From contig JBBTCT010000024.1 in the NCBI GenBank assembly GCA_038060895.1, positions 64,001 to 128,000 on the forward strand: a stretch of 64,000 nucleotides of DNA, given 5' to 3'. This document shows, one piece after another, positions 1-64,000 of the stretch (its first letter is position 1; every line of letters begins with the position of its first letter). Position numbers and translations under genes: made by a program. The notes below the pieces were generated by a model. That model worked only from the letters and a program-made list of their open reading frames with translations, made no database searches and was not told the DNA's origin. The stretch is from Planctomycetota bacterium (lineage in GTDB: Bacteria; Planctomycetota; MHYJ01; WSZJ01).

Positions 1-519
1 CTGACCAGCGAGGCGCATGCGAAGCGCCAGTAATCGCGGAGGAGAGACCTCCAGACTCGCAATCGTCGCTTCCAGTAGATTCCGTGCCCAAGCCCGATTC
101 AGGGCTTCCTCGGGAGAAGCGTCGACTGCAACCTCCAACTCGTACTCCGACTCTCCCATTTCGAAATCCAGGGAGAGCGTCAGCTTGCCACTCCCGCGCT
201 TCTCGCGCAAAGCTGACTTCCTCCAGTCTCGAAGGAAATTAGACAGCGCAGCCAACAGCCATGTCCGGAAGCGTCCGCGCGCGGGGTCGGCTTGTTTGAA
301 TGCCGAACGTTCAAAGAGGCGAGTCAGGAATTCTTGAACGATGTCCTTTGAGGAGTGGTGGTCGTAACCTCGGCGCCGCACGAAAAAGAAGAGCGGCTTC
401 CAGTAGATCATGAGCAACTCATTTAGGACCTCAACGTCAGTGGAGTTTCGCACCAGATTCCAAGGCGTGAATGGGAACGCCTTACCTCCGATGTTCCGGG
501 GAATGCCATCATCGACCAC
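1..519 (-). CDS. ECF-type sigma-70 factor (runs off window start, 3' partial)
   Basis: Not in the ORF track. Manual translation gives FPFTPWNLV...YWKPLFFFVRRRGYD...DIVQEFL...ADPARGRFRTWLLAALSNFLRD...KRGSG...SLDF...NRAWARNLL, typical of planctomycete ECF sigma factors. GTG start at 519 is approximate. Confidence 0.85.
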   Translation of the reverse strand, partial: MVDDGIPRNIGGKAFPFTPWNLVRNSTDVEVLNELLMIYWKPLFFFVRRRGYDHHSSKDIVQEFLTRLFERSAFKQADPARGRFRTWLLAALSNFLRDWRKSALREKRGSGKLTLSLDFEMGESEYELEVAVDASPEEALNRAWARNLLEATIASLEVSPPRLLALRMRLAGQ

Positions 520-580
520 TGTTTCCCGCTCTCACTTCCGCCTCCTCGTGGTGTTCTGGTCGGAGAACCTGTCAACTGAG

Positions 581-608
581 AAGGGCCCCGGCAGAAACCG
601 GGGCCCTT
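581..608 (-). terminator. Hairpin terminator downstream of cold-shock gene
   Basis: AAGGGCCCCGG-cagaaa-CCGGGGCCCTT perfect stem ~30 nt after the csp stop. Confidence 0.7.
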
Positions 609-638
609 AGACTCTCAACCTTCGACATTCGACCCTTC

Positions 639-845
639 CTACGTTGCCGCCTGCACATTGGTAGCCCGGGCACCCTTCACGTCCTGCGTAATGTCGAAGC
701 TCACCTTCATCCCCTCCTGCAGAGTCCGGAATCCCTGCATCTGGATGGCGGTGTGATGGACGAAGACGTCCTTCCCACCGTCGTCCGGCGCGATGAATCC
801 GTAGCCCTTCTGGTCGCTGAACCACTTCACGGTGCCCGTCGCCAT
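639..845 (-). CDS. cspA: Cold-shock protein
   Basis: [18 protein letters not shown]...DVFVHHTAI (RNP1/RNP2 motifs); GGAGG RBS. Confidence 0.97.
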
Positions 846-883
846 GCGTCCTCCTGCTTCTGAATGTTCCCCACACCTGGGTG

Positions 884-920
884 AAAAAAAAACCGCCGGG
901 GCCTCGGTGGCCCTGGCGGC
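884..920 (-). terminator. Intrinsic terminator inside the csp leader (possible attenuator)
   Basis: Minus strand GCCGCCAGGGCC..GGCCCCCGGCGG followed by T9. Confidence 0.7.
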
Positions 921-982
921 TTCAGTCGTTCGTCGTTGACTTCGGCGTTCCTCTATCCCTGCAAGTGTCCTTCTGTCCCCGG

Positions 983-1012
983 ATTATCGCGAACGGGCCG
1001 GGGACCATTCAA
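983..1012 (-). promoter_or_regulatory. Putative sigma-70 promoter for csp
   Basis: TTGAAT-18 nt-GATAAT on the minus strand. Confidence 0.5.
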
Positions 1013-1022
1013 GCGCGATTCG

Positions 1023-2315
1023 TTACTTGCGCTCCATCGCCGCCTTTTCCTTCGCTTCACGCTCCTCGGCGATCTTCGTCTTCACCCACGCCTTGCCGTC
1101 CTTGCGGTACCACTGGTTCCACGGCGTGAAGTCGTCGCCGAGCTCCTGGCCGGTCAGCTTCTGCAGGACGGCGCCGAACATCGCCGACGTCTCGTGGTAA
1201 CCCTCGGGGTAGGCCACCGTCGTCTTGACCCGCTGGATCTGGAGGATCGGCGTCTCGATCCGCACCGGCACGGGAATCGCCCGGCGCGTCGGGTCCGGGA
1301 AGACGTCCACGAATGAATCCGTGATGTCCTGCACCTGCGAAGCGTTCGTCGCGCGGATCTCCATGTAGATCGTGTAGAAGGCCGCGATCATGTACGGCAC
1401 GCTCTCGGCGCTCCCCATCTCGCCCAGCACCGAGGCCGACCGGCGCCGCGAATCCATCTGCTCCTCCTCGACCACCCGCTTCTGGTACCACATCCGCGCG
1501 TAGTCGTCCCCCATCCCGCGCGTCGCATCCACCGCGATGGCGCGGATCTCGTCGTCTTTTTCTCGTAGAGCCGTCCCGGTCAGGTCGCCGAGCTTGTCGA
1601 AGCGCGCCTGAAGGTCGCGGACCGAGTGAAGGTGGTCGTGGGTGTGCTGGAAGAAGCGCTTCAGCCCCCGCCATGCCGCGATGCGCGTTCCCCTGTTCGA
1701 GCTGAGGACGGTGCGGGAGCAGGGTGAGAGAAGCGAATCGGCGCGGACTTTCAGGAGCGACGCGACCGCGGCGTCGTGCTTCGCCGGGTCCTTGGACGCC
1801 GACTCGATCAGGAACTTCTTCGCCAGGGCTTCGCAGTCGAGGCGGTCGGCCTCGTCCTGGGTCATCCACTCGCCGTCGCGCTTGACCTCGCCGTTGTCGA
1901 GGTGGATGTCGTCGGGCGACTTCCACTCGCCTGCGACCTGCTTGTGCCCGAGCGCAAGGCGCGCGTCGACGTGGTTCGGGTCGGCGGCGACCGTCTTTGC
2001 CGCTTCCTTCCGGTACTCGGCCTCGATGCCGACGTCCTTGCACCACTTTGCGAGAGCCCAGTGGCCTTTCGCGTCGTCGTCCTTCAGCGCGGCGGCCTTC
2101 TCGGCGTAGAGCTCGAGGGAGGTTTTGCCGTACTCGATCTTGTCGATCTGGTTCTTTCTGAAGCGCGTGGAGCCGTATTTTCCTTCGAGGAGGATCTCTT
2201 CGCCGAGGTCCTTGACCTTGCCTTCGAGGCGGCGGCCATCGACGGTGAAGATGGTGTCGGCGGGGGCGAGGGAAGCGGCGAGGGCGAGGAACAGGGCGGG
2301 CAGGGTGATTTTCAT
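1023..2315 (-). CDS. Secreted protein with HEAT-like helical repeats
   Basis: Signal peptide MKITLPALFLALAASLAPA; N-terminal module shared with 15351..16379; HEAT-like C-terminal half. Confidence 0.75.
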   Translation of the reverse strand: MKITLPALFLALAASLAPADTIFTVDGRRLEGKVKDLGEEILLEGKYGSTRFRKNQIDKIEYGKTSLELYAEKAAALKDDDAKGHWALAKWCKDVGIEAEYRKEAAKTVAADPNHVDARLALGHKQVAGEWKSPDDIHLDNGEVKRDGEWMTQDEADRLDCEALAKKFLIESASKDPAKHDAAVASLLKVRADSLLSPCSRTVLSSNRGTRIAAWRGLKRFFQHTHDHLHSVRDLQARFDKLGDLTGTALREKDDEIRAIAVDATRGMGDDYARMWYQKRVVEEEQMDSRRRSASVLGEMGSAESVPYMIAAFYTIYMEIRATNASQVQDITDSFVDVFPDPTRRAIPVPVRIETPILQIQRVKTTVAYPEGYHETSAMFGAVLQKLTGQELGDDFTPWNQWYRKDGKAWVKTKIAEEREAKEKAAMERK

Positions 2316-2479
2316 GGGGAGAAGCGAATGCAAGAAGCGCGCCGGGGTTGTTGGATTCATAAGCCCTTTATCCTGAAGGGTTTAAGTGCTACGGGAGCCC
2401 GACTGAAACGGCAACAGGATTGACATCGTGTAAACACCGGTTCCACGTTCGGCCCGAAAAACGTCAAACTCCGGCGGCC

Positions 2480-3655
2480 TTACTTCGCCTCGAGCGCAGC
2501 CAGCACCCACTCGTACTCCTTGATCAGGCTCTCTACCAGCGACTTCCCGCAGAGCTTCTCCCGCTCCCCTGCAGGGATCACGTCCCACGTGTACGTCTCG
2601 ATTTCGAAGTCGGAACACAGCCCGCGCTTCCCCACCTCCGCCAGCGCGGACTTCAGGAACGCCTGCGTCGTCTTCAACCCGCCGATCTGTTCCAGGAAGA
2701 CCGGCACGTGAAAATGCGTCCGAGCCTCTTTATCCGGCCAACCTTTCGCCTCGCCAAGATCCGGCGCACGCTTCCCGCTCTCCGTGCACACCTGGTGGAA
2801 ATAACGTGGCTCGTCGAAGCGCGCGAGTTCGCCCGGCGGTCCTTCGAGCGCGCAGGTCACCTGCATTTTTCCGATGACGATGCCGCTTCGGTCGATCCTG
2901 TCCACGAGGTCGGCGGGGTCTTCCCACATCACGGCGTGGTGGCAGGCGTCGAAGCAGAGGCCGAGGTGTTCGTGGAGGATGTCGGTGGCCTGCTCGCGGT
3001 TGTACTTGTCGGTGCCGTGCAGGGCGCGCTCGCCGCCGGGATAGATGTGGCGCCGGAAAAACTCGATCGCGTCCGCCGCGGTTTCGCAGGTCGTGAGCGG
3101 CTCGGGCTCGAGGCAGACGCGGACGCTCACGCCCGTTTCGTTCTTGAGCGTGTGGAGCCCCGCGGCGACCTGGGCGAGATTGCGCGCCATGTCGTCGCGC
3201 ACCCGCTTGTCGTCGCCGTCAGCGCGGTACCCGCCCGCCACCGTCGAAAGCGTCAGAGACTGTCCGCCCCCCAGCGCCGCCATCACGTGAGCCGCCGCGA
3301 GCGTGTACGCCGCCCGCTTCTGGTCCGCCCACGAGGGCCGGTAGACCTCTTCTTTCACGCGCCCCGCGTTGAACTTCCCGAACGGAAACACATTGGCGGT
3401 GAAGGCGAAGAGGTCGAGGGAGTCGAGAAGCGCCTTCGTTTTGGCGAGGCGGTAGGGATCGCTCGCGAGGGCGTCGGCGGCCTGCGCGGACAGGCGCAGC
3501 CCGGCGCCAGTCCGCCGGCCCGGAAAGAGCAGGCGACGGATTTCGCCCGGGCCGTCGCGAAGGGCCGACTCGAGTTCGTCCACGGTTTCGCACGGGTGGA
3601 CGTTCATCGAGTAACCGAGACGGATGACCTGGCCGCGGGAGGAGAGTTCGGGCAT
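2480..3655 (-). CDS. eboE: Metabolite traffic protein EboE (xylose-isomerase-like TIM barrel)
   Basis: LGYSMNVHP, TANVFPFGKF..RVKEEVYRPSW, LEPEP, GLCFDACH, RTHFHVP and EIETYTW motifs. Confidence 0.88.
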   Translation of the reverse strand: MPELSSRGQVIRLGYSMNVHPCETVDELESALRDGPGEIRRLLFPGRRTGAGLRLSAQAADALASDPYRLAKTKALLDSLDLFAFTANVFPFGKFNAGRVKEEVYRPSWADQKRAAYTLAAAHVMAALGGGQSLTLSTVAGGYRADGDDKRVRDDMARNLAQVAAGLHTLKNETGVSVRVCLEPEPLTTCETAADAIEFFRRHIYPGGERALHGTDKYNREQATDILHEHLGLCFDACHHAVMWEDPADLVDRIDRSGIVIGKMQVTCALEGPPGELARFDEPRYFHQVCTESGKRAPDLGEAKGWPDKEARTHFHVPVFLEQIGGLKTTQAFLKSALAEVGKRGLCSDFEIETYTWDVIPAGEREKLCGKSLVESLIKEYEWVLAALEAK

Positions 3656-3716
3656 GGGGGGAGATTATAGACCGGGGGAGCGGGAACGACGCGCTTCGCT
3701 TGGTTTGGAGTTCGGG

Positions 3717-3859
3717 GTTCCGGAGGTTGAGTTCCGGGTTCCGGGTTCGGAGTTCCGGGTGGGGTCCTGAACCAGCAACACACTCAACAACCCCAAACTC
3801 CCAACCCGCAACCCCACCCGGAACTCGGAACCCGGAACCCGGAACTCAACCTCCGGAAC
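3717..3859. repeat. 49-bp inverted repeat built of GGGTTCC/GGAACCC heptamers
   Basis: Arms 3717-3765 and 3811-3859 are reverse complements with one mismatch. Confidence 0.9.
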
Positions 3860-3872
3860 TCACAACTCTCAA

Positions 3873-4280
3873 CTAGCTTTTCTTCCTCGCGAACGCCACG
3901 GTCTTGGGCAGCCCGCCCTTCACCGGAATCGGCCTTCCCCCCGAATCCACCGAAACATACGTCACCGTCGCCTCGGTGACCTTGACCGTCACGCTCGGGT
4001 CTTCGAACCGCTGCGCTTCCACGCGCACTTTCACTGTCACCGACGTGTTCCCGACCTTTTCCACCTCGGCGTAGAAGCTGACCACGTCGCCCACGTACAC
4101 CGGCTCGGGAAACGCAATCTTGTCCATCCCGACGGTCACATACTTGTGCGGCCCGAGCCCGCGCGCGGCGACCGCGCCCGCGAGGTCGATGTACGACAGG
4201 ATCACGCCGCCGAAGATCGTGCCGTGGCCGTTCGTGTCCTTCGGCATCAGGATCGTGCGGATCGCCGGGTCTCGCTTCAC
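3873..4280 (-). CDS. Acyl-CoA thioesterase (hotdog fold)
   Basis: MPKDTNGHGTIFGGVILSYIDLAG...VGNTSVTV; GTG start overlaps upstream TGA (GTGA). Confidence 0.92.
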   Translation of the reverse strand: MKRDPAIRTILMPKDTNGHGTIFGGVILSYIDLAGAVAARGLGPHKYVTVGMDKIAFPEPVYVGDVVSFYAEVEKVGNTSVTVKVRVEAQRFEDPSVTVKVTEATVTYVSVDSGGRPIPVKGGLPKTVAFARKKS

Positions 4281-4852
4281 CTTGCCTCCTTGAAGACGGG
4301 TTCTCCTTCGGCCGGCTCGATCAGCAGCAGGCTGCACTCCCACCGGTCCCAGTATCCAGGCTTGCACTTCTTCGCCTGCCGCCACGGCGCAGGGTCGTGA
4401 AGGCGGAATTCGCCGGCTTCGTGACCGATCACCACGACCCAGTGCGAGCCTTGCCGGCGGTCGCCGAACGCCACGTCCTTGTCGGGGATGCACACCACCG
4501 GCGGGCGCGCCGCCGCGAGGCACCGGTCGATGTCGGATTTCCGCGGCTCGCGCTGAATCCACTTCCCTCCGGCCTTCAGGAATTCCTTCCCGACGTCGCG
4601 CGGGCTCGTATCGATCAGCGTCGCCCGCGCGCCGTGCGCCAGCGCCACCCGCCCCAGCCGCCCGGGGCCGATTCCCCAGCTCTGCAGCATCCGCGGCAGG
4701 ATCAGCGAATGCCGCTCTAACTCCTCAAGCTCCGCGGAAATCCGCGCCGCTTTCAGCGCCATCGTCACGCACGCCAGCCCGCAGCCGCAGTTCGGTCCCT
4801 GCCGCACGAGCGGCACGTCGAGGAGAAGGCCGCCCGGGGGCGCGATATCCAT
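4277..4852 (-). CDS. Peptidase C39-like protein
   Basis: LDVPLVRQ..CGCGLACVTM...SHWVVVIG...LHDP (papain-like Cys/His/Asp). Confidence 0.75.
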   Translation of the reverse strand: MDIAPPGGLLLDVPLVRQGPNCGCGLACVTMALKAARISAELEELERHSLILPRMLQSWGIGPGRLGRVALAHGARATLIDTSPRDVGKEFLKAGGKWIQREPRKSDIDRCLAAARPPVVCIPDKDVAFGDRRQGSHWVVVIGHEAGEFRLHDPAPWRQAKKCKPGYWDRWECSLLLIEPAEGEPVFKEAR

Positions 4853-4859
4853 GAAGCGC

Positions 4860-5828
4860 CTACTTTGCGGCGACTGCTTTCTTTCCCGCAGTTTTCTTCT
4901 CCGCCGCGGCGGGAAGCCAGGTCAGCCATTTGTGATACTTCGCGTTCTCCCCGCGCACGATCCGGAAGAACTCCGACTGCAGCCGCTCGGTCACCGGCCC
5001 GCGCTTCCCGTCCCCGATCGTGCGGTCGTTGATCTCGCGCACCGGCGTGACCTCCGCCGCGGTGCCGGTGAAGAAGACTTCGTCCGCGTGGAAAAGCTCC
5101 GACGGCGCAATGTCCTTCACGGTCACGGTGATCCCCATGTCCTTCGCCACCCGGATGATCGAGTCGCGCGTAATCCCCGGCAGGATGGAACTCGACAGGT
5201 CGTTCGTGAACAATTCCCCGTCCTTCACGAAGAACACGTTCTCCCCGCACCCCTCCGACACGCACCCACGGTGGTCCAGCAGGATCGCTTCGTCGTACCC
5301 CCGCCTCCGCGCGTCGTTCCCCGACAGGATGCTAGACAGGTACTGCCCGCACGCCTTCGCCGCGGCCGGAAGCGCGTCCGGCGCGAACTTGCGCCACGCG
5401 CTGTACACCGCGCGGATGCCCTTCTCAAGCCCGTCCGACCCGAGATACCGCTCCCACTGCCAGCTCGCGACGTAGACCTCCGTCGGGAGCCCGCTCGCGT
5501 GCAGCCCGAACTGCCCGTATCCCCAGAACGCCAGCGGGCGGAGGTAGGCCGCGGAAAGCCCGGAAGCGGCCAGCGTCTCGACGCAGGCGTCCTCGATCTG
5601 GCGGTGCGTGAACGGCACCTTGATGTCGTAGACCTTCGCGGAATTGAAGAACCGCGAGATGTGTTCCTTGAGCCGGAAAATGGCGGGGCCGCGATCGGTT
5701 CCGTAGGCGCGGATCCCCTCGAACACGCCGGTGCCGTAATGAAGGACGTGGCACATGATGTGGACCTTCGCGTCGTCCCACGGGATGAGTTTGCCGTTGG
5801 CCCAGACGGTCGAACTATGCTTGTTCAT
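4860..5828 (-). CDS. ilvE: Branched-chain amino acid aminotransferase
   Basis: HVLHYGTGVFEGIRAY, AAKACGQY, EGCGENVF, ILPGITRDS, FTGTAAEVTPV. Confidence 0.95.
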   Translation of the reverse strand: MNKHSSTVWANGKLIPWDDAKVHIMCHVLHYGTGVFEGIRAYGTDRGPAIFRLKEHISRFFNSAKVYDIKVPFTHRQIEDACVETLAASGLSAAYLRPLAFWGYGQFGLHASGLPTEVYVASWQWERYLGSDGLEKGIRAVYSAWRKFAPDALPAAAKACGQYLSSILSGNDARRRGYDEAILLDHRGCVSEGCGENVFFVKDGELFTNDLSSSILPGITRDSIIRVAKDMGITVTVKDIAPSELFHADEVFFTGTAAEVTPVREINDRTIGDGKRGPVTERLQSEFFRIVRGENAKYHKWLTWLPAAAEKKTAGKKAVAAK

Positions 5829-5884
5829 AGGCGATCCATCGTACGACGGAGGTTGAAGTTTGCAAATGGTCGCCGCCCGCGGGC

Positions 5885-6751
5885 CTACTTCCTCGTCGTG
5901 AACTTCCACGCCTTCTTCCACGCCTTCCCGTCAACCTTTGCGTCCACCGTCACCGTGTAAGTCGTCGCCGGCTTCAGCGGGTCCTTCGCAATCAGCCCGA
6001 TCGTGTTGCGCTGGCCCTGCGGCTGCACGGTTTTCTCGGGGGTCGAAAGCCAGACCGGAACCTCGACGCCCGCGGCGTCCTTCAGGGTTGCCGTCGCGTC
6101 GGTGACCTTCACGATCTCCCGGAACGTCGCCGTCACCGGAAATCCCGCCTTCTGGTCCGGGTCATCCGGGATCGGCGTCGGCCGCTCGCCCCCGAAATCG
6201 AGCGGAACGTCCTTCTGCCCGTCGGCCGGATACATCACGACCTTCGCTTTCTCTTCCGTCAGAGGCGGGAGCCCCGACAGCACATCGACGCAGCAGACCC
6301 ACGGCGGATTCGCCGTGCCCTTCACGTAACCCAGGCCGATTTTCTGCAAGTCGGCGTTGAGAAGCGGAATCCGGTGGTAGAGCGACGCCATGAATCCGTC
6401 CACCGCTTCCGCCGGCTCGACGTAATGAATGTCCGACGCCTTCCCCGCGGCCGCGCCTTCCTTCGTATACCCCTCGAGCTTGGGGTCCTCCGAGTGCATG
6501 CTCGTCCCCGCCTTCATCATCGCGTCGTAATGCTTCAGTAGATACGCCGCGTGCGACGAGCAGCCCGCCGACATCTTCGCGTCGATCGTCACCGGCCCCA
6601 CCCCCGCCAGCTTCCGGACCGCGTTGATCTTCTCCAGCGCCTTCGCGTCCGCCTCGGGAAGCGGCGGCCCCTTGCCTGGTTTTTTCGGCGGCTCGGCGGA
6701 AGCGAGCGCCAGAACGAACATCGCGACGACGAGCGGCAGCAGCACCTTCAT
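5885..6751 (-). CDS. Secreted CAP (SCP) domain protein with C-terminal Ig-like domain
   Basis: Signal peptide; INAVRKLAG..HAAYL..HSED..SLYHRIPLL..IGLGY; C-terminal PLKPATTYTVTV..WKFTT. Confidence 0.8.
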   Translation of the reverse strand: MKVLLPLVVAMFVLALASAEPPKKPGKGPPLPEADAKALEKINAVRKLAGVGPVTIDAKMSAGCSSHAAYLLKHYDAMMKAGTSMHSEDPKLEGYTKEGAAAGKASDIHYVEPAEAVDGFMASLYHRIPLLNADLQKIGLGYVKGTANPPWVCCVDVLSGLPPLTEEKAKVVMYPADGQKDVPLDFGGERPTPIPDDPDQKAGFPVTATFREIVKVTDATATLKDAAGVEVPVWLSTPEKTVQPQGQRNTIGLIAKDPLKPATTYTVTVDAKVDGKAWKKAWKFTTRK

Positions 6752-6786
6752 GGCGAATCCCTTCTTCGCCCCCCGGGGCATCATAC

Positions 6787-6912
6787 CCGTCGTGGGCGTG
6801 AAGACAATCCGACGGCTCAGGCTGCGTCGGCCCGGTGTTCGTGAATTGAGAAGTGCATCTTCTGCGGGCCGACTCCGCCCGATCCGCCGAATTGTCTTCA
6901 CGCCCACGACGG
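6787..6912. repeat. Long hairpin element, copy 1
   Basis: 22-bp perfect outer IR (6787-6808 / 6891-6912) plus an imperfect inner stem; homologous to 16780..16887. Confidence 0.85.
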
Positions 6913-7010
6913 CGCTCCCATGCGATCGAATCGGGCGGGCCATCGCGCCATGCAACCCGGCTTTACGATGAGACGTCTAAAAGCAAAGTGTGGTTTCGTG
7001 CTGAGAACGA

Positions 7011-7574
7011 TCAGGGCGCAACCATCGCGCGCTGTTCCATCGTAAGAATTCTCCATTCGCCGGCGCGCAGGACGCCCAGCTTCAAGCCGCCGATCCGCCC
7101 ACGCATCAGGCGCAGCGTCGGATGTCCGATCGCCGCCGTCATCCGCCGCACCTGGCGATTCCGGCCTTCGATCAACTCGAGTCCAATCCAGCAATCAGGG
7201 ACGTTCTTGCGGAAGCGGATCGGCGGCACCCGCGGAGGTATCCCCGGCTGCGGCTTCAGCAGCCACGCCTTGCAGGGCAGCGTCTTCCGACGCTGGATCG
7301 AAACTCCTCGCCCAAGCCGCTTCAGGCTCTCCGCCGACGGCACTCCCTCGACCTGCGCCCAGTACTCGCGCTCGTGGGCGTTGCGCGGATGCAGGAGGCG
7401 CTCGTTCCAATCCGGCTCGTCGCTGAGCAGCAGCAGCCCCTCGGAGTCCGCGTCCAGCCGCCCGATGGGATAAACGCCCTTCGGGAATTTGAATCCGGCC
7501 AGCGCACGGTTCGGCGAGCCGTCGCCGGTGAACTGCGACAGAACGCCGTACGGCTTGTGGAAGGCGATGAGCAT
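7011..7574 (-). CDS. rluE: rRNA pseudouridine synthase (RluE/RsuA family)
   Basis: FHKPYGVLSQF, GRLDADSEGLLLL, EGRNRQVRRMTAAIGHPTLRL. Confidence 0.9.
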   Translation of the reverse strand: MLIAFHKPYGVLSQFTGDGSPNRALAGFKFPKGVYPIGRLDADSEGLLLLSDEPDWNERLLHPRNAHEREYWAQVEGVPSAESLKRLGRGVSIQRRKTLPCKAWLLKPQPGIPPRVPPIRFRKNVPDCWIGLELIEGRNRQVRRMTAAIGHPTLRLMRGRIGGLKLGVLRAGEWRILTMEQRAMVAP

Positions 7575-7668
7575 CGGTTCGCGGGCGAATCTTACCCCTG
7601 GGACTACGCCCTGTCAGCGAAGGCGCTTCAGACTTGCCCGCGCCGCCGCGCTGTTCTAGGCTTCGGCC

Positions 7669-8151
7669 ATGAAGAAATCCATCGTCCCCGGCGTCATCCT
7701 TGCCGTGCTCCTGGCCTCCTGGATGTACGTGATCGGCTACATGGGCTGGTACAAGCACCCCACCCTGGCGAACATGTTCTGGCTCGTCGTGCTGATCCAG
7801 ATCGTCGTCCTCACGTTCGTCATCAAGGGCGCGGCAAAGGACGGGGCAGGGTTCGTCGGCAAATTCGTCCGCGGCGCAGGCACGTCCCTGGTCGCCGCCC
7901 CCCTCGTCTTCCTCAACTCACTCCTCTTCACGCAGGTCGTCTTCCCGAAGTACTTCGAAGAGATCCGCGCGGCGCAGGAGACGCTTCTGCGCTCGAAGGG
8001 AATTCCGGAGGCGCAGATCGTCGAGACCCTGAAGGCCGCCGCCGCGATGGAAAACCCGTACCTGCAGGCGACACTCGGCGCGATCGGCACCATCGTGACC
8101 GGGATCATCGTTTCACTCATCGCTTCGGCGATGGTGAAGAAGCCCGAATAG
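7669..8151 (+). CDS. Four-TM membrane protein (DUF4199-like)
   Basis: Four hydrophobic helices with a soluble loop ..VFPKYFEEI.. Confidence 0.7.
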   Translation: MKKSIVPGVILAVLLASWMYVIGYMGWYKHPTLANMFWLVVLIQIVVLTFVIKGAAKDGAGFVGKFVRGAGTSLVAAPLVFLNSLLFTQVVFPKYFEEIRAAQETLLRSKGIPEAQIVETLKAAAAMENPYLQATLGAIGTIVTGIIVSLIASAMVKKPE

Positions 8152-8194
8152 CCGGGCGCTTGCCTGCAGCGCGCATAGATTGCAGAGTGGGGCC

Positions 8195-10960
8195 ATGCGA
8201 ATCCTGCTCACCCTGTCGCTGCTCGCCCTTCCCGCCATCGCCCAGGACCTCGCGGTTGACCGCAAGGCGCTGGCCGACTTCCTGGCGAAGAAGGGCCTGA
8301 AGCCGGAGAACTTCGGCTTCGATTTCGAGCACCTCGACTCGATGCCGCTGAACTACGTCGCCTCGCACTCGAACACGAAGTCAAAGGAAGGCCAGCTCGC
8401 GGTGTGGCGGCGGGTGCAGAATGTGCCGGTCGAGTTTCCTGCGGAGGTGCAGAAGATCTCGGGGCGGATTCTGCGGGACGAGATGTGGGAAGCGATTGCG
8501 GAAGCGATGGACCGCGAGCTGCCGCCACGAGAGGTGCCGCTTCCCAGTGAGCTCGAGGACCTGCGCGACGACCTGCGCAAGCCGGTGGGGACGATTCTCG
8601 CGGCGATGGAGAAGAAGGAGCCGGCGCTGATCTGGCGGGCGATTGTCGAAGCGCGGCCGGCGCTGGAGGAGTTCAAGGGCGAGGTGGACTATGCGAGGGA
8701 CGGCGTTGTCGTCACGAACGCCGCGACGCCGACGGACCCGGCCGCGAAGCTGACGATCCGCTTCGGCGGCGACGACAGGTACACGGGCCCGTGGGGCGGC
8801 GCGGACGGCGCGGTCGTGCGCGTCTTCATCGACGTCTCGGGGAACGACACGTACGAAGCGGGAGAAGAGGACATCGCGCAGGGCGCGGCGCAGAACGGCG
8901 GGATCGGATTTCACGCCGACTTCGCGGGGAACGACACGTATCGCACGGCGAAGTACGTCGCGCAGGGCGCCGGCATCGGCGGCACGGGCGTGCTGTGGGA
9001 CGCCGCGGGGAATGACACGTACGAAGCGGAAGGATTTGCGCAGGGCGCGGGGCAGGACGGCATCGGCGTCCTGGTGGACGACGCGGGAAACGACCGCTTC
9101 ACGCTCACCGGAAACGGCCAGGGCTACGCCGGCCCGGCCGCCTTCGGCCTGCTCCTCGACCGTGCCGGCGATGACGTCTATCACGCCCGCGACTCCGTTT
9201 TCGGCGACAAGGTCACCGTCCCCGCGCCGCAGGACGAGAAACACAACGCCTGCATGGCGCAGGGCGCCGCCTTCGGCCACAACGGCCAGCCCTTCCGCGC
9301 CGGCGGCGTCGCCCTTCTCCTCGACGTCGCGGGGGACGACCGCTACGAGGCCGGCTGCTGGGCCCAGGGCGTCGGCTACTTCCAGGCGGTCGGCGCTCTC
9401 ATCGACATCGCAGGCAACGATTCGTACGAAGCGTGGGTCTACGTGATGGGAAGCGGCGCGCACGGCGGCTTCGGCATTCAGCTCGACGCGCGCGGCGACG
9501 ACGTCTACAAGGTCGGCGGCTGGAACGGCCCCGCGATGTCGGTGGACTACGGCATCGGCTTCTTCCTCGACGGACGCGGAAACGACCAGTACCTCGGCGC
9601 CGCATCCGGCCTCGGCACGTCCATCGGCCTCGGCATCTCCCTGTTCCAGGACGGCGGCGGCGACGACGTCTACCAGCCCAAGGATGACCGCATCGGCTTC
9701 GGCATCCTCTACGAGAACGAGGACTACAACCAGGACGGTAAGGTCACCCCCGCGGAAAAACGGCACTGGGGAGTCTTCCTCGATCTTGCCGGCTCCGACC
9801 GCTATCCGAAGCCGCGCGCCAACAGCATGCGGTGGGATCCCGCGGAGTTCAGCGGAGGGATGGACGTCGCGGACGCGAAACCGGAGTTCACGCCGGGCAA
9901 AGCGCGTCTCTGGGACGGGACGGAAGTCGACGTTTCCGCCGAGAACTGGGAGGGCATCCAGCCGGTGGACCTGCTCAAGCTGCTCAAGGGAGACGCCGCA
10001 TCGAAGGCCGAATACGCGTTCTCGCACGGGCTGCGGCATGAGGGAAGCGATCTTCTCGCGCTTGTGGCGGACCCGAAGCCGCTTCTGCGCCGTCACTTCG
10101 ATTCCGTGGATCGCACGTACTCGAAGGACCTCCACCTTTGGGTGACGGCTGAGGAAGCGGCGTGGGCGCCGAAGGTCGCGGTGCTGGCGGCCGTGGAAGC
10201 GGCGCCTGCGGGTTGGCCGCGGTGGGTGAAGGAGTCGGTCGCCTGGCGCGCGAAGGCGGCCGCGTGGGGCCGGCGTGACGCGGCGCTGACGCGCGTGCGC
10301 GCGTGGACCGACAGCAAGGACGTCCAGGCGCTCCTCGCGCGAAAAAAAGAACTCGAGGCGCTCCGCACCGCCGCCCGCTCCGGACTGATCGCCGCGGACG
10401 TGAAGGCGGCGGAAGCGCCGATGAAGAAGCTCGCCGCGTACTGGACGACGCGCAAGACGCCTTCGGTCCCCTGCGGACTCAAGGGCGCCGCCGCGGATCT
10501 CAACGCCGCAGACCCGGGCTGGGAGAAGCGCTACCCGATCGCCGCGGCCAACGCGGGGCTCGAAGCGGTGACGCTCGAGAATTTTGCGCTGACCCTCGAA
10601 GAGCGCGCCCTGATTCTCCCGGCGCCGGATCTCGCGGCGCTCGGCTCGGCGGCGAAGGCGATCCTCTCCGCCATCAACAACGAGCGCCTGATGCTCGGCC
10701 GCCCGCCGCTAGTCCCCGACGACACGCTCATGAAGGTCGCGGCGGGCACGGCGAAGGGCGGCAAGGCCGCTGAAGGACTGCCGAATTACGAAGGAACCTC
10801 GGTGCCGTTCACGGCAAAAGGCAGCGGCCCCGCCGCCGCGCTCGACGACCTGCTGAAAAACCAGGTAAACCACAACACGCTTCTCGACGCGGAATGGAAA
10901 GTCGCCGGCGTCGGCGCGGGCGCGAACAACAACTACGTGGTGATCGTTGGAAAGAAGTAG
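8195..10960 (+). CDS. Large secreted protein with GxGxxxDxxGxDxY beta-roll-like repeats and a C-terminal CAP-like domain
   Basis: Signal peptide; about 11 DxxG(N/D)DxY repeats; C-terminal AINNERLMLG..NHNTLLDAEWKVAGVG. Confidence 0.8.
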   Translation: MRILLTLSLLALPAIAQDLAVDRKALADFLAKKGLKPENFGFDFEHLDSMPLNYVASHSNTKSKEGQLAVWRRVQNVPVEFPAEVQKISGRILRDEMWEAIAEAMDRELPPREVPLPSELEDLRDDLRKPVGTILAAMEKKEPALIWRAIVEARPALEEFKGEVDYARDGVVVTNAATPTDPAAKLTIRFGGDDRYTGPWGGADGAVVRVFIDVSGNDTYEAGEEDIAQGAAQNGGIGFHADFAGNDTYRTAKYVAQGAGIGGTGVLWDAAGNDTYEAEGFAQGAGQDGIGVLVDDAGNDRFTLTGNGQGYAGPAAFGLLLDRAGDDVYHARDSVFGDKVTVPAPQDEKHNACMAQGAAFGHNGQPFRAGGVALLLDVAGDDRYEAGCWAQGVGYFQAVGALIDIAGNDSYEAWVYVMGSGAHGGFGIQLDARGDDVYKVGGWNGPAMSVDYGIGFFLDGRGNDQYLGAASGLGTSIGLGISLFQDGGGDDVYQPKDDRIGFGILYENEDYNQDGKVTPAEKRHWGVFLDLAGSDRYPKPRANSMRWDPAEFSGGMDVADAKPEFTPGKARLWDGTEVDVSAENWEGIQPVDLLKLLKGDAASKAEYAFSHGLRHEGSDLLALVADPKPLLRRHFDSVDRTYSKDLHLWVTAEEAAWAPKVAVLAAVEAAPAGWPRWVKESVAWRAKAAAWGRRDAALTRVRAWTDSKDVQALLARKKELEALRTAARSGLIAADVKAAEAPMKKLAAYWTTRKTPSVPCGLKGAAADLNAADPGWEKRYPIAAANAGLEAVTLENFALTLEERALILPAPDLAALGSAAKAILSAINNERLMLGRPPLVPDDTLMKVAAGTAKGGKAAEGLPNYEGTSVPFTAKGSGPAAALDDLLKNQVNHNTLLDAEWKVAGVGAGANNNYVVIVGKK

Positions 10961-11019
10961 GGAGAGTTGAGGATTGAGTCGTGAGCAGGGAGTAGGGGGT
11001 AGTTGGTAGGGGGTAGGAA
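10958..11019. repeat. Degenerate G-rich heptamer array (single arm)
   Basis: TAGGGAG/CAGGGAG/TAGGGGG/TAGTTGG/TAGGGGG periodicity between convergent genes. Confidence 0.55.
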
Positions 11020-11044
11020 GGACACTGCGGTCGATCCGGGGTGG

Positions 11045-11560
11045 TTACTTCAGGGGCGCGCGCAGCTCCGGCTTGAGAAGTTCGCCCCATTTCGCGTCAT
11101 ACGGGTGCACCATGGACGCGGGCCCCTTCTCGTCCACGACTTGACGGCCCTCGTTTGCCCACGCGAAGATCGACCCCTCGAGATTCACCGCGTTCGTCCA
11201 GCCCGCCTTCTGCAGTTTCTCGACGTACTGGCTCGACCTGTAGCCGACCGAGCAGTAGACCACCACCGGCGCGTCCTTGGCGACTCCCGCCAGCGCTTCC
11301 TCCGGCTTCATCCCCGGCGGCACGTTCTTCGCCCCGGACAAGTGGCTCACCGCCCACTCCGCGGGCTCGCGCGCATCCAGCAGCACCGGCTTCGCGCGCT
11401 TCGGGTCCGCCAGCCACGCCGCAAGCTCGCCCGTGGCGAGCTGCTTCACGCCGGGAAACTTCACGCGGATCTCCTCTTCGGTCTTCGACAGATCCGGCGG
11501 AACGCCGTTCCCGCATCCGACGAGAACCGCCACGAGAGCGACTCGAATGGTGAGTTTCAT
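11045..11560 (-). CDS. Rhodanese-like domain lipoprotein
   Basis: Lipobox LVGC; LLDAREPAEWAVSHLSGA, VVVYCSVGYRS, NLEGSIFAW. Confidence 0.9.
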   Translation of the reverse strand: MKLTIRVALVAVLVGCGNGVPPDLSKTEEEIRVKFPGVKQLATGELAAWLADPKRAKPVLLDAREPAEWAVSHLSGAKNVPPGMKPEEALAGVAKDAPVVVYCSVGYRSSQYVEKLQKAGWTNAVNLEGSIFAWANEGRQVVDEKGPASMVHPYDAKWGELLKPELRAPLK

Positions 11561-11568
11561 CGGCGCTT

Positions 11569-12414
11569 CTACCACCCCGGCTTCTTCCCGGGCTGCCGCG
11601 GTCCCTCGGCATCCCCCGGCTTCGATCTCATCAGCGCCTGGATCGACGCCCGCTCCGCGTCCATGCGCTTCTCTTCCTCCGTCTTTTCGCGCATGCCCGG
11701 CGACGGCCGTTTCGCGACGTATTCGAGCACTTTCAGCGCGGTGTCGGGGACGTTCGTGACGAATTCGTCGATGCCGAGGACGGCGAGGCGTTCGATATCG
11801 GAGGCGTTGTCAACGGTCCACGCGCAGACCTTGAGGCCGCGGGCGCGGGCGTCGGTGAGGAGTTCGGCGGTGACGTAGGTGTGGTGGGGGTGAAGAGCGT
11901 CAGCGCCGGCGTCGATGGCGAGCTGGGTGTTCTGGACGGGGGATGCGGAGTAGAGGACGCCGGTTTCGAGGTCGGGGCAGATGGATTTCACCTGCTGGAC
12001 GGCGCGGTGCCAGAAGGAGGAGATGCGAGCTCGGCCGACGAAGTTCTTTTTCACGAGGAGGTCGACGGCGGCCTTGAGCGCCAGCGAGGCCTTGACCTCA
12101 ACATGAAGGAAGACGCCTGCGGGCGCGGCCCATTCGAGGACTTCATCGAGGGAAGGGGGGTGGTGGCCGCCCGCGATTTTCAGGCGCTGGATATCTTCGA
12201 GGGTGATGTCGGCGACGCGGCCGGCGCCGTTGGTGGTGCGGTCCACCGTTTCGTCGTGCAGAACGGCGAGGCGGCCATCCGCCGTCAGATGAACATCCAG
12301 CTCCACCGCGGTGGCGCCGAGTTCGAGCGCTTTCGCGAAGGAAGCGAGAGTGTTCTCGGGAGCGAGGTGAGGAACTCCGCGGTGGGCGACGACTCGCAGC
12401 GTTGGCATCGGCAT
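11569..12414 (-). CDS. Glycerophosphodiester phosphodiesterase
   Basis: VAHRG..PENTLASF..ELDVHLTADG..HDETVDRTTNG..VEVK..WTVD. Confidence 0.93.
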   Translation of the reverse strand: MPMPTLRVVAHRGVPHLAPENTLASFAKALELGATAVELDVHLTADGRLAVLHDETVDRTTNGAGRVADITLEDIQRLKIAGGHHPPSLDEVLEWAAPAGVFLHVEVKASLALKAAVDLLVKKNFVGRARISSFWHRAVQQVKSICPDLETGVLYSASPVQNTQLAIDAGADALHPHHTYVTAELLTDARARGLKVCAWTVDNASDIERLAVLGIDEFVTNVPDTALKVLEYVAKRPSPGMREKTEEEKRMDAERASIQALMRSKPGDAEGPRQPGKKPGW

Positions 12415-12428
12415 GATGGGCCAAGGAT

Positions 12429-12511
12429 AAATCCCAAATCCCAACTCCAACCCCAAATCCCAATCACGGCGACGAAACGCGGGCCTTGGAATTTGGAGTT
12501 GGAGTTGGGAT
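12429..12511. repeat. Inverted CCAAATC/CCAACT short-period array
   Basis: AAATCCCAAATCCCAACTCCAACCCCAAATCCCAA ... TTGGAATTTGGAGTTGGAGTTGGGAT; same family as 15137..15250. Confidence 0.8.
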
Positions 12512-12576
12512 CCGCCTTCGCCCTTCGGGCTTCGGCGGACAGGTTTTGGAGTTGCCGCCCGCAGGGCGGCTCAGCC

Positions 12577-13605
12577 CTACCCGCCGTTCTCACGCACAAA
12601 CTTCTCATACAACGCAACGTCCGCTTTCGGCCCGATGCACAACGGCGTGCGGTCATGCAGTCCTTTCGGCTGCAAATCCAGAATCCGGTGCCTTCCGTCG
12701 CTCGCCGCTCCCCCCGCCTGCTCCGCGATGTACGCCAGCGGCGCCGCTTCGTACAGCAGCCGCAATTTACCCTGCGGCTTCTTCGGATCTTTCCGGTCCG
12801 ACGGGTACAGGAACACGCCGCCCGCGAGCAGATTGCGGTGAAAATCGCTCACCAGCGTCCCGATGTAACGCGACGAATACGGCCGCCCGCTCGCCTTGTC
12901 CGGAGTCTTGAGGTGCTCGATGAACTGCCGGTCCGCTTCCCCCCAGTACGCACGGTTTCCCTCGTTCGCGCTGTAGTACTTGCCGCGCTCCGGCATCCGG
13001 ATGTCCTCGTGGCTGAGGCAGAACTCGCCGATCGACGGGTCGAGGGTGAAGCCGGCGACGCCGCTGGCGGTCGAGTAGACGAGGACGGTCGAAGGGCCGT
13101 AAAGGACGTACCCGGCGCAGACGAGGTTGTTGCCGACCTGGAGGGCGTCTTCGAGCGTGCCGGGGCCGTGGGCGGTCTTGCGCCGGTGGATCGCGAAGAT
13201 CGTCCCGATGGAAACGTTGGCGTCGATGTTCGAGCTCCCGTCGAGCGGGTCGAACAGGAGCACGTACTTTCCGTTCGGGAACTGCGGCGGGATCGGGATC
13301 AGCTCCGCTTCCTCCTCGCTCGCCATGCAGCACAGGTGCCCGCCGTGGTCCATCGCCTTGTAGATCCGGTCCTGCGCGAACGCGTCCAGCTTCATCACCG
13401 CTTCGCCCTGCACGTTTTCATGCCCCGCGTCGCCGAGGATCTCCGCGATGCCGGCCTTGTTGACCTCGCGCGAGATGATCTTCACCGCCACCATCAGGTC
13501 CATCAGCATCGCAGTGAATTCGCCGGTCGCGAACGGGAAGCGCGCCTGCTGTTCGAGCATGTGGCGCTGGAGGGTGACAAGCTTGTGGGGCATGGGGGTG
13601 GGCAT
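12577..13605 (-). CDS. fbp: Fructose-1,6-bisphosphatase class 1
   Basis: [52 protein letters not shown]; start at 13605 or 13593. Confidence 0.96.
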
Positions 13606-13633
13606 GAGGCGGTCTCCGGGGGCGGAAGGAAGA

Positions 13634-13784
13634 GCAACAACGAAACTAAAAGCGAAAAACGAAAAACGAAAAACGAAAATTGAAACGGCCGGGGAGTGAA
13701 TCCCCGGCCGCGTAGTCGATACCCCTTGCAAACTGTCGATTTCGTTTTTTGTTTTTCGTTTTTCGGTTTTCGTTTCGTTGTTGC
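13634..13784. repeat. Inverted CGAAAAA/TTTTTCG heptamer array
   Basis: GCAACAACGAAAC..(CGAAAAA)n ... (TTTTTCG)n..GTTTCGTTGTTGC, with an internal hairpin at 13686-13710. Confidence 0.88.
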
Positions 13785-13792
13785 CGTTGCCC

Positions 13793-15013
13793 CTACTTCT
13801 CTTCCTCCCCATGCCCCCCCTCAGGCCACCTGTAGTAAACCTCCAGCGTCAAAACTCCCATCACCGTCGAGAAGATCCTCCCCCCGTCGCACCCCCACCG
13901 GTCCACCGCCGGATCCCAGCTCCCCGCGTCGCATCCCTTGCCGCTCTTCTGCGAGCCGGCGACCGCGGTCTTCATCGTCTTGTTCCACGCCTTCCAGTAC
14001 TTCGTCTCCGGCCCGTGACACTCCCACAGCGCCTGGGTCCCGTAGTACCAGTAGTATGAATCCACTTTCGCCGGCACTTCCTTGATCGGCAGGTCGCACA
14101 CCAGCAGCTTCGCCGCGTTGTCGAGCGTGCGCGAGCCGGGCTTTGCCCCCGCGTACAGCCGGGCGAGCATTCCCGCTGCCGTCAGCGTCTCGTGGTGCTC
14201 CCAGTCTTCGTTCTTCCCCATGATGATCACCTTGCCCGTACCCTTCGCCGTGTACCCCACCCGGCCGTACTCCTGGTCCGTCACCCGCTTCACCCAGGCC
14301 AGCGCCCCCTTGACGCCCTCTTCGTCAACTTCAAGCCCGCCCGCGACGGCTGCATGAAGCGCGTGGACGCACCAGCTCGTTACGGAAGTGTCGTTGTCGC
14401 CGCACTTCGGCGAGTACCGCCACGCGCCCTCGGGATTTCGCGCGGCCAGGAGGAAGTCCACGCCGGCGATGGCCGACGCCTTCCAGCCCGCGTCTTTCGT
14501 CAGGCCGTAGAGTTCGCACATCGCCGCGGTCGCGACAGCGTGGTTGTACATGACCTTGCTCACGTTCCGCGGCCCGAACGAACCGTCCTGGTTCTGTTTC
14601 TTCTCGAGCCATACGGCGCCGCGCTTCACGACCTCCCCCGGCTTCACGTTGCGGTTGGTCGAAGGGTCGTTCCAGGTCTCGGCAAAATCGGGACCGATGC
14701 CCGCGCCGACGAAGGCGAGGAGCGCGAGCCCGGTCTCGCCGGTGTCGAATTCGTCGAGCCCTTCGCCGGTGCAGTCGGCGTCGAGGCACTCGGCGGAGAA
14801 TTTCGAAGCGCGCCAGGAGCCGTCGTTGGCCTGGTGCCGGGCGAGCCAGAGCAGGCCGGCCTTGACCGCGGCTTCGGTGTCGTCGTCTCCGCCGCCGGCC
14901 TTCACGCGGTCGGTCCTGTCGCCGACACGGTGTTTCAGGGCAGGGGCAGGATCATCCGCGAGGGCGGGAAGGGCGAGGAGAGAAGCGGCGAGGACGGTTG
15001 AGAAGCGAAGCAT
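13793..15013 (-). CDS. Secreted prenyltransferase/squalene-oxidase repeat protein
   Basis: [57 protein letters not shown] (QW repeats). Confidence 0.85.
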
Positions 15014-15136
15014 GCGACCTCCTGAGGTAGAGGTGAAGTCCCCCCCGGGACTGGAAGCGGGGCCCGTTGACGGAGCGGGGGCCGGGAATGAGAACGGGAG
15101 AGCCGCGGCGGGGTTCGGAAAAAATGCCAGGACTCA

Positions 15137-15250
15137 CTCCAAATCCCGACTCCAACACCAAATCCCAAGGCGGGCCCGCTGCGCTCGCCGGTCGACGGCG
15201 GAGCGAAGCGACGCCTCCTTGGGATTTGGTGTTGGAGTCGGAATCTGGAG
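15137..15250. repeat. 34-bp inverted repeat of the CCAAATC/CCAAC family
   Basis: Arms 15137-15170 and 15217-15250, two mismatches. Confidence 0.88.
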
Positions 15251-15350
15251 CCAGTCCATGCATTTTTCGCCCCGTCCTTTTTCGCCTTGATCCCCGCGCC
15301 TCATAGGTCTACCCTGTTTCTCAAGGGGGCCCGAGGAGGTCAATTCATCC

Positions 15351-16379
15351 ATGCGTATCCTTCTCTCAGCAGCATTCATCGCGGCCGCAGCGGCCGCCGC
15401 TTCGGCCGATACCGTCTGGCTCAAGAACGGCGGCAAGCTCGAGGGCGTCACGACGTCGATGGAAGGCGACAAGCTGGTCGTCAAGATGCCCAGCGGCGTC
15501 ATCAAGCTCGACAAGGACCAGATCGAGAAAATCGTCCACCGTGCGACCGCGATGGAGGAGTACGAGCTCGCGGCCGCGAAGCTGAAGAAAGACGATGCGA
15601 AGGGCCACGCCGAGCTCGCGAACTGGTGCGCCGACAAGGGCCTGACGCACTTTGAGCGCGAAGAACTCGAGGCGGTGATCGCGGCCGATCCGGACAATGC
15701 GGACGCTCGCAAGCGCCTGAACTACGAGAAAGTCGGCGGCAAGTGGCTGCGCGGCGAAGAGTTGCTGAAGGCCCGCGGGATGGTGAAGATCGACTGCAAG
15801 TGGATGTCGAAGGAAGTCGCCGCGGCGGATGCGGCCGCGAAGGAAAAGAAGAAACTCGAGCGGCAGTTGGCCGAGGCGGAGAAGAAGGCGAAGCGCGAGG
15901 CGGCGGAGTCCGAGGACGACCGGCTGCGCGCCTTCTATGAATCACAGGAGCGCGTGCAGCGTCGCATGCAGGATCGTGACAATTCGTTCGACCATCGCCG
16001 GTCGTCGGGCGACTACTCGCGCCGGTATTACAACGGGTACCGCGGCGGGTCGTTCTGGGCCGGGACGGTCGGGTACTACCCGTACGGGTATTACTACTCC
16101 CCGGGGTACTACTATCCGGGCCACTACCATTCCTCCGCGGGCATTTATTACTCGCACGGCAACTATTCGTTCTCATTCGGCACGAGCCATTACGGCGGCG
16201 GGTACTACGGGGGTGGGTACTACGGAGGCGGGTATTACCCCGGCACGTCCGGCGGCTACTCTTACGGATCGCAGTACCAGGGCGCGGGCTCGAATTCGTT
16301 CGGCCCCGTCGGGCCGGGCGGCAACAGTTCGGGGAATTTCAGCGACGGCGGCCCGCCGCAAGTCGGCGGATCGAGGTAG
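15351..16379 (+). CDS. Secreted protein with planctomycete-type N-terminal module and Tyr/Gly-rich tail
   Basis: GAGGAGG RBS, signal peptide, DTVWLKNGGKLEG..DDAKGH..LANWC..DPDNADAR..L; YG-rich C-terminus. Confidence 0.8.
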   Translation: MRILLSAAFIAAAAAAASADTVWLKNGGKLEGVTTSMEGDKLVVKMPSGVIKLDKDQIEKIVHRATAMEEYELAAAKLKKDDAKGHAELANWCADKGLTHFEREELEAVIAADPDNADARKRLNYEKVGGKWLRGEELLKARGMVKIDCKWMSKEVAAADAAAKEKKKLERQLAEAEKKAKREAAESEDDRLRAFYESQERVQRRMQDRDNSFDHRRSSGDYSRRYYNGYRGGSFWAGTVGYYPYGYYYSPGYYYPGHYHSSAGIYYSHGNYSFSFGTSHYGGGYYGGGYYGGGYYPGTSGGYSYGSQYQGAGSNSFGPVGPGGNSSGNFSDGGPPQVGGSR

Positions 16380-16396
16380 CTCCATCTGGCTATCGA

Positions 16397-16431
16397 AAGG
16401 GCCGCCGGTTTCCGGCGGCCCTTCTTGTTTT
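16397..16431 (+). terminator. Intrinsic terminator
   Basis: AAGGGCCGCCGG-ttt-CCGGCGGCCCTT then CTTGTTTT, between convergent genes. Confidence 0.8.
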
Positions 16432-16439
16432 GAGCGCTT

Positions 16440-16691
16440 CTACCGGAACAGTCGCGGGATCAACTGCACCCCCGCCATGAGCGCGCACACGACGAGCGCC
16501 AGCGCCGCAGCAATCCACATCCAGGCAGGCCAGCCCGCCCGCGGCGCATCTTCCGCCGACGGGTAATTCCCGCACGCCGGACACCGCTCCGCATCGTCGT
16601 AGATGTCGGCGCGGCAGTGGGGACAAGGCGCGGTCGTGCCGCTGTCGCTCGAATCCTCGCCCTCCGATCCGTCCTCGTCATCCCATGCCAT
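16440..16691 (-). CDS. Small zinc-ribbon membrane protein
   Basis: Acidic N-terminus, CPHC..IYDDAERCPACG, C-terminal TM helix. Confidence 0.8.
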   Translation of the reverse strand: MAWDDEDGSEGEDSSDSGTTAPCPHCRADIYDDAERCPACGNYPSAEDAPRAGWPAWMWIAAALALVVCALMAGVQLIPRLFR

Positions 16692-16779
16692 CCCGGGACT
16701 TTAAGAGAGCGAGAGGGATCCGTCGCGGGTCAGCCAGCGTAGGCCGGCGAGTCCCGGTATCCAAGGGCCGTTTTCCAGG

Positions 16780-16887
16780 GCGCGAGAAAAATCCTGCGGG
16801 TCGGGCGGAGTCGGCCCGCTCAACCGGGACCCTGCAATTCACCCTCACCGGGCCGACGCAGCCTGACCCGCAGGATTTTTCTCGCGC
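16780..16887. repeat. Long hairpin element, copy 2 (reverse orientation to copy 1)
   Basis: 23-bp perfect outer IR (16780-16802 / 16865-16887); inner stem blocks identical to 6787..6912. Confidence 0.85.
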
Positions 16888-16888
16888 T

Positions 16889-18631
16889 CTAGGCGAGCAT
16901 CTGCAACTCGCACAGCCGCCGGTACAGGCCGCCCTTCGCGAGAAGCTCCTCGTGCCTTCCCTGCTCGGCCACCCGGCCGGCCTCCAGAACCGCGACGCCC
17001 GTCGCCTTGCGCACCGTCGCCAGCCGGTGCGCGATGACGATCGTCGTGCGCCCCTGGAACAGCCGCTCGAACGCCTTCTGCACCAGCGACTCCGACTCCG
17101 CGTCCAGGGCGCTCGTCGCTTCGTCCAGCAGCACGATCACTGGATCCTTCAGGAACACCCGCGCAATCGCGATGCGCTGCCGCTCCCCCGCCGAAAGGCG
17201 CACCCCGCGCTCTCCAACGATCGTCTCGTACCCCTTCGGCAGCTTCGCCACAAATTCCGCCGCATGCGCCGCTTCAGCCGCCGCTTTCACTTCCGCCTCC
17301 GTCGCGCCCGGCTTGCCGTAACGGATGTTCTCCGCGACGGTGCCGCCGAAAAGAAAGACGTCCTGGGGAACGAAACCGATCGCCGCACGCAGGTCGGCGA
17401 CCTTGAGGGACCGGATGTCCTGCCCGTCAACCATGACCGCGCCGGAGATCGGATCATGGAAGCGAAGCAGAAGAGAGGCCAGGGTGGTCTTCCCGGCGCC
17501 GGAGGGGCCGACCAGCGCGAGCATCTCGCCGGATGCGACGGCGAGCGTGACTCCATCCAGGGCGGGGCGGTCCGCGGAAGGATACTGGAAGCGGACGGCG
17601 TTGAAACTCACCTCCCCCTTCGAGTGAGCCAGCGGTTTCGCGTCGGGCGCATCGGCAACCGCCGGGGTCGTATTGAGGATCTCGCGGATTCGAATCGTCG
17701 CGCCGCCTGCGGCGGCCAGCCTGCCGTAGAGGGACGTCAGCGAGCCGACTGACGTCGCGACGGCGACGGTATAAAGAAGAAACGAGGCCAGCTGCCCGTG
17801 GGAAAGGCGGTCCTGCGCCGCGAGGCGCAGTCCGTACCAGACGACCAGGCCGATGGCGCACCCGGCCAGCAGTTGCACGAGCGAATGAAAAAGACCCCAC
17901 GCGACGGCGCTCTTCATCTGGATCCCGAACAGCAACCGCAGTTTTTCGCCGTACCGCGAGCGCTCTTCCGGCTCCCGGGCGAACGACTGCACCGTGCGGA
18001 TCCCGGAGAGCGCTTCCTCCGCCGCGACGTTGGTCTCGGCGAGCAGGTCCTGTTCGCGTTCGGAGACCTTTTCGATGCGCCGTGCGAAGAGGACGGCGGC
18101 GGCGATGATGGGGGGAACGGCGGCGAGCATGATGCCGGTGAGCCGCAGGTGGACGGAGAGGAGGATCGCGAGGGCGCCGGCTAGAATCAAGGAGCGCTGG
18201 AGGCCGTTCACGAGATCGCGGGTCAGGACGCCGCCGAGGATGCCGACATCGGTGTTCAACCGGGAGAGCAGTTCGCCGGTCCGTCGCGCGTCGTAGAACG
18301 CCGGCGTGAGAGTCAGCAGATGTGCCTGGAGCCGGCCGCGAAGGTCGCGCAGCATGCGTGCCGCGGCCGACTGGATGAGCCAGGATTCCAGGAAGTCGAG
18401 CGACGCGGAAACGGCGAAGAGGCCCACGAAGACGAGCGCGAACGAATTCAGTCCGCCGATCGATTTCGAGACGAACGCGACGTCGATCGACTGGCCGACG
18501 AGGTAGGGGAAGACGAGATTCAGCCCGCTGGAAGCGCAGAGCGAGACCGCCGCGACGGCGAGGCGGACGGAGTAGGGGCGGACGAGGGAAGCGAACCAGC
18601 GCCCATTGCGGGTCGGAGGAGACGCGGACAC
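16889..18631 (-). CDS. ABC exporter, fused permease/ATPase (MsbA/ABCB type)
   Basis: Six-TM domain; GPSGAGKT, LSAGERQR, LLDEATSALD, IAHRL. Confidence 0.95.
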   Translation of the reverse strand: MSASPPTRNGRWFASLVRPYSVRLAVAAVSLCASSGLNLVFPYLVGQSIDVAFVSKSIGGLNSFALVFVGLFAVSASLDFLESWLIQSAAARMLRDLRGRLQAHLLTLTPAFYDARRTGELLSRLNTDVGILGGVLTRDLVNGLQRSLILAGALAILLSVHLRLTGIMLAAVPPIIAAAVLFARRIEKVSEREQDLLAETNVAAEEALSGIRTVQSFAREPEERSRYGEKLRLLFGIQMKSAVAWGLFHSLVQLLAGCAIGLVVWYGLRLAAQDRLSHGQLASFLLYTVAVATSVGSLTSLYGRLAAAGGATIRIREILNTTPAVADAPDAKPLAHSKGEVSFNAVRFQYPSADRPALDGVTLAVASGEMLALVGPSGAGKTTLASLLLRFHDPISGAVMVDGQDIRSLKVADLRAAIGFVPQDVFLFGGTVAENIRYGKPGATEAEVKAAAEAAHAAEFVAKLPKGYETIVGERGVRLSAGERQRIAIARVFLKDPVIVLLDEATSALDAESESLVQKAFERLFQGRTTIVIAHRLATVRKATGVAVLEAGRVAEQGRHEELLAKGGLYRRLCELQMLA

Positions 18632-18678
18632 CGAGCGAGGGTACTGCGAATTCGGCCGTCACTGCTACTCTTGGGCGC

Positions 18679-21573
18679 ATGTGGGAGACCAACCTCGCCC
18701 TCGCCCGCGCGGCGCTCTCGCGCGGCCTCGCCCTCGCCCGCGACCTCGAAATGCTCGCGCCGCTCTGGCTCGGCCCCGAGCCGCGCGACGTAGTCTCGCT
18801 CCTGCTCGACCACGGGCTCATCACCGCGGCCGCCGCCGACTCCCTCCGCCGGGATGTTTCCGCCTCCGCGGCAACCCTCATCACCCCCACGCCCCCCTCC
18901 GCCCTCGACGCCACTCGCGTCGCTTCAAGCCGCCCCGGCGCCGGCACACCACCCGCGCCCCCGCTCTCCCCCGCTCCCGCCGATCGCTACGAACTCGGAA
19001 AACTGATCGGAAGCGGCGGCCTGGGGCGCGTCGTCGAAACCACGGACCGCGAGATCGGCCGGACGGTCGCGCTCAAGCTCGCCCACACCGGCGCCCCCGC
19101 CCACGTCCTGGAGCGCTTCCGGTCGGAAGCCCGCATCACCGGCCGCCTGGAGCACCCCAACATCGTGCCGGTGCACGAAATGGGCGTGCTGCCCGGGACG
19201 CGCGAGGTTTTCTTCTGCATGAAGCGGATCGCGGGCCGGGACATGCAGCAGGTCATCCGCGAACGAAAATGGCGTCTGCGGCGGCTGGTGGAGGCGTTCC
19301 GGGACGTCTGCCGCGCCGTCGCGTACGCGCACTCGCGCGGCGTGATCCACCGCGACCTCAAGCCCGCCAACGTGATGCTCGGCGACTTCGGCGAAACGCT
19401 CGTCGTTGACTGGGGACTTGCAAAGGAGCGCGGCACGGCGGAGACCGGCGGAGCGGCGGTGTCGGGAAGCGGCTCGAGTTCGGACAACATGCGCCAGAGC
19501 GGATCCTCGCTCACGGTCGCGGGCGACGTCCTCGGCACGCCGTCGTACATGCCGCCCGAGCAGGCCCGCGGGAAAATCGAAGAAATCGACGAGCGGTCGG
19601 ACGTCTACTCGCTCGGAGCGATCCTCTACGAAATCCTCACCGGCAAACCCCCGTTCAGCGGCAAGTCCCACCTCGAGACGCTGCTCTCCGTCATCGAGGA
19701 CCCCGTCATTCCGCCCGCGGGCGCACCTCCCGAGCTCGTTTCCGTCTGCCTGCGCGCCCTCTCGAAAAAAAAACACGATCGCTTCGGTTCGGCGGCGGAC
19801 ATGGAAGAAGCGGTGGAAGCGTGGCTGGAAGGAACGCTCGAGCGCGAGCGGCGCGAGCGGCTGGCGGAGGAGCAGTACGGGGAAGCGCAGAAGGCATTCG
19901 AGTCCTGGCGCCGCCTCCGCGGCGAAGGGCGCATGGCCTCCGCCGTGGCCCGCCAGGCCCGTGAAGAAATGAAACCGTCGGCCGCGCGCGAGGAGAAACG
20001 CGGCGTCTGGGAAGCGGAGGACCGCGTGAAGGCGCTGGAAGCGGAGTCGATCGAGGCTTTCAGCGCCGCGAGCGCGGCCCTGGCCTCGGCGCTCGGAAAC
20101 GCCCCCTCTCACCCCGGGGCGCGGCGGCTGCGCGCCGAGCTTCACTGGGAGCGGTTCCTGGAATCAGAGGAAAGTGGCGACGAGAAGAACGCGCTCCTCA
20201 ACCGCCGCCTCTCGGAGCGCTTCAATGACGGCAGCCTGGACGCGGCCCTGCGCGGCGAAGGCGTCCTCGCCGTGGCAGCGCGCGCCTGGCCGTGCGCGTG
20301 CCTGGTGGAGGGACGGGAAGTCCGCCCCGAGGAACTGGACGTCCTCGGCACGCACCCCTGGAGCGGCCGATGGAGAGCGGAACCCGCCGACGACCGGGGG
20401 CGCTCGCTCGAACCCGAGGGACCGCTTCGGCTGAAAGTCCATGCGCGCGCGTGCCTTCCGGGAGCGGTCGAGGGGGCGGACGTCTGGGCGTTCCGGTACG
20501 AAGAACGGGACCGCGTGCTCGTGCCGGTGACGCCCGCAGGTGCCTCAGGCCCGCCAGTCCCCGCGTCCGTCCTGGACCGGCTCTTCCCGGATTCGCCCTA
20601 CCGGCCCTCCGGCACGGGCCTTCATCTCGGGAAGACTCCGGTCGCGCCGCGCGCCTGGCCGATGGGGTCCTGGCTCCTCGTGCTCGCGCAAGCAGGATTC
20701 GAGCCGGCGCGCTTCCCCGTCCTCGTCCAGCGGCAGGAAAGCGTCGGCGCGGCGGTGACGCTCTTCCGTCCCGGCGAAATCCCCGGGGGCTTTCTGCCCG
20801 TGCGCTCGGGACCCTTCCGGTTCCAGGGCGATCCGGGGAATCCGTACACGGAGCCGGCGGAAGCGCGCTTCCTGGACGATGTTTTTATTTCGCGCTTCCC
20901 TACGACCTGCCTCGAGTACGCGGAATTCCTGGGAGAGCTGGCGAAGGAGAATCTCGCGGAATCGGAGAGGCGGGCGCCGCGCGAGTCCACGGGGGCTTCG
21001 GCGTCGTGGGCGTTCGATGGGAAGGGGTTCCCGGTGCCGACGGCAGAGTGGCGGAAGACGGCGCCGGCGGAGCTGTCGGCGCGCGCGAAGCCGTTGTCGT
21101 ACGCGGCGCTGGAGTGGCTGGAGGACTGGCCCGTGTTCGGGCTCGACTGGCACGACGCGGCGGCGTATGCGCGGTGGCGGGCGAGACGGGAAGGGCGGCT
21201 GGTGTGCCTGCCGCACGAGGTGTGGTGGGAGAAAGCGGCGCGGGGGCCGGACCGGCGGGCGTTTCCGTGGGGGAATGTGTCCGACCCGGCGTTTTCGAAC
21301 ACGCAGCTGTCGCAGCCGGTCTCGATCCGGCCGGCGAGGGTGACGGAGTTCCCGCTGGACGAGTCGCCGTACGGGGTGAGGGGGATGGGAGGAAACATCC
21401 AGCAGTGGGCGCTGAACGAGAACGTGAAGGCGGGGCGGCGGTGGCAGATGATCCGCGGCGTCTCGTGGCCGCAGTCGCACGCGCAGGCGAGGTCGAGTTA
21501 CCGGACGGCGGCGACGAAGGACTACGTGAATTTTACGGTGGGGGTGAGGCTGGCGGCGGTGGTAAGGCTGTAG
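18679..21573 (+). CDS. Ser/Thr protein kinase with C-terminal FGE-sulfatase (SUMF1) domain
   Basis: IGSGGLG, VALK, HRDLKPAN, DWG, GTPSYMPPE; C-terminal WEKAARGPD..FPWG..SPYGVRGMGGN. Confidence 0.92.
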   Translation: MWETNLALARAALSRGLALARDLEMLAPLWLGPEPRDVVSLLLDHGLITAAAADSLRRDVSASAATLITPTPPSALDATRVASSRPGAGTPPAPPLSPAPADRYELGKLIGSGGLGRVVETTDREIGRTVALKLAHTGAPAHVLERFRSEARITGRLEHPNIVPVHEMGVLPGTREVFFCMKRIAGRDMQQVIRERKWRLRRLVEAFRDVCRAVAYAHSRGVIHRDLKPANVMLGDFGETLVVDWGLAKERGTAETGGAAVSGSGSSSDNMRQSGSSLTVAGDVLGTPSYMPPEQARGKIEEIDERSDVYSLGAILYEILTGKPPFSGKSHLETLLSVIEDPVIPPAGAPPELVSVCLRALSKKKHDRFGSAADMEEAVEAWLEGTLERERRERLAEEQYGEAQKAFESWRRLRGEGRMASAVARQAREEMKPSAAREEKRGVWEAEDRVKALEAESIEAFSAASAALASALGNAPSHPGARRLRAELHWERFLESEESGDEKNALLNRRLSERFNDGSLDAALRGEGVLAVAARAWPCACLVEGREVRPEELDVLGTHPWSGRWRAEPADDRGRSLEPEGPLRLKVHARACLPGAVEGADVWAFRYEERDRVLVPVTPAGASGPPVPASVLDRLFPDSPYRPSGTGLHLGKTPVAPRAWPMGSWLLVLAQAGFEPARFPVLVQRQESVGAAVTLFRPGEIPGGFLPVRSGPFRFQGDPGNPYTEPAEARFLDDVFISRFPTTCLEYAEFLGELAKENLAESERRAPRESTGASASWAFDGKGFPVPTAEWRKTAPAELSARAKPLSYAALEWLEDWPVFGLDWHDAAAYARWRARREGRLVCLPHEVWWEKAARGPDRRAFPWGNVSDPAFSNTQLSQPVSIRPARVTEFPLDESPYGVRGMGGNIQQWALNENVKAGRRWQMIRGVSWPQSHAQARSSYRTAATKDYVNFTVGVRLAAVVRL

Positions 21574-21585
21574 AGGCTGCGGAGG

Positions 21586-22035
21586 CTAACGGATTTGGGC
21601 CATCGGGATGCCGTCGTCGGAGGTGCATCGCGGCACGTGCACGTTGCGAAGTTCTTCGATGACGTCGTCCTCGGCCTTCAGCCCGAGCAACCCGGAGAGC
21701 CTCTTCCGCTGGCTCCCTACGACCGCGAAGAGCCCTCTTGCGAGCGGCATCAGTGCGGGCGTCGAAAGCCGTTCGGCCCACTCCCGGTATTCGACGAGCG
21801 CCCAGAGCGAAATGAGCCACGCCTTGGTCCCTTTCCAGACCTCGCCCGTGTCCGCGACCACGGTGAGTTCTTCCGGCTGCTCCGGCAGCTCGAGACCGGG
21901 AAACTGCTTCGCGGACGCCGCCGACCGCGCGGGGACGAAATCCACCTCGACGAATTTCGGCTGGAGCCCGAGCCAGTGGCGGCAGGTCACGCAGAAGCCG
22001 CACTTCGCGTCGTAGAGCAGCGTGAGCCGGGTCAT
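21586..22035 (-). CDS. DCC1-like thiol-disulfide oxidoreductase (DUF393)
   Basis: LLYDAKCGFC (DxxCxxC) motif. Confidence 0.85.
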   Translation of the reverse strand: MTRLTLLYDAKCGFCVTCRHWLGLQPKFVEVDFVPARSAASAKQFPGLELPEQPEELTVVADTGEVWKGTKAWLISLWALVEYREWAERLSTPALMPLARGLFAVVGSQRKRLSGLLGLKAEDDVIEELRNVHVPRCTSDDGIPMAQIR

Positions 22036-22096
22036 GGGAGTCGCTCCGAAGTCGGGCCGCCCGCCGGCGCGTGGCCGGCGGGCCTGGGCAGGACGT

Positions 22097-22507
22097 CTAC
22101 GCCACGCCGGGAGCCTTCGAATTCCGGATGGCGTCGGGTGCGACGGGCGGCGGTTGGTGCTTGAGCATCGCGCGGCGGCGCATGCGGCTGAAGACGTAAA
22201 TATTGAAGAAGTGCATGACGCCGAGGACGAGGAGGACGAGGCCGATGCGGGTGCTGAAGGATTCGATGGCGCCGACCAGGGTGTCGGGCTTGTCGCCGTA
22301 CTTGAGGGCGAGGCAGACGTAGCCGACGTTGATGAGGTAGAAGCCGACGACGAGGAGGTGATTGACGGAATCGGCGAGGGCTTCGTTCTGGAGGAACGAG
22401 TCGACGAGGAAGATACGGCCGTTCTTGTGGAGCGTGCGGGCGACCCAGATGGTGGTGGCGATGCTGGCGGTGAGATAGGCGAGGTAGGTCCAGGTGGTGG
22501 GGTTCAT
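22097..22507 (-). CDS. Conserved three-TM membrane protein
   Basis: VARTLHKNGRIFL..LADSVNHLLVVGFYLIN..LGVMHFFN; GGAGG RBS. Confidence 0.8.
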   Translation of the reverse strand: MNPTTWTYLAYLTASIATTIWVARTLHKNGRIFLVDSFLQNEALADSVNHLLVVGFYLINVGYVCLALKYGDKPDTLVGAIESFSTRIGLVLLVLGVMHFFNIYVFSRMRRRAMLKHQPPPVAPDAIRNSKAPGVA

Positions 22508-22601
22508 GGCAGGCCCTCCGAAAGGGGTTGAAGGCGGAGGGAGGAAGTGCAAACGGGGGGCGAGAGCAGGGGGTGGGCGCTAAGTCCTGCACTTGTCAGA
22601 A

Positions 22602-22621
22602 GTTTCGGTTATTACAGAAAC
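22602..22621. promoter_or_regulatory. AT-rich palindromic operator candidate
   Basis: GTTTCgGTTATTACaGAAAC imperfect palindrome upstream of the 22507 operon. Confidence 0.4.
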
Positions 22622-22820
22622 AATCGACGGCTGCCGAAGTGCGGCAGTGGTGCTGGAGCGGCGCGGATCTGCCGCAGAAGGCGCCGGGCGTCGCCGTGAC
22701 GACAAATCGGGAGCTAGTGCGGGAAATCTGCGGTCAACGGATTGATTTCGAGAATTCGACATGTCTACGATGCCCCGTTCAAACTTCACCAGCCTTCTCC
22801 CCCAGCTTCGGAGCACCGTC

Positions 22821-23357
22821 ATGACAGCGGATACTTCGCTTGTTCCGGTCGAGCGAGTGGAGCGACGGATCCTTCTTCTGCGTGGAGGGCGGGTCATCCT
22901 CGACGCGGATCTGGCGGATCTCTATGGCGTCCCAACGAAACGCCTCAATGAGCAGGCCAAGCGAAACCACTCGAGATTTCCAGAGGACTTCATGTTCCGA
23001 CTGACTCGGAGGGAAGCGTCCGTCGTGAACCGGTCGCAAATTGCGACCGGTTCCCGGAAACATCGCGATCCCCGCTTCAGGCCGTTCGCCTTCACGGAGC
23101 ACGGGGCCATCATGGCGGCGAACGTCCTGAACAGCCCTCAAGCCGTCGCCGCCAGCGTGCTCGTCGTGCGGGCCTTCGTGCGTCTGCGGCACCTCACCGA
23201 GTCTCACCGCGAAATCGCGGCCAAGCTTCAGGAACTCGAGAAACGCGTCGGCGGGCACGGTGCAGCCATCCAGGAAATCGTCTCTGCAATCCGGCGGCTG
23301 ATGGATCCGCCGCGTGAACGACGGCGGAAGCGGATCGGCTTTCATCTGAAGCGCTGA
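22821..23357 (+). CDS. ORF6N (KilA-N-like) DNA-binding protein
   Basis: RVILDADLADLYGVPTKRLNEQAKRN..RFPEDFMFRL..AFTEHGAIMAANVLNS..RIGF. Confidence 0.92.
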   Translation: MTADTSLVPVERVERRILLLRGGRVILDADLADLYGVPTKRLNEQAKRNHSRFPEDFMFRLTRREASVVNRSQIATGSRKHRDPRFRPFAFTEHGAIMAANVLNSPQAVAASVLVVRAFVRLRHLTESHREIAAKLQELEKRVGGHGAAIQEIVSAIRRLMDPPRERRRKRIGFHLKR

Positions 23358-23506
23358 CGGCAAATTGACATTCCAATCTGCGCAGGGGTTGCACTTCGCC
23401 GCCGTCTGACGCACCCCGGGTGGATCGGGGGAGTCCCAGGCGGGTATTCAACCCCGACCCCCGCCGTTCCTATCCCGTTACTCATCGGCACTCTTGCCAT
23501 GGCGAA

Positions 23507-24310
23507 TCACTTCTTCTCCGGTTCCTCCGTAGCTTTCGTCTTCAACGCCGGCTTTGCGTCAGTCCCGAACGCCTTCAGAACCCTCGCGAATTTCCGCTCG
23601 CCGATCACACTGGCTCGTTTGAGGATCCCGCCGTTGGACGTCCATTTGCCCTCCCACGGTAAGTCCTTGTGGAAGATCATCGGGTTTCCGGCCTTGTCCA
23701 GTCGGCGGCGGAAGGGAATCTTGTCGCTCATCCAGAAAGTCTCCACCCGCTTCTTCTGGTCGCTGCCGGGGGTGTGTTCGAGCGTCCACTTCTCGCACTG
23801 GAATTTCTCCTCGCCCACCGTGACCTCTTCCTTCGCCGGAGAAACCGTGCAGGTGGCCCGCTCGGAAGCGCTCAGCCTGCGGTCTTCTTCCGGCGGAATC
23901 TTGGGTCCGGCAACCGGATTTCCTCCCCCCTGCGAGACCCCCATAATATGGCGTTCCGTCACTCGCAGCTTCCGGCCGACTTCGCCTGGCTTACCTGCGT
24001 ATCCCAACAGGACAAGGTTGGATGCCTTGGAAACCCCGAGCAACTGGACTTCTGCTTCGCGCTTTCCCGTGGCCTTGTCAATCCACGCGACGGACCTCTC
24101 AATCCAGACCACGTTTTTTTCCACCTCGGTGCACGCAAGCCGGGAAGTGACGACGTCCATGGCGTCGGGATCGGCGTACTCAACCCAGTCACCCGCTTTG
24201 AGCGCGGCAACGTCGTATTCGTAAAACGCCGTCTCTTCGACTTCGGTTTGTTGAGCTGAAGCAGTGGCACCGGTAAGGAGCACCACCGCGAAGCAGGTGA
24301 CAGACTTCAT
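23507..24310 (-). CDS. Secreted hypothetical protein
   Basis: AAGGAG RBS, signal peptide, beta-rich (KAGDWVEY..EEVTVGEEKFQC..ETFWMSDKIP). Confidence 0.7.
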   Translation of the reverse strand: MKSVTCFAVVLLTGATASAQQTEVEETAFYEYDVAALKAGDWVEYADPDAMDVVTSRLACTEVEKNVVWIERSVAWIDKATGKREAEVQLLGVSKASNLVLLGYAGKPGEVGRKLRVTERHIMGVSQGGGNPVAGPKIPPEEDRRLSASERATCTVSPAKEEVTVGEEKFQCEKWTLEHTPGSDQKKRVETFWMSDKIPFRRRLDKAGNPMIFHKDLPWEGKWTSNGGILKRASVIGERKFARVLKAFGTDAKPALKTKATEEPEKK

Positions 24311-24343
24311 GACGTGGCTCCTTTGATTGAACTCGGCTGGCTG

Positions 24344-25435
24344 CTACCAGCCCTTCATCAGTTCTTCCCGCCCCTTCGCGTCGTACACCTCCGGGAACTT
24401 CGCTCCCTTCTTCCCCGTCACCTTTCCCAGCGCTTCGTGCACCTTCTTCGCCAGGGTCACCGCCATCGGCTTCATCCACTTGTCCTCGGACGGCTCAGGG
24501 TACGCGTCCACCAGCGCCTTCCTCGCCGTTTCGCTCGCCCCCTTGTTCCTCTGCGCGATCTCCACGATCGCGTCCACGCTGATCCCCGTGAGCCCGTTGT
24601 TCGGCGCCGCTTTCGTCCCGGGCGCGAGGGCCGCAATCGAGGCCTCCCCTCCGCACTTGCCCAGCGCCTTCGCCGAGCGGCAGCGCACGACGTTCGGATT
24701 GCGCGACTCGCCGGGGTCCTTGAGAAGCACCTCGAGAGCGGGCGTCGCCTTCGGATCGGGGGCCGCGGAGAGGGCGTCGAGGACCTCGTATCGGAATGCG
24801 TCATTGGCCACGGCCAGCAGCTCCGTCGCGCGGGCGGCGATCATTGCGGGGCCCTGCTTCACGACGATGCGAAGCGCGAGCGTCTTCACGACGATGTCCA
24901 CGTCGCCAAGAAGTTTTTCCGACTTCTCCGCAGTCGGCGCCGCGTGCAGCTCCGCGGCCTTTTTCTCGGCTTCGCGCCACGCCGCAAGCCCCGCGCCTCC
25001 TTTGCCGCCCTTCGCGCTCTCGACGTTCGCCACGAAATCGTCGACCTCGCGCTCGGCCGCGCCCGTCACCTGAAGCGTCGCGGCGTCGAGGAACAGCAGC
25101 CCCGGCCAGCCGGTCACGCCGCAGCGGATCGAGATGCGTTCGGCCATGCGGTCGGCGTCGCTTCCCGTGAAATCGCGGTAGACCCAGACCCACTCGACCT
25201 TGTCGTAGACCGGCTTGAGTGCCGCGTTCGGGAGCAACTGCTCCTCAAGGACGACGCAGTGGGGTCAGTAGGTCTTGGTGAAGTAGAGGAACACGGGCTT
25301 GCCGGACTTTGAAGCGGCCTCCAGCGCGGCGCCGAAGTCCTTGGTCCAGGGAGCGCCGGGGGGAGGGTTGGACGAATCCGCGAGGGCCACGGAGGCGGCA
25401 ACAGCGAACACAAAAACGTATGGAGCGGCAATCAA
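24344..25435 (-). CDS. Probable selenoprotein: secreted thioredoxin-like (UPHC) + HEAT repeat protein, in-frame TGA at 25265-25267
   Basis: GGAGG + TTG start at 25435; signal peptide; WTKDFGAALEAASKSGKPVFLYFTKTY-TGA-PHC continues in frame into track ORF 24344..25237; hairpin downstream of the UGA. Confidence 0.85.
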
Positions 25436-25478
25436 GGGCGCCTCCGCAAATAAAAACAGCCGCTGGCAAAGCGGCCGT

Positions 25479-25534
25479 TTTCACTTTTCGTTTTTCGTTT
25501 TTACTTTTTCGTTTTTCGTTTCGTTGTTGCCGTT
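25479..25534. repeat. TTTTTCG heptamer array (single arm)
   Basis: Ends in CGTTTCGTTGTTGCCGTT, identical to the right arm of 13634..13784. Confidence 0.8.
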
Positions 25535-25539
25535 CTTCC

Positions 25540-26898
25540 CTACTTCCCCGTGCTGGTCGTCCCGCCATTGGGATCCACCGGCGGCAGATCAAATAACGCC
25601 GCCTTCGCCGTAAACACCATGTTGTAGTCGTTCCTCTGCACCGCGCTCTCCAGCGCGACCTCGAACGACGGCGCCATCATCCCGTTGAACTTCTCCGTCC
25701 CGTTGATCTTGATGATCACCGGCTTCTTGAAATCCACCAGCTGCTCGTTCAGCCACACCGTGACCTTCGGGTTGAATTTCGTGAACTTCACGTCCACCAC
25801 GTTGTCCTTGATCTCTCCTTCAATCCGGCACCGCTCGCCGGCCGTCCCGGGAATCTCCTCGATGCTCAGCCAGTAGCTGTAAGGCCGGTACTTGCGCGTC
25901 GGCATCCAGATCAGCTGCCTCGGGTACGCATTCCTCGTCTTCGCCAGCATCCATTCGACGATCGGACCCAGGCTGTCCGGCGGATAGCCGTGCCCGATCC
26001 CCTGGTACTCGTGGTACTCGTACGTGTACCCCCACTCCTTGAACTTCGCGTCCGCGTACCGGCTCCCGTGCACCGGGACCTGCGGGTCGTCGGGGCAGTT
26101 ATAGAAGCGCACCCAGGTGTTCTTGAAGTTCTCGAGGCAGCCTGGCTCGTGGTACAGCACGCGCCCGTTTTCGTACCGCACGATCGGCGCCGAAGCGCAC
26201 GGCCCGACCGCCGCGAACAGGTCCGGGTGGTGTCCGCCCATCCCCCACGAGCCATACCCGCCCATCGAGTGCCCCGCGACGTAAATGCGGTTCGTGTCGA
26301 TAGGGTACGTGGCCTTCATCTCGTCGATGAGCATGTGCAGCCATTCCTGCTCGTTGTCCTTGTTCCATTCGCCTTCCGTCAGCGGCTCCAGCACCCACGG
26401 CGCGACCTGGATGCACTTCGAATTCGCCCCCGCCCACTGCCCCGCCGCGCCTCCCGCGTCCGCCGAGTTCTTGCCGCCTCCGTGCAGCGCGATGAACAGC
26501 GGCACCGGCCGGCCCTGCTTGGCTTTCCCTTCGCCGGCGACCAGGTAGTGGCCCTTGTGGTCCTTCTTCCACTGGTCGTCCGTGAAGAGCCGTTCGGGGA
26601 GCACCGTGTAGTTGTTGCTCTTCCCCTCGGACTTCTTCCCGTTCTGCATGATGACGTTGAACACGGTCGGGAGCTGTTTGGCGATCTGGTCGCCGGAAAT
26701 CTCCAGCGCCTTGATTTCGGTCATGATCGCCGCCCGGTCCTTCGCCTCGGCCTTCACATACTTCTGCAGCAGCTCGGCGAAGGCCTTCTTTTCCTTGGGG
26801 CCCCACGGCTTCTTGGCGGGCGGCGGATCGCCGGCAAGGACGGTGGCAAACAGCGCCGCGAAGGCACAGAGCGGGAAGACGAATCGAAGGGCTTTCAC
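25540..26898 (-). CDS. Secreted alpha/beta hydrolase (carboxylesterase-like)
   Basis: GTG start VKALRFVF signal; ALHGGG, NRIYVAGHSMGG (GxSxG), DDPQV, GIGH. The track's longer N-terminus is a shadow frame of the cyclase gene. Confidence 0.85.
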   Translation of the reverse strand: MKALRFVFPLCAFAALFATVLAGDPPPAKKPWGPKEKKAFAELLQKYVKAEAKDRAAIMTEIKALEISGDQIAKQLPTVFNVIMQNGKKSEGKSNNYTVLPERLFTDDQWKKDHKGHYLVAGEGKAKQGRPVPLFIALHGGGKNSADAGGAAGQWAGANSKCIQVAPWVLEPLTEGEWNKDNEQEWLHMLIDEMKATYPIDTNRIYVAGHSMGGYGSWGMGGHHPDLFAAVGPCASAPIVRYENGRVLYHEPGCLENFKNTWVRFYNCPDDPQVPVHGSRYADAKFKEWGYTYEYHEYQGIGHGYPPDSLGPIVEWMLAKTRNAYPRQLIWMPTRKYRPYSYWLSIEEIPGTAGERCRIEGEIKDNVVDVKFTKFNPKVTVWLNEQLVDFKKPVIIKINGTEKFNGMMAPSFEVALESAVQRNDYNMVFTAKAALFDLPPVDPNGGTTSTGK

Positions 26899-26983
26899 GG
26901 GTCGCGCCTCCGGTCGAATGCGAGGGAAGAACGAGGATACCAAGCGAGGATCGTGGGCTGGCTGAAATTCCGGGGCCGCGCCC

Positions 26984-29900
26984 TCAGTGCAAATACGGCC
27001 CGAAAGCCACTTTCCTTCCCGCCGCCCCTTCGCTCGCCGCCAGCCGATCTCCCTCCAGCGCAGCCTTCTTTGCGCCTGCGCCGTCTCCCGAGGCCGCCTT
27101 GACTTCCGCTTCGGCAAGGAGGAACTCGAGCGTGAGGCGAAGCGCCATCTGGGCCGGCTTCGCGGCCCGGGCCTGTTCGAGCAGCGCAGGAGCGTCGGAG
27201 GCCCGCGCTTTCGCTGCAACGCGCGCTCGGACGGTGAGCGCGCGGAACCGGGCTGAGGCGGACTTCGAAGCGGCGAGGGCGCGTGCGCCCTCCGTGTCGA
27301 GGCGGATGGAGGCGAGCGCCGCGGCGATGTCGTCGTCCGCGGCGGCGAGCGGTGCGAGCAGGGCGATCGCTTCGTCGAGTCGCCCCTCGAACGCCAGCGT
27401 TTCACCCAGCAGCTGCCGGCGGAGCCCGCCGGTGCCGGCCATCTTGATCTCGATCTGTATGGCGATCGATTCCTCCGCGGCCGCGCGCGCCAGCGCCGCT
27501 TCGCCGCGATCCAGCCGCGCCTCCGCGAGCCTCTCGAGAATGACCGAGACGCCGAGGCGGTCGCCGGTCGCGCGGCGGAGCTCGAGGGCGCGCTCGAGCA
27601 CGTCGCAGGCCTGCCGCGCCTGGCCGAGCTTGCAGCGGAACATCCCTTCGTTGCTGAGGAGCATGGCTTCGCCCCACTTGTCGGCGATGTCGCGGCGGAT
27701 CGCGAGCGCTTCTTCCGTCGTCGCGAACGCCTTGTCGGGGTGGCCGTCCTGGAACTCGACCGATGCCATGTTCGTGAGCACCATCGCGATGCGCCAGCGG
27801 TCCCCGGCTTCGCGGAAAACTTCGAGCGCCGCTTCGTACTCGACGCGCGCCTCGGGGAGCCTGTTCTGGTGCATGAAAAGAATGCCGAGCCCGTTGCGGA
27901 CGTTTGCAGCGCCGTGGACGTCTTCGGCTTCGGCGTAGAGGGCCTGCGCCCGCCTGTACGCCTCAGCCGCGAAAGTCGTTTCGGATTTCCGGTCGCGCAC
28001 GCGCGCCTCGGTGCTGATCGCGTTGGCCAGGTCGATCTTCGCCGCGCGGCCGCCGCCCGCGTCGGCCTGGGCCTGGGCCCGTTTCTGCAGCTCGGCCGCG
28101 TCCCGGAGGCATTCGTCGAAGCGCGACAGGCGGTAGAACAGGTGGCTGCGGTCCCGAAGGACATGCGTGTGAAGAAACGCGGCCTTCGGGTCGGCGAGGA
28201 TCGCTTCGTCGATCTCGAGCGCGCGCGCGAATTCGCCGCGCCGCTCGTGGATCGCGCCGATCTGGCGGCGGACGCGGAAGCGCAGGACTTCGGTGAGGTT
28301 GGTGGATTCGAGAAGCGACTCCGCTTCCGCGAGAGCCTGTTCGCCGAGACCGAGGATGTTGAGCGCCTTGATGGCGCTGAGCGCGGCCTCGGGCGAGCCG
28401 TCGATGCGCTGCGCCTCGCGCGCGGAGGCGAGGGCCTCCTCGTAGGCGGAGAATTCCAGCGCTTCCTCGGCGGCGCGCGCCCAGTGTTTCGAAGCGGCCT
28501 CGAGCCTCAGGGCCGCTTCGCAGTGGCCCGCAAGGAGGATGAGCACGCGGCGGCCGAGGTGGGGGATGAGGGGCTCGAGGATTTCGGCGGCGCGTCCGTG
28601 GAGGCGCTGGCGTTCTTTCTTGGTGAGGAGCGAGTACGCGGCGTCGCGCAGGGGGCTCTGGCGGAAGTGGAATTCCTCGTCGAGGGGGAGGAAGGACGAG
28701 CCGGCTCGCTCGACGAGCATGCGGCGGCCGGCCTGTTCGAGGGCGGGGCCGACGTCGTGGCCGGCGAGCGTGCCGGTGGCGGCCGACCAGAAGGCGCGGC
28801 CGAAGATGCTTCCGCATTTCAGCGCTTCGCGCGCGTCCGCGGAAACCGCGTCGATGCGCGAGACGAGCAGCCCGCGCAGCCCGTCGGGGAGCCGGTCGGG
28901 GCGCGTTGCAAAGCGTGCCGGGTTTCCCTCCAGGAATCCCTCCTGCCGGAGGAATCGAACGAGCTCCTCCATGTACAGCGGGTTCCCCGCCGACTGGTCG
29001 ACCAGGAACGACGACAGCTCCGGGTCGAGGTCGCGCTGCAGCAACTCGCGAGCGAGCTGCGCTGCTTCCGCCGCCGGCAGTTCCACCAGTTTCACGCGCT
29101 CGAATCCTCCCGGGATCCGCGTGGCGGGCCGCGACGTCGCGAGGATCACCACGCGCTCGTCGCGCAGCTTCGCCGCGAGATGGTCGAGCAGCGCGAACGT
29201 CGCCGGGTCCGCCCAGTGCAGGTCCTCGAGGCACAGCAGCACCGGCGCGCGCCGCGCCAGCCCGCGGATCCATCGCTCCCACGCCTCCAGCGTCTCCGTC
29301 CGCGCGCGGGTCGCGTCGCCGGGAGCCGGCCCCGTCCCCGCCGCCTGCCCCATCGACCGCGTCATCAGGTGCGCGAAATTTGAACGCTCTGCCGCTCCCG
29401 AAACCGTCAGCGCGAGGACTTCCGACACGAAGGCCCTCGTCGAAGCCGCCTCCGCCGCCGCGTCGCCCCCCGGCGACTGCGACGCCGCCCGGCACGCGCT
29501 CCGCACGATCTCCGCGAACGGCCCGAGCGGAAGCGGGGAGCCTTCCTGCGCGTGGCCCAGCCCGATCCACGTCTCCGGGTTCACGCGGCGCGCGTGGTCG
29601 CGCGCCTCCCCGGTCAGTCGCGTCTTGCCGACGCCAGAGTCCCCCTCGAGCAGCAGGAACGCGCTCTTCGCCCCCGTGACCGCGTCCTTGATCCGCTGGA
29701 GTTCCGTCACGCGCCCGATGAGCCGCGCGGGGCCGACGTCGCCGGTCGAAGGGACGATGGTGCCGGTCTCCCGGATCGCCTCGGAGACGCCGACGGAATC
29801 CTGACGCCCGCGCAGGTGCATCTCCCTCTCGGGGCCGAATTCGACGCGGTAGTTCGTGGCGCGGGCGACCGCCCGGGAAGCGAGGACCTCCCCAGGCTGC

Positions 29901-30319
29901 GCTTCCGACTGCAGCCGTTGCGCGACGTTGACGGCGTCGCCCATGGCCGTCGGCCGGTCTCCGCCCACGGTCCCCCAGAGCACCTCGCCCGTGTTGACAC
30001 CGACCCGGATCTTCAGGTCGAGCGATCGCTGCGCGTTGAAAAGCTCCAGCTCGCGCTTCATGGAGAGAGCCGCCCGCACCGCCCGAAGCGGATCATCCTC
30101 GTGCGCGGTCGGCGCGCCGAAAACTCCCATCACGGTGTCGCCGACGAACTTGTCCACCGTCCCGCCGCGAGCCTCGATCACGCGCCGGAATCGCGTGAAC
30201 ACGGCGTCCACGACCTCGGCCGCGGATTCGGCGGCGTCCTCAGGGTCCGGCGAGGAGACGTCGCCGATGCCGACGATGCCTGTGAAAAGGACGGTGACGA
30301 CGCGGCGTTCTTCGGCCAT
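26984..30319 (-). CDS. Adenylate/guanylate cyclase-AAA ATPase-TPR (STAND) protein
   Basis: VDKFVGD..GAPTAHEDDP..GDAVNVAQRL; Walker A GDSGVGKT; LEDLHWAD; GNPLY; TPR C-terminus. Confidence 0.92.
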   Translation of the reverse strand: MAEERRVVTVLFTGIVGIGDVSSPDPEDAAESAAEVVDAVFTRFRRVIEARGGTVDKFVGDTVMGVFGAPTAHEDDPLRAVRAALSMKRELELFNAQRSLDLKIRVGVNTGEVLWGTVGGDRPTAMGDAVNVAQRLQSEAQPGEVLASRAVARATNYRVEFGPEREMHLRGRQDSVGVSEAIRETGTIVPSTGDVGPARLIGRVTELQRIKDAVTGAKSAFLLLEGDSGVGKTRLTGEARDHARRVNPETWIGLGHAQEGSPLPLGPFAEIVRSACRAASQSPGGDAAAEAASTRAFVSEVLALTVSGAAERSNFAHLMTRSMGQAAGTGPAPGDATRARTETLEAWERWIRGLARRAPVLLCLEDLHWADPATFALLDHLAAKLRDERVVILATSRPATRIPGGFERVKLVELPAAEAAQLARELLQRDLDPELSSFLVDQSAGNPLYMEELVRFLRQEGFLEGNPARFATRPDRLPDGLRGLLVSRIDAVSADAREALKCGSIFGRAFWSAATGTLAGHDVGPALEQAGRRMLVERAGSSFLPLDEEFHFRQSPLRDAAYSLLTKKERQRLHGRAAEILEPLIPHLGRRVLILLAGHCEAALRLEAASKHWARAAEEALEFSAYEEALASAREAQRIDGSPEAALSAIKALNILGLGEQALAEAESLLESTNLTEVLRFRVRRQIGAIHERRGEFARALEIDEAILADPKAAFLHTHVLRDRSHLFYRLSRFDECLRDAAELQKRAQAQADAGGGRAAKIDLANAISTEARVRDRKSETTFAAEAYRRAQALYAEAEDVHGAANVRNGLGILFMHQNRLPEARVEYEAALEVFREAGDRWRIAMVLTNMASVEFQDGHPDKAFATTEEALAIRRDIADKWGEAMLLSNEGMFRCKLGQARQACDVLERALELRRATGDRLGVSVILERLAEARLDRGEAALARAAAEESIAIQIEIKMAGTGGLRRQLLGETLAFEGRLDEAIALLAPLAAADDDIAAALASIRLDTEGARALAASKSASARFRALTVRARVAAKARASDAPALLEQARAAKPAQMALRLTLEFLLAEAEVKAASGDGAGAKKAALEGDRLAASEGAAGRKVAFGPYLH

Positions 30320-30434
30320 AGAGGCGGGAGAGCATAGACGCACGATCGGCAAAGGACAAAGGGGAAGCGGAGATCGGCGGCGACTTTCGGCAAATCTCAA
30401 ATCCGGTGTCGGCCCGTCTTTTTCAAAATCCCTT

Positions 30435-30612
30435 TGGCTGTATCTGCGCTTATCTGCGCGGATCTCGTTTTATCTGCGCAAATGTCGTTTTCGAGTTCAA
30501 GCGCGCTCTATGACCGAGGGCGAGCACGTCGGCGGAAGCCGGGCTCATGAGCAATCCGAAATGCGTCGCGCAGATAGAAATCGATCCGCGCTGAAACGCG
30601 CAGATACAGCCA
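30435..30612. repeat. Inverted TATCTGCGC/GCGCAGATA repeat element
   Basis: TGGCTGTATCTGCGC (30435) and GCGCAGATACAGCCA (30598), with additional internal copies. Confidence 0.8.
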
Positions 30613-30616
30613 GATC

Positions 30617-32377
30617 TCAGCGAGCCTCAATCGCCGCGCCCCCGTCAGCCGTTCGCGTGACGACAAACGGCCGGCCCGCGCCCTTCTCCCGCTTCACGCG
30701 GTAAAGCCGTCCCTCCTCGGCCTTGAATCCGATCTCGTACTCGCTGACGGACTTCGACGCGACTTCCTTCCACCCGTCCACGGTCCACGATTCGATACCG
30801 CGAACCGGATTCGCCAGCGCAGCCGACGCGGGCGGCTTCTCCTGAATCAGTGCCTCCAGCGCGCCTTCGCCAGGCGGGCCGTCCTGAAGCGGGCTCATCG
30901 TCCCGTTTTTCGCGAGCGCGAAGACGCGGTCCTTCTCGCCCGGCAGGCGCACGGCCAGCGCGAAGTCGCGCGGGCAGCCGACCTTTTCGAAGACCGCCTT
31001 GCCGTTCTTGACCGGAACGCGCGCCACGCGCCGCCACTCCTCCATGTTCCACACGCGCAATTCCGCCTCGCCGTCTTTCGTCCCTTCGAACGTCAGCGTC
31101 GTCACCGGCACGTACTTGTCCGTCACGTCCTCCAGCGCGTCCCACGTTTTCACGAAGAGCTTCACCGCCGTGCGTCCCTCGCCGCACTCCACCCCGAACG
31201 CAGGGATCCAGGTCCACGCATGGTTCCCGTCCCCTGCCGCCCAGAACGGCGTGAACGCCTGGCAGCCGGGAATCGCGACCGTGCGCAGAAAAGCGGTCTC
31301 CATGTTCGAGCAGTCCTCGCAACGCCCCTCATGCGTCGCCAGACCCGTCAGCGTCCCGAAGTCCTCCCAGGTGGTGTCGCCCTCGTACTGGTAGAAGTCG
31401 TTGCTCGCCTCGAGCGCGAGCTTGATCGCCTTGTCGAGGTCCTTGCGCGGCAGCCAGCGGACTTCCGGGAAGATCGCTTCGTAGAAAAGGCGGCGCCATC
31501 GCTGAAGCGGTTCACCGGTGCCGCGCGGCGAGAGGACAAAATTGAGGAAGTCGTGGTCGCTCAGCTCGGCGCCCCAGGGGAATTCGTTCTTCGCTTTCAC
31601 GGCGTAGAACACGTTTTCGTAGAACGCGCGCGCCTCGACGACCTTCAGGTCGCAGATCGACGTCTCCGGGTCCATCCCCGACTCGTCCGGCTTGAAGCGC
31701 AGGAAAGACATCTTGTCCATCCGCGAGATCACCCAGACCGCCGCGCGACAGAGCGCCGGCGCCGGGTCGGAGTCGGCGAGGGCCTGAAGCGCCCGCGCCA
31801 GTTCGGCCGACTGCGTCCCCGGCGCTTCCATGTTCTGGATCGCGCGCTGAAGCGTCTCGGCGTCGAGGGCCGGCGACGCCATCCTCGTCGCGCGGGCGAG
31901 CGCCTCGCCGGGTTTCGCCTCCTTCCCCATCCACGCCGCCAACTCCTTCGCCGGCGCCGCGAGAAATCCCTTCCCGAGATAGAGCCGTTTCAGGATCCGC
32001 ACCCGCGCCTCGTCCAGTTCACGGTCGCTGCGCAGCACGTCCCCCCGAAAGTGGATCGCGTGCGGCTTCGCCCCGGGCGTCCGCACCAGCGCGTAAAACC
32101 GCTTCGAGTCCCCGAATTTCTCCAGCTGCCCCGCCTCCCACGGCAGCGCGGCCACATGGTCGATCATCGCCTGCGGCATGCGCAGCAATTCGACCGAGGC
32201 GTCGATCGCGGGGTCGTGGGGGTCGAGCCCGACGAAGTAACGCTCCACGAGGAACGCCCGCACTGCTTCCGGAATCTCAACGGTCCTCGCGGCCGGCGCG
32301 GGTTTTTCGCCGTCCTCGGGAGAAGCGCACGAGGTGAGCCAAACGGCGATGCAGGTCATGGCGAGGTATCGGCGCAA
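30617..32377 (-). CDS. Transglutaminase-like domain lipoprotein
   Basis: Lipobox LTSC; FPW..FLNFVLSPR..EPLQRWR; GRCEDCS..LRTVAIP..GNHAW. Confidence 0.85.
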   Translation of the reverse strand: MRRYLAMTCIAVWLTSCASPEDGEKPAPAARTVEIPEAVRAFLVERYFVGLDPHDPAIDASVELLRMPQAMIDHVAALPWEAGQLEKFGDSKRFYALVRTPGAKPHAIHFRGDVLRSDRELDEARVRILKRLYLGKGFLAAPAKELAAWMGKEAKPGEALARATRMASPALDAETLQRAIQNMEAPGTQSAELARALQALADSDPAPALCRAAVWVISRMDKMSFLRFKPDESGMDPETSICDLKVVEARAFYENVFYAVKAKNEFPWGAELSDHDFLNFVLSPRGTGEPLQRWRRLFYEAIFPEVRWLPRKDLDKAIKLALEASNDFYQYEGDTTWEDFGTLTGLATHEGRCEDCSNMETAFLRTVAIPGCQAFTPFWAAGDGNHAWTWIPAFGVECGEGRTAVKLFVKTWDALEDVTDKYVPVTTLTFEGTKDGEAELRVWNMEEWRRVARVPVKNGKAVFEKVGCPRDFALAVRLPGEKDRVFALAKNGTMSPLQDGPPGEGALEALIQEKPPASAALANPVRGIESWTVDGWKEVASKSVSEYEIGFKAEEGRLYRVKREKGAGRPFVVTRTADGGAAIEAR

Positions 32378-32429
32378 GGCGAACGATTCTACGGCGCGAA
32401 CCGGAGAAGGGCGGACATTTCAAGCCGCC

Positions 32430-32470
32430 GATTCCGTGTCCCTCCGTCCCTCCGTGATCTCCGTGTCCGG
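32430..32470. repeat. CTCCGTG-type short repeat array
   Basis: TTCCGTGTCCCTCCGTCCCTCCGTGATCTCCGTGTCC; related to 61341..61560. Confidence 0.55.
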
Positions 32471-32560
32471 CCGTCTTTTCTGTAAGGCCTGACACTGAAT
32501 TTACGGAGGGACTGAAACCCGCGGAGAAAACGGCGTCCGCGGCAGAAATCAGAATCGCTA

Positions 32561-33865
32561 TCACCTTCCTGGACCCGGCGCCGCCCGCTCGATCGCAACG
32601 GCCGCCGCGAGCAGCGCCTCGTCGTCCCCGAACGAGCCGATTAACTGGAGCCCGACCGGAAGCCCGCCGACCGTCCCCCACGGCACGCTCACGCACGGCA
32701 ACCCCGCAAAGGACCACGGGGCGGTCGTCGAGCCCGATCCGGTGCGCCCCCCCACTAACGGTGCGGGGCCGGGCTGGCTGGGGGACAGCAGGACGTCGAT
32801 CCCTGCGCGTCGGAGCGCTTCGCTGATCTCTCCGCGAAGCACGAGCCCGGCCTCGCGAGCGATGGCGACGTCGGTGTCCGCAATCCTCCGTCCGGTTTCG
32901 ACGCCGAGGCGGGAAGCGCGGCGGTAGAGCGGCGCATGGCGATCGAAGAGGCGCGCGTGGCTCTGCGCGAATTCGCCGTGCAGGAGCGCCATGCAGTCCT
33001 TGTAGATCTTCTCCAGCCGCGAGTCCCACCAGGAATCGAATGCGACAACCTCGAATTGCCGTCGCAGGTCTTCGACCGCGGCCCTGAATGGCTCGAGCCA
33101 GCCCTCGGCGGGGAGATCCATCAGGTACCGGCCCTCGGGCACGCCTAGCCGGAGCTTCCGCGGCGCGACCTCACGCCAGTCCTTCACCAGCGCCGCCGCC
33201 GCGATCGCAAGCCCGGCCGCGTCGTCCGCGAGGAAGCCGACGACGTCCATCGAAGGAGCGAGCGGAAAGACGCCGTGGAGCGGCAGACGCCCGTGCGACG
33301 GCTTGAACCCGGCGACCCCGCAATACGCCGCCGGCGCGATGATCGAACGGCTCGTCTGCGTCCCGATCCCCAGCGGACACATCCCCGCCGCCACCGCCGC
33401 CGCGCTCCCCGCGCTCGACCCGCCCGGCGACCTCGTCAGGTCGCGCGGATTGCGCGTCTCCGGCGGATCGGCGTACGCGAACTCGTCCGTCGCCGTCTTT
33501 CCGAGGATCACGGCGCCCGCATGGCGCAGTTGCATGACCACGATCGCTTCTGACCCGGCAAATTCTTCCGGCGGAAGCGCCGACCCGGCGCGCGTGGGAA
33601 GTCCGTTCACATTGAAGAGGTCCTTCACGCCCACCGGCACGCCGAAAAGCGCCGGCCGCTCCCCCGCGTCAGTCCACCGTTTCTCCACCTCGCGCGCCTC
33701 CGCCATCACCCGCGCTTCCCGCCCCGGCTCCTCCAGGAACGCCCGCACTTCCCCATCTCGCTCCGCCATCCGCGCAAGACACGCCGCCGCCGCCTCACCC
33801 GGCGTGATTCCGCCCGAGCGAAGCAACCCGAGAAGCGCCGTCAGCGATCCGGTCGGAGCACTCAT
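32561..33865 (-). CDS. Amidase signature family protein
   Basis: GVPVGVKD, PGGSSAGSAAAVA, GTQTSRSI, GFKPS, GLPVGLQ. Confidence 0.93.
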   Translation of the reverse strand: MSAPTGSLTALLGLLRSGGITPGEAAAACLARMAERDGEVRAFLEEPGREARVMAEAREVEKRWTDAGERPALFGVPVGVKDLFNVNGLPTRAGSALPPEEFAGSEAIVVMQLRHAGAVILGKTATDEFAYADPPETRNPRDLTRSPGGSSAGSAAAVAAGMCPLGIGTQTSRSIIAPAAYCGVAGFKPSHGRLPLHGVFPLAPSMDVVGFLADDAAGLAIAAAALVKDWREVAPRKLRLGVPEGRYLMDLPAEGWLEPFRAAVEDLRRQFEVVAFDSWWDSRLEKIYKDCMALLHGEFAQSHARLFDRHAPLYRRASRLGVETGRRIADTDVAIAREAGLVLRGEISEALRRAGIDVLLSPSQPGPAPLVGGRTGSGSTTAPWSFAGLPCVSVPWGTVGGLPVGLQLIGSFGDDEALLAAAVAIERAAPGPGR

Positions 33866-33927
33866 TGCATCGAAAGCATAGCTCCGCTTCCTATAATCAG
33901 TGTGTCGCGAAACCCAAGGGGGGACCC

Positions 33928-34377
33928 ATGCGCAAATCGATCGGTGACCTGGTCAAGAGCCGCAAGACGTTGTTCGCCAAGCCCGGCGATTCGGTGCTCG
34001 CCGTGATGAAGCGCCTGAAGACCGCGAACGTCGGCGCCGCGCCAGTCGTGAAGGACGGCGTGCTGGTGGGGATCTTCACGGAGCGCGACCTGCTCAAGCG
34101 CGTCGTGGCCGCCGGCAAGAATCCGAAGACGCTGGCGATTTCGAAAGTCATGACGAAAAAACCGGTGACCGCGATCCCTCACCTGTCGGTGCTCGAGGGC
34201 CTCGAGGTGATGCGGCAGCACAAGTGCCGCCACCTGCCGCTCGTCGAAGGCGGGAAACTGCTCGGCATGGTCTCGCAGCGCGACATCATCACCGCGATCC
34301 TCGAGATGAAGAACGAGGAGATCGACGACCTCAAGCAGCTGCTGGACCTGCTGCCGATTGAGCCGGGGGTGGGGTAA
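33928..34377 (+). CDS. CBS domain protein
   Basis: Two CBS repeats (LVGIFTERDL; CRHLPLV..LLGMVSQRD). Confidence 0.92.
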   Translation: MRKSIGDLVKSRKTLFAKPGDSVLAVMKRLKTANVGAAPVVKDGVLVGIFTERDLLKRVVAAGKNPKTLAISKVMTKKPVTAIPHLSVLEGLEVMRQHKCRHLPLVEGGKLLGMVSQRDIITAILEMKNEEIDDLKQLLDLLPIEPGVG

Positions 34378-34468
34378 GGAAGCGGGCGAGCGGGCAAGCG
34401 GTCGAGTGCGCTCGAAGGCCACGGCCTGAGGCTCGGCAGGACTCCGCAAGCAGCGCTATTATGCTCCG

Positions 34469-34657
34469 ATGAGGCGGAAAGCCAGCACTCGCAGAACGTC
34501 CTCGCTTCGGCCGGGGTGGCACGAGTTCATGGACCCCTACGTGCAGGTCTGGCGATCGCTCGCGCCGTTCGAGCGCCTCCGCCGTTCGTGGCGTCTCCGA
34601 ACGCGGCTGAAGAACCCGTTGGCTATCCACGATGCGAAGACTTTTCCGAAGCTTTGA
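34469..34657 (+). CDS. Small basic hypothetical protein (partner of downstream nucleotidyltransferase)
   Basis: DPYVQVWRSLAPFERLRRSWRLR; overlaps the next gene start. Confidence 0.5.
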   Translation: MRRKASTRRTSSLRPGWHEFMDPYVQVWRSLAPFERLRRSWRLRTRLKNPLAIHDAKTFPKL

Positions 34658-35158
34658 ACGCCTCGCTGTCGACTACCTGCTCATCAGCGGCCAGGCCTCC
34701 GTGCTTTACGGCGCCGCGACCTTTTCTGAAGATGTCGATCTCCGGGTCGCTCCGGCTTCAGCAAACATCTTCCGGCTGAAGCGCGCGAAATCAGGTGCGA
34801 CTGGGGACGGCTTCCTGTCGTCTCCATCGAAACTCTCGTCGAGATGAAAAAGACGCAGCGACCGTCGGACTACGAGACCATCACGAACCTCGCGCAGATT
34901 CGCGTGGACGAGTCGCCCGAAGTCCGTCGCGTCCTCACCTGGGCTTCCTGAAATACGTTCCGGGCGGAGGCCCGCGCGCAGACCCTCGCTCTTCTCGGAA
35001 AGACTGTCAGTGTTGCGTCGTGCTCCCGGCAAATCAGCAGGGAGATGGCCGCGCTTCAGCGCAAGGACATCACTTACTGGCGACTCAGGCGACATGCGCT
35101 TCGCCGTCTTCACCGTGAGGGAAAACTCGAGCCCCTCGGCGCGCCCGTCACTCCTTGA
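34632..35158 (+). pseudogene. Disrupted nucleotidyltransferase-family gene
   Basis: YLLISGQASVLYGAATFSEDVDL, then a frameshift/deletion near 34790, continuing LPVVSIETLVEMKKTQRPSDY...WAS*NTFR...DITYW with an internal stop. Confidence 0.7.
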
Positions 35159-35223
35159 AGTCCGCGCTTCCGTTTGTCGTTGACGCTCCCCTGTCACTTC
35201 CCTAGGATTCCGCTCCCGTTGTT

Positions 35224-35297
35224 GGGGGCGTAGCTCAATTGGCTAGAGCATCGGATTGTCGATCCGAAGGTTGCGGGTTCGACCCCCGTCGCCCTCG
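35224..35297 (+). tRNA. tRNA-Asp (GTC)
   Basis: Cloverleaf: GGGGGCG acceptor, D arm GCTC..GAGC, anticodon arm TCGGA-TTGTCGA-TCCGA, T arm GCGGG-TTCGACC-CCCGT, discriminator G; CCA not encoded. Confidence 0.97.
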
Positions 35298-35368
35298 TCG
35301 TTCCAAGCCGCGATAACCTCGCGGCTTGTGTCGTTTCTGGTCCATGCCGTCTCCGGGCCAATAGTGCG

Positions 35369-35392
35369 TTGGCTGCCCACTAGGTAGCCCAC
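35369..35392. repeat. Putative integrase arm-type sites (left)
   Basis: TTGGCTGCCCAC-TAGGTAGCCCAC; recurs at 41633-41656. Confidence 0.7.
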
Positions 35393-35409
35393 CGAGGGAG
35401 AAAACCGCT

Positions 35410-36561
35410 TCATCGCGCCCCCTCGGTGCCGGTCGCAGGCTTCGCGTTGACGGACAGGGAGAAGACCCGCGCCAGCCCGCCGATTGCCGCACGCTGCGAT
35501 TCGGGAGTCAGGTGCGCGTACTTCATGCTTGTCTGCGCGTTGCCGTGGCCAAGGATGCGCCCGGCGTCGAGAAGCGGGATTCCGGCTGCGACCATGAAAC
35601 TCATGGCGCTATGGCGAAGATCGTGCAGGCGCAGCACCCTGCGCTTCTCTTCGGGAATCTGCTTCGCGTGCTTCACGGCGTAGGCGAACGCCCTGCGCAC
35701 CGTGGTTGCAGTCTCTGCACGGCCTGAATGCTGCACGAAGACCGGCGCGGTGGGCAGCGGCAGGGCCTTGGCCTGCTTCTCCGCGAGGGCCACGTACAGG
35801 TCCGGGTGAAGCGGAATCGACCGGGTCCGCTTCGTTTTCGCGTTCGTCGCCTGCACGGTCAGAACGTGGTCCGCTAGGGAGACGTCACCCCACCGCAGGC
35901 GGATCAACTCGCTTCGACGGCAGCCCGTGGTCAGGGCCGCGAGGAAGAATGCCCGGAAGCGGTCGGGCGAGTAGTCGAGCAGCGAAGCGGCTTCGTGCGG
36001 TGCAAGGAACGTCTCCCGTGCGCGCCCGGCTTCGGAGAAGCGCCGGATGTTGTCGAGCGGATTCGCGTCTACGAAGCCCGCTTCCTTTGCCCACGTGAAG
36101 ACCGAAGAAGCGGCAGCCAAGTAGCGGTTTGCCGTGGAGACTGCGACGCCAGCCCGGAGTCTCTCATCAAGCCACACGCGAACCTGGGCTGTCTCGATGC
36201 GTGCAAGGTGGTGGGAAGCCCACGGCGTATTGGTCAGGATGCGAAGCAGGGACTTCAGGTTTACCAGCGTGCTGGCCCGCTTCGAACCGGCGGCGACTTC
36301 GAGGTAGAGCGTGGCGGCCTTGGCGAAGTCCATCTGCGCCCCGTTGTCGTCCTCGAAGATCGTGGCCAGCGCGTCCCGCAGCGTGACGTTGCGCGCGTGC
36401 AGGGCGTGCAGCCCGGACAGCTTTTCCAGCGCGTGCGCCTTGGTCGGCCCGGCGTATCGGCACAAGCGCCGATCCGTTCCTTTCCAGCGGAAGCGAACGA
36501 AGTAGCCCTCGCGTTCCGGGCGACGGCAGACATTTCCGAAATTGCGCTTGGCCACGATCAC
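35410..36561 (-). CDS. Tyrosine recombinase/integrase
   Basis: TGCRRSEL (R), AKTK (K), LHDLRH, ILGH, MKYAH (Y); N-terminal arm-binding region. Confidence 0.96.
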   Translation of the reverse strand: MIVAKRNFGNVCRRPEREGYFVRFRWKGTDRRLCRYAGPTKAHALEKLSGLHALHARNVTLRDALATIFEDDNGAQMDFAKAATLYLEVAAGSKRASTLVNLKSLLRILTNTPWASHHLARIETAQVRVWLDERLRAGVAVSTANRYLAAASSVFTWAKEAGFVDANPLDNIRRFSEAGRARETFLAPHEAASLLDYSPDRFRAFFLAALTTGCRRSELIRLRWGDVSLADHVLTVQATNAKTKRTRSIPLHPDLYVALAEKQAKALPLPTAPVFVQHSGRAETATTVRRAFAYAVKHAKQIPEEKRRVLRLHDLRHSAMSFMVAAGIPLLDAGRILGHGNAQTSMKYAHLTPESQRAAIGGLARVFSLSVNAKPATGTEGAR

Positions 36562-36758
36562 TCTCCCTTTCCGGCGGTCGGCCCGCCCTTGCCCTTCGCC
36601 CTCGCGTCGAGTGCGGCTTCGACGAGCAGGCGAAGCAGGTCAGAAACCTTCCGCTTGTCCCTCATCGCTTCGTCTTCGAGACGGCGGCGCAGGTCAGCGG
36701 ACAGTCGAACGGTCAAGGTGCTGCCCATCGGTCTAGCCCTCCGTGTTGGGTGTCTCAT
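36558..36758 (-). CDS. Ribbon-helix-helix (CopG/Arc-like) regulator
   Basis: TLTVRLSADLRRRLEDEAMRDKRKVSDLLRLLV; stop overlaps integrase start (GTGA); alternative start 36728. Confidence 0.8.
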   Translation of the reverse strand: MRHPTRRARPMGSTLTVRLSADLRRRLEDEAMRDKRKVSDLLRLLVEAALDARAKGKGGPTAGKGE

Positions 36759-36794
36759 GCAAGACATTGTAAGACAAAGTCCCGCATGAGTCAA
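36751..36794 (-). promoter_or_regulatory. Sigma-70 promoter with AGACA operator repeats
   Basis: TTGACT (36794-36789)-17 nt-TACAAT (36771-36766); TGTCT/AAGACA repeats overlap the -10 and start site. Confidence 0.75.
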
Positions 36795-37044
36795 TCCCCT
36801 GTTCGGAATTCGCGCGAATCCCGCGCTGCCGGTCCCGGTCGGCCTCCCGGTCGGCAGCGGTGGGGATCGGCGGTCCTGCGTGAACGTCGCGCAAGCCGGG
36901 GGCGGGAGGGGGCGAAGTCACGAATAGATGCATTTCCCGCGCAGGTCCCATGGCGGTCTGTATACCTATTCGCCACCACCCTGTTCTCCGGGCGTGCCAC
37001 GCTGCTATCGTTCAAGGTCTACCCCTTCCTGAAGGAGTCGAGTC

Positions 37045-37398
37045 ATGGACAAGTGGAAAATCGACGTTCGCCTTGCCGTTATCCCCGCTGTGTTCGGAAT
37101 CGGGTGCCTTGTCGGATCGCTGTGGCCCAGGTCGGAGGCTAGGGCGGAAGGCGGGGCGGACAGCGGCAAGTACCTGCTTTTCAATGGGACGTACCTCGGC
37201 TCCGAGGAGAAGACTGTCGATCCGGAAGCAGCTTCCGTAAAACTGAAGCAGTACACATCGCTGTTTCGCTTGAACACGGAGACTGGTGAGACGATGGAGT
37301 ACTCCGATGGTCTGAGGTTCACGGACGGAAGCTACATTCCCACGCATTGGTCCGGCCCGGTCGAGGATGAATTAAGGCTGGTCAGGCCTCCGAAGTAG
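37045..37398 (+). CDS. Small exported hypothetical protein (element cargo)
   Basis: AAGGAG RBS, N-terminal hydrophobic segment, LFRLNTETGET motif. Confidence 0.7.
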   Translation: MDKWKIDVRLAVIPAVFGIGCLVGSLWPRSEARAEGGADSGKYLLFNGTYLGSEEKTVDPEAASVKLKQYTSLFRLNTETGETMEYSDGLRFTDGSYIPTHWSGPVEDELRLVRPPK

Positions 37399-37406
37399 TA
37401 GGCACG

Positions 37407-37634
37407 TCACACCCGTCCACCCTTCCCTCCGGGATCGGGTTTCCGGTACGCGCGGTATCCCTGCGCAAGTTTCTCGCGTCTCAACTTCTCTAGCTCAACG
37501 AGCGGAATTCGAAGCGTTCGCCCCCACCTGTGGGACGGAAGCTCCCCGGACCGAACCATCCGGTAAACGGTCACGATGGACAGGTCTAGCAATCGCGCTA
37601 CCGTTCGCAGGCTGCCGTCGATTTGACCGGACAT
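37407..37634 (-). CDS. Excisionase-family HTH protein
   Basis: TAAGGAG RBS; VARLLDLSIVTVYRMVRSGELPSHRWGRTLRIP. Confidence 0.85.
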   Translation of the reverse strand: MSGQIDGSLRTVARLLDLSIVTVYRMVRSGELPSHRWGRTLRIPLVELEKLRREKLAQGYRAYRKPDPGGKGGRV

Positions 37635-37645
37635 GACGAGACTCC

Positions 37646-38086
37646 TTAGGAAGAGAAAGGGACGATTCCAGCGGTGCTTCGTTCCGTTTTGCACGGGTAA
37701 CAGACATCGCAAGTCAGGAAGCCCCCGGCATCCCGGTACAGGCAGCGGCCCATCCCCCGGTCCTCCGCACGCCCGCAGTTCCAGCAGGTCGAGGTACAGG
37801 CGGCCCGCCGATCCAGCTCGCTTGTCGCCTCCGCGATCCACGCCAGCACTTCGGGGGAATCGACTACGGTCTCGGAGGGCGTTGTTGCGGCATTCACGGG
37901 CGGCGTTGCGGGGGCGTTGCGCTGCCCGTTGCGCGAGAGAACGGCAAGCGCCATAGAGCGAATGTCGAGGTCGTTGCGCTCCGGGTGCGTTGGCGGTTGC
38001 GCAAACACCCCTGCGTGTTGCGTGTTGCGTTCACTAGTACGCGCAGCGCGCAACACCTTGTCCGGCTTGGCAGGATCGGGGGTCAT
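37646..38086 (-). CDS. Hypothetical protein with CxxC pairs
   Basis: ATGA overlap with the primase stop; CWNCG...CDVC; contains GTTGCG repeats. Confidence 0.5.
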   Translation of the reverse strand: MTPDPAKPDKVLRAARTSERNTQHAGVFAQPPTHPERNDLDIRSMALAVLSRNGQRNAPATPPVNAATTPSETVVDSPEVLAWIAEATSELDRRAACTSTCWNCGRAEDRGMGRCLYRDAGGFLTCDVCYPCKTERSTAGIVPFSS

Positions 38087-39837
38087 AGCTTGCCGTCCTT
38101 CTTCGCCTGCCGCAGGAATCGAGAGACGTTGGACGGGTCCCTGCCCACGATCCCGGCAATCTCTCGAATGCCGCAGCCTTCCTTCTTCAGCGCAATTGCT
38201 TCGTCGTGCCACGCCGTCTCGCAGTCCTTGGTGGAGCAGCGCAGGATGCCGTCCGAACCGGTTTCAAGGCGGGCTTCGAAGGGTGCGACCGCGTCGCCCC
38301 GGACCCCGCGCGCCTTCTCGAAGTGAACCTCGAAGCGGCTACCCTCCGAGGGCGAGTAGTCAGAGGGGTGGCGCAGGGAGAGGACCAAGTTCACGACGTC
38401 TTCGCGCTTCGACGTCCCGCGCTGCTTCCCGCCCTTCCCCGCGTGATGGACCATGAACACGGTGATCCCCCTGCGGCGCAGCTTCAGGATGTAGGTCTGC
38501 ATGGCGTCCCACGATTCGCTGTCGTTCTCGGGGCCGCCGTTGGCCAGCGTGGAGAGGTTGTCGATGAAGACCACATCCACATCCTTCAGGTGAGGTTCAA
38601 GCAGCGCCTGTCCCTCGAAGGTCGCAAGGTTCGGGGTGCCGGACTCCTGAAGGTCAGGCGTGACAATCTTGAAGAAGTCCGGGTCCGGCTGCGCCTCCAT
38701 GCCCGCGAGGATGGCGGCAACCCGGTGCTGCACATCTTCCGCAGCCATTTCCCCGTCAACGAAGAGAACCCGGCGGGGCTTCCGGGCGATCCAACGAAGC
38801 ACGCGACCGCCGCAGGCGATGCCGCAGGCGAGTAGCAGCGCAAGCCAGGTCTTCGAGACTCCACGCCAGCCATACGCCAGCACCAAGTCCTTGGCGCGGA
38901 GGATGGCGTCGCCCTTCTCCGTTTCGAGGATGGCTTCGCGCGGCTGAAGTGTCTTCGCCAGAAACTCGCGCGCATTCAGCACGGTCAGGCTGCGCGCAGG
39001 TGAAGAAGTCTCAGTCGAACCTGCGGGATAGCGGCAGATGCTCTTCGCAATATCCGCGAGTTCCTGTTCACCGACCGGCTCTTCGAGACGTTCGACGGTG
39101 TTGACAACTCGCAGCGCAGCGAGGATTTCTGCCTCCGTGAATCCCCGCCTGCGGAAGGACCCTGCGATGCTGGCCAGCCAATGATTCCGCTCCCCGATCT
39201 TGATCTTCTCCGGCAGCACGGGTGCTGGCCCTGTCTTCGCCCCGTGGCCATTTCGACCGAGGACCACATCGAGGACTTTTTCGTGCGCAGCCGCGATCTT
39301 CACTTCTCCCGGCCTGCTACTGGCCTCCCATTCGTAGTTTCGCCCCGAACGATGCGCCGCAGGTGTGACGATGATGTATCCGCCGTCTCCCCGAATGTCG
39401 ATGCCCGGCAGGATGCCCACCTTCGACGGCACGGAGACCCCCTCCGGCATTCCGAGGAGGAAGTGTCGCCCGCCGCCGCCGGTCAGGGCCTGCACGGTGT
39501 CTGGCCACGGGGCCAGATTTTTCAGCGTCTCGAAGCTGTCGTCTCCACCGTGGCCGGGATCGACGTCCACGACGAAGAAGCCGGACGGCGCGCCGGTAGC
39601 GACGGCGGGATTGGCGTCCGGCCAACGATCCCACCACGCCTTGATGATGACGTCGTCCTTCGTGCCGTCGAGGAAGCCGCGAGGTACGCGGGGGTGCTTC
39701 CCCGGTGAATGACAGTCGGCATCGCCGCAGGTGCAGCGCCCTGCTTCGTCTATGGAATGGCAGGGGAAGACGGACCATCCGTAGTGCTTCGCGTACCAAC
39801 GGGCCGCTTCACCGCGTTTGCTCTGCTTCGAGTTCAT
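38083..39837 (-). CDS. Bifunctional primase-polymerase + PriCT + AAA_25 helicase, C-terminal HTH
   Basis: WSVFPC..GKHP..VVDVD..TGGGGRH..DIRGDGGYII; GERNHWL; GWRGVSKT, FVDGEM, FIDNL, VHHAGK..QRGTS. Confidence 0.92.
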   Translation of the reverse strand: MNSKQSKRGEAARWYAKHYGWSVFPCHSIDEAGRCTCGDADCHSPGKHPRVPRGFLDGTKDDVIIKAWWDRWPDANPAVATGAPSGFFVVDVDPGHGGDDSFETLKNLAPWPDTVQALTGGGGRHFLLGMPEGVSVPSKVGILPGIDIRGDGGYIIVTPAAHRSGRNYEWEASSRPGEVKIAAAHEKVLDVVLGRNGHGAKTGPAPVLPEKIKIGERNHWLASIAGSFRRRGFTEAEILAALRVVNTVERLEEPVGEQELADIAKSICRYPAGSTETSSPARSLTVLNAREFLAKTLQPREAILETEKGDAILRAKDLVLAYGWRGVSKTWLALLLACGIACGGRVLRWIARKPRRVLFVDGEMAAEDVQHRVAAILAGMEAQPDPDFFKIVTPDLQESGTPNLATFEGQALLEPHLKDVDVVFIDNLSTLANGGPENDSESWDAMQTYILKLRRRGITVFMVHHAGKGGKQRGTSKREDVVNLVLSLRHPSDYSPSEGSRFEVHFEKARGVRGDAVAPFEARLETGSDGILRCSTKDCETAWHDEAIALKKEGCGIREIAGIVGRDPSNVSRFLRQAKKDGKL

Positions 39838-40046
39838 CTCGGGGAGTCCTGAATCATGGCGAAAACGAGGGCGAGAAGATCGACGGCAGGATGCCTGCCG
39901 AGGATGACGATGGATTCGCGCAGCTGCGGGTGTCGGGCGACAGCGGCATAGACAGCCGCGCGCGGCCCTCCGGCACGGAGAGACCCGAGGGAGAGGAACC
40001 GCATGGCCCGGTCCGAACGCGCGCTTCGAGGAAGCCGGGGTATCAC
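39834..40046 (-). CDS. Small hypothetical protein
   Basis: Translationally coupled on both sides (GTGA/ATGA overlaps). Confidence 0.55.
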   Translation of the reverse strand: MIPRLPRSARSDRAMRFLSLGSLRAGGPRAAVYAAVARHPQLRESIVILGRHPAVDLLALVFAMIQDSPR

Positions 40047-40360
40047 TTCCCACCCCCCTTCAGGAACCGGGGCTTTCGGCGGAGTTCTGCGAGTAGCGCG
40101 TCATTCGGGTGCGGCGGAAGCGGGCGCGGATCGGGTCGCGGCGGTGGCGACTGCGCCCGCGAATCGAGGGCAGCCCGCAGGTCGGCGGCCCTGCACGCAA
40201 GCCTGCGCCCCACGCGAATCAGCGGCACGCCAAGTCGGCGCAGCGCCTTGGGAGCGGATTCGGCGTCGATGTCCAGAATCACCCCTACGTCGTCCATCAA
40301 GGGGTATTCGGGCCACGATGCCCTTCTCACTTCGATGCTGTACTTGCCTTTGGTGTCCAT
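40043..40360 (-). CDS. Putative AlpA/Xis-like DNA-binding protein
   Basis: DVGVILDIDAESAPKALRRLGVPLIRVGRRLACRAADL resembles a winged HTH; first gene of the replication operon. Confidence 0.55.
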   Translation of the reverse strand: MDTKGKYSIEVRRASWPEYPLMDDVGVILDIDAESAPKALRRLGVPLIRVGRRLACRAADLRAALDSRAQSPPPRPDPRPLPPHPNDALLAELRRKPRFLKGGGK

Positions 40361-40421
40361 ATTCGACCAAGGGGGTACAGCCGCCCGCAGATTCGGAAGA
40401 AAATCGGAATTCCCTAAGCTC

Positions 40422-41516
40422 TTACGCGGTCCACCCTTTCGACTTGGCCAGCAGGAGGACTAGCTCCCCGTCGTCCTCGGCATGGAGAGCCTCATTGAGC
40501 GTGGGCGGTGTGACGTCCCAATCGCGGGCGACGGTCTCCTTCGAGGGGGGAGGGACTTCGGTGATTCGCCTTTCCAGCCAGTCGAGGGCTGCCAGTCTGC
40601 CTTTTGCGAGGTCTTCGGATTTCCGTTCGCGGATGTACTGGAGGATCAAGGCGGCGGTTTCCTTGGCTTCCTTCGCGTCCTTCGTTTCTTTCACGTCCTC
40701 GATAGTGTCTTTGAGTTTGGTGTCTTCGTCCTCGCCGACCTGAACCTCCAAGCTCACCGTGCGCCGGGCGTGGCGACGCCGTTTGATGCATTCTCTTTTC
40801 ACTCGGTCCGCATAGGTCGCCACTTTCATGGCCAGCTTGCCGTCCTTCAGCTTGTAGTCCTTCTCGTAGCTCGCCCTGCCGTACACGTCGCAGATGATGT
40901 CCTCGATAACCGCCTCCGTGCTGGTCGGGTCAATCTCTCTGCGGTCCCCTGTCTTCGAAGGCTTGATCCGCCTGCGGTGTAGTAGCTTCTCGATTTCGCT
41001 GCGGATACCCGGCGGCCACGGAGAAGGGTTATCGGCGTCGCGGAGGAAATGCTCTTCGACAAGGGTCTCGTTCAGGATGCGGAATAGGACCTGGGTCCAG
41101 ACCCTTCGCAGAGTCGCGTGGCGTTCGGTCTTCGGTGTTGACGACATCGCGGGCCGGACCACGCCTTCAAACCAGCGGTTCATGCAGGCGGCGGCAGCCT
41201 CACAATTGATCTCGTCCGCCCGCTGCGCAGAGACGCCCGCCAATCGGATTCCCACCGAGAAGCCCGGCACCACGCCTGATTTGTCGAAGAGGTCTTTGTG
41301 ACGCCCACGGATGTGGGCCAGAATTGACTGGTACATGAGTTCCGCCTTGGCGTCTGACAGGTTGCCCTTTTCGTCGGCGGCTTCTGCGAGGTGCCCCTGC
41401 ACGTTCCAGCAAAGCCACGAGAAGATAACGTCCATCGGTTCCAGCGGCGGCATCGGCAACGGCGGTAGAGAGACTGCCCCCGGCCTGCAAAAGAGCCTGT
41501 CTTCGGTGTCTGGCAT
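40422..41516 (-). CDS. Hypothetical protein with sigma-70 region 3.2/4-like C-terminus
   Basis: GGAGAGG RBS; TVSLEVQVGEDEDTKLKDTIED and terminal HTH SKETVARDWDVTPPTLNEAL. Confidence 0.55.
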   Translation of the reverse strand: MPDTEDRLFCRPGAVSLPPLPMPPLEPMDVIFSWLCWNVQGHLAEAADEKGNLSDAKAELMYQSILAHIRGRHKDLFDKSGVVPGFSVGIRLAGVSAQRADEINCEAAAACMNRWFEGVVRPAMSSTPKTERHATLRRVWTQVLFRILNETLVEEHFLRDADNPSPWPPGIRSEIEKLLHRRRIKPSKTGDRREIDPTSTEAVIEDIICDVYGRASYEKDYKLKDGKLAMKVATYADRVKRECIKRRRHARRTVSLEVQVGEDEDTKLKDTIEDVKETKDAKEAKETAALILQYIRERKSEDLAKGRLAALDWLERRITEVPPPSKETVARDWDVTPPTLNEALHAEDDGELVLLLAKSKGWTA

Positions 41517-41632
41517 TTGCGTCCTCTCCCGCGAAGGCGAGCGGAGCCGCAGAGAGGTGCGGCCCACGCCCGCCGGTTAGCGCGAGGACCGTCGCCCTCG
41601 CGCAGGTCATTCTATCCGCGCCGTCGCGGCGC

Positions 41633-41666
41633 TTGGCTGCCCACGTGGTAGCCCACGGGCTGCCCG
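41633..41666. repeat. Putative integrase arm-type sites (right)
   Basis: TTGGCTGCCCAC-GTGGTAGCCCAC-GGGCTGCCCG. Confidence 0.7.
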
Positions 41667-41794
41667 ATGTCGTCCGACGTCGTCCGGCGTCTTCCGCCTT
41701 CCAGCCGATCCTGCGCTTGCCGTAACCCGTGGTGATGTCGCACGTTTACGCGATCTTCCCTCGAAGTCCGGCGAACGGATTCGCGGAAGCTGAT

Positions 41795-41820
41795 TCGGAT
41801 TGTCGATCCGAAGGTTGCGG
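41795..41820 (+). repeat. att repeat 1 (tRNA-Asp anticodon-arm core)
   Basis: 26/26 identity to 35251-35276. Confidence 0.95.
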
Positions 41821-41866
41821 CGTCGTCCCCAGCTGTTTGCCACGGCCTTGCACTCCCGCCGTTCCT

Positions 41867-44290
41867 TCACATCGCGTCCAGAGTCTCCCGCACCCTTCTC
41901 GCCAGTCCGTCCGCGGTAAAAGGTTTCTGCAGGAAGTGCACGTCCTGGTCCAGGACACCGTGGTGGACGATGGCGTTGCTGGTGTAGCCGGAGACGTAGA
42001 GGACGGGCAAGCCGGGACGGATCTCGGACAGGCGCTTGTGGAGGTCGCGGCCGCTCAATCCCGGCATGACGACGTCGGTGACCAGGAGGCGGATGGCATC
42101 GGTGTTCTTCATGAAGACTTCGATGGCTTCCGGGCCGCTTGCCGCCTCCAGGACGACATACCCCTTGCTACGCAGGACCGCGCAAGCCAATTTTCGGACG
42201 GCAGGCTCGTCTTCCACGACCAGGATGCCCTCGGAGCCCCGGGGGACGTCGCGCGGGGCCTCCCGGTCAGGAGTGCTGGCCGCCTCCTGGACGCTCGGAA
42301 AGTAGATCTTGAAGGTCGTGCCTATTCCGGGCTCGCTGTAGACCCAGATGTTGGCGCCGCTTTGTTTCACGATGCCGTGGACGGTTGCCAATCCGAGCCC
42401 TGTGCCTTTTCCGATGACCTTGGTGGTAAAGAAAGGTTCGAAGAGGTGTTCCTGCGTATTGCGGTCCATGCCGATTCCATTGTCGCTGACGGCCAGCATG
42501 ACGTAGGAACCGGGAGCGACGGACGTGTGCGCCCGGGAGTAGGCCTCATCGAGCTGCACGTTGGCGGTTTCGAGGGTCAGTCTGCCGCCGTTGGGCATGG
42601 CGTCACGGGCGTTCACGGCGAGATTCATGATGATCTGCTCAAGCTGCCCGGGGTCGGCCTTGACGAGGTGGAGGCCGGGTGCAAGGGAACTCCTGAGGTC
42701 GACGTCTTCGCCGATGAGGCGTTTCAGGAGTTGCTCCATCTTCTGCACGATGACGTTGATGTCGATCACCTTGAGCACGAGGATCTGGTTACGGCTGAAC
42801 GCCAGGAGCTGGCGGGTCAGGTCGGCCGCCCGGTCTCCCGCGGCCAGGATTTCCTTGAGTGATTCCCGCACGGGATTCCCCTCGCGGAACTGCTCGATCA
42901 GGGTCTCGCTGTAACCATTGATTACGGTGAGAAGGTTGTTGAAGTCGTGGGCGATTCCGCCGGCCAGGCGTCCGATCGATTCGACTTTCTGCGATTGCTC
43001 CAGCTGGCCGCGGAGGCGGTGCCGGACGAGGAATTGGCCGATCTGGCTGCCCAGGTCGGCCATCATCGCCAGCATGTCTTCATCCGGCTTTTCGATCTTC
43101 CGGCTGAAGAACATCATGACGGCGGACGCCTTGTCCTCGCTCGCGACCGGGAAGGCGAACGCCCCGTGGAGATTCAGGCGCGCCGCGAGTTTCGTGCGCG
43201 GGCAGGCCGCTTCCTTGGCGACGTCCTCGAACCACATCGCCTTGCCGCTGGCCGCCACGCTTCCGGCAATGCCGGTCCCGACAGGCCATGGGGCTCCCCG
43301 GGCCGCGTTTTCGAACTCCTCCAGGTCCACGTTTGGGAGATGCCAGCCCCGCACGAACTGCATCATCTGGTCGCGGAAACTCACCGTCCAGACCTCCCCG
43401 TGGGCCCAGTTCATGCTCTCGCACACGGCCTTCAGGATCCTCGGGGCGACCTCTTCGAAGGACTCACCTTCCGAAAGGATGGCCGTGACCGCGCTGCGCG
43501 CGACGAGGCGCACCGCGTAGCGCTCGCGCTCCTCAAGCGCCGCCTCGAGCCCCGCCCGGACCTTCTCCAGGCCCTGCCGGCGCTTTCTTTCCGAAATATC
43601 GACGATGGCGGCCAGAACGAACGTCTCTCCCTCGATCGTGATCGGATTGAGTCCGATTTCCAGCGGAACTTGCGTCCCGTCCTTCCGACGCCCGTACAGG
43701 TCGCGCCCTTCTCCCATGGACCGGGGGCGCGGATTCGCAAGGAACTGGTTGCGGATCTCGACATGGGTCTTCTGGAGGCTGGCCGGCATGAGCATCTCGA
43801 TGAATTGCCCCAGCATTTCCGCGCGGGAATACCCGAAGATCTTCTCCGCCTGCGAATTGACGAAGGTGATCTTCCCGTGCCCGTCCACCAGGACCATCGC
43901 GCTCGGCGCGGCCTCCAGGATCAGCCGCACCCGGTCGTCCGCCTGCTTCCGCTCCGTCAGGTCCCTCGCTATCGCGTATAGACGAGTGGACCCGGAAGCG
44001 GGAGGTGCGACCCTCCAGGAAAGCCATCGCCACGTCCCGTCCTTGCAGCGATAGCGGTTCTCGAACTCCAGAACCGGAGCGCCCTTCGCCTGCTTTGCCG
44101 CAACGTCAATGGTCGCCTGCCGATCGTCGGGGTGGACGAAGTCGAGCCAGGGACGTGCAAGGATCTCTTCAACCGTCCACCCGAGGACCCGCTCCCAGGA
44201 GGGACTCAGTCGCTTGAAATAGCCGTCGAGATCTGCGACCGCCAGCAGATCGATGCTGTTTTCGAAAAGAACTTCAAGCTCGCCGCTCAT
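41867..44290 (-). CDS. Hybrid sensor kinase PAS-PAS-GAF-HisKA-HATPase-REC
   Basis: [53 protein letters not shown]. Confidence 0.95.
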   Translation of the reverse strand: MSGELEVLFENSIDLLAVADLDGYFKRLSPSWERVLGWTVEEILARPWLDFVHPDDRQATIDVAAKQAKGAPVLEFENRYRCKDGTWRWLSWRVAPPASGSTRLYAIARDLTERKQADDRVRLILEAAPSAMVLVDGHGKITFVNSQAEKIFGYSRAEMLGQFIEMLMPASLQKTHVEIRNQFLANPRPRSMGEGRDLYGRRKDGTQVPLEIGLNPITIEGETFVLAAIVDISERKRRQGLEKVRAGLEAALEERERYAVRLVARSAVTAILSEGESFEEVAPRILKAVCESMNWAHGEVWTVSFRDQMMQFVRGWHLPNVDLEEFENAARGAPWPVGTGIAGSVAASGKAMWFEDVAKEAACPRTKLAARLNLHGAFAFPVASEDKASAVMMFFSRKIEKPDEDMLAMMADLGSQIGQFLVRHRLRGQLEQSQKVESIGRLAGGIAHDFNNLLTVINGYSETLIEQFREGNPVRESLKEILAAGDRAADLTRQLLAFSRNQILVLKVIDINVIVQKMEQLLKRLIGEDVDLRSSLAPGLHLVKADPGQLEQIIMNLAVNARDAMPNGGRLTLETANVQLDEAYSRAHTSVAPGSYVMLAVSDNGIGMDRNTQEHLFEPFFTTKVIGKGTGLGLATVHGIVKQSGANIWVYSEPGIGTTFKIYFPSVQEAASTPDREAPRDVPRGSEGILVVEDEPAVRKLACAVLRSKGYVVLEAASGPEAIEVFMKNTDAIRLLVTDVVMPGLSGRDLHKRLSEIRPGLPVLYVSGYTSNAIVHHGVLDQDVHFLQKPFTADGLARRVRETLDAM

Positions 44291-44612
44291 GACGCCGCGC
44301 TCCAGCAGAAGTGCCATAGCAAGTCTTGCCTGCCAGCCGACTCGGGGAAGCGCAGCCCAGGTCCCTGCAAATGCGCCATCCACGAACTCTCACCACCCGC
44401 GACCCTTATACCAGACCACCCTGACATTCCACTACGCCGGGCGAAGCCCGGGCGCGCACTCTCGCCCCTGCCCGGTCAATCGACCCGCGGGCCAAACGCG
44501 GCTCGACCGAAATCTTGTCTCTACCGCAAAACCTCGCCAACTGTGTGCGCGCACGGGTGGCCACTCCTGCCCACTGGTGACCACTCATGAACTCTCCTGC
44601 CTCATCTCGCTT

Positions 44613-44641
44613 CATCGGATTGTCGATCCGAAGGTTGCGGG
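44613..44641 (+). repeat. att repeat 2 (tRNA-Asp anticodon-arm core)
   Basis: 29/29 identity to 35249-35277. Confidence 0.95.
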
Positions 44642-44828
44642 GACTCCTGATCAACGCAGCTTCGCACACCCTTTCAGAGAGGGAACTTCCACGCTTTGGA
44701 ATCCGGGTCCCTGCAAGTGGTAACCTCTCTGTGGGGAGGCGGAACTTCGGGCGGCGACGAATCCTGTCGAAGCCCCGGGTACCGGAATTGGATTGTGTTT
44801 TCGGGCTCGCGCCCGGGGGAGGGCGACC

Positions 44829-46895
44829 TTGTCTCAACATCTTGACGATCGAAGCGAAATCCAGGCTTTTGTCACCGAGACCCTCCTGGACGACGTCGGC
44901 GCCATCGTCGTTCGCGTGGACTCGACCGGCAGCCGGATCATCTACGGCAGGAGCACGGAGCGGATCACGGGATACAACCGGCGCGAGCTCGCCTCCTCGA
45001 ATTGGCTTGACCTGCTTCTGCCCGAGGCGCGCTACCCTGACCTGCGGGCCGTCATGACGAAGCTGCAGGCCTCGGAAAGCGACAGGCCGCACCTCCAGCC
45101 GATCCTGATGAAATCCGGAGAGGAACGCGCGATTCTCTGGACTAACCACCTGGGCGGCGAAGGAGATCCCTTCCTCGCCCTGACGGTCGGGATCGACGAC
45201 GCCGAGCACCAGGCCGTCGTGAGGACGCTTTCTGAACGAGGCGGCCATGCACTCTTGGCGGCCGAAATCGCCACGGCGCAGGTGAGCTCGGGCACGTCGC
45301 GACAGATGTTGACCCGGGTCACCGATTCGCTGGTGCGCCATCTTGGCGCTGCGTTTGCCCGGATCTGGACGCTCGACTCGACACGGAAGGTCCTGGAGCT
45401 GCAGGCGAGCTCCGGAATGTACACGCACATCGACGGCGGACATGCCCGGGTTCCCGTCGGGCAATTCAAGATCGGCATGGTGGCCGCGGAACGGAAGCCG
45501 CACCTCACCAACAACGTCATGATCGACCCGCGCGTCAGCAACCCCGAGTGGGCCAGGAAAGAGGGAATGGTCGCCTTCGCAGGGCACCCTTTGATCGTCG
45601 GCGACGAGGTCGTTGGAGTCATGGCGCTCTTCGCCCGCAAACCGCTCAGCGACGCCACCCTGCAGGCGCTCGGGTCCGTAGCCGACATGGTCGCCCTGGG
45701 AATTCATCGAAAGTCGCTCGAGGTCCGGGAAAAGACGCTGGAAGAGAAGCTCCGGCAATCCCAGAAGATGGACGCCCTGGGCAGGCTCGCGGGCGGGGTC
45801 GCCCACGACTTCAACAACCTGCTCACCGTGATCATGGGCTATACCGAGATGCTCCACGCTTCACTCCCCTCCGCAGACCCGCGGCAGGCCGAAATGAAGC
45901 AGATCATGCAGGCGTCTGAAAGGGCTTCCTCCCTGACCCGGCAGCTCCTGGCTTTCAGCCGGAAGCGCGTCGTGCAGGCGACCCGGGTGGACCTGAACGA
46001 GGTGCTCCGCAACCTTTCGCAGATGCTTCAGCGGCTTCTCGAAGACAACCTCAAGCTGAATGTCGTCCTGGGACCGGCCCTGGAAAAGGTCCTCGCGGAT
46101 ATCGGCGGACTGGAACAGGTCGTCGTGAATCTCGTCGTGAACGCCCGCGACGCCATGGGAGGCGCAGGCACGGTTCGAATCTCTACTTCAAACGTTGACC
46201 TGGTCCCGCGAGCCGGCAGCGGACTCGAGGACCTCGCGCCAGGCAGATACGTCGAGCTATCGGTCCAGGACGAAGGTTGCGGCATGTCTCCCGAGGTACA
46301 GGCAAGGCTCTTTGAACCCTTCTTCACGACGAAGGAGCGGGGCAAGGGCACCGGACTGGGACTTTCAACGATTCACGGAATCGTCCGGCAGTGCCGGGGC
46401 GGCATCGAGGTGATCAGCGAGGTCGGGAAGGGCTCGACTTTCCGCGTCTATCTGCCCGTCGCCCCGCGGGGCGCCGGGAGCCAGGCCCCTGCGGTCGCGT
46501 CCGGCCGCGCCGGCGGCGCAGCGCACATCCTGCTCGTCGAGGACGAGCCGGCGGTCCTGCAATTCGCGAAGGTCGCCCTTTCCGGCGACGGACACCACGT
46601 ACAAACGGCAACCTCGATCGCAGAAGCCCTCGAGGTCGCCAGGACCTCGAAGGATCCGGTCGATCTTGTCATCACGGACTGCGAACTCGGGGATCTGACG
46701 GGCAGGGAGCTCATTCATACCATTCGGAGGCTGCGTCCCTCCGTGAAGGCAATCCTCATGAGCGGCTCCCCTCGTCGCGGCGAAGAACCCGATCCCCCGG
46801 GAACCCTTGAAGACGAGGTCCTGGAGAAGCCGTTCTCGGGGGCAACTCTGCGGGCGAAGGTCCGCTCGGTGCTGAGTCGGGCCCATCGTCAGTAA
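44829..46895 (+). CDS. Hybrid sensor kinase PAS-GAF-HisKA-HATPase-REC
   Basis: GGAGG + TTG start; AAFARIW..YTHIDG.H GAF; [15 protein letters not shown]; C-terminal REC. Confidence 0.92.
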
Positions 46896-47027
46896 ATTGG
46901 CAGGAGCGCTTCGGTCGGCTCACGGGACGACGCATCGCCGGGGCCTGCCACTCGCGCGCGATTTCCGGCGAGAATTCATCCGCGCTGCTTAGAATCTCCA
47001 CACGGCCTGAGTTCGGAGACCAGGGGC

Positions 47028-48455
47028 ATGGCACCGACGCATGTGCTCGTCGTGGACGACGAACCCACGATTCTGGCGCTGTTGAAACTCTCCCTGTCCA
47101 AAGCCGGCGCTCTCGTCGAGGTCGCCGACGGTCCCGCGGCGATCCGGCTCCTGGGCGAGCGCGCGTTCGACTTCGTCCTCTCCGACACGCAGATGCCCGG
47201 GGCTGACGGGCTCGAGGTCCTCGAAGCCGCGAAACGCCTGTGCCCGAACGCGACGCGCGTGCTGATGTCCGGCGATCCCGGCGCGCTGGCACGCGGAGAA
47301 GACCCCGATTCGCCGGCTCAGCACCTCCTGGCCAAACCGATCGACCTCGGCCGTTTACACCGGCTCCTTCAAGCCAGCACCCGCCCGGCCTTCCGCCCGG
47401 ACGAACTCCTGGAATCCATTCGCCGGCGCTACTCGAGCTCGTCGGACGCCGTCTTCGTCAAGGACACGAAGGGCCTGTACCTCTTCATGAATACGACCGG
47501 CGCCTCGCTCCTGCTGCGTCTCGTGCCGGAGATCGTGGGGCGGCTGGACTCCGAGATTTTCGACAGGGCGACGCTGATCGAAGAAGTGCGCGCGTCGGAC
47601 CAGGAGGTCCTACGCAGGCGCCGTCACTATCTTTACGTCAACGCGACGCGCAACCCGGGCACCGCGCGGACGTTTCTGAGCGCGAAGTTGCCGGTGTTCG
47701 ATGCGCGCGGCGAGATCCGCGCGATCGGTTGCCTGAGCCGGGACGTCACGGAGCTGATGGGGCCCGACCCGGGAGATCGATCGGAGCAGATCGACGCGCT
47801 TCTGCGGGACCTGCAAGAAGCGTCCTCGATCCTCGCGGCCGGCGCGAACGCGATCGCGATCGAGCGGCAGGAGGTCGAGCGCTGCCTCCAGGAGCCGCGG
47901 GAAGAGAAGGCGATGACCGGGACGCGGGGGCACGGACAGAGAATCGGGACCCCCGGCGATCCGGGGGCCCCGATGGCGCAATTACCTGCCGATCCGGATC
48001 GTCACTCCCAGGTGGCCGTGGCCGTGGCTCGTGTGCCGGTGAGTCGCCGCGTGAATGTGCCAGCCGCCGTTATGAAAAAAGTGCCCGCAGCCGGCGCGGT
48101 GGACGTGACCGGCGTGGTGAACCCAGCGCGCGCCGTCCCACGAGTGGCCGCAGTGGGCATCGTGGACGTGGCCGTGGGTGACGTGGACGCCGTGGTGGCC
48201 GTGACCAGCGATCGCGTAGACGTGGTGCGCGGGGTGAAGGTGCCAGCCGCCGCTGTGGTAATAGTGCCCGCACCCCGGGCCGTGGCGATGCCGGTTGATG
48301 ACGATCCACGCACCTCCGTCCCAGCAATGCCCGCAGCCGTCGTCGTGGACGTGCACGCCGCCGCCACCCCCACCGGTGTGGTGAACGTGACGGACGCAAC
48401 CCGTAACGGCGTAAGCGAGGATGAGCGCAATGAACAGGACTCGCATGAGCGATAA
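47028..48455 (+). CDS. Response regulator receiver + PAS protein (last ~160 codons overlap an antisense gene)
   Basis: VLVVDDE..SDTQMPGADG..LMSG..AKP; VFVKDTKGLYLFMN..KLPVFDARG PAS. Confidence 0.7.
   Translation: MAPTHVLVVDDEPTILALLKLSLSKAGALVEVADGPAAIRLLGERAFDFVLSDTQMPGADGLEVLEAAKRLCPNATRVLMSGDPGALARGEDPDSPAQHLLAKPIDLGRLHRLLQASTRPAFRPDELLESIRRRYSSSSDAVFVKDTKGLYLFMNTTGASLLLRLVPEIVGRLDSEIFDRATLIEEVRASDQEVLRRRRHYLYVNATRNPGTARTFLSAKLPVFDARGEIRAIGCLSRDVTELMGPDPGDRSEQIDALLRDLQEASSILAAGANAIAIERQEVERCLQEPREEKAMTGTRGHGQRIGTPGDPGAPMAQLPADPDRHSQVAVAVARVPVSRRVNVPAAVMKKVPAAGAVDVTGVVNPARAVPRVAAVGIVDVAVGDVDAVVAVTSDRVDVVRGVKVPAAAVVIVPAPRAVAMPVDDDPRTSVPAMPAAVVVDVHAAATPTGVVNVTDATRNGVSEDERNEQDSHER
47943..47974 (-). 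terminator. Hairpin after the His-rich lipoprotein gene
   Basis: ATCGGGACCCCCGG-cgat-CCGGGGGCCCCGAT, 7 nt past the stop. Confidence 0.55.
47982..48446 (-). CDS. His-rich lipoprotein with four HxHxxxCGH repeats
   Basis: GGAGG RBS; lipobox VTGC; HVHDDGCGH, HRHGPGCGH, HVHDAHCGH, HVHRAGCGH. Confidence 0.85.
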   Translation of the reverse strand: MRVLFIALILAYAVTGCVRHVHHTGGGGGGVHVHDDGCGHCWDGGAWIVINRHRHGPGCGHYYHSGGWHLHPAHHVYAIAGHGHHGVHVTHGHVHDAHCGHSWDGARWVHHAGHVHRAGCGHFFHNGGWHIHAATHRHTSHGHGHLGVTIRIGR

Positions 48456-48568
48456 CCTCCGTTGGAATTTGGCGCGGATTTCGGTCGACGTCAGGGAAGC
48501 GGTCATTCTACCCCGGGGACTTCGTATTACCTTTTGGGATCCGGCCGGGCCCGGCGTAACCTCCTCCC

Positions 48569-49702
48569 ATGAAGCTCGCCCTTCGACTCGCCCTTGTCAC
48601 CGGCATGCTCGGAGCACTCATCGGGTTCCTGGTCGCGCGCAAACGGTTCGCGACGACCCCTGGCTCGACGGACCCCGCTTCCGCGAACAACGCTCCGGAC
48701 GGCGGGAAGGAATCTCCAGGGGGGGACGAGCTGAAGCGCCGGACGGAAGAACTCGCGCGCTCGCAGCAGGAAGCGGCGGCGCTCCGCAGGCAACTCGAGG
48801 CGGCGCAGAAGAGCGACGGCGCGAAGTCGGCGACGCCGGAGGAAATCGCGGCGCAGGTGAAAGGACTGCGCTCGCGCAAGGCGGCGCTGCTCGAGGCAAG
48901 GGACGGCATGGGGCTGCTGCGGCTGATGCAGGAATTCGCGGCGCTGGGCGAGGCGGGGTACGCGGACGCGATGGAGATTTCAGGACTGCTGCGGGAGGAT
49001 CTGCGGGGGAAGAACAAGAAGTTCGGGATCAGCCGGTCGGACTATTTCCGCGCGGTCGGGAGCTCGATGGTGCCGCTGATGAAATGGGCGCTCGCGAATC
49101 CGGACAAGGCGCCCGCGGCGTTCCGGCTGGACGCGGCCGGATTACTGCGCTGGCAGGACCTGGAAGCCGGGCCGGCCTACCTGGAAGCGCTGAAGATCGA
49201 GACGGACGCGCGCGTCGCGGCGGAGATGGCGCGCGCGCTTCGCGGCATGCAGAAACCGGAGATGGCCGCCGACCTCGTCGCGGCAGCGCGCTTCCAGGCC
49301 GCGAATCCGGACGCGCTTCGGCGCCTGCTCGACGCCATTTCCGGGCTGCCGTCTCCAGAGGCGGACGCGGCGCTCCTGGGGCTCGGCTCCGACCCGAACC
49401 CGATCCTCCGGGAAGAAGCCTCTCTCGCGTACACGGCCCTGAACCCCCCGGCGCCCGGCGTGTTGATCACGACGCTGGTCCCCGGCTCGCAGGCGGACCT
49501 GACGGGACTGAAGCGCGGCGACGTCATCGTGTCCTACGACGGTCACGACCTGGGTTCGTTCAAGCAGCTCCGCAACGAAGTCTCGAAGAAGGACCCGGAC
49601 TCGCTGACCAGCATCGTGGTCAATCGCAACGGCCAGCTCGTCACGCTTCAGCTCAAGGGCGGAAAAATCGGCGTGAACGGCAACTACGTGAAGCCGAAAT
49701 AA
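48569..49702 (+). CDS. Membrane-anchored coiled-coil/HEAT/PDZ protein
   Basis: N-terminal TM; HEAT-like helices; GVLITTLVPGSQADLTGLKRGDVIVSYDG (PDZ). Confidence 0.85.
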   Translation: MKLALRLALVTGMLGALIGFLVARKRFATTPGSTDPASANNAPDGGKESPGGDELKRRTEELARSQQEAAALRRQLEAAQKSDGAKSATPEEIAAQVKGLRSRKAALLEARDGMGLLRLMQEFAALGEAGYADAMEISGLLREDLRGKNKKFGISRSDYFRAVGSSMVPLMKWALANPDKAPAAFRLDAAGLLRWQDLEAGPAYLEALKIETDARVAAEMARALRGMQKPEMAADLVAAARFQAANPDALRRLLDAISGLPSPEADAALLGLGSDPNPILREEASLAYTALNPPAPGVLITTLVPGSQADLTGLKRGDVIVSYDGHDLGSFKQLRNEVSKKDPDSLTSIVVNRNGQLVTLQLKGGKIGVNGNYVKPK

Positions 49703-52396
49703 CTATCCGCCCCTCGGGATCGGCATCCACTTTCCTCCCTGCACGTTGAAGTACTCCAGCACTTCGACGGGCAGGTCGCCCGAGGGTTTTCCGTTCCCGA
49801 CGCCGTTGGGCCAGTACTGCGGGATCTTTCCGGCGCCGGTGCCCTCCTTGATGAAGTCAACGGAGCGCCCCATGGCTTCGGGACGGACGCGGACGGCTTG
49901 CCCGCCGCGGCGGACGGAGCCGACGACGCCGCCGTGCCCGAAGCTGGCGCCGCTCGTGGGACCGTCGAGGCGGCCCGATCCGGCGATGCTGCGCAGGCCG
50001 GCGGTGTCGGTGACGTGCATCGGCGGCATCGGTTTGCCCTGGTAGTACTTCGCAAGCGCGGCGTCGAGGGTCTTGCCGGCCGCCGCTTCGCGCTTGAGCG
50101 CCGCCTCGGTGATGTCGCGAAGGACGACCTCGCCGCTCTCGCCCGCCGCGGCGCGTTTGGCCGCGGCCTCGGCGGCCGCGCGGGACTCGGCGCCAAGGGC
50201 GGCGGCGGCCTCTTCGGATTTCATGCCGGCCTTGAGCATGCTCTCGCTCGCGGCGGCGGCGGCAGCCGTGGATTCGCGGGCGGTGGCGGCGGCGACGGTC
50301 TCCGAAGCGACGCGCGATCCGCCGCTGGCGACGCGGGGAATGAGATTGCCTCCCGCGCGGTTGACCCAGCCGAGCAGGGGCGCGACGACGCTCGAACCCA
50401 CTTCACGGAAAACGGGAGCCAGGAGGCCGTGCGCGATCCCGTTGAGCACCGCGCTCTCGGCCAGGTCGCCGAGGAGCCCGGGCCCGAGCCCGCGCAGGTG
50501 CGACTCGAGGTCCTTGCGCTTCTCGGCGTTGTCGTCCTTGGGAGGACCGAACAGATTGTCGAGCGCGCCGGCGGCCGCGTTGTAGGCCTCGGCGAGCTTG
50601 CAGTGGTAGCCGACGATGGGGCCGACGAGCCAGGCGTAGGGCATGACCTGAAGCGGGAGCAGGTACGAGCCCCACTTGAGCTTGCCGCAGAGGTCACGGA
50701 CGCGTTCTTCGGGAGTGCCGGTGGACCAGACGCCGCCGGAGCCGTCGGAGAGGATCCAGACGGCGGAAGGGCCGGGCGAGAGACGGAGGCCGAAGCGCGC
50801 CGAGGTTCCGTCGAGGGCGGTGACGTAGAGCGCGGACTTACCGTCCACCTTGTCGCTCCCGCCGGCAGGAGGATCCGGGGAGAACGCCTTCTTCGCGGCG
50901 AAGAGGCGCGAGACCGCTTCCCAGGACGTCGTGACGTTTTCGCCCAGCGCCACGGCGTCCTCGGCGCGGGCCCAGGCGATGGACCACGCCAGCGCCGCGC
51001 GGCCGCAGGCGTCGGCGGGACCGGAAACGGCGCCGCCGGGCTCGAGGACGTCGAGTCCCCTGAAGCGGAACATTTTCTCGCCCGCGACCCGCATCGACTC
51101 GTGCTCGAGCACGATCGACGGGCGTGCGCGGTGCGCGCGGGTGCCGGCGATTCCGGCGGTCGCGAGGGTGCTGAGTTCGTGGGCAGCTTCGACGAGGGCG
51201 ATGGCGCGCAGCGAGGCGATGTTGAAGGGCATCGCGTCCTTCGGGAAGTCGCCGCCTTCGGCCGGCTTCACGATCTTCGGGTCCCGCGGAGGCGTGACCA
51301 GCGCGCGGGCGATCGGCGCGAAGACGCTTTCCGTCATCGCGATGCGATCCGGGTCGTCAAAGCGTCCGGTGGTGACGGTCAGCCGCGCGAGCAAAGCGAG
51401 GCCGAGCCCGCGGTCGAATTCCGGCAACGCGGCGGGAAAGGAGACGAGCTGCCGCTCCCACGCGCGCGCTTCGTGCGGGCCTTTCAACTCGACGACGACG
51501 CGGACCTGGTCGATGACGCCCTTGGCGGTCTTCGCTTCGAACGCGGTTCCCTTGTGGACGTCCGATCCCACAAGGAGAAATGGGACGAAGCTGGCCAGCG
51601 TGACGGGCATATGGAGGTACGTGACCGCAACGCCGTGCAGGCGGCCCGCAGGAGCCGTGAACGCGAGCGCGAGTTCCTCCGCAGCCCCGCGGTGAACCGT
51701 CGCCCGGAACGACACGCTCCACATCCGCTTCTGCAGCTCGTCCGCGGAGAGCACGACCGCCGCGGCCTTCGCCGCTTCCGGAACCACCGTGTCCGCGAAC
51801 GCCAGGTCCTTCCAGCCCGCCCCTTCCTTCACCTGCACCCAGCAGACGTCCGGCCCCGCGAACGATCCCGTGCCCGAGGCCCACGCCGCCGCGTTCTTCT
51901 TCACCTGCTCCCACAGCGGAGGCAGCACTTCCGCAATCGACTTGCGCACCGACTCGCAGATCGGTTCAGGCACCGACACCGGAACCGCCGCTCCTTTCTC
52001 CGGCCACGCCACCTTCGCGCCCTTCGCCGCGTCGGCCACCATGATCCGCGCTTCCAGTTTCATCGCCGCGAGCACGGCGGCGAGGAAGCGCGCGCGGTCG
52101 AGTGTATTGACGGAAGTGCCTTCGCGGACGTCGGCGGGCTCGACGAAAGATCCGGCGTACGGGACGAGCGCGACGAGGTTTTCCACGTGGGCGCGCGCCG
52201 CTTCGGCGTCCGGCTCCGGAAGCGCGCGTGCGGCGGCGGCGGCGCCGTCGGTGCGGTTAAACGGGCCGGTCTGCTGGAGAAGCGCGAGGGCGCGGACGAA
52301 TTCCCAGCCCTCGTCCTCCTGCGCGACGGCGGCGGAGGGGAAGAGTGCGGCGAACGACATCGCCAGCAGCACGGCGAATGAACGGAGGTTCTGCAT
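49703..52396 (-). CDS. Large secreted protein; transglutaminase-like N-region, candidate ADP-ribosyltransferase-like C-terminal domain
   Basis: Signal peptide; PYAGS..NTLDRARFLAAVL; Ala-rich linker; MHVTDTAGLRSIAGSGRL. Confidence 0.7.
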   Translation of the reverse strand: MQNLRSFAVLLAMSFAALFPSAAVAQEDEGWEFVRALALLQQTGPFNRTDGAAAAARALPEPDAEAARAHVENLVALVPYAGSFVEPADVREGTSVNTLDRARFLAAVLAAMKLEARIMVADAAKGAKVAWPEKGAAVPVSVPEPICESVRKSIAEVLPPLWEQVKKNAAAWASGTGSFAGPDVCWVQVKEGAGWKDLAFADTVVPEAAKAAAVVLSADELQKRMWSVSFRATVHRGAAEELALAFTAPAGRLHGVAVTYLHMPVTLASFVPFLLVGSDVHKGTAFEAKTAKGVIDQVRVVVELKGPHEARAWERQLVSFPAALPEFDRGLGLALLARLTVTTGRFDDPDRIAMTESVFAPIARALVTPPRDPKIVKPAEGGDFPKDAMPFNIASLRAIALVEAAHELSTLATAGIAGTRAHRARPSIVLEHESMRVAGEKMFRFRGLDVLEPGGAVSGPADACGRAALAWSIAWARAEDAVALGENVTTSWEAVSRLFAAKKAFSPDPPAGGSDKVDGKSALYVTALDGTSARFGLRLSPGPSAVWILSDGSGGVWSTGTPEERVRDLCGKLKWGSYLLPLQVMPYAWLVGPIVGYHCKLAEAYNAAAGALDNLFGPPKDDNAEKRKDLESHLRGLGPGLLGDLAESAVLNGIAHGLLAPVFREVGSSVVAPLLGWVNRAGGNLIPRVASGGSRVASETVAAATARESTAAAAAASESMLKAGMKSEEAAAALGAESRAAAEAAAKRAAAGESGEVVLRDITEAALKREAAAGKTLDAALAKYYQGKPMPPMHVTDTAGLRSIAGSGRLDGPTSGASFGHGGVVGSVRRGGQAVRVRPEAMGRSVDFIKEGTGAGKIPQYWPNGVGNGKPSGDLPVEVLEYFNVQGGKWMPIPRGG

Positions 52397-52467
52397 GAAG
52401 TGGCTCCCTCGAGGATTCCGGTTCGAGGGGTCAGTCTAACTTCCGTCTGCGCCCCGGCTGCGGCATG

Positions 52468-52503
52468 AATAGAAACGACCCCTGTGGTGTCACAGGGGTC
52501 GTT
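52468..52503 (-). terminator. Intrinsic terminator after pilin gene
   Basis: AACGACCCCTGTG-4nt-CACAGGGGTCGTT 13-bp stem followed by TCTATT. Confidence 0.8.
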
Positions 52504-52519
52504 GTGAGTCGATCCGTTC

Positions 52520-53098
52520 TTACTTCGTGCCTGCCGGTGCTGCCCAGCCGGAGGTCGTCGAGCCGAGCAGTGCATCCACGACGCCCTGCGTCGGGGATCC
52601 GATCGCGAACACATCGACGCGGCCCTGGAAGAAGAGCACGTTGATGTCGTCGCCGGTCCCGTGGTTCGGGGTGCCGGCCTGGAGGTCATCGCAGCCCATG
52701 GGCAGGTCCGGCGGAGCGCCGTCCGTGATGCCCGTGGCCGTCCAGGTGTAGGTCGCGCCGCCGATGGGGGTGTACGAGCCGGCGCCGGTGATGCCCTTGT
52801 AGTGAGTGCCCGTGCCGCTCTTGCCGACGACCGCGCAGCGGAACAGGTTGCCGTCCGTCGCCATGTCAGGCCGCCAGAGGAGACCGAACCATGAAGCGGC
52901 GCCCGGGGTCGGGTAGGCCTTGAACTTGCCTTCGTAGAGGGCGTAGTAGATGCCCATCTGCTTCAAGCTGTTCTTGCAGTCCGTCTTGCGGCTGGACTTT
53001 CTGGCGGCGGCGAGGGCGGGGAGCAGAAGAGCTGCCAGGATGCCGATGATGGCGATAACGACGAGCAGTTCGATCAGGGTGAAGCCTTTTTTACGCAT
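52520..53098 (-). CDS. Type IV pilin-like protein (N-terminal methylation site, DUF1559-like)
   Basis: MRKKG|[33 protein letters not shown]; C-terminal [11 protein letters not shown]. Confidence 0.92.
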
Positions 53099-53435
53099 GG
53101 GTGAGTTCCTTGGAAAACGGATGCCAGTGGTTGGGTTGAGAGACGCAGTCACTGCGGGTTCGGTTGTCGTGGCCGCCTCGGAAGGATCTCGAAGTCCGGT
53201 TCCCTCGGCGCCCGACGTGGGGGCGGTCCGGGAAGCAGGCTGTCGTGGTGCGTCCCCGTTCGGGGAAGGGAGTCAGGGCGTCGCTGGCCGGCGATCCGAA
53301 TGCTCGGAATGAATGAATCGGATGAGATTGGGTGGGTGGCCTCGGCGACGACGTGTACGCCCGTTCGCTCAGATCTTCCAGTCGCGGTCCTGCGTGCCTC
53401 ATTTCTCGCAAAGATTGGGTTTAAGATCTTGAAGT

Positions 53436-53463
53436 ATTTTACGGAAAAAATGGATCAAGTCAA
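53436..53463 (-). promoter_or_regulatory. Putative sigma-70 promoter of pilin gene
   Basis: TTGACT-16 nt-TAAAAT in an AT-rich patch. Confidence 0.55.
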
Positions 53464-53523
53464 GGGAATTCATCGATTTTCACACGCTTCCGCCGACGCG
53501 GACGGAAGGCTAGTGGTGAGTCA

Positions 53524-53573
53524 GCTTTGATTCCGGCGGTTGCGTCCGAAGGACGCAACCGGTGGAATCAAGC
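53524..53573. repeat. Intergenic hairpin
   Basis: TTGATTCC..CGGTTGCGTCC-gaa-GGACGCAACCG..GGAATCAA. Confidence 0.6.
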
Positions 53574-53627
53574 GTGTCGAACCGCTAGAATTCCCCCCAA
53601 CGCGCCCATCACCCAAGGGAGAGATTC

Positions 53628-53735
53628 ATGCGATTCGCCGCCATCCTCCGGAAGGCCCTCATGCTCTTCGCACTCGCCAGCCTTGCCACCATGGCCGTGG
53701 GTTGCCCGCACGGCCGTCACTTCCACCATCACTAG
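53628..53735 (+). CDS. 35-aa His-rich micro-lipoprotein
   Basis: AAGGGAG RBS; MRFAAILRKALMLFALASLATMAVG-CPHGRHFHHH*; below the ORF-track size cutoff. Confidence 0.7.
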   Translation: MRFAAILRKALMLFALASLATMAVGCPHGRHFHHH

Positions 53736-53749
53736 GCCGGGCCGCGCGG

Positions 53750-55492
53750 CTACTTCGCCGTCACCCAGACCGGGTTGGTCATTCCCCACGGCTTGAGCCG
53801 GCCGTGAGTGACCACGTCCGCCTCGAACCTCTCCCCCTCCGCAATCACCACGAACCAGCTGTCCCGGTCCGGGGAGAGGTTGACCTTCTGTTGGGCGAGC
53901 GGCTCGAGCGTCTTCACGGTCGTTCCGCGTTCAATCAGCAGGAGCCGCTTCACCGGAGCCCATGCCGGCGTGCGCAGCCGCAGCGTGAGTTCGACGGGGC
54001 CTCTGAGCTGGGAGCCGACGACCGAAACGCCCTTCGCGTCCTCGACGTCGAGCACCGGGCCGCATGAAATGACCAGCCGGTGCGCGCGGACGGCGGCGAC
54101 GAGCTCGGCTTCCGGCGGAAAGCCGTCCTTCCCCGTGATCACGTAGTTGCGCGGCCACCCGCCGTCCTCCGCGGCGAGCTTGTGCGAATCGGAGTTGCCC
54201 GTGGCGGTAAGGCGGTAGCCGGCGTTGAGAAGCGCGTACCAGTCGCGGAGGAGGAGGCCGACCGCGCGCGGGTCGGACTTGCCGTTCAGGATCTCCATTG
54301 CGTCGAAGCCGAGCTCGAAGCCGGCCTCGGGGCTCTTGAGCGTGGCCGGGTCGAACTTCATGATCTCGAAGTACCCGATGCCGCCGTCGCGGCCGTGATT
54401 GACCTGGAGCACGCGGCGTTCGCGCGGAGCGCGGGAGTCGGCGCGGGCGAGAAGAGCGCCGACGGGCATGTCGGTGACGTCGACGGCCTCCGTGAGCGGG
54501 AAAACATTGAAGTGCCCGATTCGGGGCTTCTGCGAAGTGATCTCGTCGCCGATCGACGAGCGGATCACCTTCTCCGCCCCGAGCGCCCGGATCGCAGGGC
54601 CGAAGTCGGTCGCGCGGTTGTGGTCGGTCGAAACGATCCACTCGACGCCCTCGGCCAGGTAACCGGTCACGCGATCCGGCAGCGGAATCCGCGAATCGGG
54701 GCTCGGGTCGGAGTGGACGTGGAAGTCGGCGCTGATCATTCCCGGGGTGTCGAAGGCGCGCTTCGGCTCCAGCGTCCGCGGGTCGCACGCCCACGGGCCG
54801 ACCTCAGCGGTGGCGACCTCGAATTCCGGCCCGCGCGACGCGGTGATCGTGAATGTCCCATCAGCGGGCAGGAGCAGCTCCGCCGTCCCGTCCGCGGTGA
54901 ACGCGCCGCGCCCCGCCGCCCGCGCGAGCCAGTCGGGGCCGAGGCGTGAGGCGCCCTTGACGAGGATCTTCGCCGGGCCGCCCGTCCGCACTTCGATCCT
55001 CCGCATGGGCGCGAGCCGGATGTTGCCGATCTCGAAGTCGTCGAGGTTGGCCGAGTTCACGTCCTTCCCCGCGGCAACGGAGATGCGCGCGCCCTCTTCG
55101 AGTTTCGCTCCCGCCAGAGGCACCCAGGCCGCGTGAGTCGTGCTTCCCTCGGGCCCGGCGTAATCGTTCAGGCGGGCGACGGCCACGCCGTTGATGCGCA
55201 CTTCATCGACGTAAGCGCCCTCCTCGTATTCGCGGTTGTTCGCGTCAACGACGTGACGCACGTCCGCGACAAGTCCCCAGAACAGCCCCGCGGGAAGCGC
55301 GGGCAATTTCGGGATCTCGGCCGACCATTCGGGGCCCAGCGGTTTCTTCGGCGAGAAACTATCGGCTGCGTTGTCGCCGAGGTGGTGCTGCCCTGCGTCG
55401 AGCAGGACAGGGCCCGGGCCGGGCGCCGGCGGCTCGGCGAGCGCGATGGCAAACAAGGTTGAAGCGACGCTGACTGTTCGCGGAATCCGCAT
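53750..55492 (-). CDS. CehA/McbA-family PHP metallohydrolase, secreted
   Basis: ASRGPEF; ADFHVHS..SPDS; STDHN; GDEIT..GHFN; QVNH; TGNSDSH; TNPVWV. Confidence 0.88.
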   Translation of the reverse strand: MRIPRTVSVASTLFAIALAEPPAPGPGPVLLDAGQHHLGDNAADSFSPKKPLGPEWSAEIPKLPALPAGLFWGLVADVRHVVDANNREYEEGAYVDEVRINGVAVARLNDYAGPEGSTTHAAWVPLAGAKLEEGARISVAAGKDVNSANLDDFEIGNIRLAPMRRIEVRTGGPAKILVKGASRLGPDWLARAAGRGAFTADGTAELLLPADGTFTITASRGPEFEVATAEVGPWACDPRTLEPKRAFDTPGMISADFHVHSDPSPDSRIPLPDRVTGYLAEGVEWIVSTDHNRATDFGPAIRALGAEKVIRSSIGDEITSQKPRIGHFNVFPLTEAVDVTDMPVGALLARADSRAPRERRVLQVNHGRDGGIGYFEIMKFDPATLKSPEAGFELGFDAMEILNGKSDPRAVGLLLRDWYALLNAGYRLTATGNSDSHKLAAEDGGWPRNYVITGKDGFPPEAELVAAVRAHRLVISCGPVLDVEDAKGVSVVGSQLRGPVELTLRLRTPAWAPVKRLLLIERGTTVKTLEPLAQQKVNLSPDRDSWFVVIAEGERFEADVVTHGRLKPWGMTNPVWVTAK

Positions 55493-55670
55493 GCACCCGG
55501 GAGTGTACGTTCGGGACGAATCGGTGCCGCTTCGAATCGACCCGGCGCCTCATCCCGGCTTTCCCGATATGGCTCTATGGATCGAATCGACGCGAGCGTA
55601 CGCTACTTGGCGCTCCGCGGCGCTTCTCGTTCCTTCTCCAGTCTCCGCCAGACTCGAAAGGCCAATCCTC

Positions 55671-58016
55671 ATGGAAACGACTCCCGCTGCCCCTTTCGAT
55701 GCCCTGCCCGGGTTTCCTGTCCGCCTGTTTACTTCCGTCATTGTCCTGAGCGTGCTTGCACTCGGGTTTTTCATCCTCGGCAACGTCTATGACCGCCGAT
55801 TCGCCAACGAGGACGTTCCGCGCCTCCGGAAGCTGACCGAGTTGAGCGGTGCCATCGTCCACCTCGACGAAGTGCTGACGATGAGCGCCCGGATGGCGTC
55901 CGCAACGGGGGACCCCGCCTGGGAAGCCCGTTACCGGGAATTCGAGCCGAAACTCGACGAGGCGATCAAAGAAGCCCGGCTGCTGGCGGTCACGCTGAAG
56001 AGCGAGGACATCCGCAGAACTGACGAGGCCAACACGCTGCTCGTCGATATGGAGCACCGCGCCTTCGAGCTGGTCCGGCTGGGCCGGCGCGAAGAGGCCG
56101 CGGGGATTCTGCAGGGAGAAAAGTACGCTGTCCAGAAAGCCATCTACGCGAACGGAATCCTGGCGCTGAAGAGGACGCTGGAGCAAGAAGCGGATCGCGC
56201 GGTGGAGAATGCCGGAAACCGCTTCTTTGCCGAGATGATCCCGATTTTCGTGGTCCTGCCGCTCCTGGTCGGCACCTGGTACATGACCGTGCGGAAGATC
56301 GGCCTCTGGCGATCCGCCATGGTGAGCCTGAACACGCGCGTTGTGGAGCGGACGGCCGAGCTTGAGAAGCTGAACCGCGAGCTCGACTCGCGCGTCGCGG
56401 ACCGGACGGAGGGCCTGCGACAGAGCGAGGAACGCTTCCGCCAGCTCGTCGCGCACTTGCACGACGTTTTCTGGATGCGGAGCGTGGATCTTTCGAACGT
56501 GATCTACGTCAGTCCGGCCTACGAGGAAATCTGGGGGCGGTCCTGCGCGTCGCTGGAGGCGGATCCGGGTTCGTGGAAGCGCGCGGTTTCCGAGGGAACG
56601 CGACATGACGCGGAGTCGCTCTTCGTGCAGGCGGCGAAGGGAGAGATGGCCGTGGCCGAATACGAGATTGAGCGGCCCGACGGCTCAAAGCGCTGGATCC
56701 ATGACCAGGCGTTTCCGATCAAGGACATCGCCGGGAGCGTTTACAGGATCGGGGGCATGGCGGAGGACATCACGGAGAAGCGGAATGCGGAGGAGATGTT
56801 GCGCCAGTCGCAGAAGATGCAGGCCATTGGCCGCCTCGCCGGGGGGATCGCGCACGACTTCAACAATCTGCTGACCGTCATCCTTGGGTACGCGGCGGCG
56901 GTGCAGGAAGGGTTCGCGGAAGGATCGGGAGGCCACGCCGACGTATCGGAGATCATCAAGGCCGGCGAGCGCGCTTCGAGCCTGACGCGGCAGCTCCTCG
57001 TCTTCAGCCGCAAACAGGTCGTCCAGCCGAGAAAGCTGGACCTGAACACGGTCATTTCTGAAATGGAGAAAATGCTGCGCCGGCTGATCGGCGAGGACAT
57101 CCAGTTCAACGCGGTCCTGCGGCAGGGGCTCTGGACGGTGCGCACGGACCCCAGCCAGATCCAGCAGGTAGTGATGAACCTGGTTCTGAACGCGCGGGAC
57201 GCGATGCCCGACGGCGGCGCGCTCACGGTCGAGACAGCCAACGTGACGCTCGAAGCGGAACTGTCAAGTCGCTACGGACTCGCCGCCGGGGAGTATGTCC
57301 TGCTCGCCGTCACCGACACCGGGTCGGGGATGACGCCCGAAACCAGGGCACGCCTGTTCGAGCCGTTCTTCACGACCAAGGCCCCCGGACAGGGCACGGG
57401 CCTCGGGCTTTCGACCGTATACGGGATCGTGAGCCAGAGCAGCGGACAGGTCACCGTTTATACGGAGGTCGGCAAGGGTTCGACCTTCAAGGTCTATTTC
57501 CCGCGCATCCTGGAAGGCCAGGACTCAAGTCCCGCCTCCACCATCGCCTCTGCCTCACGAGGCCGCGAACGGCTCCTGGTCGTGGAGGACGAGGACATGG
57601 TGCGCCAGCTCATCAAGGTCCGCCTCGCCGCCCAGGGTTACGAGATCCATGTTGCGCGCAACGGGGTCGAAGCGCTCGCCATCCATGCCGCCACGCCCAC
57701 GAGATTCGACCTGGTCATCACCGACGTCGTTATGCCGCAGCTCGGCGGAGTCGAGCTGGCCCGCCGGCTCGCGGAGACATCTCCCGGCCTGCGCGTCCTC
57801 TTCATGTCCGGCTACCCCGACGGCGCGATCGTCCAGCAGGGTGAATTGCCGGAGGAGACGCCCTTCCTGCAGAAGCCGTTCGCTACCGCGGACCTGCTGT
57901 GCAAGGTTCGGGCGACGCTGGACTCACCCGCCATGAGCCTCGCGAGTCTCCTGCAAGGGCAAGGTCCCGCGGCGGCGGTGCCAAAGCCAGCGAGACAGCA
58001 AGGGGAACTCCCATAG
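55671..58016 (+). CDS. Membrane hybrid sensor kinase (periplasmic helical sensor-PAS-HisKA-HATPase-REC)
   Basis: Two TMs around HLDEVLTMSARM; YVSPAYEEIWG PAS; [15 protein letters not shown]; REC. Confidence 0.93.
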   Translation: METTPAAPFDALPGFPVRLFTSVIVLSVLALGFFILGNVYDRRFANEDVPRLRKLTELSGAIVHLDEVLTMSARMASATGDPAWEARYREFEPKLDEAIKEARLLAVTLKSEDIRRTDEANTLLVDMEHRAFELVRLGRREEAAGILQGEKYAVQKAIYANGILALKRTLEQEADRAVENAGNRFFAEMIPIFVVLPLLVGTWYMTVRKIGLWRSAMVSLNTRVVERTAELEKLNRELDSRVADRTEGLRQSEERFRQLVAHLHDVFWMRSVDLSNVIYVSPAYEEIWGRSCASLEADPGSWKRAVSEGTRHDAESLFVQAAKGEMAVAEYEIERPDGSKRWIHDQAFPIKDIAGSVYRIGGMAEDITEKRNAEEMLRQSQKMQAIGRLAGGIAHDFNNLLTVILGYAAAVQEGFAEGSGGHADVSEIIKAGERASSLTRQLLVFSRKQVVQPRKLDLNTVISEMEKMLRRLIGEDIQFNAVLRQGLWTVRTDPSQIQQVVMNLVLNARDAMPDGGALTVETANVTLEAELSSRYGLAAGEYVLLAVTDTGSGMTPETRARLFEPFFTTKAPGQGTGLGLSTVYGIVSQSSGQVTVYTEVGKGSTFKVYFPRILEGQDSSPASTIASASRGRERLLVVEDEDMVRQLIKVRLAAQGYEIHVARNGVEALAIHAATPTRFDLVITDVVMPQLGGVELARRLAETSPGLRVLFMSGYPDGAIVQQGELPEETPFLQKPFATADLLCKVRATLDSPAMSLASLLQGQGPAAAVPKPARQQGELP

Positions 58017-58092
58017 GCCGGAAGTGTACGACCCGGCCGCACATCCCCATCCCGCCCTCACCCCATCCCCTTCCGTTTCTTATCATACCCCC

Positions 58093-59847
58093 GTGCCCTC
58101 CGACTCCCTCACCCTCCGACAGGCCGTCGTTCTCGGCTATCTCACTGAGGACGAGTACCGAGCTGTCCTGGACCGCTCCGGCGACCCTTCCCAGGCCATC
58201 GCGGAGCTCGTGACCTCGGGAAGACTCTCGAAGTCGCAGCTCGACCTCGCGCGCAGCAGCTCGGACGCGGGCCAGATGACCCAGCGCGCTTCCAACAGCC
58301 CGACGCTCGTCGTGAAATCGAATTCCGGCACTCCCGCCGAGGACCCCGGGCTCATCGGCCGCACGATCGGCGGTTGCCGCATCGAAGGCGCGATCGGCGC
58401 CGGCGGCATGGGCGCCGTTTACCGCGCGCGCCACCTCGGGCTCGACAAGATCGTCGCCGTCAAGATCCTCCCGCCCCATTTCGCGCGCTCGCAGGAAATG
58501 ATCGACCGGTTCCAGCGCGAAGCGCGCGCCGTCGCGAAACTCGACCACCCGAACATCGTCGGCGTGCTCAACGTCGGCTTCGAAAGCGGCCTGCACTTCA
58601 TCGTCATGCCCGTCATCGAGGGTGCGAGCCTCACGGACCGCCTCGGCCGCGGAAAAGTCGCGCCGGATGAAACGATCCGGCTCGCGCGCGGCATCGCCGA
58701 AGGCCTCGCGCAGGCCCACCGGAACGGGATCGTCCACCGCGACGTGAAGCCGGACAACATCCTCGTCTCGGGAAGCGGCCTGGCAAAACTCATCGACTTC
58801 GGCCTCGCCCGCGAAGGCGGCGCTTCCGGCCTCACCGAAGCCGGCCAGCTTCTGGGCACGCCGCATTACATGTCGCCGGAGCAGTGCCGCGGGGAAGCGG
58901 CGGACGCGCGAAGCGACGTCTACGCGCTGGGCGCGACGATGTACCACGCGCTGACGGGGCGGCTGCCGTACGAAGCGAAGTCGCTGTACGAGCTGCTGGA
59001 CTCGATCGTGAAGACGCGGCCGAAGGCGCCTCACGAGGTCGCGCCCGAGGTCCCGAAGAACCTGTCGATGTTCGTGCTGTGGATGATGGAGGCGGACCGG
59101 GCGCACCGGCCGGGGACGATGGAGGAGGTGGCGAAGGGTCTCGCGGCTCTGGAACGCGGATCGATGGTGGCGGTGCCGGCGCTCACGCGGCCGGGTGGTT
59201 CGGCGGCGCGGCCGTTCGTGCTGACCGCCATCCTCCTCGTTCTGGTCGGCGTCGCGACCGCAATCTTTGCGAAGCTCTCCTCCAGACCGGACAAGGCGCC
59301 CCGTGATCTCTCCGCGCCGCGCGCCGCGACGCTGGCCCCCCGCAAGGCCCGGCCGCCGCTTCGCCCGCGCTCGGACAAGCACCGGCCGTTTTCCAACACC
59401 GAGAAGTCCTCCATCACGATCCTCGTCGATCCCCCGGATGCCATCGCGACGATCGACAACCAGTACGCCACGACCAGCCTCACCGGCGTCAACGGGCGAT
59501 GCGAGTTCGACAGCATCTACGTCGGGTCGGCCCTGATCCAGGTCCAGGCGCCGGGCTTCGAGCCGTATGAGGAAGACACGCACATTTTCGCGAAGAGCAA
59601 CGGCATGCGCAGCATCCCGCTCGCCCCGATCGCGGCCGACGTCCACTTCGATACTTCCCCGCCGGGAGTCCGGGTCACCCTGGACGGCAAGCCCCACGAA
59701 ACGCCGACGCCCGCCGTCCTCAAGGCCGTTCCCGTCGGCGACCACGCCTACCGCCTCTCGATGCCGGGATACGAGGACATCGAAGGGAAATTCACGGTCG
59801 ACTGGTCCGAACCGTTTTACTTCACCGCGGAGCTGCAGAAAAAGTGA
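58093..59847 (+). CDS. Ser/Thr protein kinase with TM and PEGA domains
   Basis: IGAGGMG, VAVK, HRDVKPDN, DFG, GTPHYMSPE; TSPPGVRVTLDG..TP..GDH..PGY. Confidence 0.92.
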   Translation: MPSDSLTLRQAVVLGYLTEDEYRAVLDRSGDPSQAIAELVTSGRLSKSQLDLARSSSDAGQMTQRASNSPTLVVKSNSGTPAEDPGLIGRTIGGCRIEGAIGAGGMGAVYRARHLGLDKIVAVKILPPHFARSQEMIDRFQREARAVAKLDHPNIVGVLNVGFESGLHFIVMPVIEGASLTDRLGRGKVAPDETIRLARGIAEGLAQAHRNGIVHRDVKPDNILVSGSGLAKLIDFGLAREGGASGLTEAGQLLGTPHYMSPEQCRGEAADARSDVYALGATMYHALTGRLPYEAKSLYELLDSIVKTRPKAPHEVAPEVPKNLSMFVLWMMEADRAHRPGTMEEVAKGLAALERGSMVAVPALTRPGGSAARPFVLTAILLVLVGVATAIFAKLSSRPDKAPRDLSAPRAATLAPRKARPPLRPRSDKHRPFSNTEKSSITILVDPPDAIATIDNQYATTSLTGVNGRCEFDSIYVGSALIQVQAPGFEPYEEDTHIFAKSNGMRSIPLAPIAADVHFDTSPPGVRVTLDGKPHETPTPAVLKAVPVGDHAYRLSMPGYEDIEGKFTVDWSEPFYFTAELQKK

Positions 59848-60620
59848 TCCCTGAAATCATCGCGACGGCGGCCGCGGCGGCCGCAGGCACGGCCGTCGCC
59901 ATCCACGGCATCTTCGCTTCGCGCAGCTGCTTCTGGGGCCCTCTCACCTGGCGCGGCGACGATTCGCCCCCCGCCCGCGTCGCGCTGACGTTCGACGACG
60001 GCCCGCATCCGGAAGCGACTCCGCGCGCGCTCGACCTGCTCGCGAAGGCGGGCGCGCGCGCCGCATTTTTCCTCGTCGGGATGCAGGCCGAAAAGTGGCC
60101 CGCGATCGTGAAGCGGATCGTCGACGAGGGGCACCTCATCGGAAACCACAGCTGGTCGCATTCCAAGTCGGGCGGGTACCAATTCACCGGCTACTGGGAG
60201 AGCGAGATTGTCCGGACTGCGAGCCTTCTCGAGCAGATCGCCGGCGTGCGTCCTGCGTGGTTCCGGCCGCCGTACGTCGTGAAGCAATGGCACATGCATC
60301 GCGCGGTCCGCCGGTGTGGCAACACGATGATCACCTACACGGAGCGCGCGTTCGACGGCGTCGCAACGACTCCCGAGGCGATCGTCGCGCGCCTAGTGCC
60401 GCGCGCGACCGCCGGCGCAATCCTCACGCTTCACGACGGCGTCATTCCCGGCACCCCGCGCCCCATCGAACCGACGCTGGCGGCTCTTCCGAACGTGATC
60501 GAAGGCCTGCGCGCGCGCGGACTCGCCATCGCCCCCCTGGACGAACTCATCGCCGCGGCGCCGTACGCGGCCGCGGCCCGAGCCAAAGCCGCTCCTTCGC
60601 GGATCCACTCAGGCGCTTGA
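59844..60620 (+). CDS. Polysaccharide deacetylase (NodB homology)
   Basis: LTFDDGP, GNHSWSH, FRPPY, LTLHDG. Confidence 0.93.
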   Translation: MIPEIIATAAAAAAGTAVAIHGIFASRSCFWGPLTWRGDDSPPARVALTFDDGPHPEATPRALDLLAKAGARAAFFLVGMQAEKWPAIVKRIVDEGHLIGNHSWSHSKSGGYQFTGYWESEIVRTASLLEQIAGVRPAWFRPPYVVKQWHMHRAVRRCGNTMITYTERAFDGVATTPEAIVARLVPRATAGAILTLHDGVIPGTPRPIEPTLAALPNVIEGLRARGLAIAPLDELIAAAPYAAAARAKAAPSRIHSGA

Positions 60621-60675
60621 TCGCCTGCTTCGCGAATGGCTTCCCTTCGTCGTCCAGCCCGATTGTGATGGAGGG

Positions 60676-61326
60676 TCAGCGTCTGCCTACAGGCAGGGTT
60701 GCCGCAATCATGGCAAATGCAAGGCCGACGGCGATCGGCATCCCTTCTCCCGATCGACACATGTGAAGGAACGCCTGCCCCACTCTCGGATCGAGAATCC
60801 CGATGGGATCCACGGCGTAACCTGACGCGACCCGGCTCGAGTTCAGCCCGATCAGGATCGACATCCAGATCAGCATTGCGAAACCCGGGACGGTTGTCGC
60901 CGCCGAGAGCAAAGTCCAGAATCTTCCGGAAGCACCCTTCGAGCCGGTCCTTACACCCAGGCGCGCCCCGATTCCGGGAAGGATGCCGACCCCGATCGCC
61001 CACGGTCCCATGGCCACGCTCAGGGCGATACACGCAACTCCCCCGAGGATTCCGCCCGCGATTCCACCGACCACCGCGGCCAGCACCAGCATTGTGCCTC
61101 CGAGTTCTTCAGTCCCACCGGTCTCGCGCACGGTCTCCTCGGGCGGCAAGACCGAGCAGTCCCCGCACACGAGGGCCCCTCGCGAGATCACACCGCAGTA
61201 GTGGCAGATCGGCCTCGAGCACCGGGGGCATGGCCGCCGCGTTTTCTCGTACGACTTCTCGCAACACCGGGCACTCATGCCGCAAATCTTACAGCGGATC
61301 TCCCCAGCCAATGTCGTCGGTACCAA
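60676..61326 (-). CDS. Cys-rich zinc-binding membrane protein
   Basis: CKIC..CPRCSRPICHYC..CGDC followed by about four TM helices; start uncertain. Confidence 0.6.
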   Translation of the reverse strand: MVPTTLAGEIRCKICGMSARCCEKSYEKTRRPCPRCSRPICHYCGVISRGALVCGDCSVLPPEETVRETGGTEELGGTMLVLAAVVGGIAGGILGGVACIALSVAMGPWAIGVGILPGIGARLGVRTGSKGASGRFWTLLSAATTVPGFAMLIWMSILIGLNSSRVASGYAVDPIGILDPRVGQAFLHMCRSGEGMPIAVGLAFAMIAATLPVGRR

Positions 61327-61340
61327 AGGAAAAAAGGCCT

Positions 61341-61560
61341 GGCCACAGAGGGCACAGGAGACACAGAGAAAGTAACTTCGGTCGCCTTGGTCGGAGAAAT
61401 TCCGTGTCTCTCCGTTCCTCCGTGTGCTCCGTGTTCAGGCGGTTGTTTCCCTTCTCCCGAAGGCGACTCCCCGTGGTCACCGGAAAAAACGACGAACACG
61501 GAAAACACGGAGGACCGGAGGCACACAGAAGGGCATGCGCGATGCACACAGAGACGGGGT
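61341..61560. repeat. CACAGAG/CACGGAG and CTCCGTG inverted short-repeat array
   Basis: CCACAGAGGGCACAGGAGACACAGAG ... TCCGTGTCTCTCCGTTCCTCCGTGTGCTCCGTGTTC ... GAACACGGAAAACACGGAGG. Confidence 0.75.
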
Positions 61561-61740
61561 GCTCGGGAGGTGTCACAGGGAACTTCGTTGAGGCCTGGAT
61601 GACCCCCACGGGGGAAGTGCGCGATCGTCCGGGCGGCCTTGCAATTCCGGCCCTGTACCCCCATCTCGCCTCCGCCTTGCGCTTCGAGCCTCAATAGCGT
61701 CCAATACAGGGCTCCCCGCACCTCCCCCACGAGCGACACC

Positions 61741-63420
61741 ATGCCCCGCTGCGTCATCGTCCAGTCCGATCGCTCCATCCTCCTCGAGGTTGATACCCCG
61801 GGGTTCGAGGAAGCGCGGGACCTCCTCGCACGTTTCGCGGAGCTCGAGAAGTCGCCCGAGCACGTCCACACCTATCGCGTCTCCCCGCTCTCCCTCTGGA
61901 ACGCCGCGTCCGCCGGCATGCCCGCCTCCGAGATCATCTCGGGCCTCGAGAAACACGCGAAGTACGACATCCCCCAGAACGTCCGCGCCGAAATCCGCGA
62001 GCAGATGGCGCGGTTCGGGAGGGTGAAGCTGGAAGCCGCGGCGAACGGGTTTGTGCTGAAGTGCGCCGAGCCGGCGCTGTCGCTTCAGCTCTGGTCGAAC
62101 AACAAGATCCGCCCGCTGCTGGCGGAGAGGCTCGACGCGCTGACGATCCGGATCGAGACGGTGCAGCGCGGGCCGGTGAAACAGGCGCTTCTCAAGCTCG
62201 GCTGGCCCGTCGAGGACCTGGCGGGGTACGTGGAAGGAGACGCGCTCAAGTTCGAGGTGCGCGCGAACCGCGTCGCGGGGCCGGGGTGGGGGCTGCGGGG
62301 GTACCAGAAGGAAGCGGCGGACGCGTTCTGGGCGGGCGGGGCGACGAAAGGCGGAAGCGGCGTGGTGGTGTTGCCGTGCGGCGCCGGCAAGACGATGGTG
62401 GGGCTGGCGGCGATGTCGAAGGTGGGGATGCGGACGCTGATCCTCTGCACGAACGTGATCGCGGCGCGGCAGTGGCGGGACGAGCTGCTGGACAAGACGA
62501 CGCTGACGAAGGATGACATCGGGGAATACACGGGTCACTCGAAGGAAATCAAGCCGGTGACGATCGCGACGTACCAGATCCTCACGTGGCGCAAAAAGAA
62601 GTCGGACCCGTTCCTGCACTTTGAGATTTTCAACAAGGCGAACTGGGGCTTGATCATCTACGACGAAGTGCATCTGCTGCCCGCTCCGGTGTTCCGAGCG
62701 ACGGCGGAAATCCAGGCGCGGCGGCGGCTCGGGCTGACGGCGACGCTGGTGCGCGAGGACGGGCACGAGGGGGATGTCTTCAGCCTCATCGGCCCGAAGA
62801 AGTACGACGTGCCGTGGCGGGTGCTGGAGAAGCAGGGCTGGATCGCGGCCGCAGTGTGCCGCGAGATCCGCGCGGACCTCGCCCCCGAGGAGCGGATGCG
62901 ATACGCCGCTTCAGGCGACCGGGAGCAATTCCGGATCGCGAGCGAGAACCCGGCGAAGGTGGACGTGGTGAAGATGCTGCTGGGGCGGCACGAGCGCGAC
63001 CAGGTGCTGATCATCGGCCAGTACCTCGAGCAGGTGCTGGGGCTGGCGGAAGGGCTGGGCGCGCCGGCGATCACGGGGAAAACGCCCGTGAGGGAGCGGG
63101 AAGAAGCGTACGGGGCGTTCCGTGAAGGGCGGCGGAACCTGCTCGTGCTGTCGAAGGTCGGAAATTTCAGCCTGGATCTTCCGGATGCGAACGTGCTGAT
63201 CCAGGTGAGCGGGACGTTCGGATCGAGGCAGGAAGAAGCGCAGCGGCTCGGGCGGGTCCTTCGTCCGAAGTCGGACGGCGGGAAGGCGCATTTTTACAGC
63301 CTGGTGACGCGGGCGACGAGCGAAGAGGACTTTGCGCAGAAGCGGCAGCTGTTTCTGACGGAGCAGGGCTACCGGTATGAGGTGATCGATGCCGGGGCGG
63401 TGACTAAGGAGAAGGACTAA
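61741..63420 (+). CDS. DNA repair helicase XPB/Rad25 (bacterial)
   Basis: IVQSDRSILLE..ELEKSPEHVHTYR; LPCGAGKT; DEVH; GLTAT; GSRQEEAQRLGR. Confidence 0.95.
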   Translation: MPRCVIVQSDRSILLEVDTPGFEEARDLLARFAELEKSPEHVHTYRVSPLSLWNAASAGMPASEIISGLEKHAKYDIPQNVRAEIREQMARFGRVKLEAAANGFVLKCAEPALSLQLWSNNKIRPLLAERLDALTIRIETVQRGPVKQALLKLGWPVEDLAGYVEGDALKFEVRANRVAGPGWGLRGYQKEAADAFWAGGATKGGSGVVVLPCGAGKTMVGLAAMSKVGMRTLILCTNVIAARQWRDELLDKTTLTKDDIGEYTGHSKEIKPVTIATYQILTWRKKKSDPFLHFEIFNKANWGLIIYDEVHLLPAPVFRATAEIQARRRLGLTATLVREDGHEGDVFSLIGPKKYDVPWRVLEKQGWIAAAVCREIRADLAPEERMRYAASGDREQFRIASENPAKVDVVKMLLGRHERDQVLIIGQYLEQVLGLAEGLGAPAITGKTPVREREEAYGAFREGRRNLLVLSKVGNFSLDLPDANVLIQVSGTFGSRQEEAQRLGRVLRPKSDGGKAHFYSLVTRATSEEDFAQKRQLFLTEQGYRYEVIDAGAVTKEKD

Positions 63421-63528
63421 TATCGAAATATCGAATATCTAATATCTAATTTCTAATGGCCTGCTGCGTGCGGGATCGCCTCCATCGCAGTGACCATTGG
63501 ATATTAGATATTCGATATTAGATATTTC
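63419..63528. repeat. Inverted AATATCT/AGATATT heptamer array
   Basis: AATATCGAAATATCGAATATCTAATATCTAATTTCTAATGG ... CCATTGGATATTAGATATTCGATATTAGATATTTC. Confidence 0.9.
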
Positions 63529-63568
63529 TCAATTAAGCCGTTCCCCCCAAAGCCAGGCAAACACCCCG

Positions 63569-64000
63569 ATGCGCAAAAAAACCTCCTGGTCTCACCTCCC
63601 TCACCCGGGTCCCGACCCTACCCGCACCAAGACTCTCCGTGAAATCTTCGACTCCCTCGGCGACGGCTCCCTCCTCCTCATCTCCCAGGGGCGCCTCCCT
63701 CCGCGCCCCACCCCCCGCACCCGCGTCCAGCTCGCCGACGAGCTCGCCGACATCTTCGTCCACACCGAGGTCTTCAAGCGCGCCTGGTGGGAGACGCGGC
63801 CCGAGCTGCGCGAGACCTTCTGGCGCTGCCTCGACACGCTCTACCGCGACGGCGGCTGGTCGAAGTTCAAGGACTTCCCTGAGCCTCCGACCCCGCAGGA
63901 ACTCCACGACCTCGAGTGCGCAGGCCTGCTCTTCCCGATCCCTTCCGCCGTCCGCCCGCAGTTCCTCGCGCTCCCCTACGAGTGGTTCTTCATGCCCGAC
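63569..64000 (+). CDS. Hypothetical protein, 3' partial (possibly XPB-associated)
   Basis: Open frame MRKKTSW...LECAGLLF...LALPYE runs to the window end; identity inferred from position only. Confidence 0.55.
   Translation, partial: MRKKTSWSHLPHPGPDPTRTKTLREIFDSLGDGSLLLISQGRLPPRPTPRTRVQLADELADIFVHTEVFKRAWWETRPELRETFWRCLDTLYRDGGWSKFKDFPEPPTPQELHDLECAGLLFPIPSAVRPQFLALPYEWFFMPD

Follow-up and report, generated by a model that had tools for sequence, protein, structure and literature searches.

A predicted exported selenoprotein joining a thioredoxin fold to HEAT repeats, and its truncation by standard gene callers in Planctomycetota

The window, i.e., the whole stretch of planctomycete DNA analysed here, is 64,000 nucleotides long. 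On its minus strand, at positions 24344–25435, translation with TGA read as U gives 363 residues between a TTG (25435–25433) and a TAG (24346–24344). The single in-frame TGA is codon 57 (25267–25265), which lies in the surroundings FTKTY-U-PHC. A read-through frame of this length, with a ribosome-binding site, a TTG start and one TGA exactly at the first Cys position of a CxxC motif (TY-U-PHC), had been proposed by an earlier sequence-only reading, and the minus strand does contain all of these elements where that reading had placed them. The encoded protein, designated Trx7-HEAT in the following, combines a thioredoxin-type domain with an α-solenoid. The features of the locus are as follows.

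24344..25435, minus strand: full CDS of the predicted Trx7-HEAT selenoprotein, 363 codons plus TAG; its entire length aligns with orthologues in 28 genomes
25441..25445, minus strand: GGAGG, Shine-Dalgarno-like, 5 nt before the TTG (direct sequence reading)
25433..25435, minus strand: TTG start; 56 codons precede the UGA, equal to the number in the ATG-started orthologue of the same genus (L021)
25379..25435, minus strand: predicted signal peptide, residues 1–19, ending in VALA before DSS (by eye)
25004..25360, minus strand: Thioredoxin_7-type thioredoxin fold, residues 26–144 (PF13899, E 3.3e-10, 40.4 bits over residues 30–117, cut-off 27)
25265..25267, minus strand: UGA codon 57, predicted selenocysteine, at the first (nucleophilic) position of U-P-H-C, immediately before helix 58–67
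25256..25258, minus strand: TGC, the codon of Cys60, which takes the resolving role in UxxC and is at least 90% conserved in the orthologue alignment
25228..25248, minus strand: SECIS-like element; stem GGAGC 25244–25240 / GCUCC 25235–25231, loop AGUU 25239–25236, bulge A23 (25245)
25103..25105, minus strand: codon of the invariant Pro111, where thioredoxins have their cis-Pro loop, just ahead of strand 112–117 in the model
24347..24994, minus strand: HEAT/α-solenoid, residues 148–363 (PF13646, HEAT_2, 34.5 bits, cut-off 27.7; PF03130, 26.3 bits, cut-off 20.9)
24344..25237, minus strand: truncated table-11 ORF of 297 aa; public protein collections hold P0002 in the same form
25459..25475, no strand assigned (the scan reports the plus strand): GC-rich hairpin with flanking T-runs, in the gap that separates the Trx7-HEAT gene from the esterase-like gene upstream

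The Sec forms of the Trx7-HEAT gene are cut short by standard gene callers, here and in many related genomes. With table 11, the locus yields the 297-aa product, which begins MLPNAALK at the internal TTG at 25237 and thus starts within the thioredoxin fold. Seven of eight database homologues likewise begin directly past the redox motif, as had been anticipated for automated calling. Among the 118 cluster representatives that passed local re-alignment, out of the best 150 taken, 67 have residue 1–3 aligned to profile positions 61–83. Because the gene is truncated in this way, public databases hold a HEAT-only stump, and the predicted active-site selenocysteine is missed. Split or truncated annotation affects all 28 genomes with a full-length copy (401 searched) and most of the metagenomic cluster representatives.

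At the N-terminus, 26 of 27 aligned orthologues start with M and [RKA..], continue into a hydrophobic run and show a small-x-small site right before a conserved PPxGPPW segment, as judged by eye. By eye, the present copy also shows a hydrophobic N-terminus and a small-x-small site; the n-region of its signal peptide is devoid of basic residues, and its start codon is TTG. We infer from the predicted signal peptides that the Trx7-HEAT protein is exported.

The proposed fusion of a thioredoxin-like domain to HEAT repeats was borne out by the Pfam matches listed above, in which both Thioredoxin_7 and HEAT_2 exceed their cut-offs; PF13098 gave a further, weak match (27.9 bits, cut-off 27). The AF2 model is a confident one (mean pLDDT 94.4, pTM 0.89) and consists of two domains. 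In this model, U57 is located directly N-terminal to helix 58–67, and paired helices run through residues 148–363. The HEAT domain contains conserved polar loops, S-x-N-P-N-V-x-R (residues 244–251) and N-G-x-T (residues 280–283). A Foldseek search against the PDB returned no match at E ≤ 0.001, and no solved chain covers both domains. In a wide VIA-align search, each domain was matched separately. The structural neighbours of the thioredoxin domain are DsbH, a DsbD-γ-like domain, AGR3 and DsbD-γ; 2ju5 aligned with Z 12.2 and an RMSD of 2.2 Å over 115 residues, 3f9u (the DsbD-γ-like domain) with Z 12.1 and 1vrs_D with Z 9.8. For the HEAT domain, the matches were alphaRep proteins (Z 13–14) and the CpcE/F lyase (5n3u_B, Z 12.7).

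DsbH of Chlamydia (2ju5) and DsbD-γ (1vrs, 1uc7, 2fwg; also 3f9u) are thus the closest solved folds to the N-terminal domain, and both are extracytoplasmic. A phmmer comparison of Trx7-HEAT with 2ju5 gave an E-value of 5.4e-05. However, these proteins carry Cys instead of Sec, are single domains or parts of DsbD, and are without HEAT repeats. Trx7-HEAT also remains below the curated cut-offs for DsbH (NF043050, 22 versus 190 bits) and DsbD (NF001419, 14.6 versus 330 bits). The PBS-lyase-type HEAT proteins, comprising the alphaRep scaffolds and CpcE/CpcF (5n3u), share the C-terminal fold, with PF13646 and PF03130 and with Z 12.7–13.9, a size of Z-score that is common among helical repeats. None of them is fused to a thioredoxin fold, and no lyase function is implied for Trx7-HEAT.

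Among selenoproteins, the UxxC thioredoxin-fold proteins resemble Trx7-HEAT in having Sec first in a CxxC-type motif, Cys orthologues and a SECIS just 3' of the UGA. Compared by catalogue description, Trx7-HEAT differs from them in its best Pfam match, PF13899, and in its 215-residue HEAT solenoid. The Trx7/PDZ (seleno)protein NF041199 shares the Thioredoxin_7 domain, Sec in the redox motif and fusion to a protein- or peptide-binding module. Yet its catalogue motif is CxxU, with Sec at the other redox position, and its partner domain is PDZ instead of HEAT; Trx7-HEAT is not a member, scoring 22.7 bits over residues 29–71 against a cut-off of 300. The best NCBIfam match was the DsbD-γ-like C-terminal part of TsoB (NF045694; 24.6 bits at profile positions 441–549, cut-off 805), which differs in architecture and has the motif UxxxxU in the catalogue. 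No NCBIfam model reached its cut-off with Trx7-HEAT, and there is no Trx7/HEAT entry among the 119 families of prokaryotic selenoproteins in a catalogue from 2026. Since neither resource holds it, Thioredoxin_7 plus HEAT with a UxxC motif represents a new architecture among the well-known UxxC selenoproteins. In the literature on bacterial and planctomycete selenoproteins, Thioredoxin_7 and selenocysteine DsbD, no description of a Trx-HEAT selenoprotein was found; nor was any literature that joins selenocysteine with a HEAT repeat in a relevant sense.

The codon was then compared across the phylum. Matches at E ≤ 1e-15 were obtained in 29 of 401 sampled genomes. In 28 of these 29 the orthologue is full-length, and each of the 28 copies contains just one in-frame TGA. 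Codon extraction placed the TGA at one shared column in all 28, within the pattern FTK[TK][YH]-U-P[HSA]C, and P-H lies between the redox residues in 26 of them. In the orthologue alignment, protein conservation extends to both sides of the UGA column. Four Cys forms (P0005, P0011, P0012 and P0013) read TKTYCPHC, and one DNA sequence, L051, which is the only Cys-form control at the DNA level (n = 1), has TGC at this codon. A search of genome contigs with the Cys back-translated motif, by which Cys forms only are detectable, matched 49 stretches, of which one (L051) was a relative. Among the 21 N-terminally complete cluster representatives, 14 have C..C at the redox motif, and 7 have lost the motif entirely, as has the copy in genome G001. 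No Trp was found at the UGA column among the orthologues; it is occupied by TGA or Cys, or else the motif is lost. The homologues therefore agree with the assignment of this column to a redox Cys/Sec position. As far as codon comparison can tell, the family appears to be overwhelmingly a Sec form (28/28 sampled genomes; about 67 inferred Sec versus 14 Cys representatives). For this reason, Trx7-HEAT would be a good case for studying why Sec is retained over Cys.

A hairpin GGAGC/AGTT/GCTCC is located at 25244–25231, i.e., at positions 24–37 when the U of UGA is counted as 1, or 21–34 nt past the UGA. It was judged as a SECIS by the presence of a stem-loop shortly 3' of the UGA and by the spacing and loop rules for such elements. 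Folding of the single sequence does not stand out (z −1.27; 24 of 200 shuffles fold as well or better), so that the support for the hairpin is comparative. Across the 28 orthologues, pairs form in 95% of the 140 pair cells; none of 500 shuffles reached the observed pairing value or covariation score, and every slid register scores lower. An A-G-U-U loop is shared by 24 of the 28. In pair 25:36, the first position of an E/K/Q codon is joined with the third, synonymous position of a Leu codon; this pair is GC in 15 orthologues, AU in 7, CG in 3, GU in 1 and other in 2. Double changes occur in only two of the five apical pairs, among related sequences, and 127 of 500 shuffles reach the measure of pairs with double change. 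In four orthologues (L044, L046, L047 and L049) the consensus hairpin is out of register, and shifted alternatives were recognized by eye. The hairpin noted from the single sequence is hence retained across the orthologues with compensatory changes, apart from these four.

The element is short, consisting of 5 bp plus G22:C38. The suggestion that its lower stem can be extended held in part. Immediately below the apical stem, G22:C38 is invariant (28/28), as is the bulged A23, and weaker pairs follow at 21:39 (17/28) and 20:40 (19/28), but at 13–17/43–47, where this sequence forms a further stem, the other orthologues are mostly unpaired. The hairpin-encoded peptide, E[EK]QLLP, is nearly fixed in the Sec forms and variable in the Cys forms. 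The RNA element thus appears to hold the peptide E-E/K-Q-L-L-P fixed, and the peptide drifts once Cys replaces Sec.

The gene complement of the genome agrees with Sec insertion at this codon. It contains selA (541 bits), selB (344 bits), selD (364 bits) and a tRNA-Sec (71.7 bits), all above their cut-offs, and ARAGORN identified a tRNA-SeC with the anticodon tca. The selD gene itself has an in-frame TGA (CAG-U-ASK) and is of the Sec type; no internal stops occur in selA or selB. Of the 2308 open frames with 500 codons or more, 1250 end in TGA, which is the commonest stop in the genome, indicating that it is a normal stop here. As for the correctness of the letters, the TGA is spanned with 0 differences by DNA contigs of two other studies (X3 record 5 and X5 record 12). 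Contigs from RNA libraries, in which DNA may also occur, cover parts of the gene only, namely 24528–24833 and 25303–25497 (X8) and 24681–24980 (X12), and none of those found spans the UGA. The samples containing the sequence carry groundwater or aquifer labels, which have little bearing on the choice between oxidase and reductase considered below.

Other readings of the TGA can be weighed against these observations. The codon might be decoded as a residue other than Sec, through a variant code (Trp or Gly), near-cognate read-through or Cys delivered by a Sec-like tRNA. UGA-C is a leaky termination context, and it is invariant in the orthologues. However, TGA is the commonest stop of long frames and is absent from the interior of selA and selB, the forms without TGA have Cys, never Trp or Gly, at the column, and the genome encodes a canonical tRNA-Sec (tca) together with selA, selB and selD; decoding as another residue is consequently very unlikely. 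Even less likely is a true stop, by which the locus would consist of a 56-residue leader peptide and a separate HEAT-only protein from the TTG at 25237, with the upstream thioredoxin part as a relic. Table-11 calling does yield such a HEAT-only form, and P0002, P0003 and others are held in public collections. Nevertheless, the 56 codons ahead of the UGA show conservation at the protein level in 28 genomes, with identities as low as about 30%, the Cys forms are continuous across the column, and the split would separate strand 1 of the thioredoxin fold from its helix 1. Nor is a relic expected to retain TGA at one column in all 28 orthologues along with a covarying hairpin. An origin of the TGA in faulty assembly or sequencing, or in a nonsense mutation that recently turned the gene into a pseudogene, has nothing in its favour but the presence of the stop codon. 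It is hardly credible, given the same codon in 28 genomes of different families and in the contigs of the two other studies, with 0 differences. Collectively, these observations indicate that the locus is very probably one gene for an exported selenoprotein, with its UGA predicted to be decoded as Sec.

For the predicted selenoprotein, the following course of events can be proposed. When the ribosome meets the UGA at codon 57, SelB and Sec-tRNA(Sec) would bind the small hairpin within the CDS, which starts 20 nt downstream, resulting in Sec insertion instead of termination. Removal of the signal peptide would leave a DsbH/DsbD-γ-like Thioredoxin_7 domain (U57-P-H-C60) with a rigidly packed HEAT solenoid. 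The selenolate, exposed where helix 1 begins, would attack a disulfide or another oxidised sulfur or selenium centre in a client, and Cys60 would resolve the mixed Se–S intermediate, giving an internal selenenylsulfide. Re-reduction would come from the cytoplasm via the DsbD of the genome, whose own γ domain reads FS-U-TNC, and the HEAT domain may hold the client or a partner. We infer that the Trx7-HEAT protein is a periplasmic thiol-disulfide exchanger, which is probably re-reduced by this DsbD. The genome encodes a DsbD_TM protein (113 bits) whose frame continues across a TGA, in the context FLEFTAFS-U-TNC. A search of the assembly, which is 86.5% complete, revealed neither DsbB nor VKOR; their genes may be unassembled. 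Three more genes for exported thioredoxin-like proteins in this genome carry a TGA at the redox position.

Electrons could also flow in the opposite direction. The same selenoprotein may act as a periplasmic disulfide-forming oxidase/isomerase with DsbA-like chemistry, passing its Se–S bond to client thiols without a feed from DsbD. The strongly oxidising motif of DsbA contains P-H as well, and the presence of this dipeptide in nearly all orthologues argues against the reductase direction. AGR2, a member of the same Pfam family as the N-terminal domain, has the motif CPHS. Moreover, selenium catalysts speed both disulfide exchange and isomerisation, which counts for an oxidase/isomerase. On the other hand, the fold neighbours are of the reductive DsbH and DsbD-γ types, not DsbA, and the domain is without the inserted helical domain; in addition, DsbD is present, whereas a re-oxidant of the DsbB/VKOR kind was not found in the incomplete assembly. 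The oxidase direction is therefore considered possible but the less probable one, and electron flow as a reductase/isomerase rather than an oxidase is slightly favoured.

A broader and more doubtful proposal is that a Sec-type DsbD might feed a set of exported Sec-Trx7 proteins in many members of the phylum. The solenoid of Trx7-HEAT might then select one client, and Sec might be kept since this client kinetically requires a selenolate-to-selenenylsulfide relay. We regard this as tentative. As the genome holds both a Sec-type DsbD and the three exported TGA-containing thioredoxin-like genes, a selenium-dependent periplasmic thiol-disulfide system would be directly testable.

The genomic context was compared across the 28 loci using ORFs of at least 90 aa in 1.5-kb flanks. 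Conservation of neighbouring genes does not extend past close relatives: even the family shared by the most loci is present at 4 of the 28, and these 4 are closely related. Consequently, a client or partner is not indicated by the context. A promoter scan of 23400–25700 revealed no sigma-70-like site. On the minus strand, the GC-rich hairpin at 25459..25475 reads as a stem followed by TGTTTTTATTT, and it probably serves as terminator for the esterase-like gene upstream. This upstream neighbour encodes an exported esterase-like α/β hydrolase, and the downstream neighbour encodes a 267-aa exported protein without a Pfam match. Further neighbours in the window are an ORF6N protein and a cyclase-AAA-TPR protein.

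At this locus, the only table-11 frame in the ORF listing encodes 297 amino acids (24344..25237, minus strand) and begins MLPNAALK, in the middle of a domain. Upstream and in frame, a TTG start at 25435 (minus strand) is preceded by GGAGG at a distance of 5 nt, and translation from this codon with TGA read as selenocysteine (U, Sec) gives 363 residues. The only TGA in this frame is codon 57, located exactly at the first Cys position of the CxxC motif. Thus, the mid-domain start, the ribosome-binding site, the start codon, the single TGA, and the downstream hairpin proposed by the sequence-only reading are all present:

25459-25475: GC-rich hairpin with T-runs, between the upstream esterase-like gene and the selenoprotein gene
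25267-25265, minus strand: TGA codon 57, context FTKTY-U-PHC
25244-25231, minus strand: hairpin GGAGC-AGTT-GCTCC, 21-34 nt 3' of the UGA
24346-24344, minus strand: TAG stop
Residues 30-117: Thioredoxin_7 (Pfam 3.3e-10, 40.4 bits versus a cut-off of 27)
Residues about 207-278: HEAT_2 (Pfam 34.5 bits versus a cut-off of 27.7)
Residues about 207-278: HEAT_PBS (Pfam 26.3 bits versus a cut-off of 20.9)

The locus is a single, Sec-decoded gene that encodes a Thioredoxin_7 fold and a HEAT solenoid. The earlier interpretation as a 363-residue Sec-thioredoxin-HEAT protein was correct, as judged by the conserved TGA, the Cys forms, the covarying hairpin, the Sec machinery, and the fold.

Whole-genome searches with the read-through protein matched 5 of 12 genomes at the order level (E ≤ 1e-10) and 29 of 401 in a sample drawn evenly across the phylum (E ≤ 1e-15). 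The matches in 28 of the 29 cover the full length and are interrupted by exactly one in-frame stop, which is TGA in every case; the remaining genome (G001) contains a divergent copy without a stop, with Asn at the residue-57 column and the second Cys absent. Codon extraction placed TGA at residue 57 in 28 of 28 full-length orthologues, within the consensus FTK[TK][YH]-U-P[HSA]C-V. These orthologues share 29–79% identity with the window's protein, and conservation is found on either side of the TGA. Furthermore, contigs of two other studies cover the codon with 0 differences (X3 record 5, 24853-25301; X5 record 12, 25045-25399), reading TGA and not TGC or TGT. A sequencing or assembly error, a fresh nonsense mutation, and a pseudogene are therefore excluded by the 28 orthologues and the two sets of contigs. 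Short contig pieces in X3 (records 6-8) match only ~50 nt around the UGA (window 25254-25303), differing at 2–4 positions and with unrelated sequence on either side; they probably stem from the conserved FTKTY-U-PHC stretch of relatives living in the same community.

A collection of 5.8 billion proteins yielded eight homologues beyond the window's own stump. Seven begin just behind the redox motif, bearing out the predicted truncation by standard gene callers, and the eighth (P0005) is full length with TKTYCPHC. Three further full-length Cys forms (P0011-P0013) were obtained with the N-terminal domain only as query, and TGC occupies the column in L051, the one Cys-form locus represented by DNA. 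When 1.84 billion cluster representatives were searched with a profile, 6118 matched at E ≤ 0.001, of which 464 reached ≤ 1e-10 and 104 reached ≤ 1e-30; the best 150 of the 6118 were re-aligned locally, and 118 scored above the local threshold. Of these 118, 67 begin directly after the motif, with residue 1-3 matching profile positions 61-83, and are accordingly read as truncated Sec forms. The N-terminal part is present in 21 (C..C at the motif in 14, motif lost in 7), and the other 30 comprise different kinds of fragments and long multi-HEAT proteins. Neither Trp nor Gly was seen at the residue-57 column among the collection homologues and the representatives re-aligned from the best 150; the check suggested earlier for this column returned TGA in the orthologues and Cys in others. 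The sole source name seen for a homologue is "hypothetical protein", given to a 297-aa stump from a Planctomycetota MAG. The selenoprotein family is solidly supported, occurs across the phylum, and is for the most part mis-annotated. Redox-dead relatives that keep the fold and the HEAT domain also occur (locus L024 of G001:C60, with N..S; representatives P0045, P0055, P0089, P0094, P0109, P0116, and P0119). Three Cys-form representatives of 535-580 aa (P0019, P0031, and P0048) have an extra 170-220 residues ahead of the thioredoxin domain, and an insertion of ~70-90 residues separates the two domains in loci L048 (G326) and L049 (G099).

The window's genome (G000; 47 contigs, 86.5% complete) contains all four Sec genes for which the sequence-only reading had recommended a search. 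Hits were obtained for selA (541 bits) and selB (344 bits, C-terminal part included), both without an internal stop, for tRNA-Sec, i.e., selC (71.7 bits, anticodon tca by ARAGORN), and for selD:

G000:C2:48628-49548, minus strand: selD (locus L001), 364 bits, one in-frame TGA, SSCAG-U-ASKLGP

This TGA lies in the known Sec/Cys loop (CAG-U-ASK), and selD is itself a selenoprotein gene. TGA ends 1250 of the 2308 open frames that are 500 codons or longer, and both selA and selB are free of internal stops; it is therefore an ordinary stop in this genome, which excludes a code-4 or code-25 reading.

Single-sequence folding of a 65-nt stretch gave a z of −1.27, with 24 of 200 shuffles folding at least as well. 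RNAalifold on the 28 orthologue sequences retained exactly the 5-bp apical stem, in which 95% of 140 cells are paired. Pair 25:36 (the U of UGA being 1) is GC in 15 sequences, AU in 7, CG in 3, GU in 1, and unpaired in 2. None of 500 column shuffles reached the observed pairing, number of double-change cells, or covariation score for this short element from 28 related sequences, and all six slid registers scored below the observed one. Double changes are found in only two of the five apical pairs, a pair count reached by 127 of 500 shuffles, and four of the 28 sequences need a register shifted by eye. Twenty-four of the 28 sequences have the loop AGUU. The proposed extension of the lower stem held in part: below the apical stem and an invariant A23 bulge, G22:C38 is invariant, pair 21:39 forms in 17 of 28 sequences, and pair 20:40 in 19, but the longer lower stem of the window's sequence is not conserved. 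The peptide encoded by the hairpin is nearly fixed among Sec forms (E-[EK]-Q-L-L-P) and varies in Cys forms (EKGLLS, ERGVLR, EQGVLP, ESEMLS, DAMLS), for which one locus served as the DNA control. In pair 25:36, one partner is position 1 of an E/K/Q codon and the other is the synonymous third position of a Leu codon, a coupling that is not explained by protein selection alone.

An AlphaFold2 model computed from a 29-row alignment of orthologues has a mean pLDDT of 94.4 and a pTM of 0.89, scores that indicate a predicted rigid, two-domain body. In this model, residues 26-144 form a thioredoxin fold and residues 148-363 form paired helices; U57 lies immediately ahead of helix 58-67, and the invariant P111 lies ahead of strand 112-117. 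The best structural match of the N-terminal domain is DsbH (2ju5; Z 12.2, rmsd 2.2 Å, 115 residues), also the best solved relative by sequence (E 5.4e-05), followed by the DsbD-gamma-like domain 3f9u (Z 12.1), AGR3 (3ph9; Z 10.8), and DsbD-gamma (1vrs_D; Z 9.8). For the C-terminal domain, the matches are alphaRep/HEAT proteins and CpcE/F with Z 12.7-13.9, values common for helical repeats. No solved chain among the structural matches spans both domains.

Table 1 of a 2026 review (PMC13188914), covering 119 families/subfamilies, contains no Thioredoxin_7 + HEAT entry. In the part of a 2022 review (PMC9312934) consulted, only a PDZ protein is given under pfam13899. The S9 table of a 2016 Planctomycetes study (PMC4807772) includes candidates named "thiol-disulfide isomerase-like thioredoxin", with no mention of HEAT in the text passages and 12 of 14 supplementary files covered. 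The protein scores below the cut-off of every NCBIfam model, with the highest scores from TsoB (24.6 bits versus 805) and Trx7/PDZ (22.7 bits versus 300); it belongs to none of the Trx7/PDZ, TsoB, and DsbH families. Given the missing catalogue entry and the NCBIfam scores, the architecture is new within a known kind. Among bacterial selenoproteins, the UxxC thioredoxin-fold class is the most typical, and the present family combines ordinary chemistry with a new fusion.

Nearly all orthologues begin with M-[RK], a hydrophobic run, and A-x-[AG], followed by a conserved (S)ETPPxGPPW, and no lipobox Cys is present in the aligned N-termini. The window's N-terminus, MIAAPYVFVFAVAASVALA ahead of DSS, has a length that fits a signal peptide and lacks the basic residue. 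From these N-terminal sequences, we infer that the protein is exported. It would then act as an extracytoplasmic thiol-disulfide exchange enzyme, with the selenolate of U57 at the attacking position, which in thioredoxin-fold enzymology is the first motif residue. Cys60 would resolve the mixed intermediate, and the HEAT domain may dock a client or partner. As for electron flow, we lean slightly toward a reductase/isomerase, because the fold neighbors belong to the reductive DsbD/DsbH branch, DsbD is encoded in the genome (DsbD_TM, 113 bits), and neither DsbB nor VKOR was found in the 86.5%-complete assembly. However, the P-H dipeptide of the redox motif, which is that of the oxidase DsbA, speaks against this direction.

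No conserved gene neighbor pointing to a client was found. A 267-aa ORF (window 23507-24310, minus strand) with a signal-peptide-like N-terminus, no Pfam match, and AAGGAG ahead of its start begins 33 nt past the selenoprotein stop and probably shares its transcript; the other genomes compared do not conserve it as a neighbor. Upstream lies a gene for an exported alpha/beta hydrolase resembling an esterase or prolyl oligopeptidase (window 25543-26898, minus strand, ~452 aa, GTG at 26898), whose listed 874-aa ORF (to 28164) over-extends into the region of the next gene. The region is flanked by:

26987-30400, minus strand: adenylate/guanylate cyclase - AAA_16 - TPR protein, 1138 aa
22761-23354, plus strand: ORF6N-domain protein

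Further TGA-containing genes of the thioredoxin system are present in G000:

G000:C14:123050-124990 (L052:865-2805), plus strand: DsbD homologue; table-11 ORF stops at a TGA in the gamma-domain motif
G000:C1:204572-203676, minus strand: thioredoxin-like, TGA at the first redox position, YAP-U-GPC; hydrophobic N-terminus
G000:C22:368875-369786, plus strand: thioredoxin-like, TGA at the first redox position, FAP-U-PFC; hydrophobic N-terminus
G000:C1:199053-199346, plus strand: thioredoxin-like, TGA at the first redox position, ADW-U-NAC

The DsbD frame goes on for ~90 residues past the TGA of its motif (FLEFTAFS-U-TNC) and thus encodes a Sec-type DsbD. With the read-through DsbD as query, 227 of the 401 genomes of the phylum sample matched at E ≤ 1e-30. 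By hand count among 148 listed matches, 101 have exactly one in-frame TGA, 44 none, two one TAG, and one several stops, the TGA column being confirmed in G000 only. The selenoprotein family would gain interest if a relay from Sec-DsbD to Sec-Trx7 were real. In a genome of the same genus, locus L025 (G005:C29) carries three tandem thioredoxin-like genes in three different frames, each with a signal peptide, with their UGA codons at nt 567, 1591, and 3011 of the locus and the motif SY[SA]P-U-[GP]PC. Each has a GGAG...CUCC-type hairpin about 20 nt 3' of its UGA. In MFE folds, which are descriptive only, of the UGA-proximal 60 nt, the hairpin begins about 19-21 nt from the UGA in the three thioredoxin-like genes of G000 and 15-24 nt from it in all of these thioredoxin-like genes.
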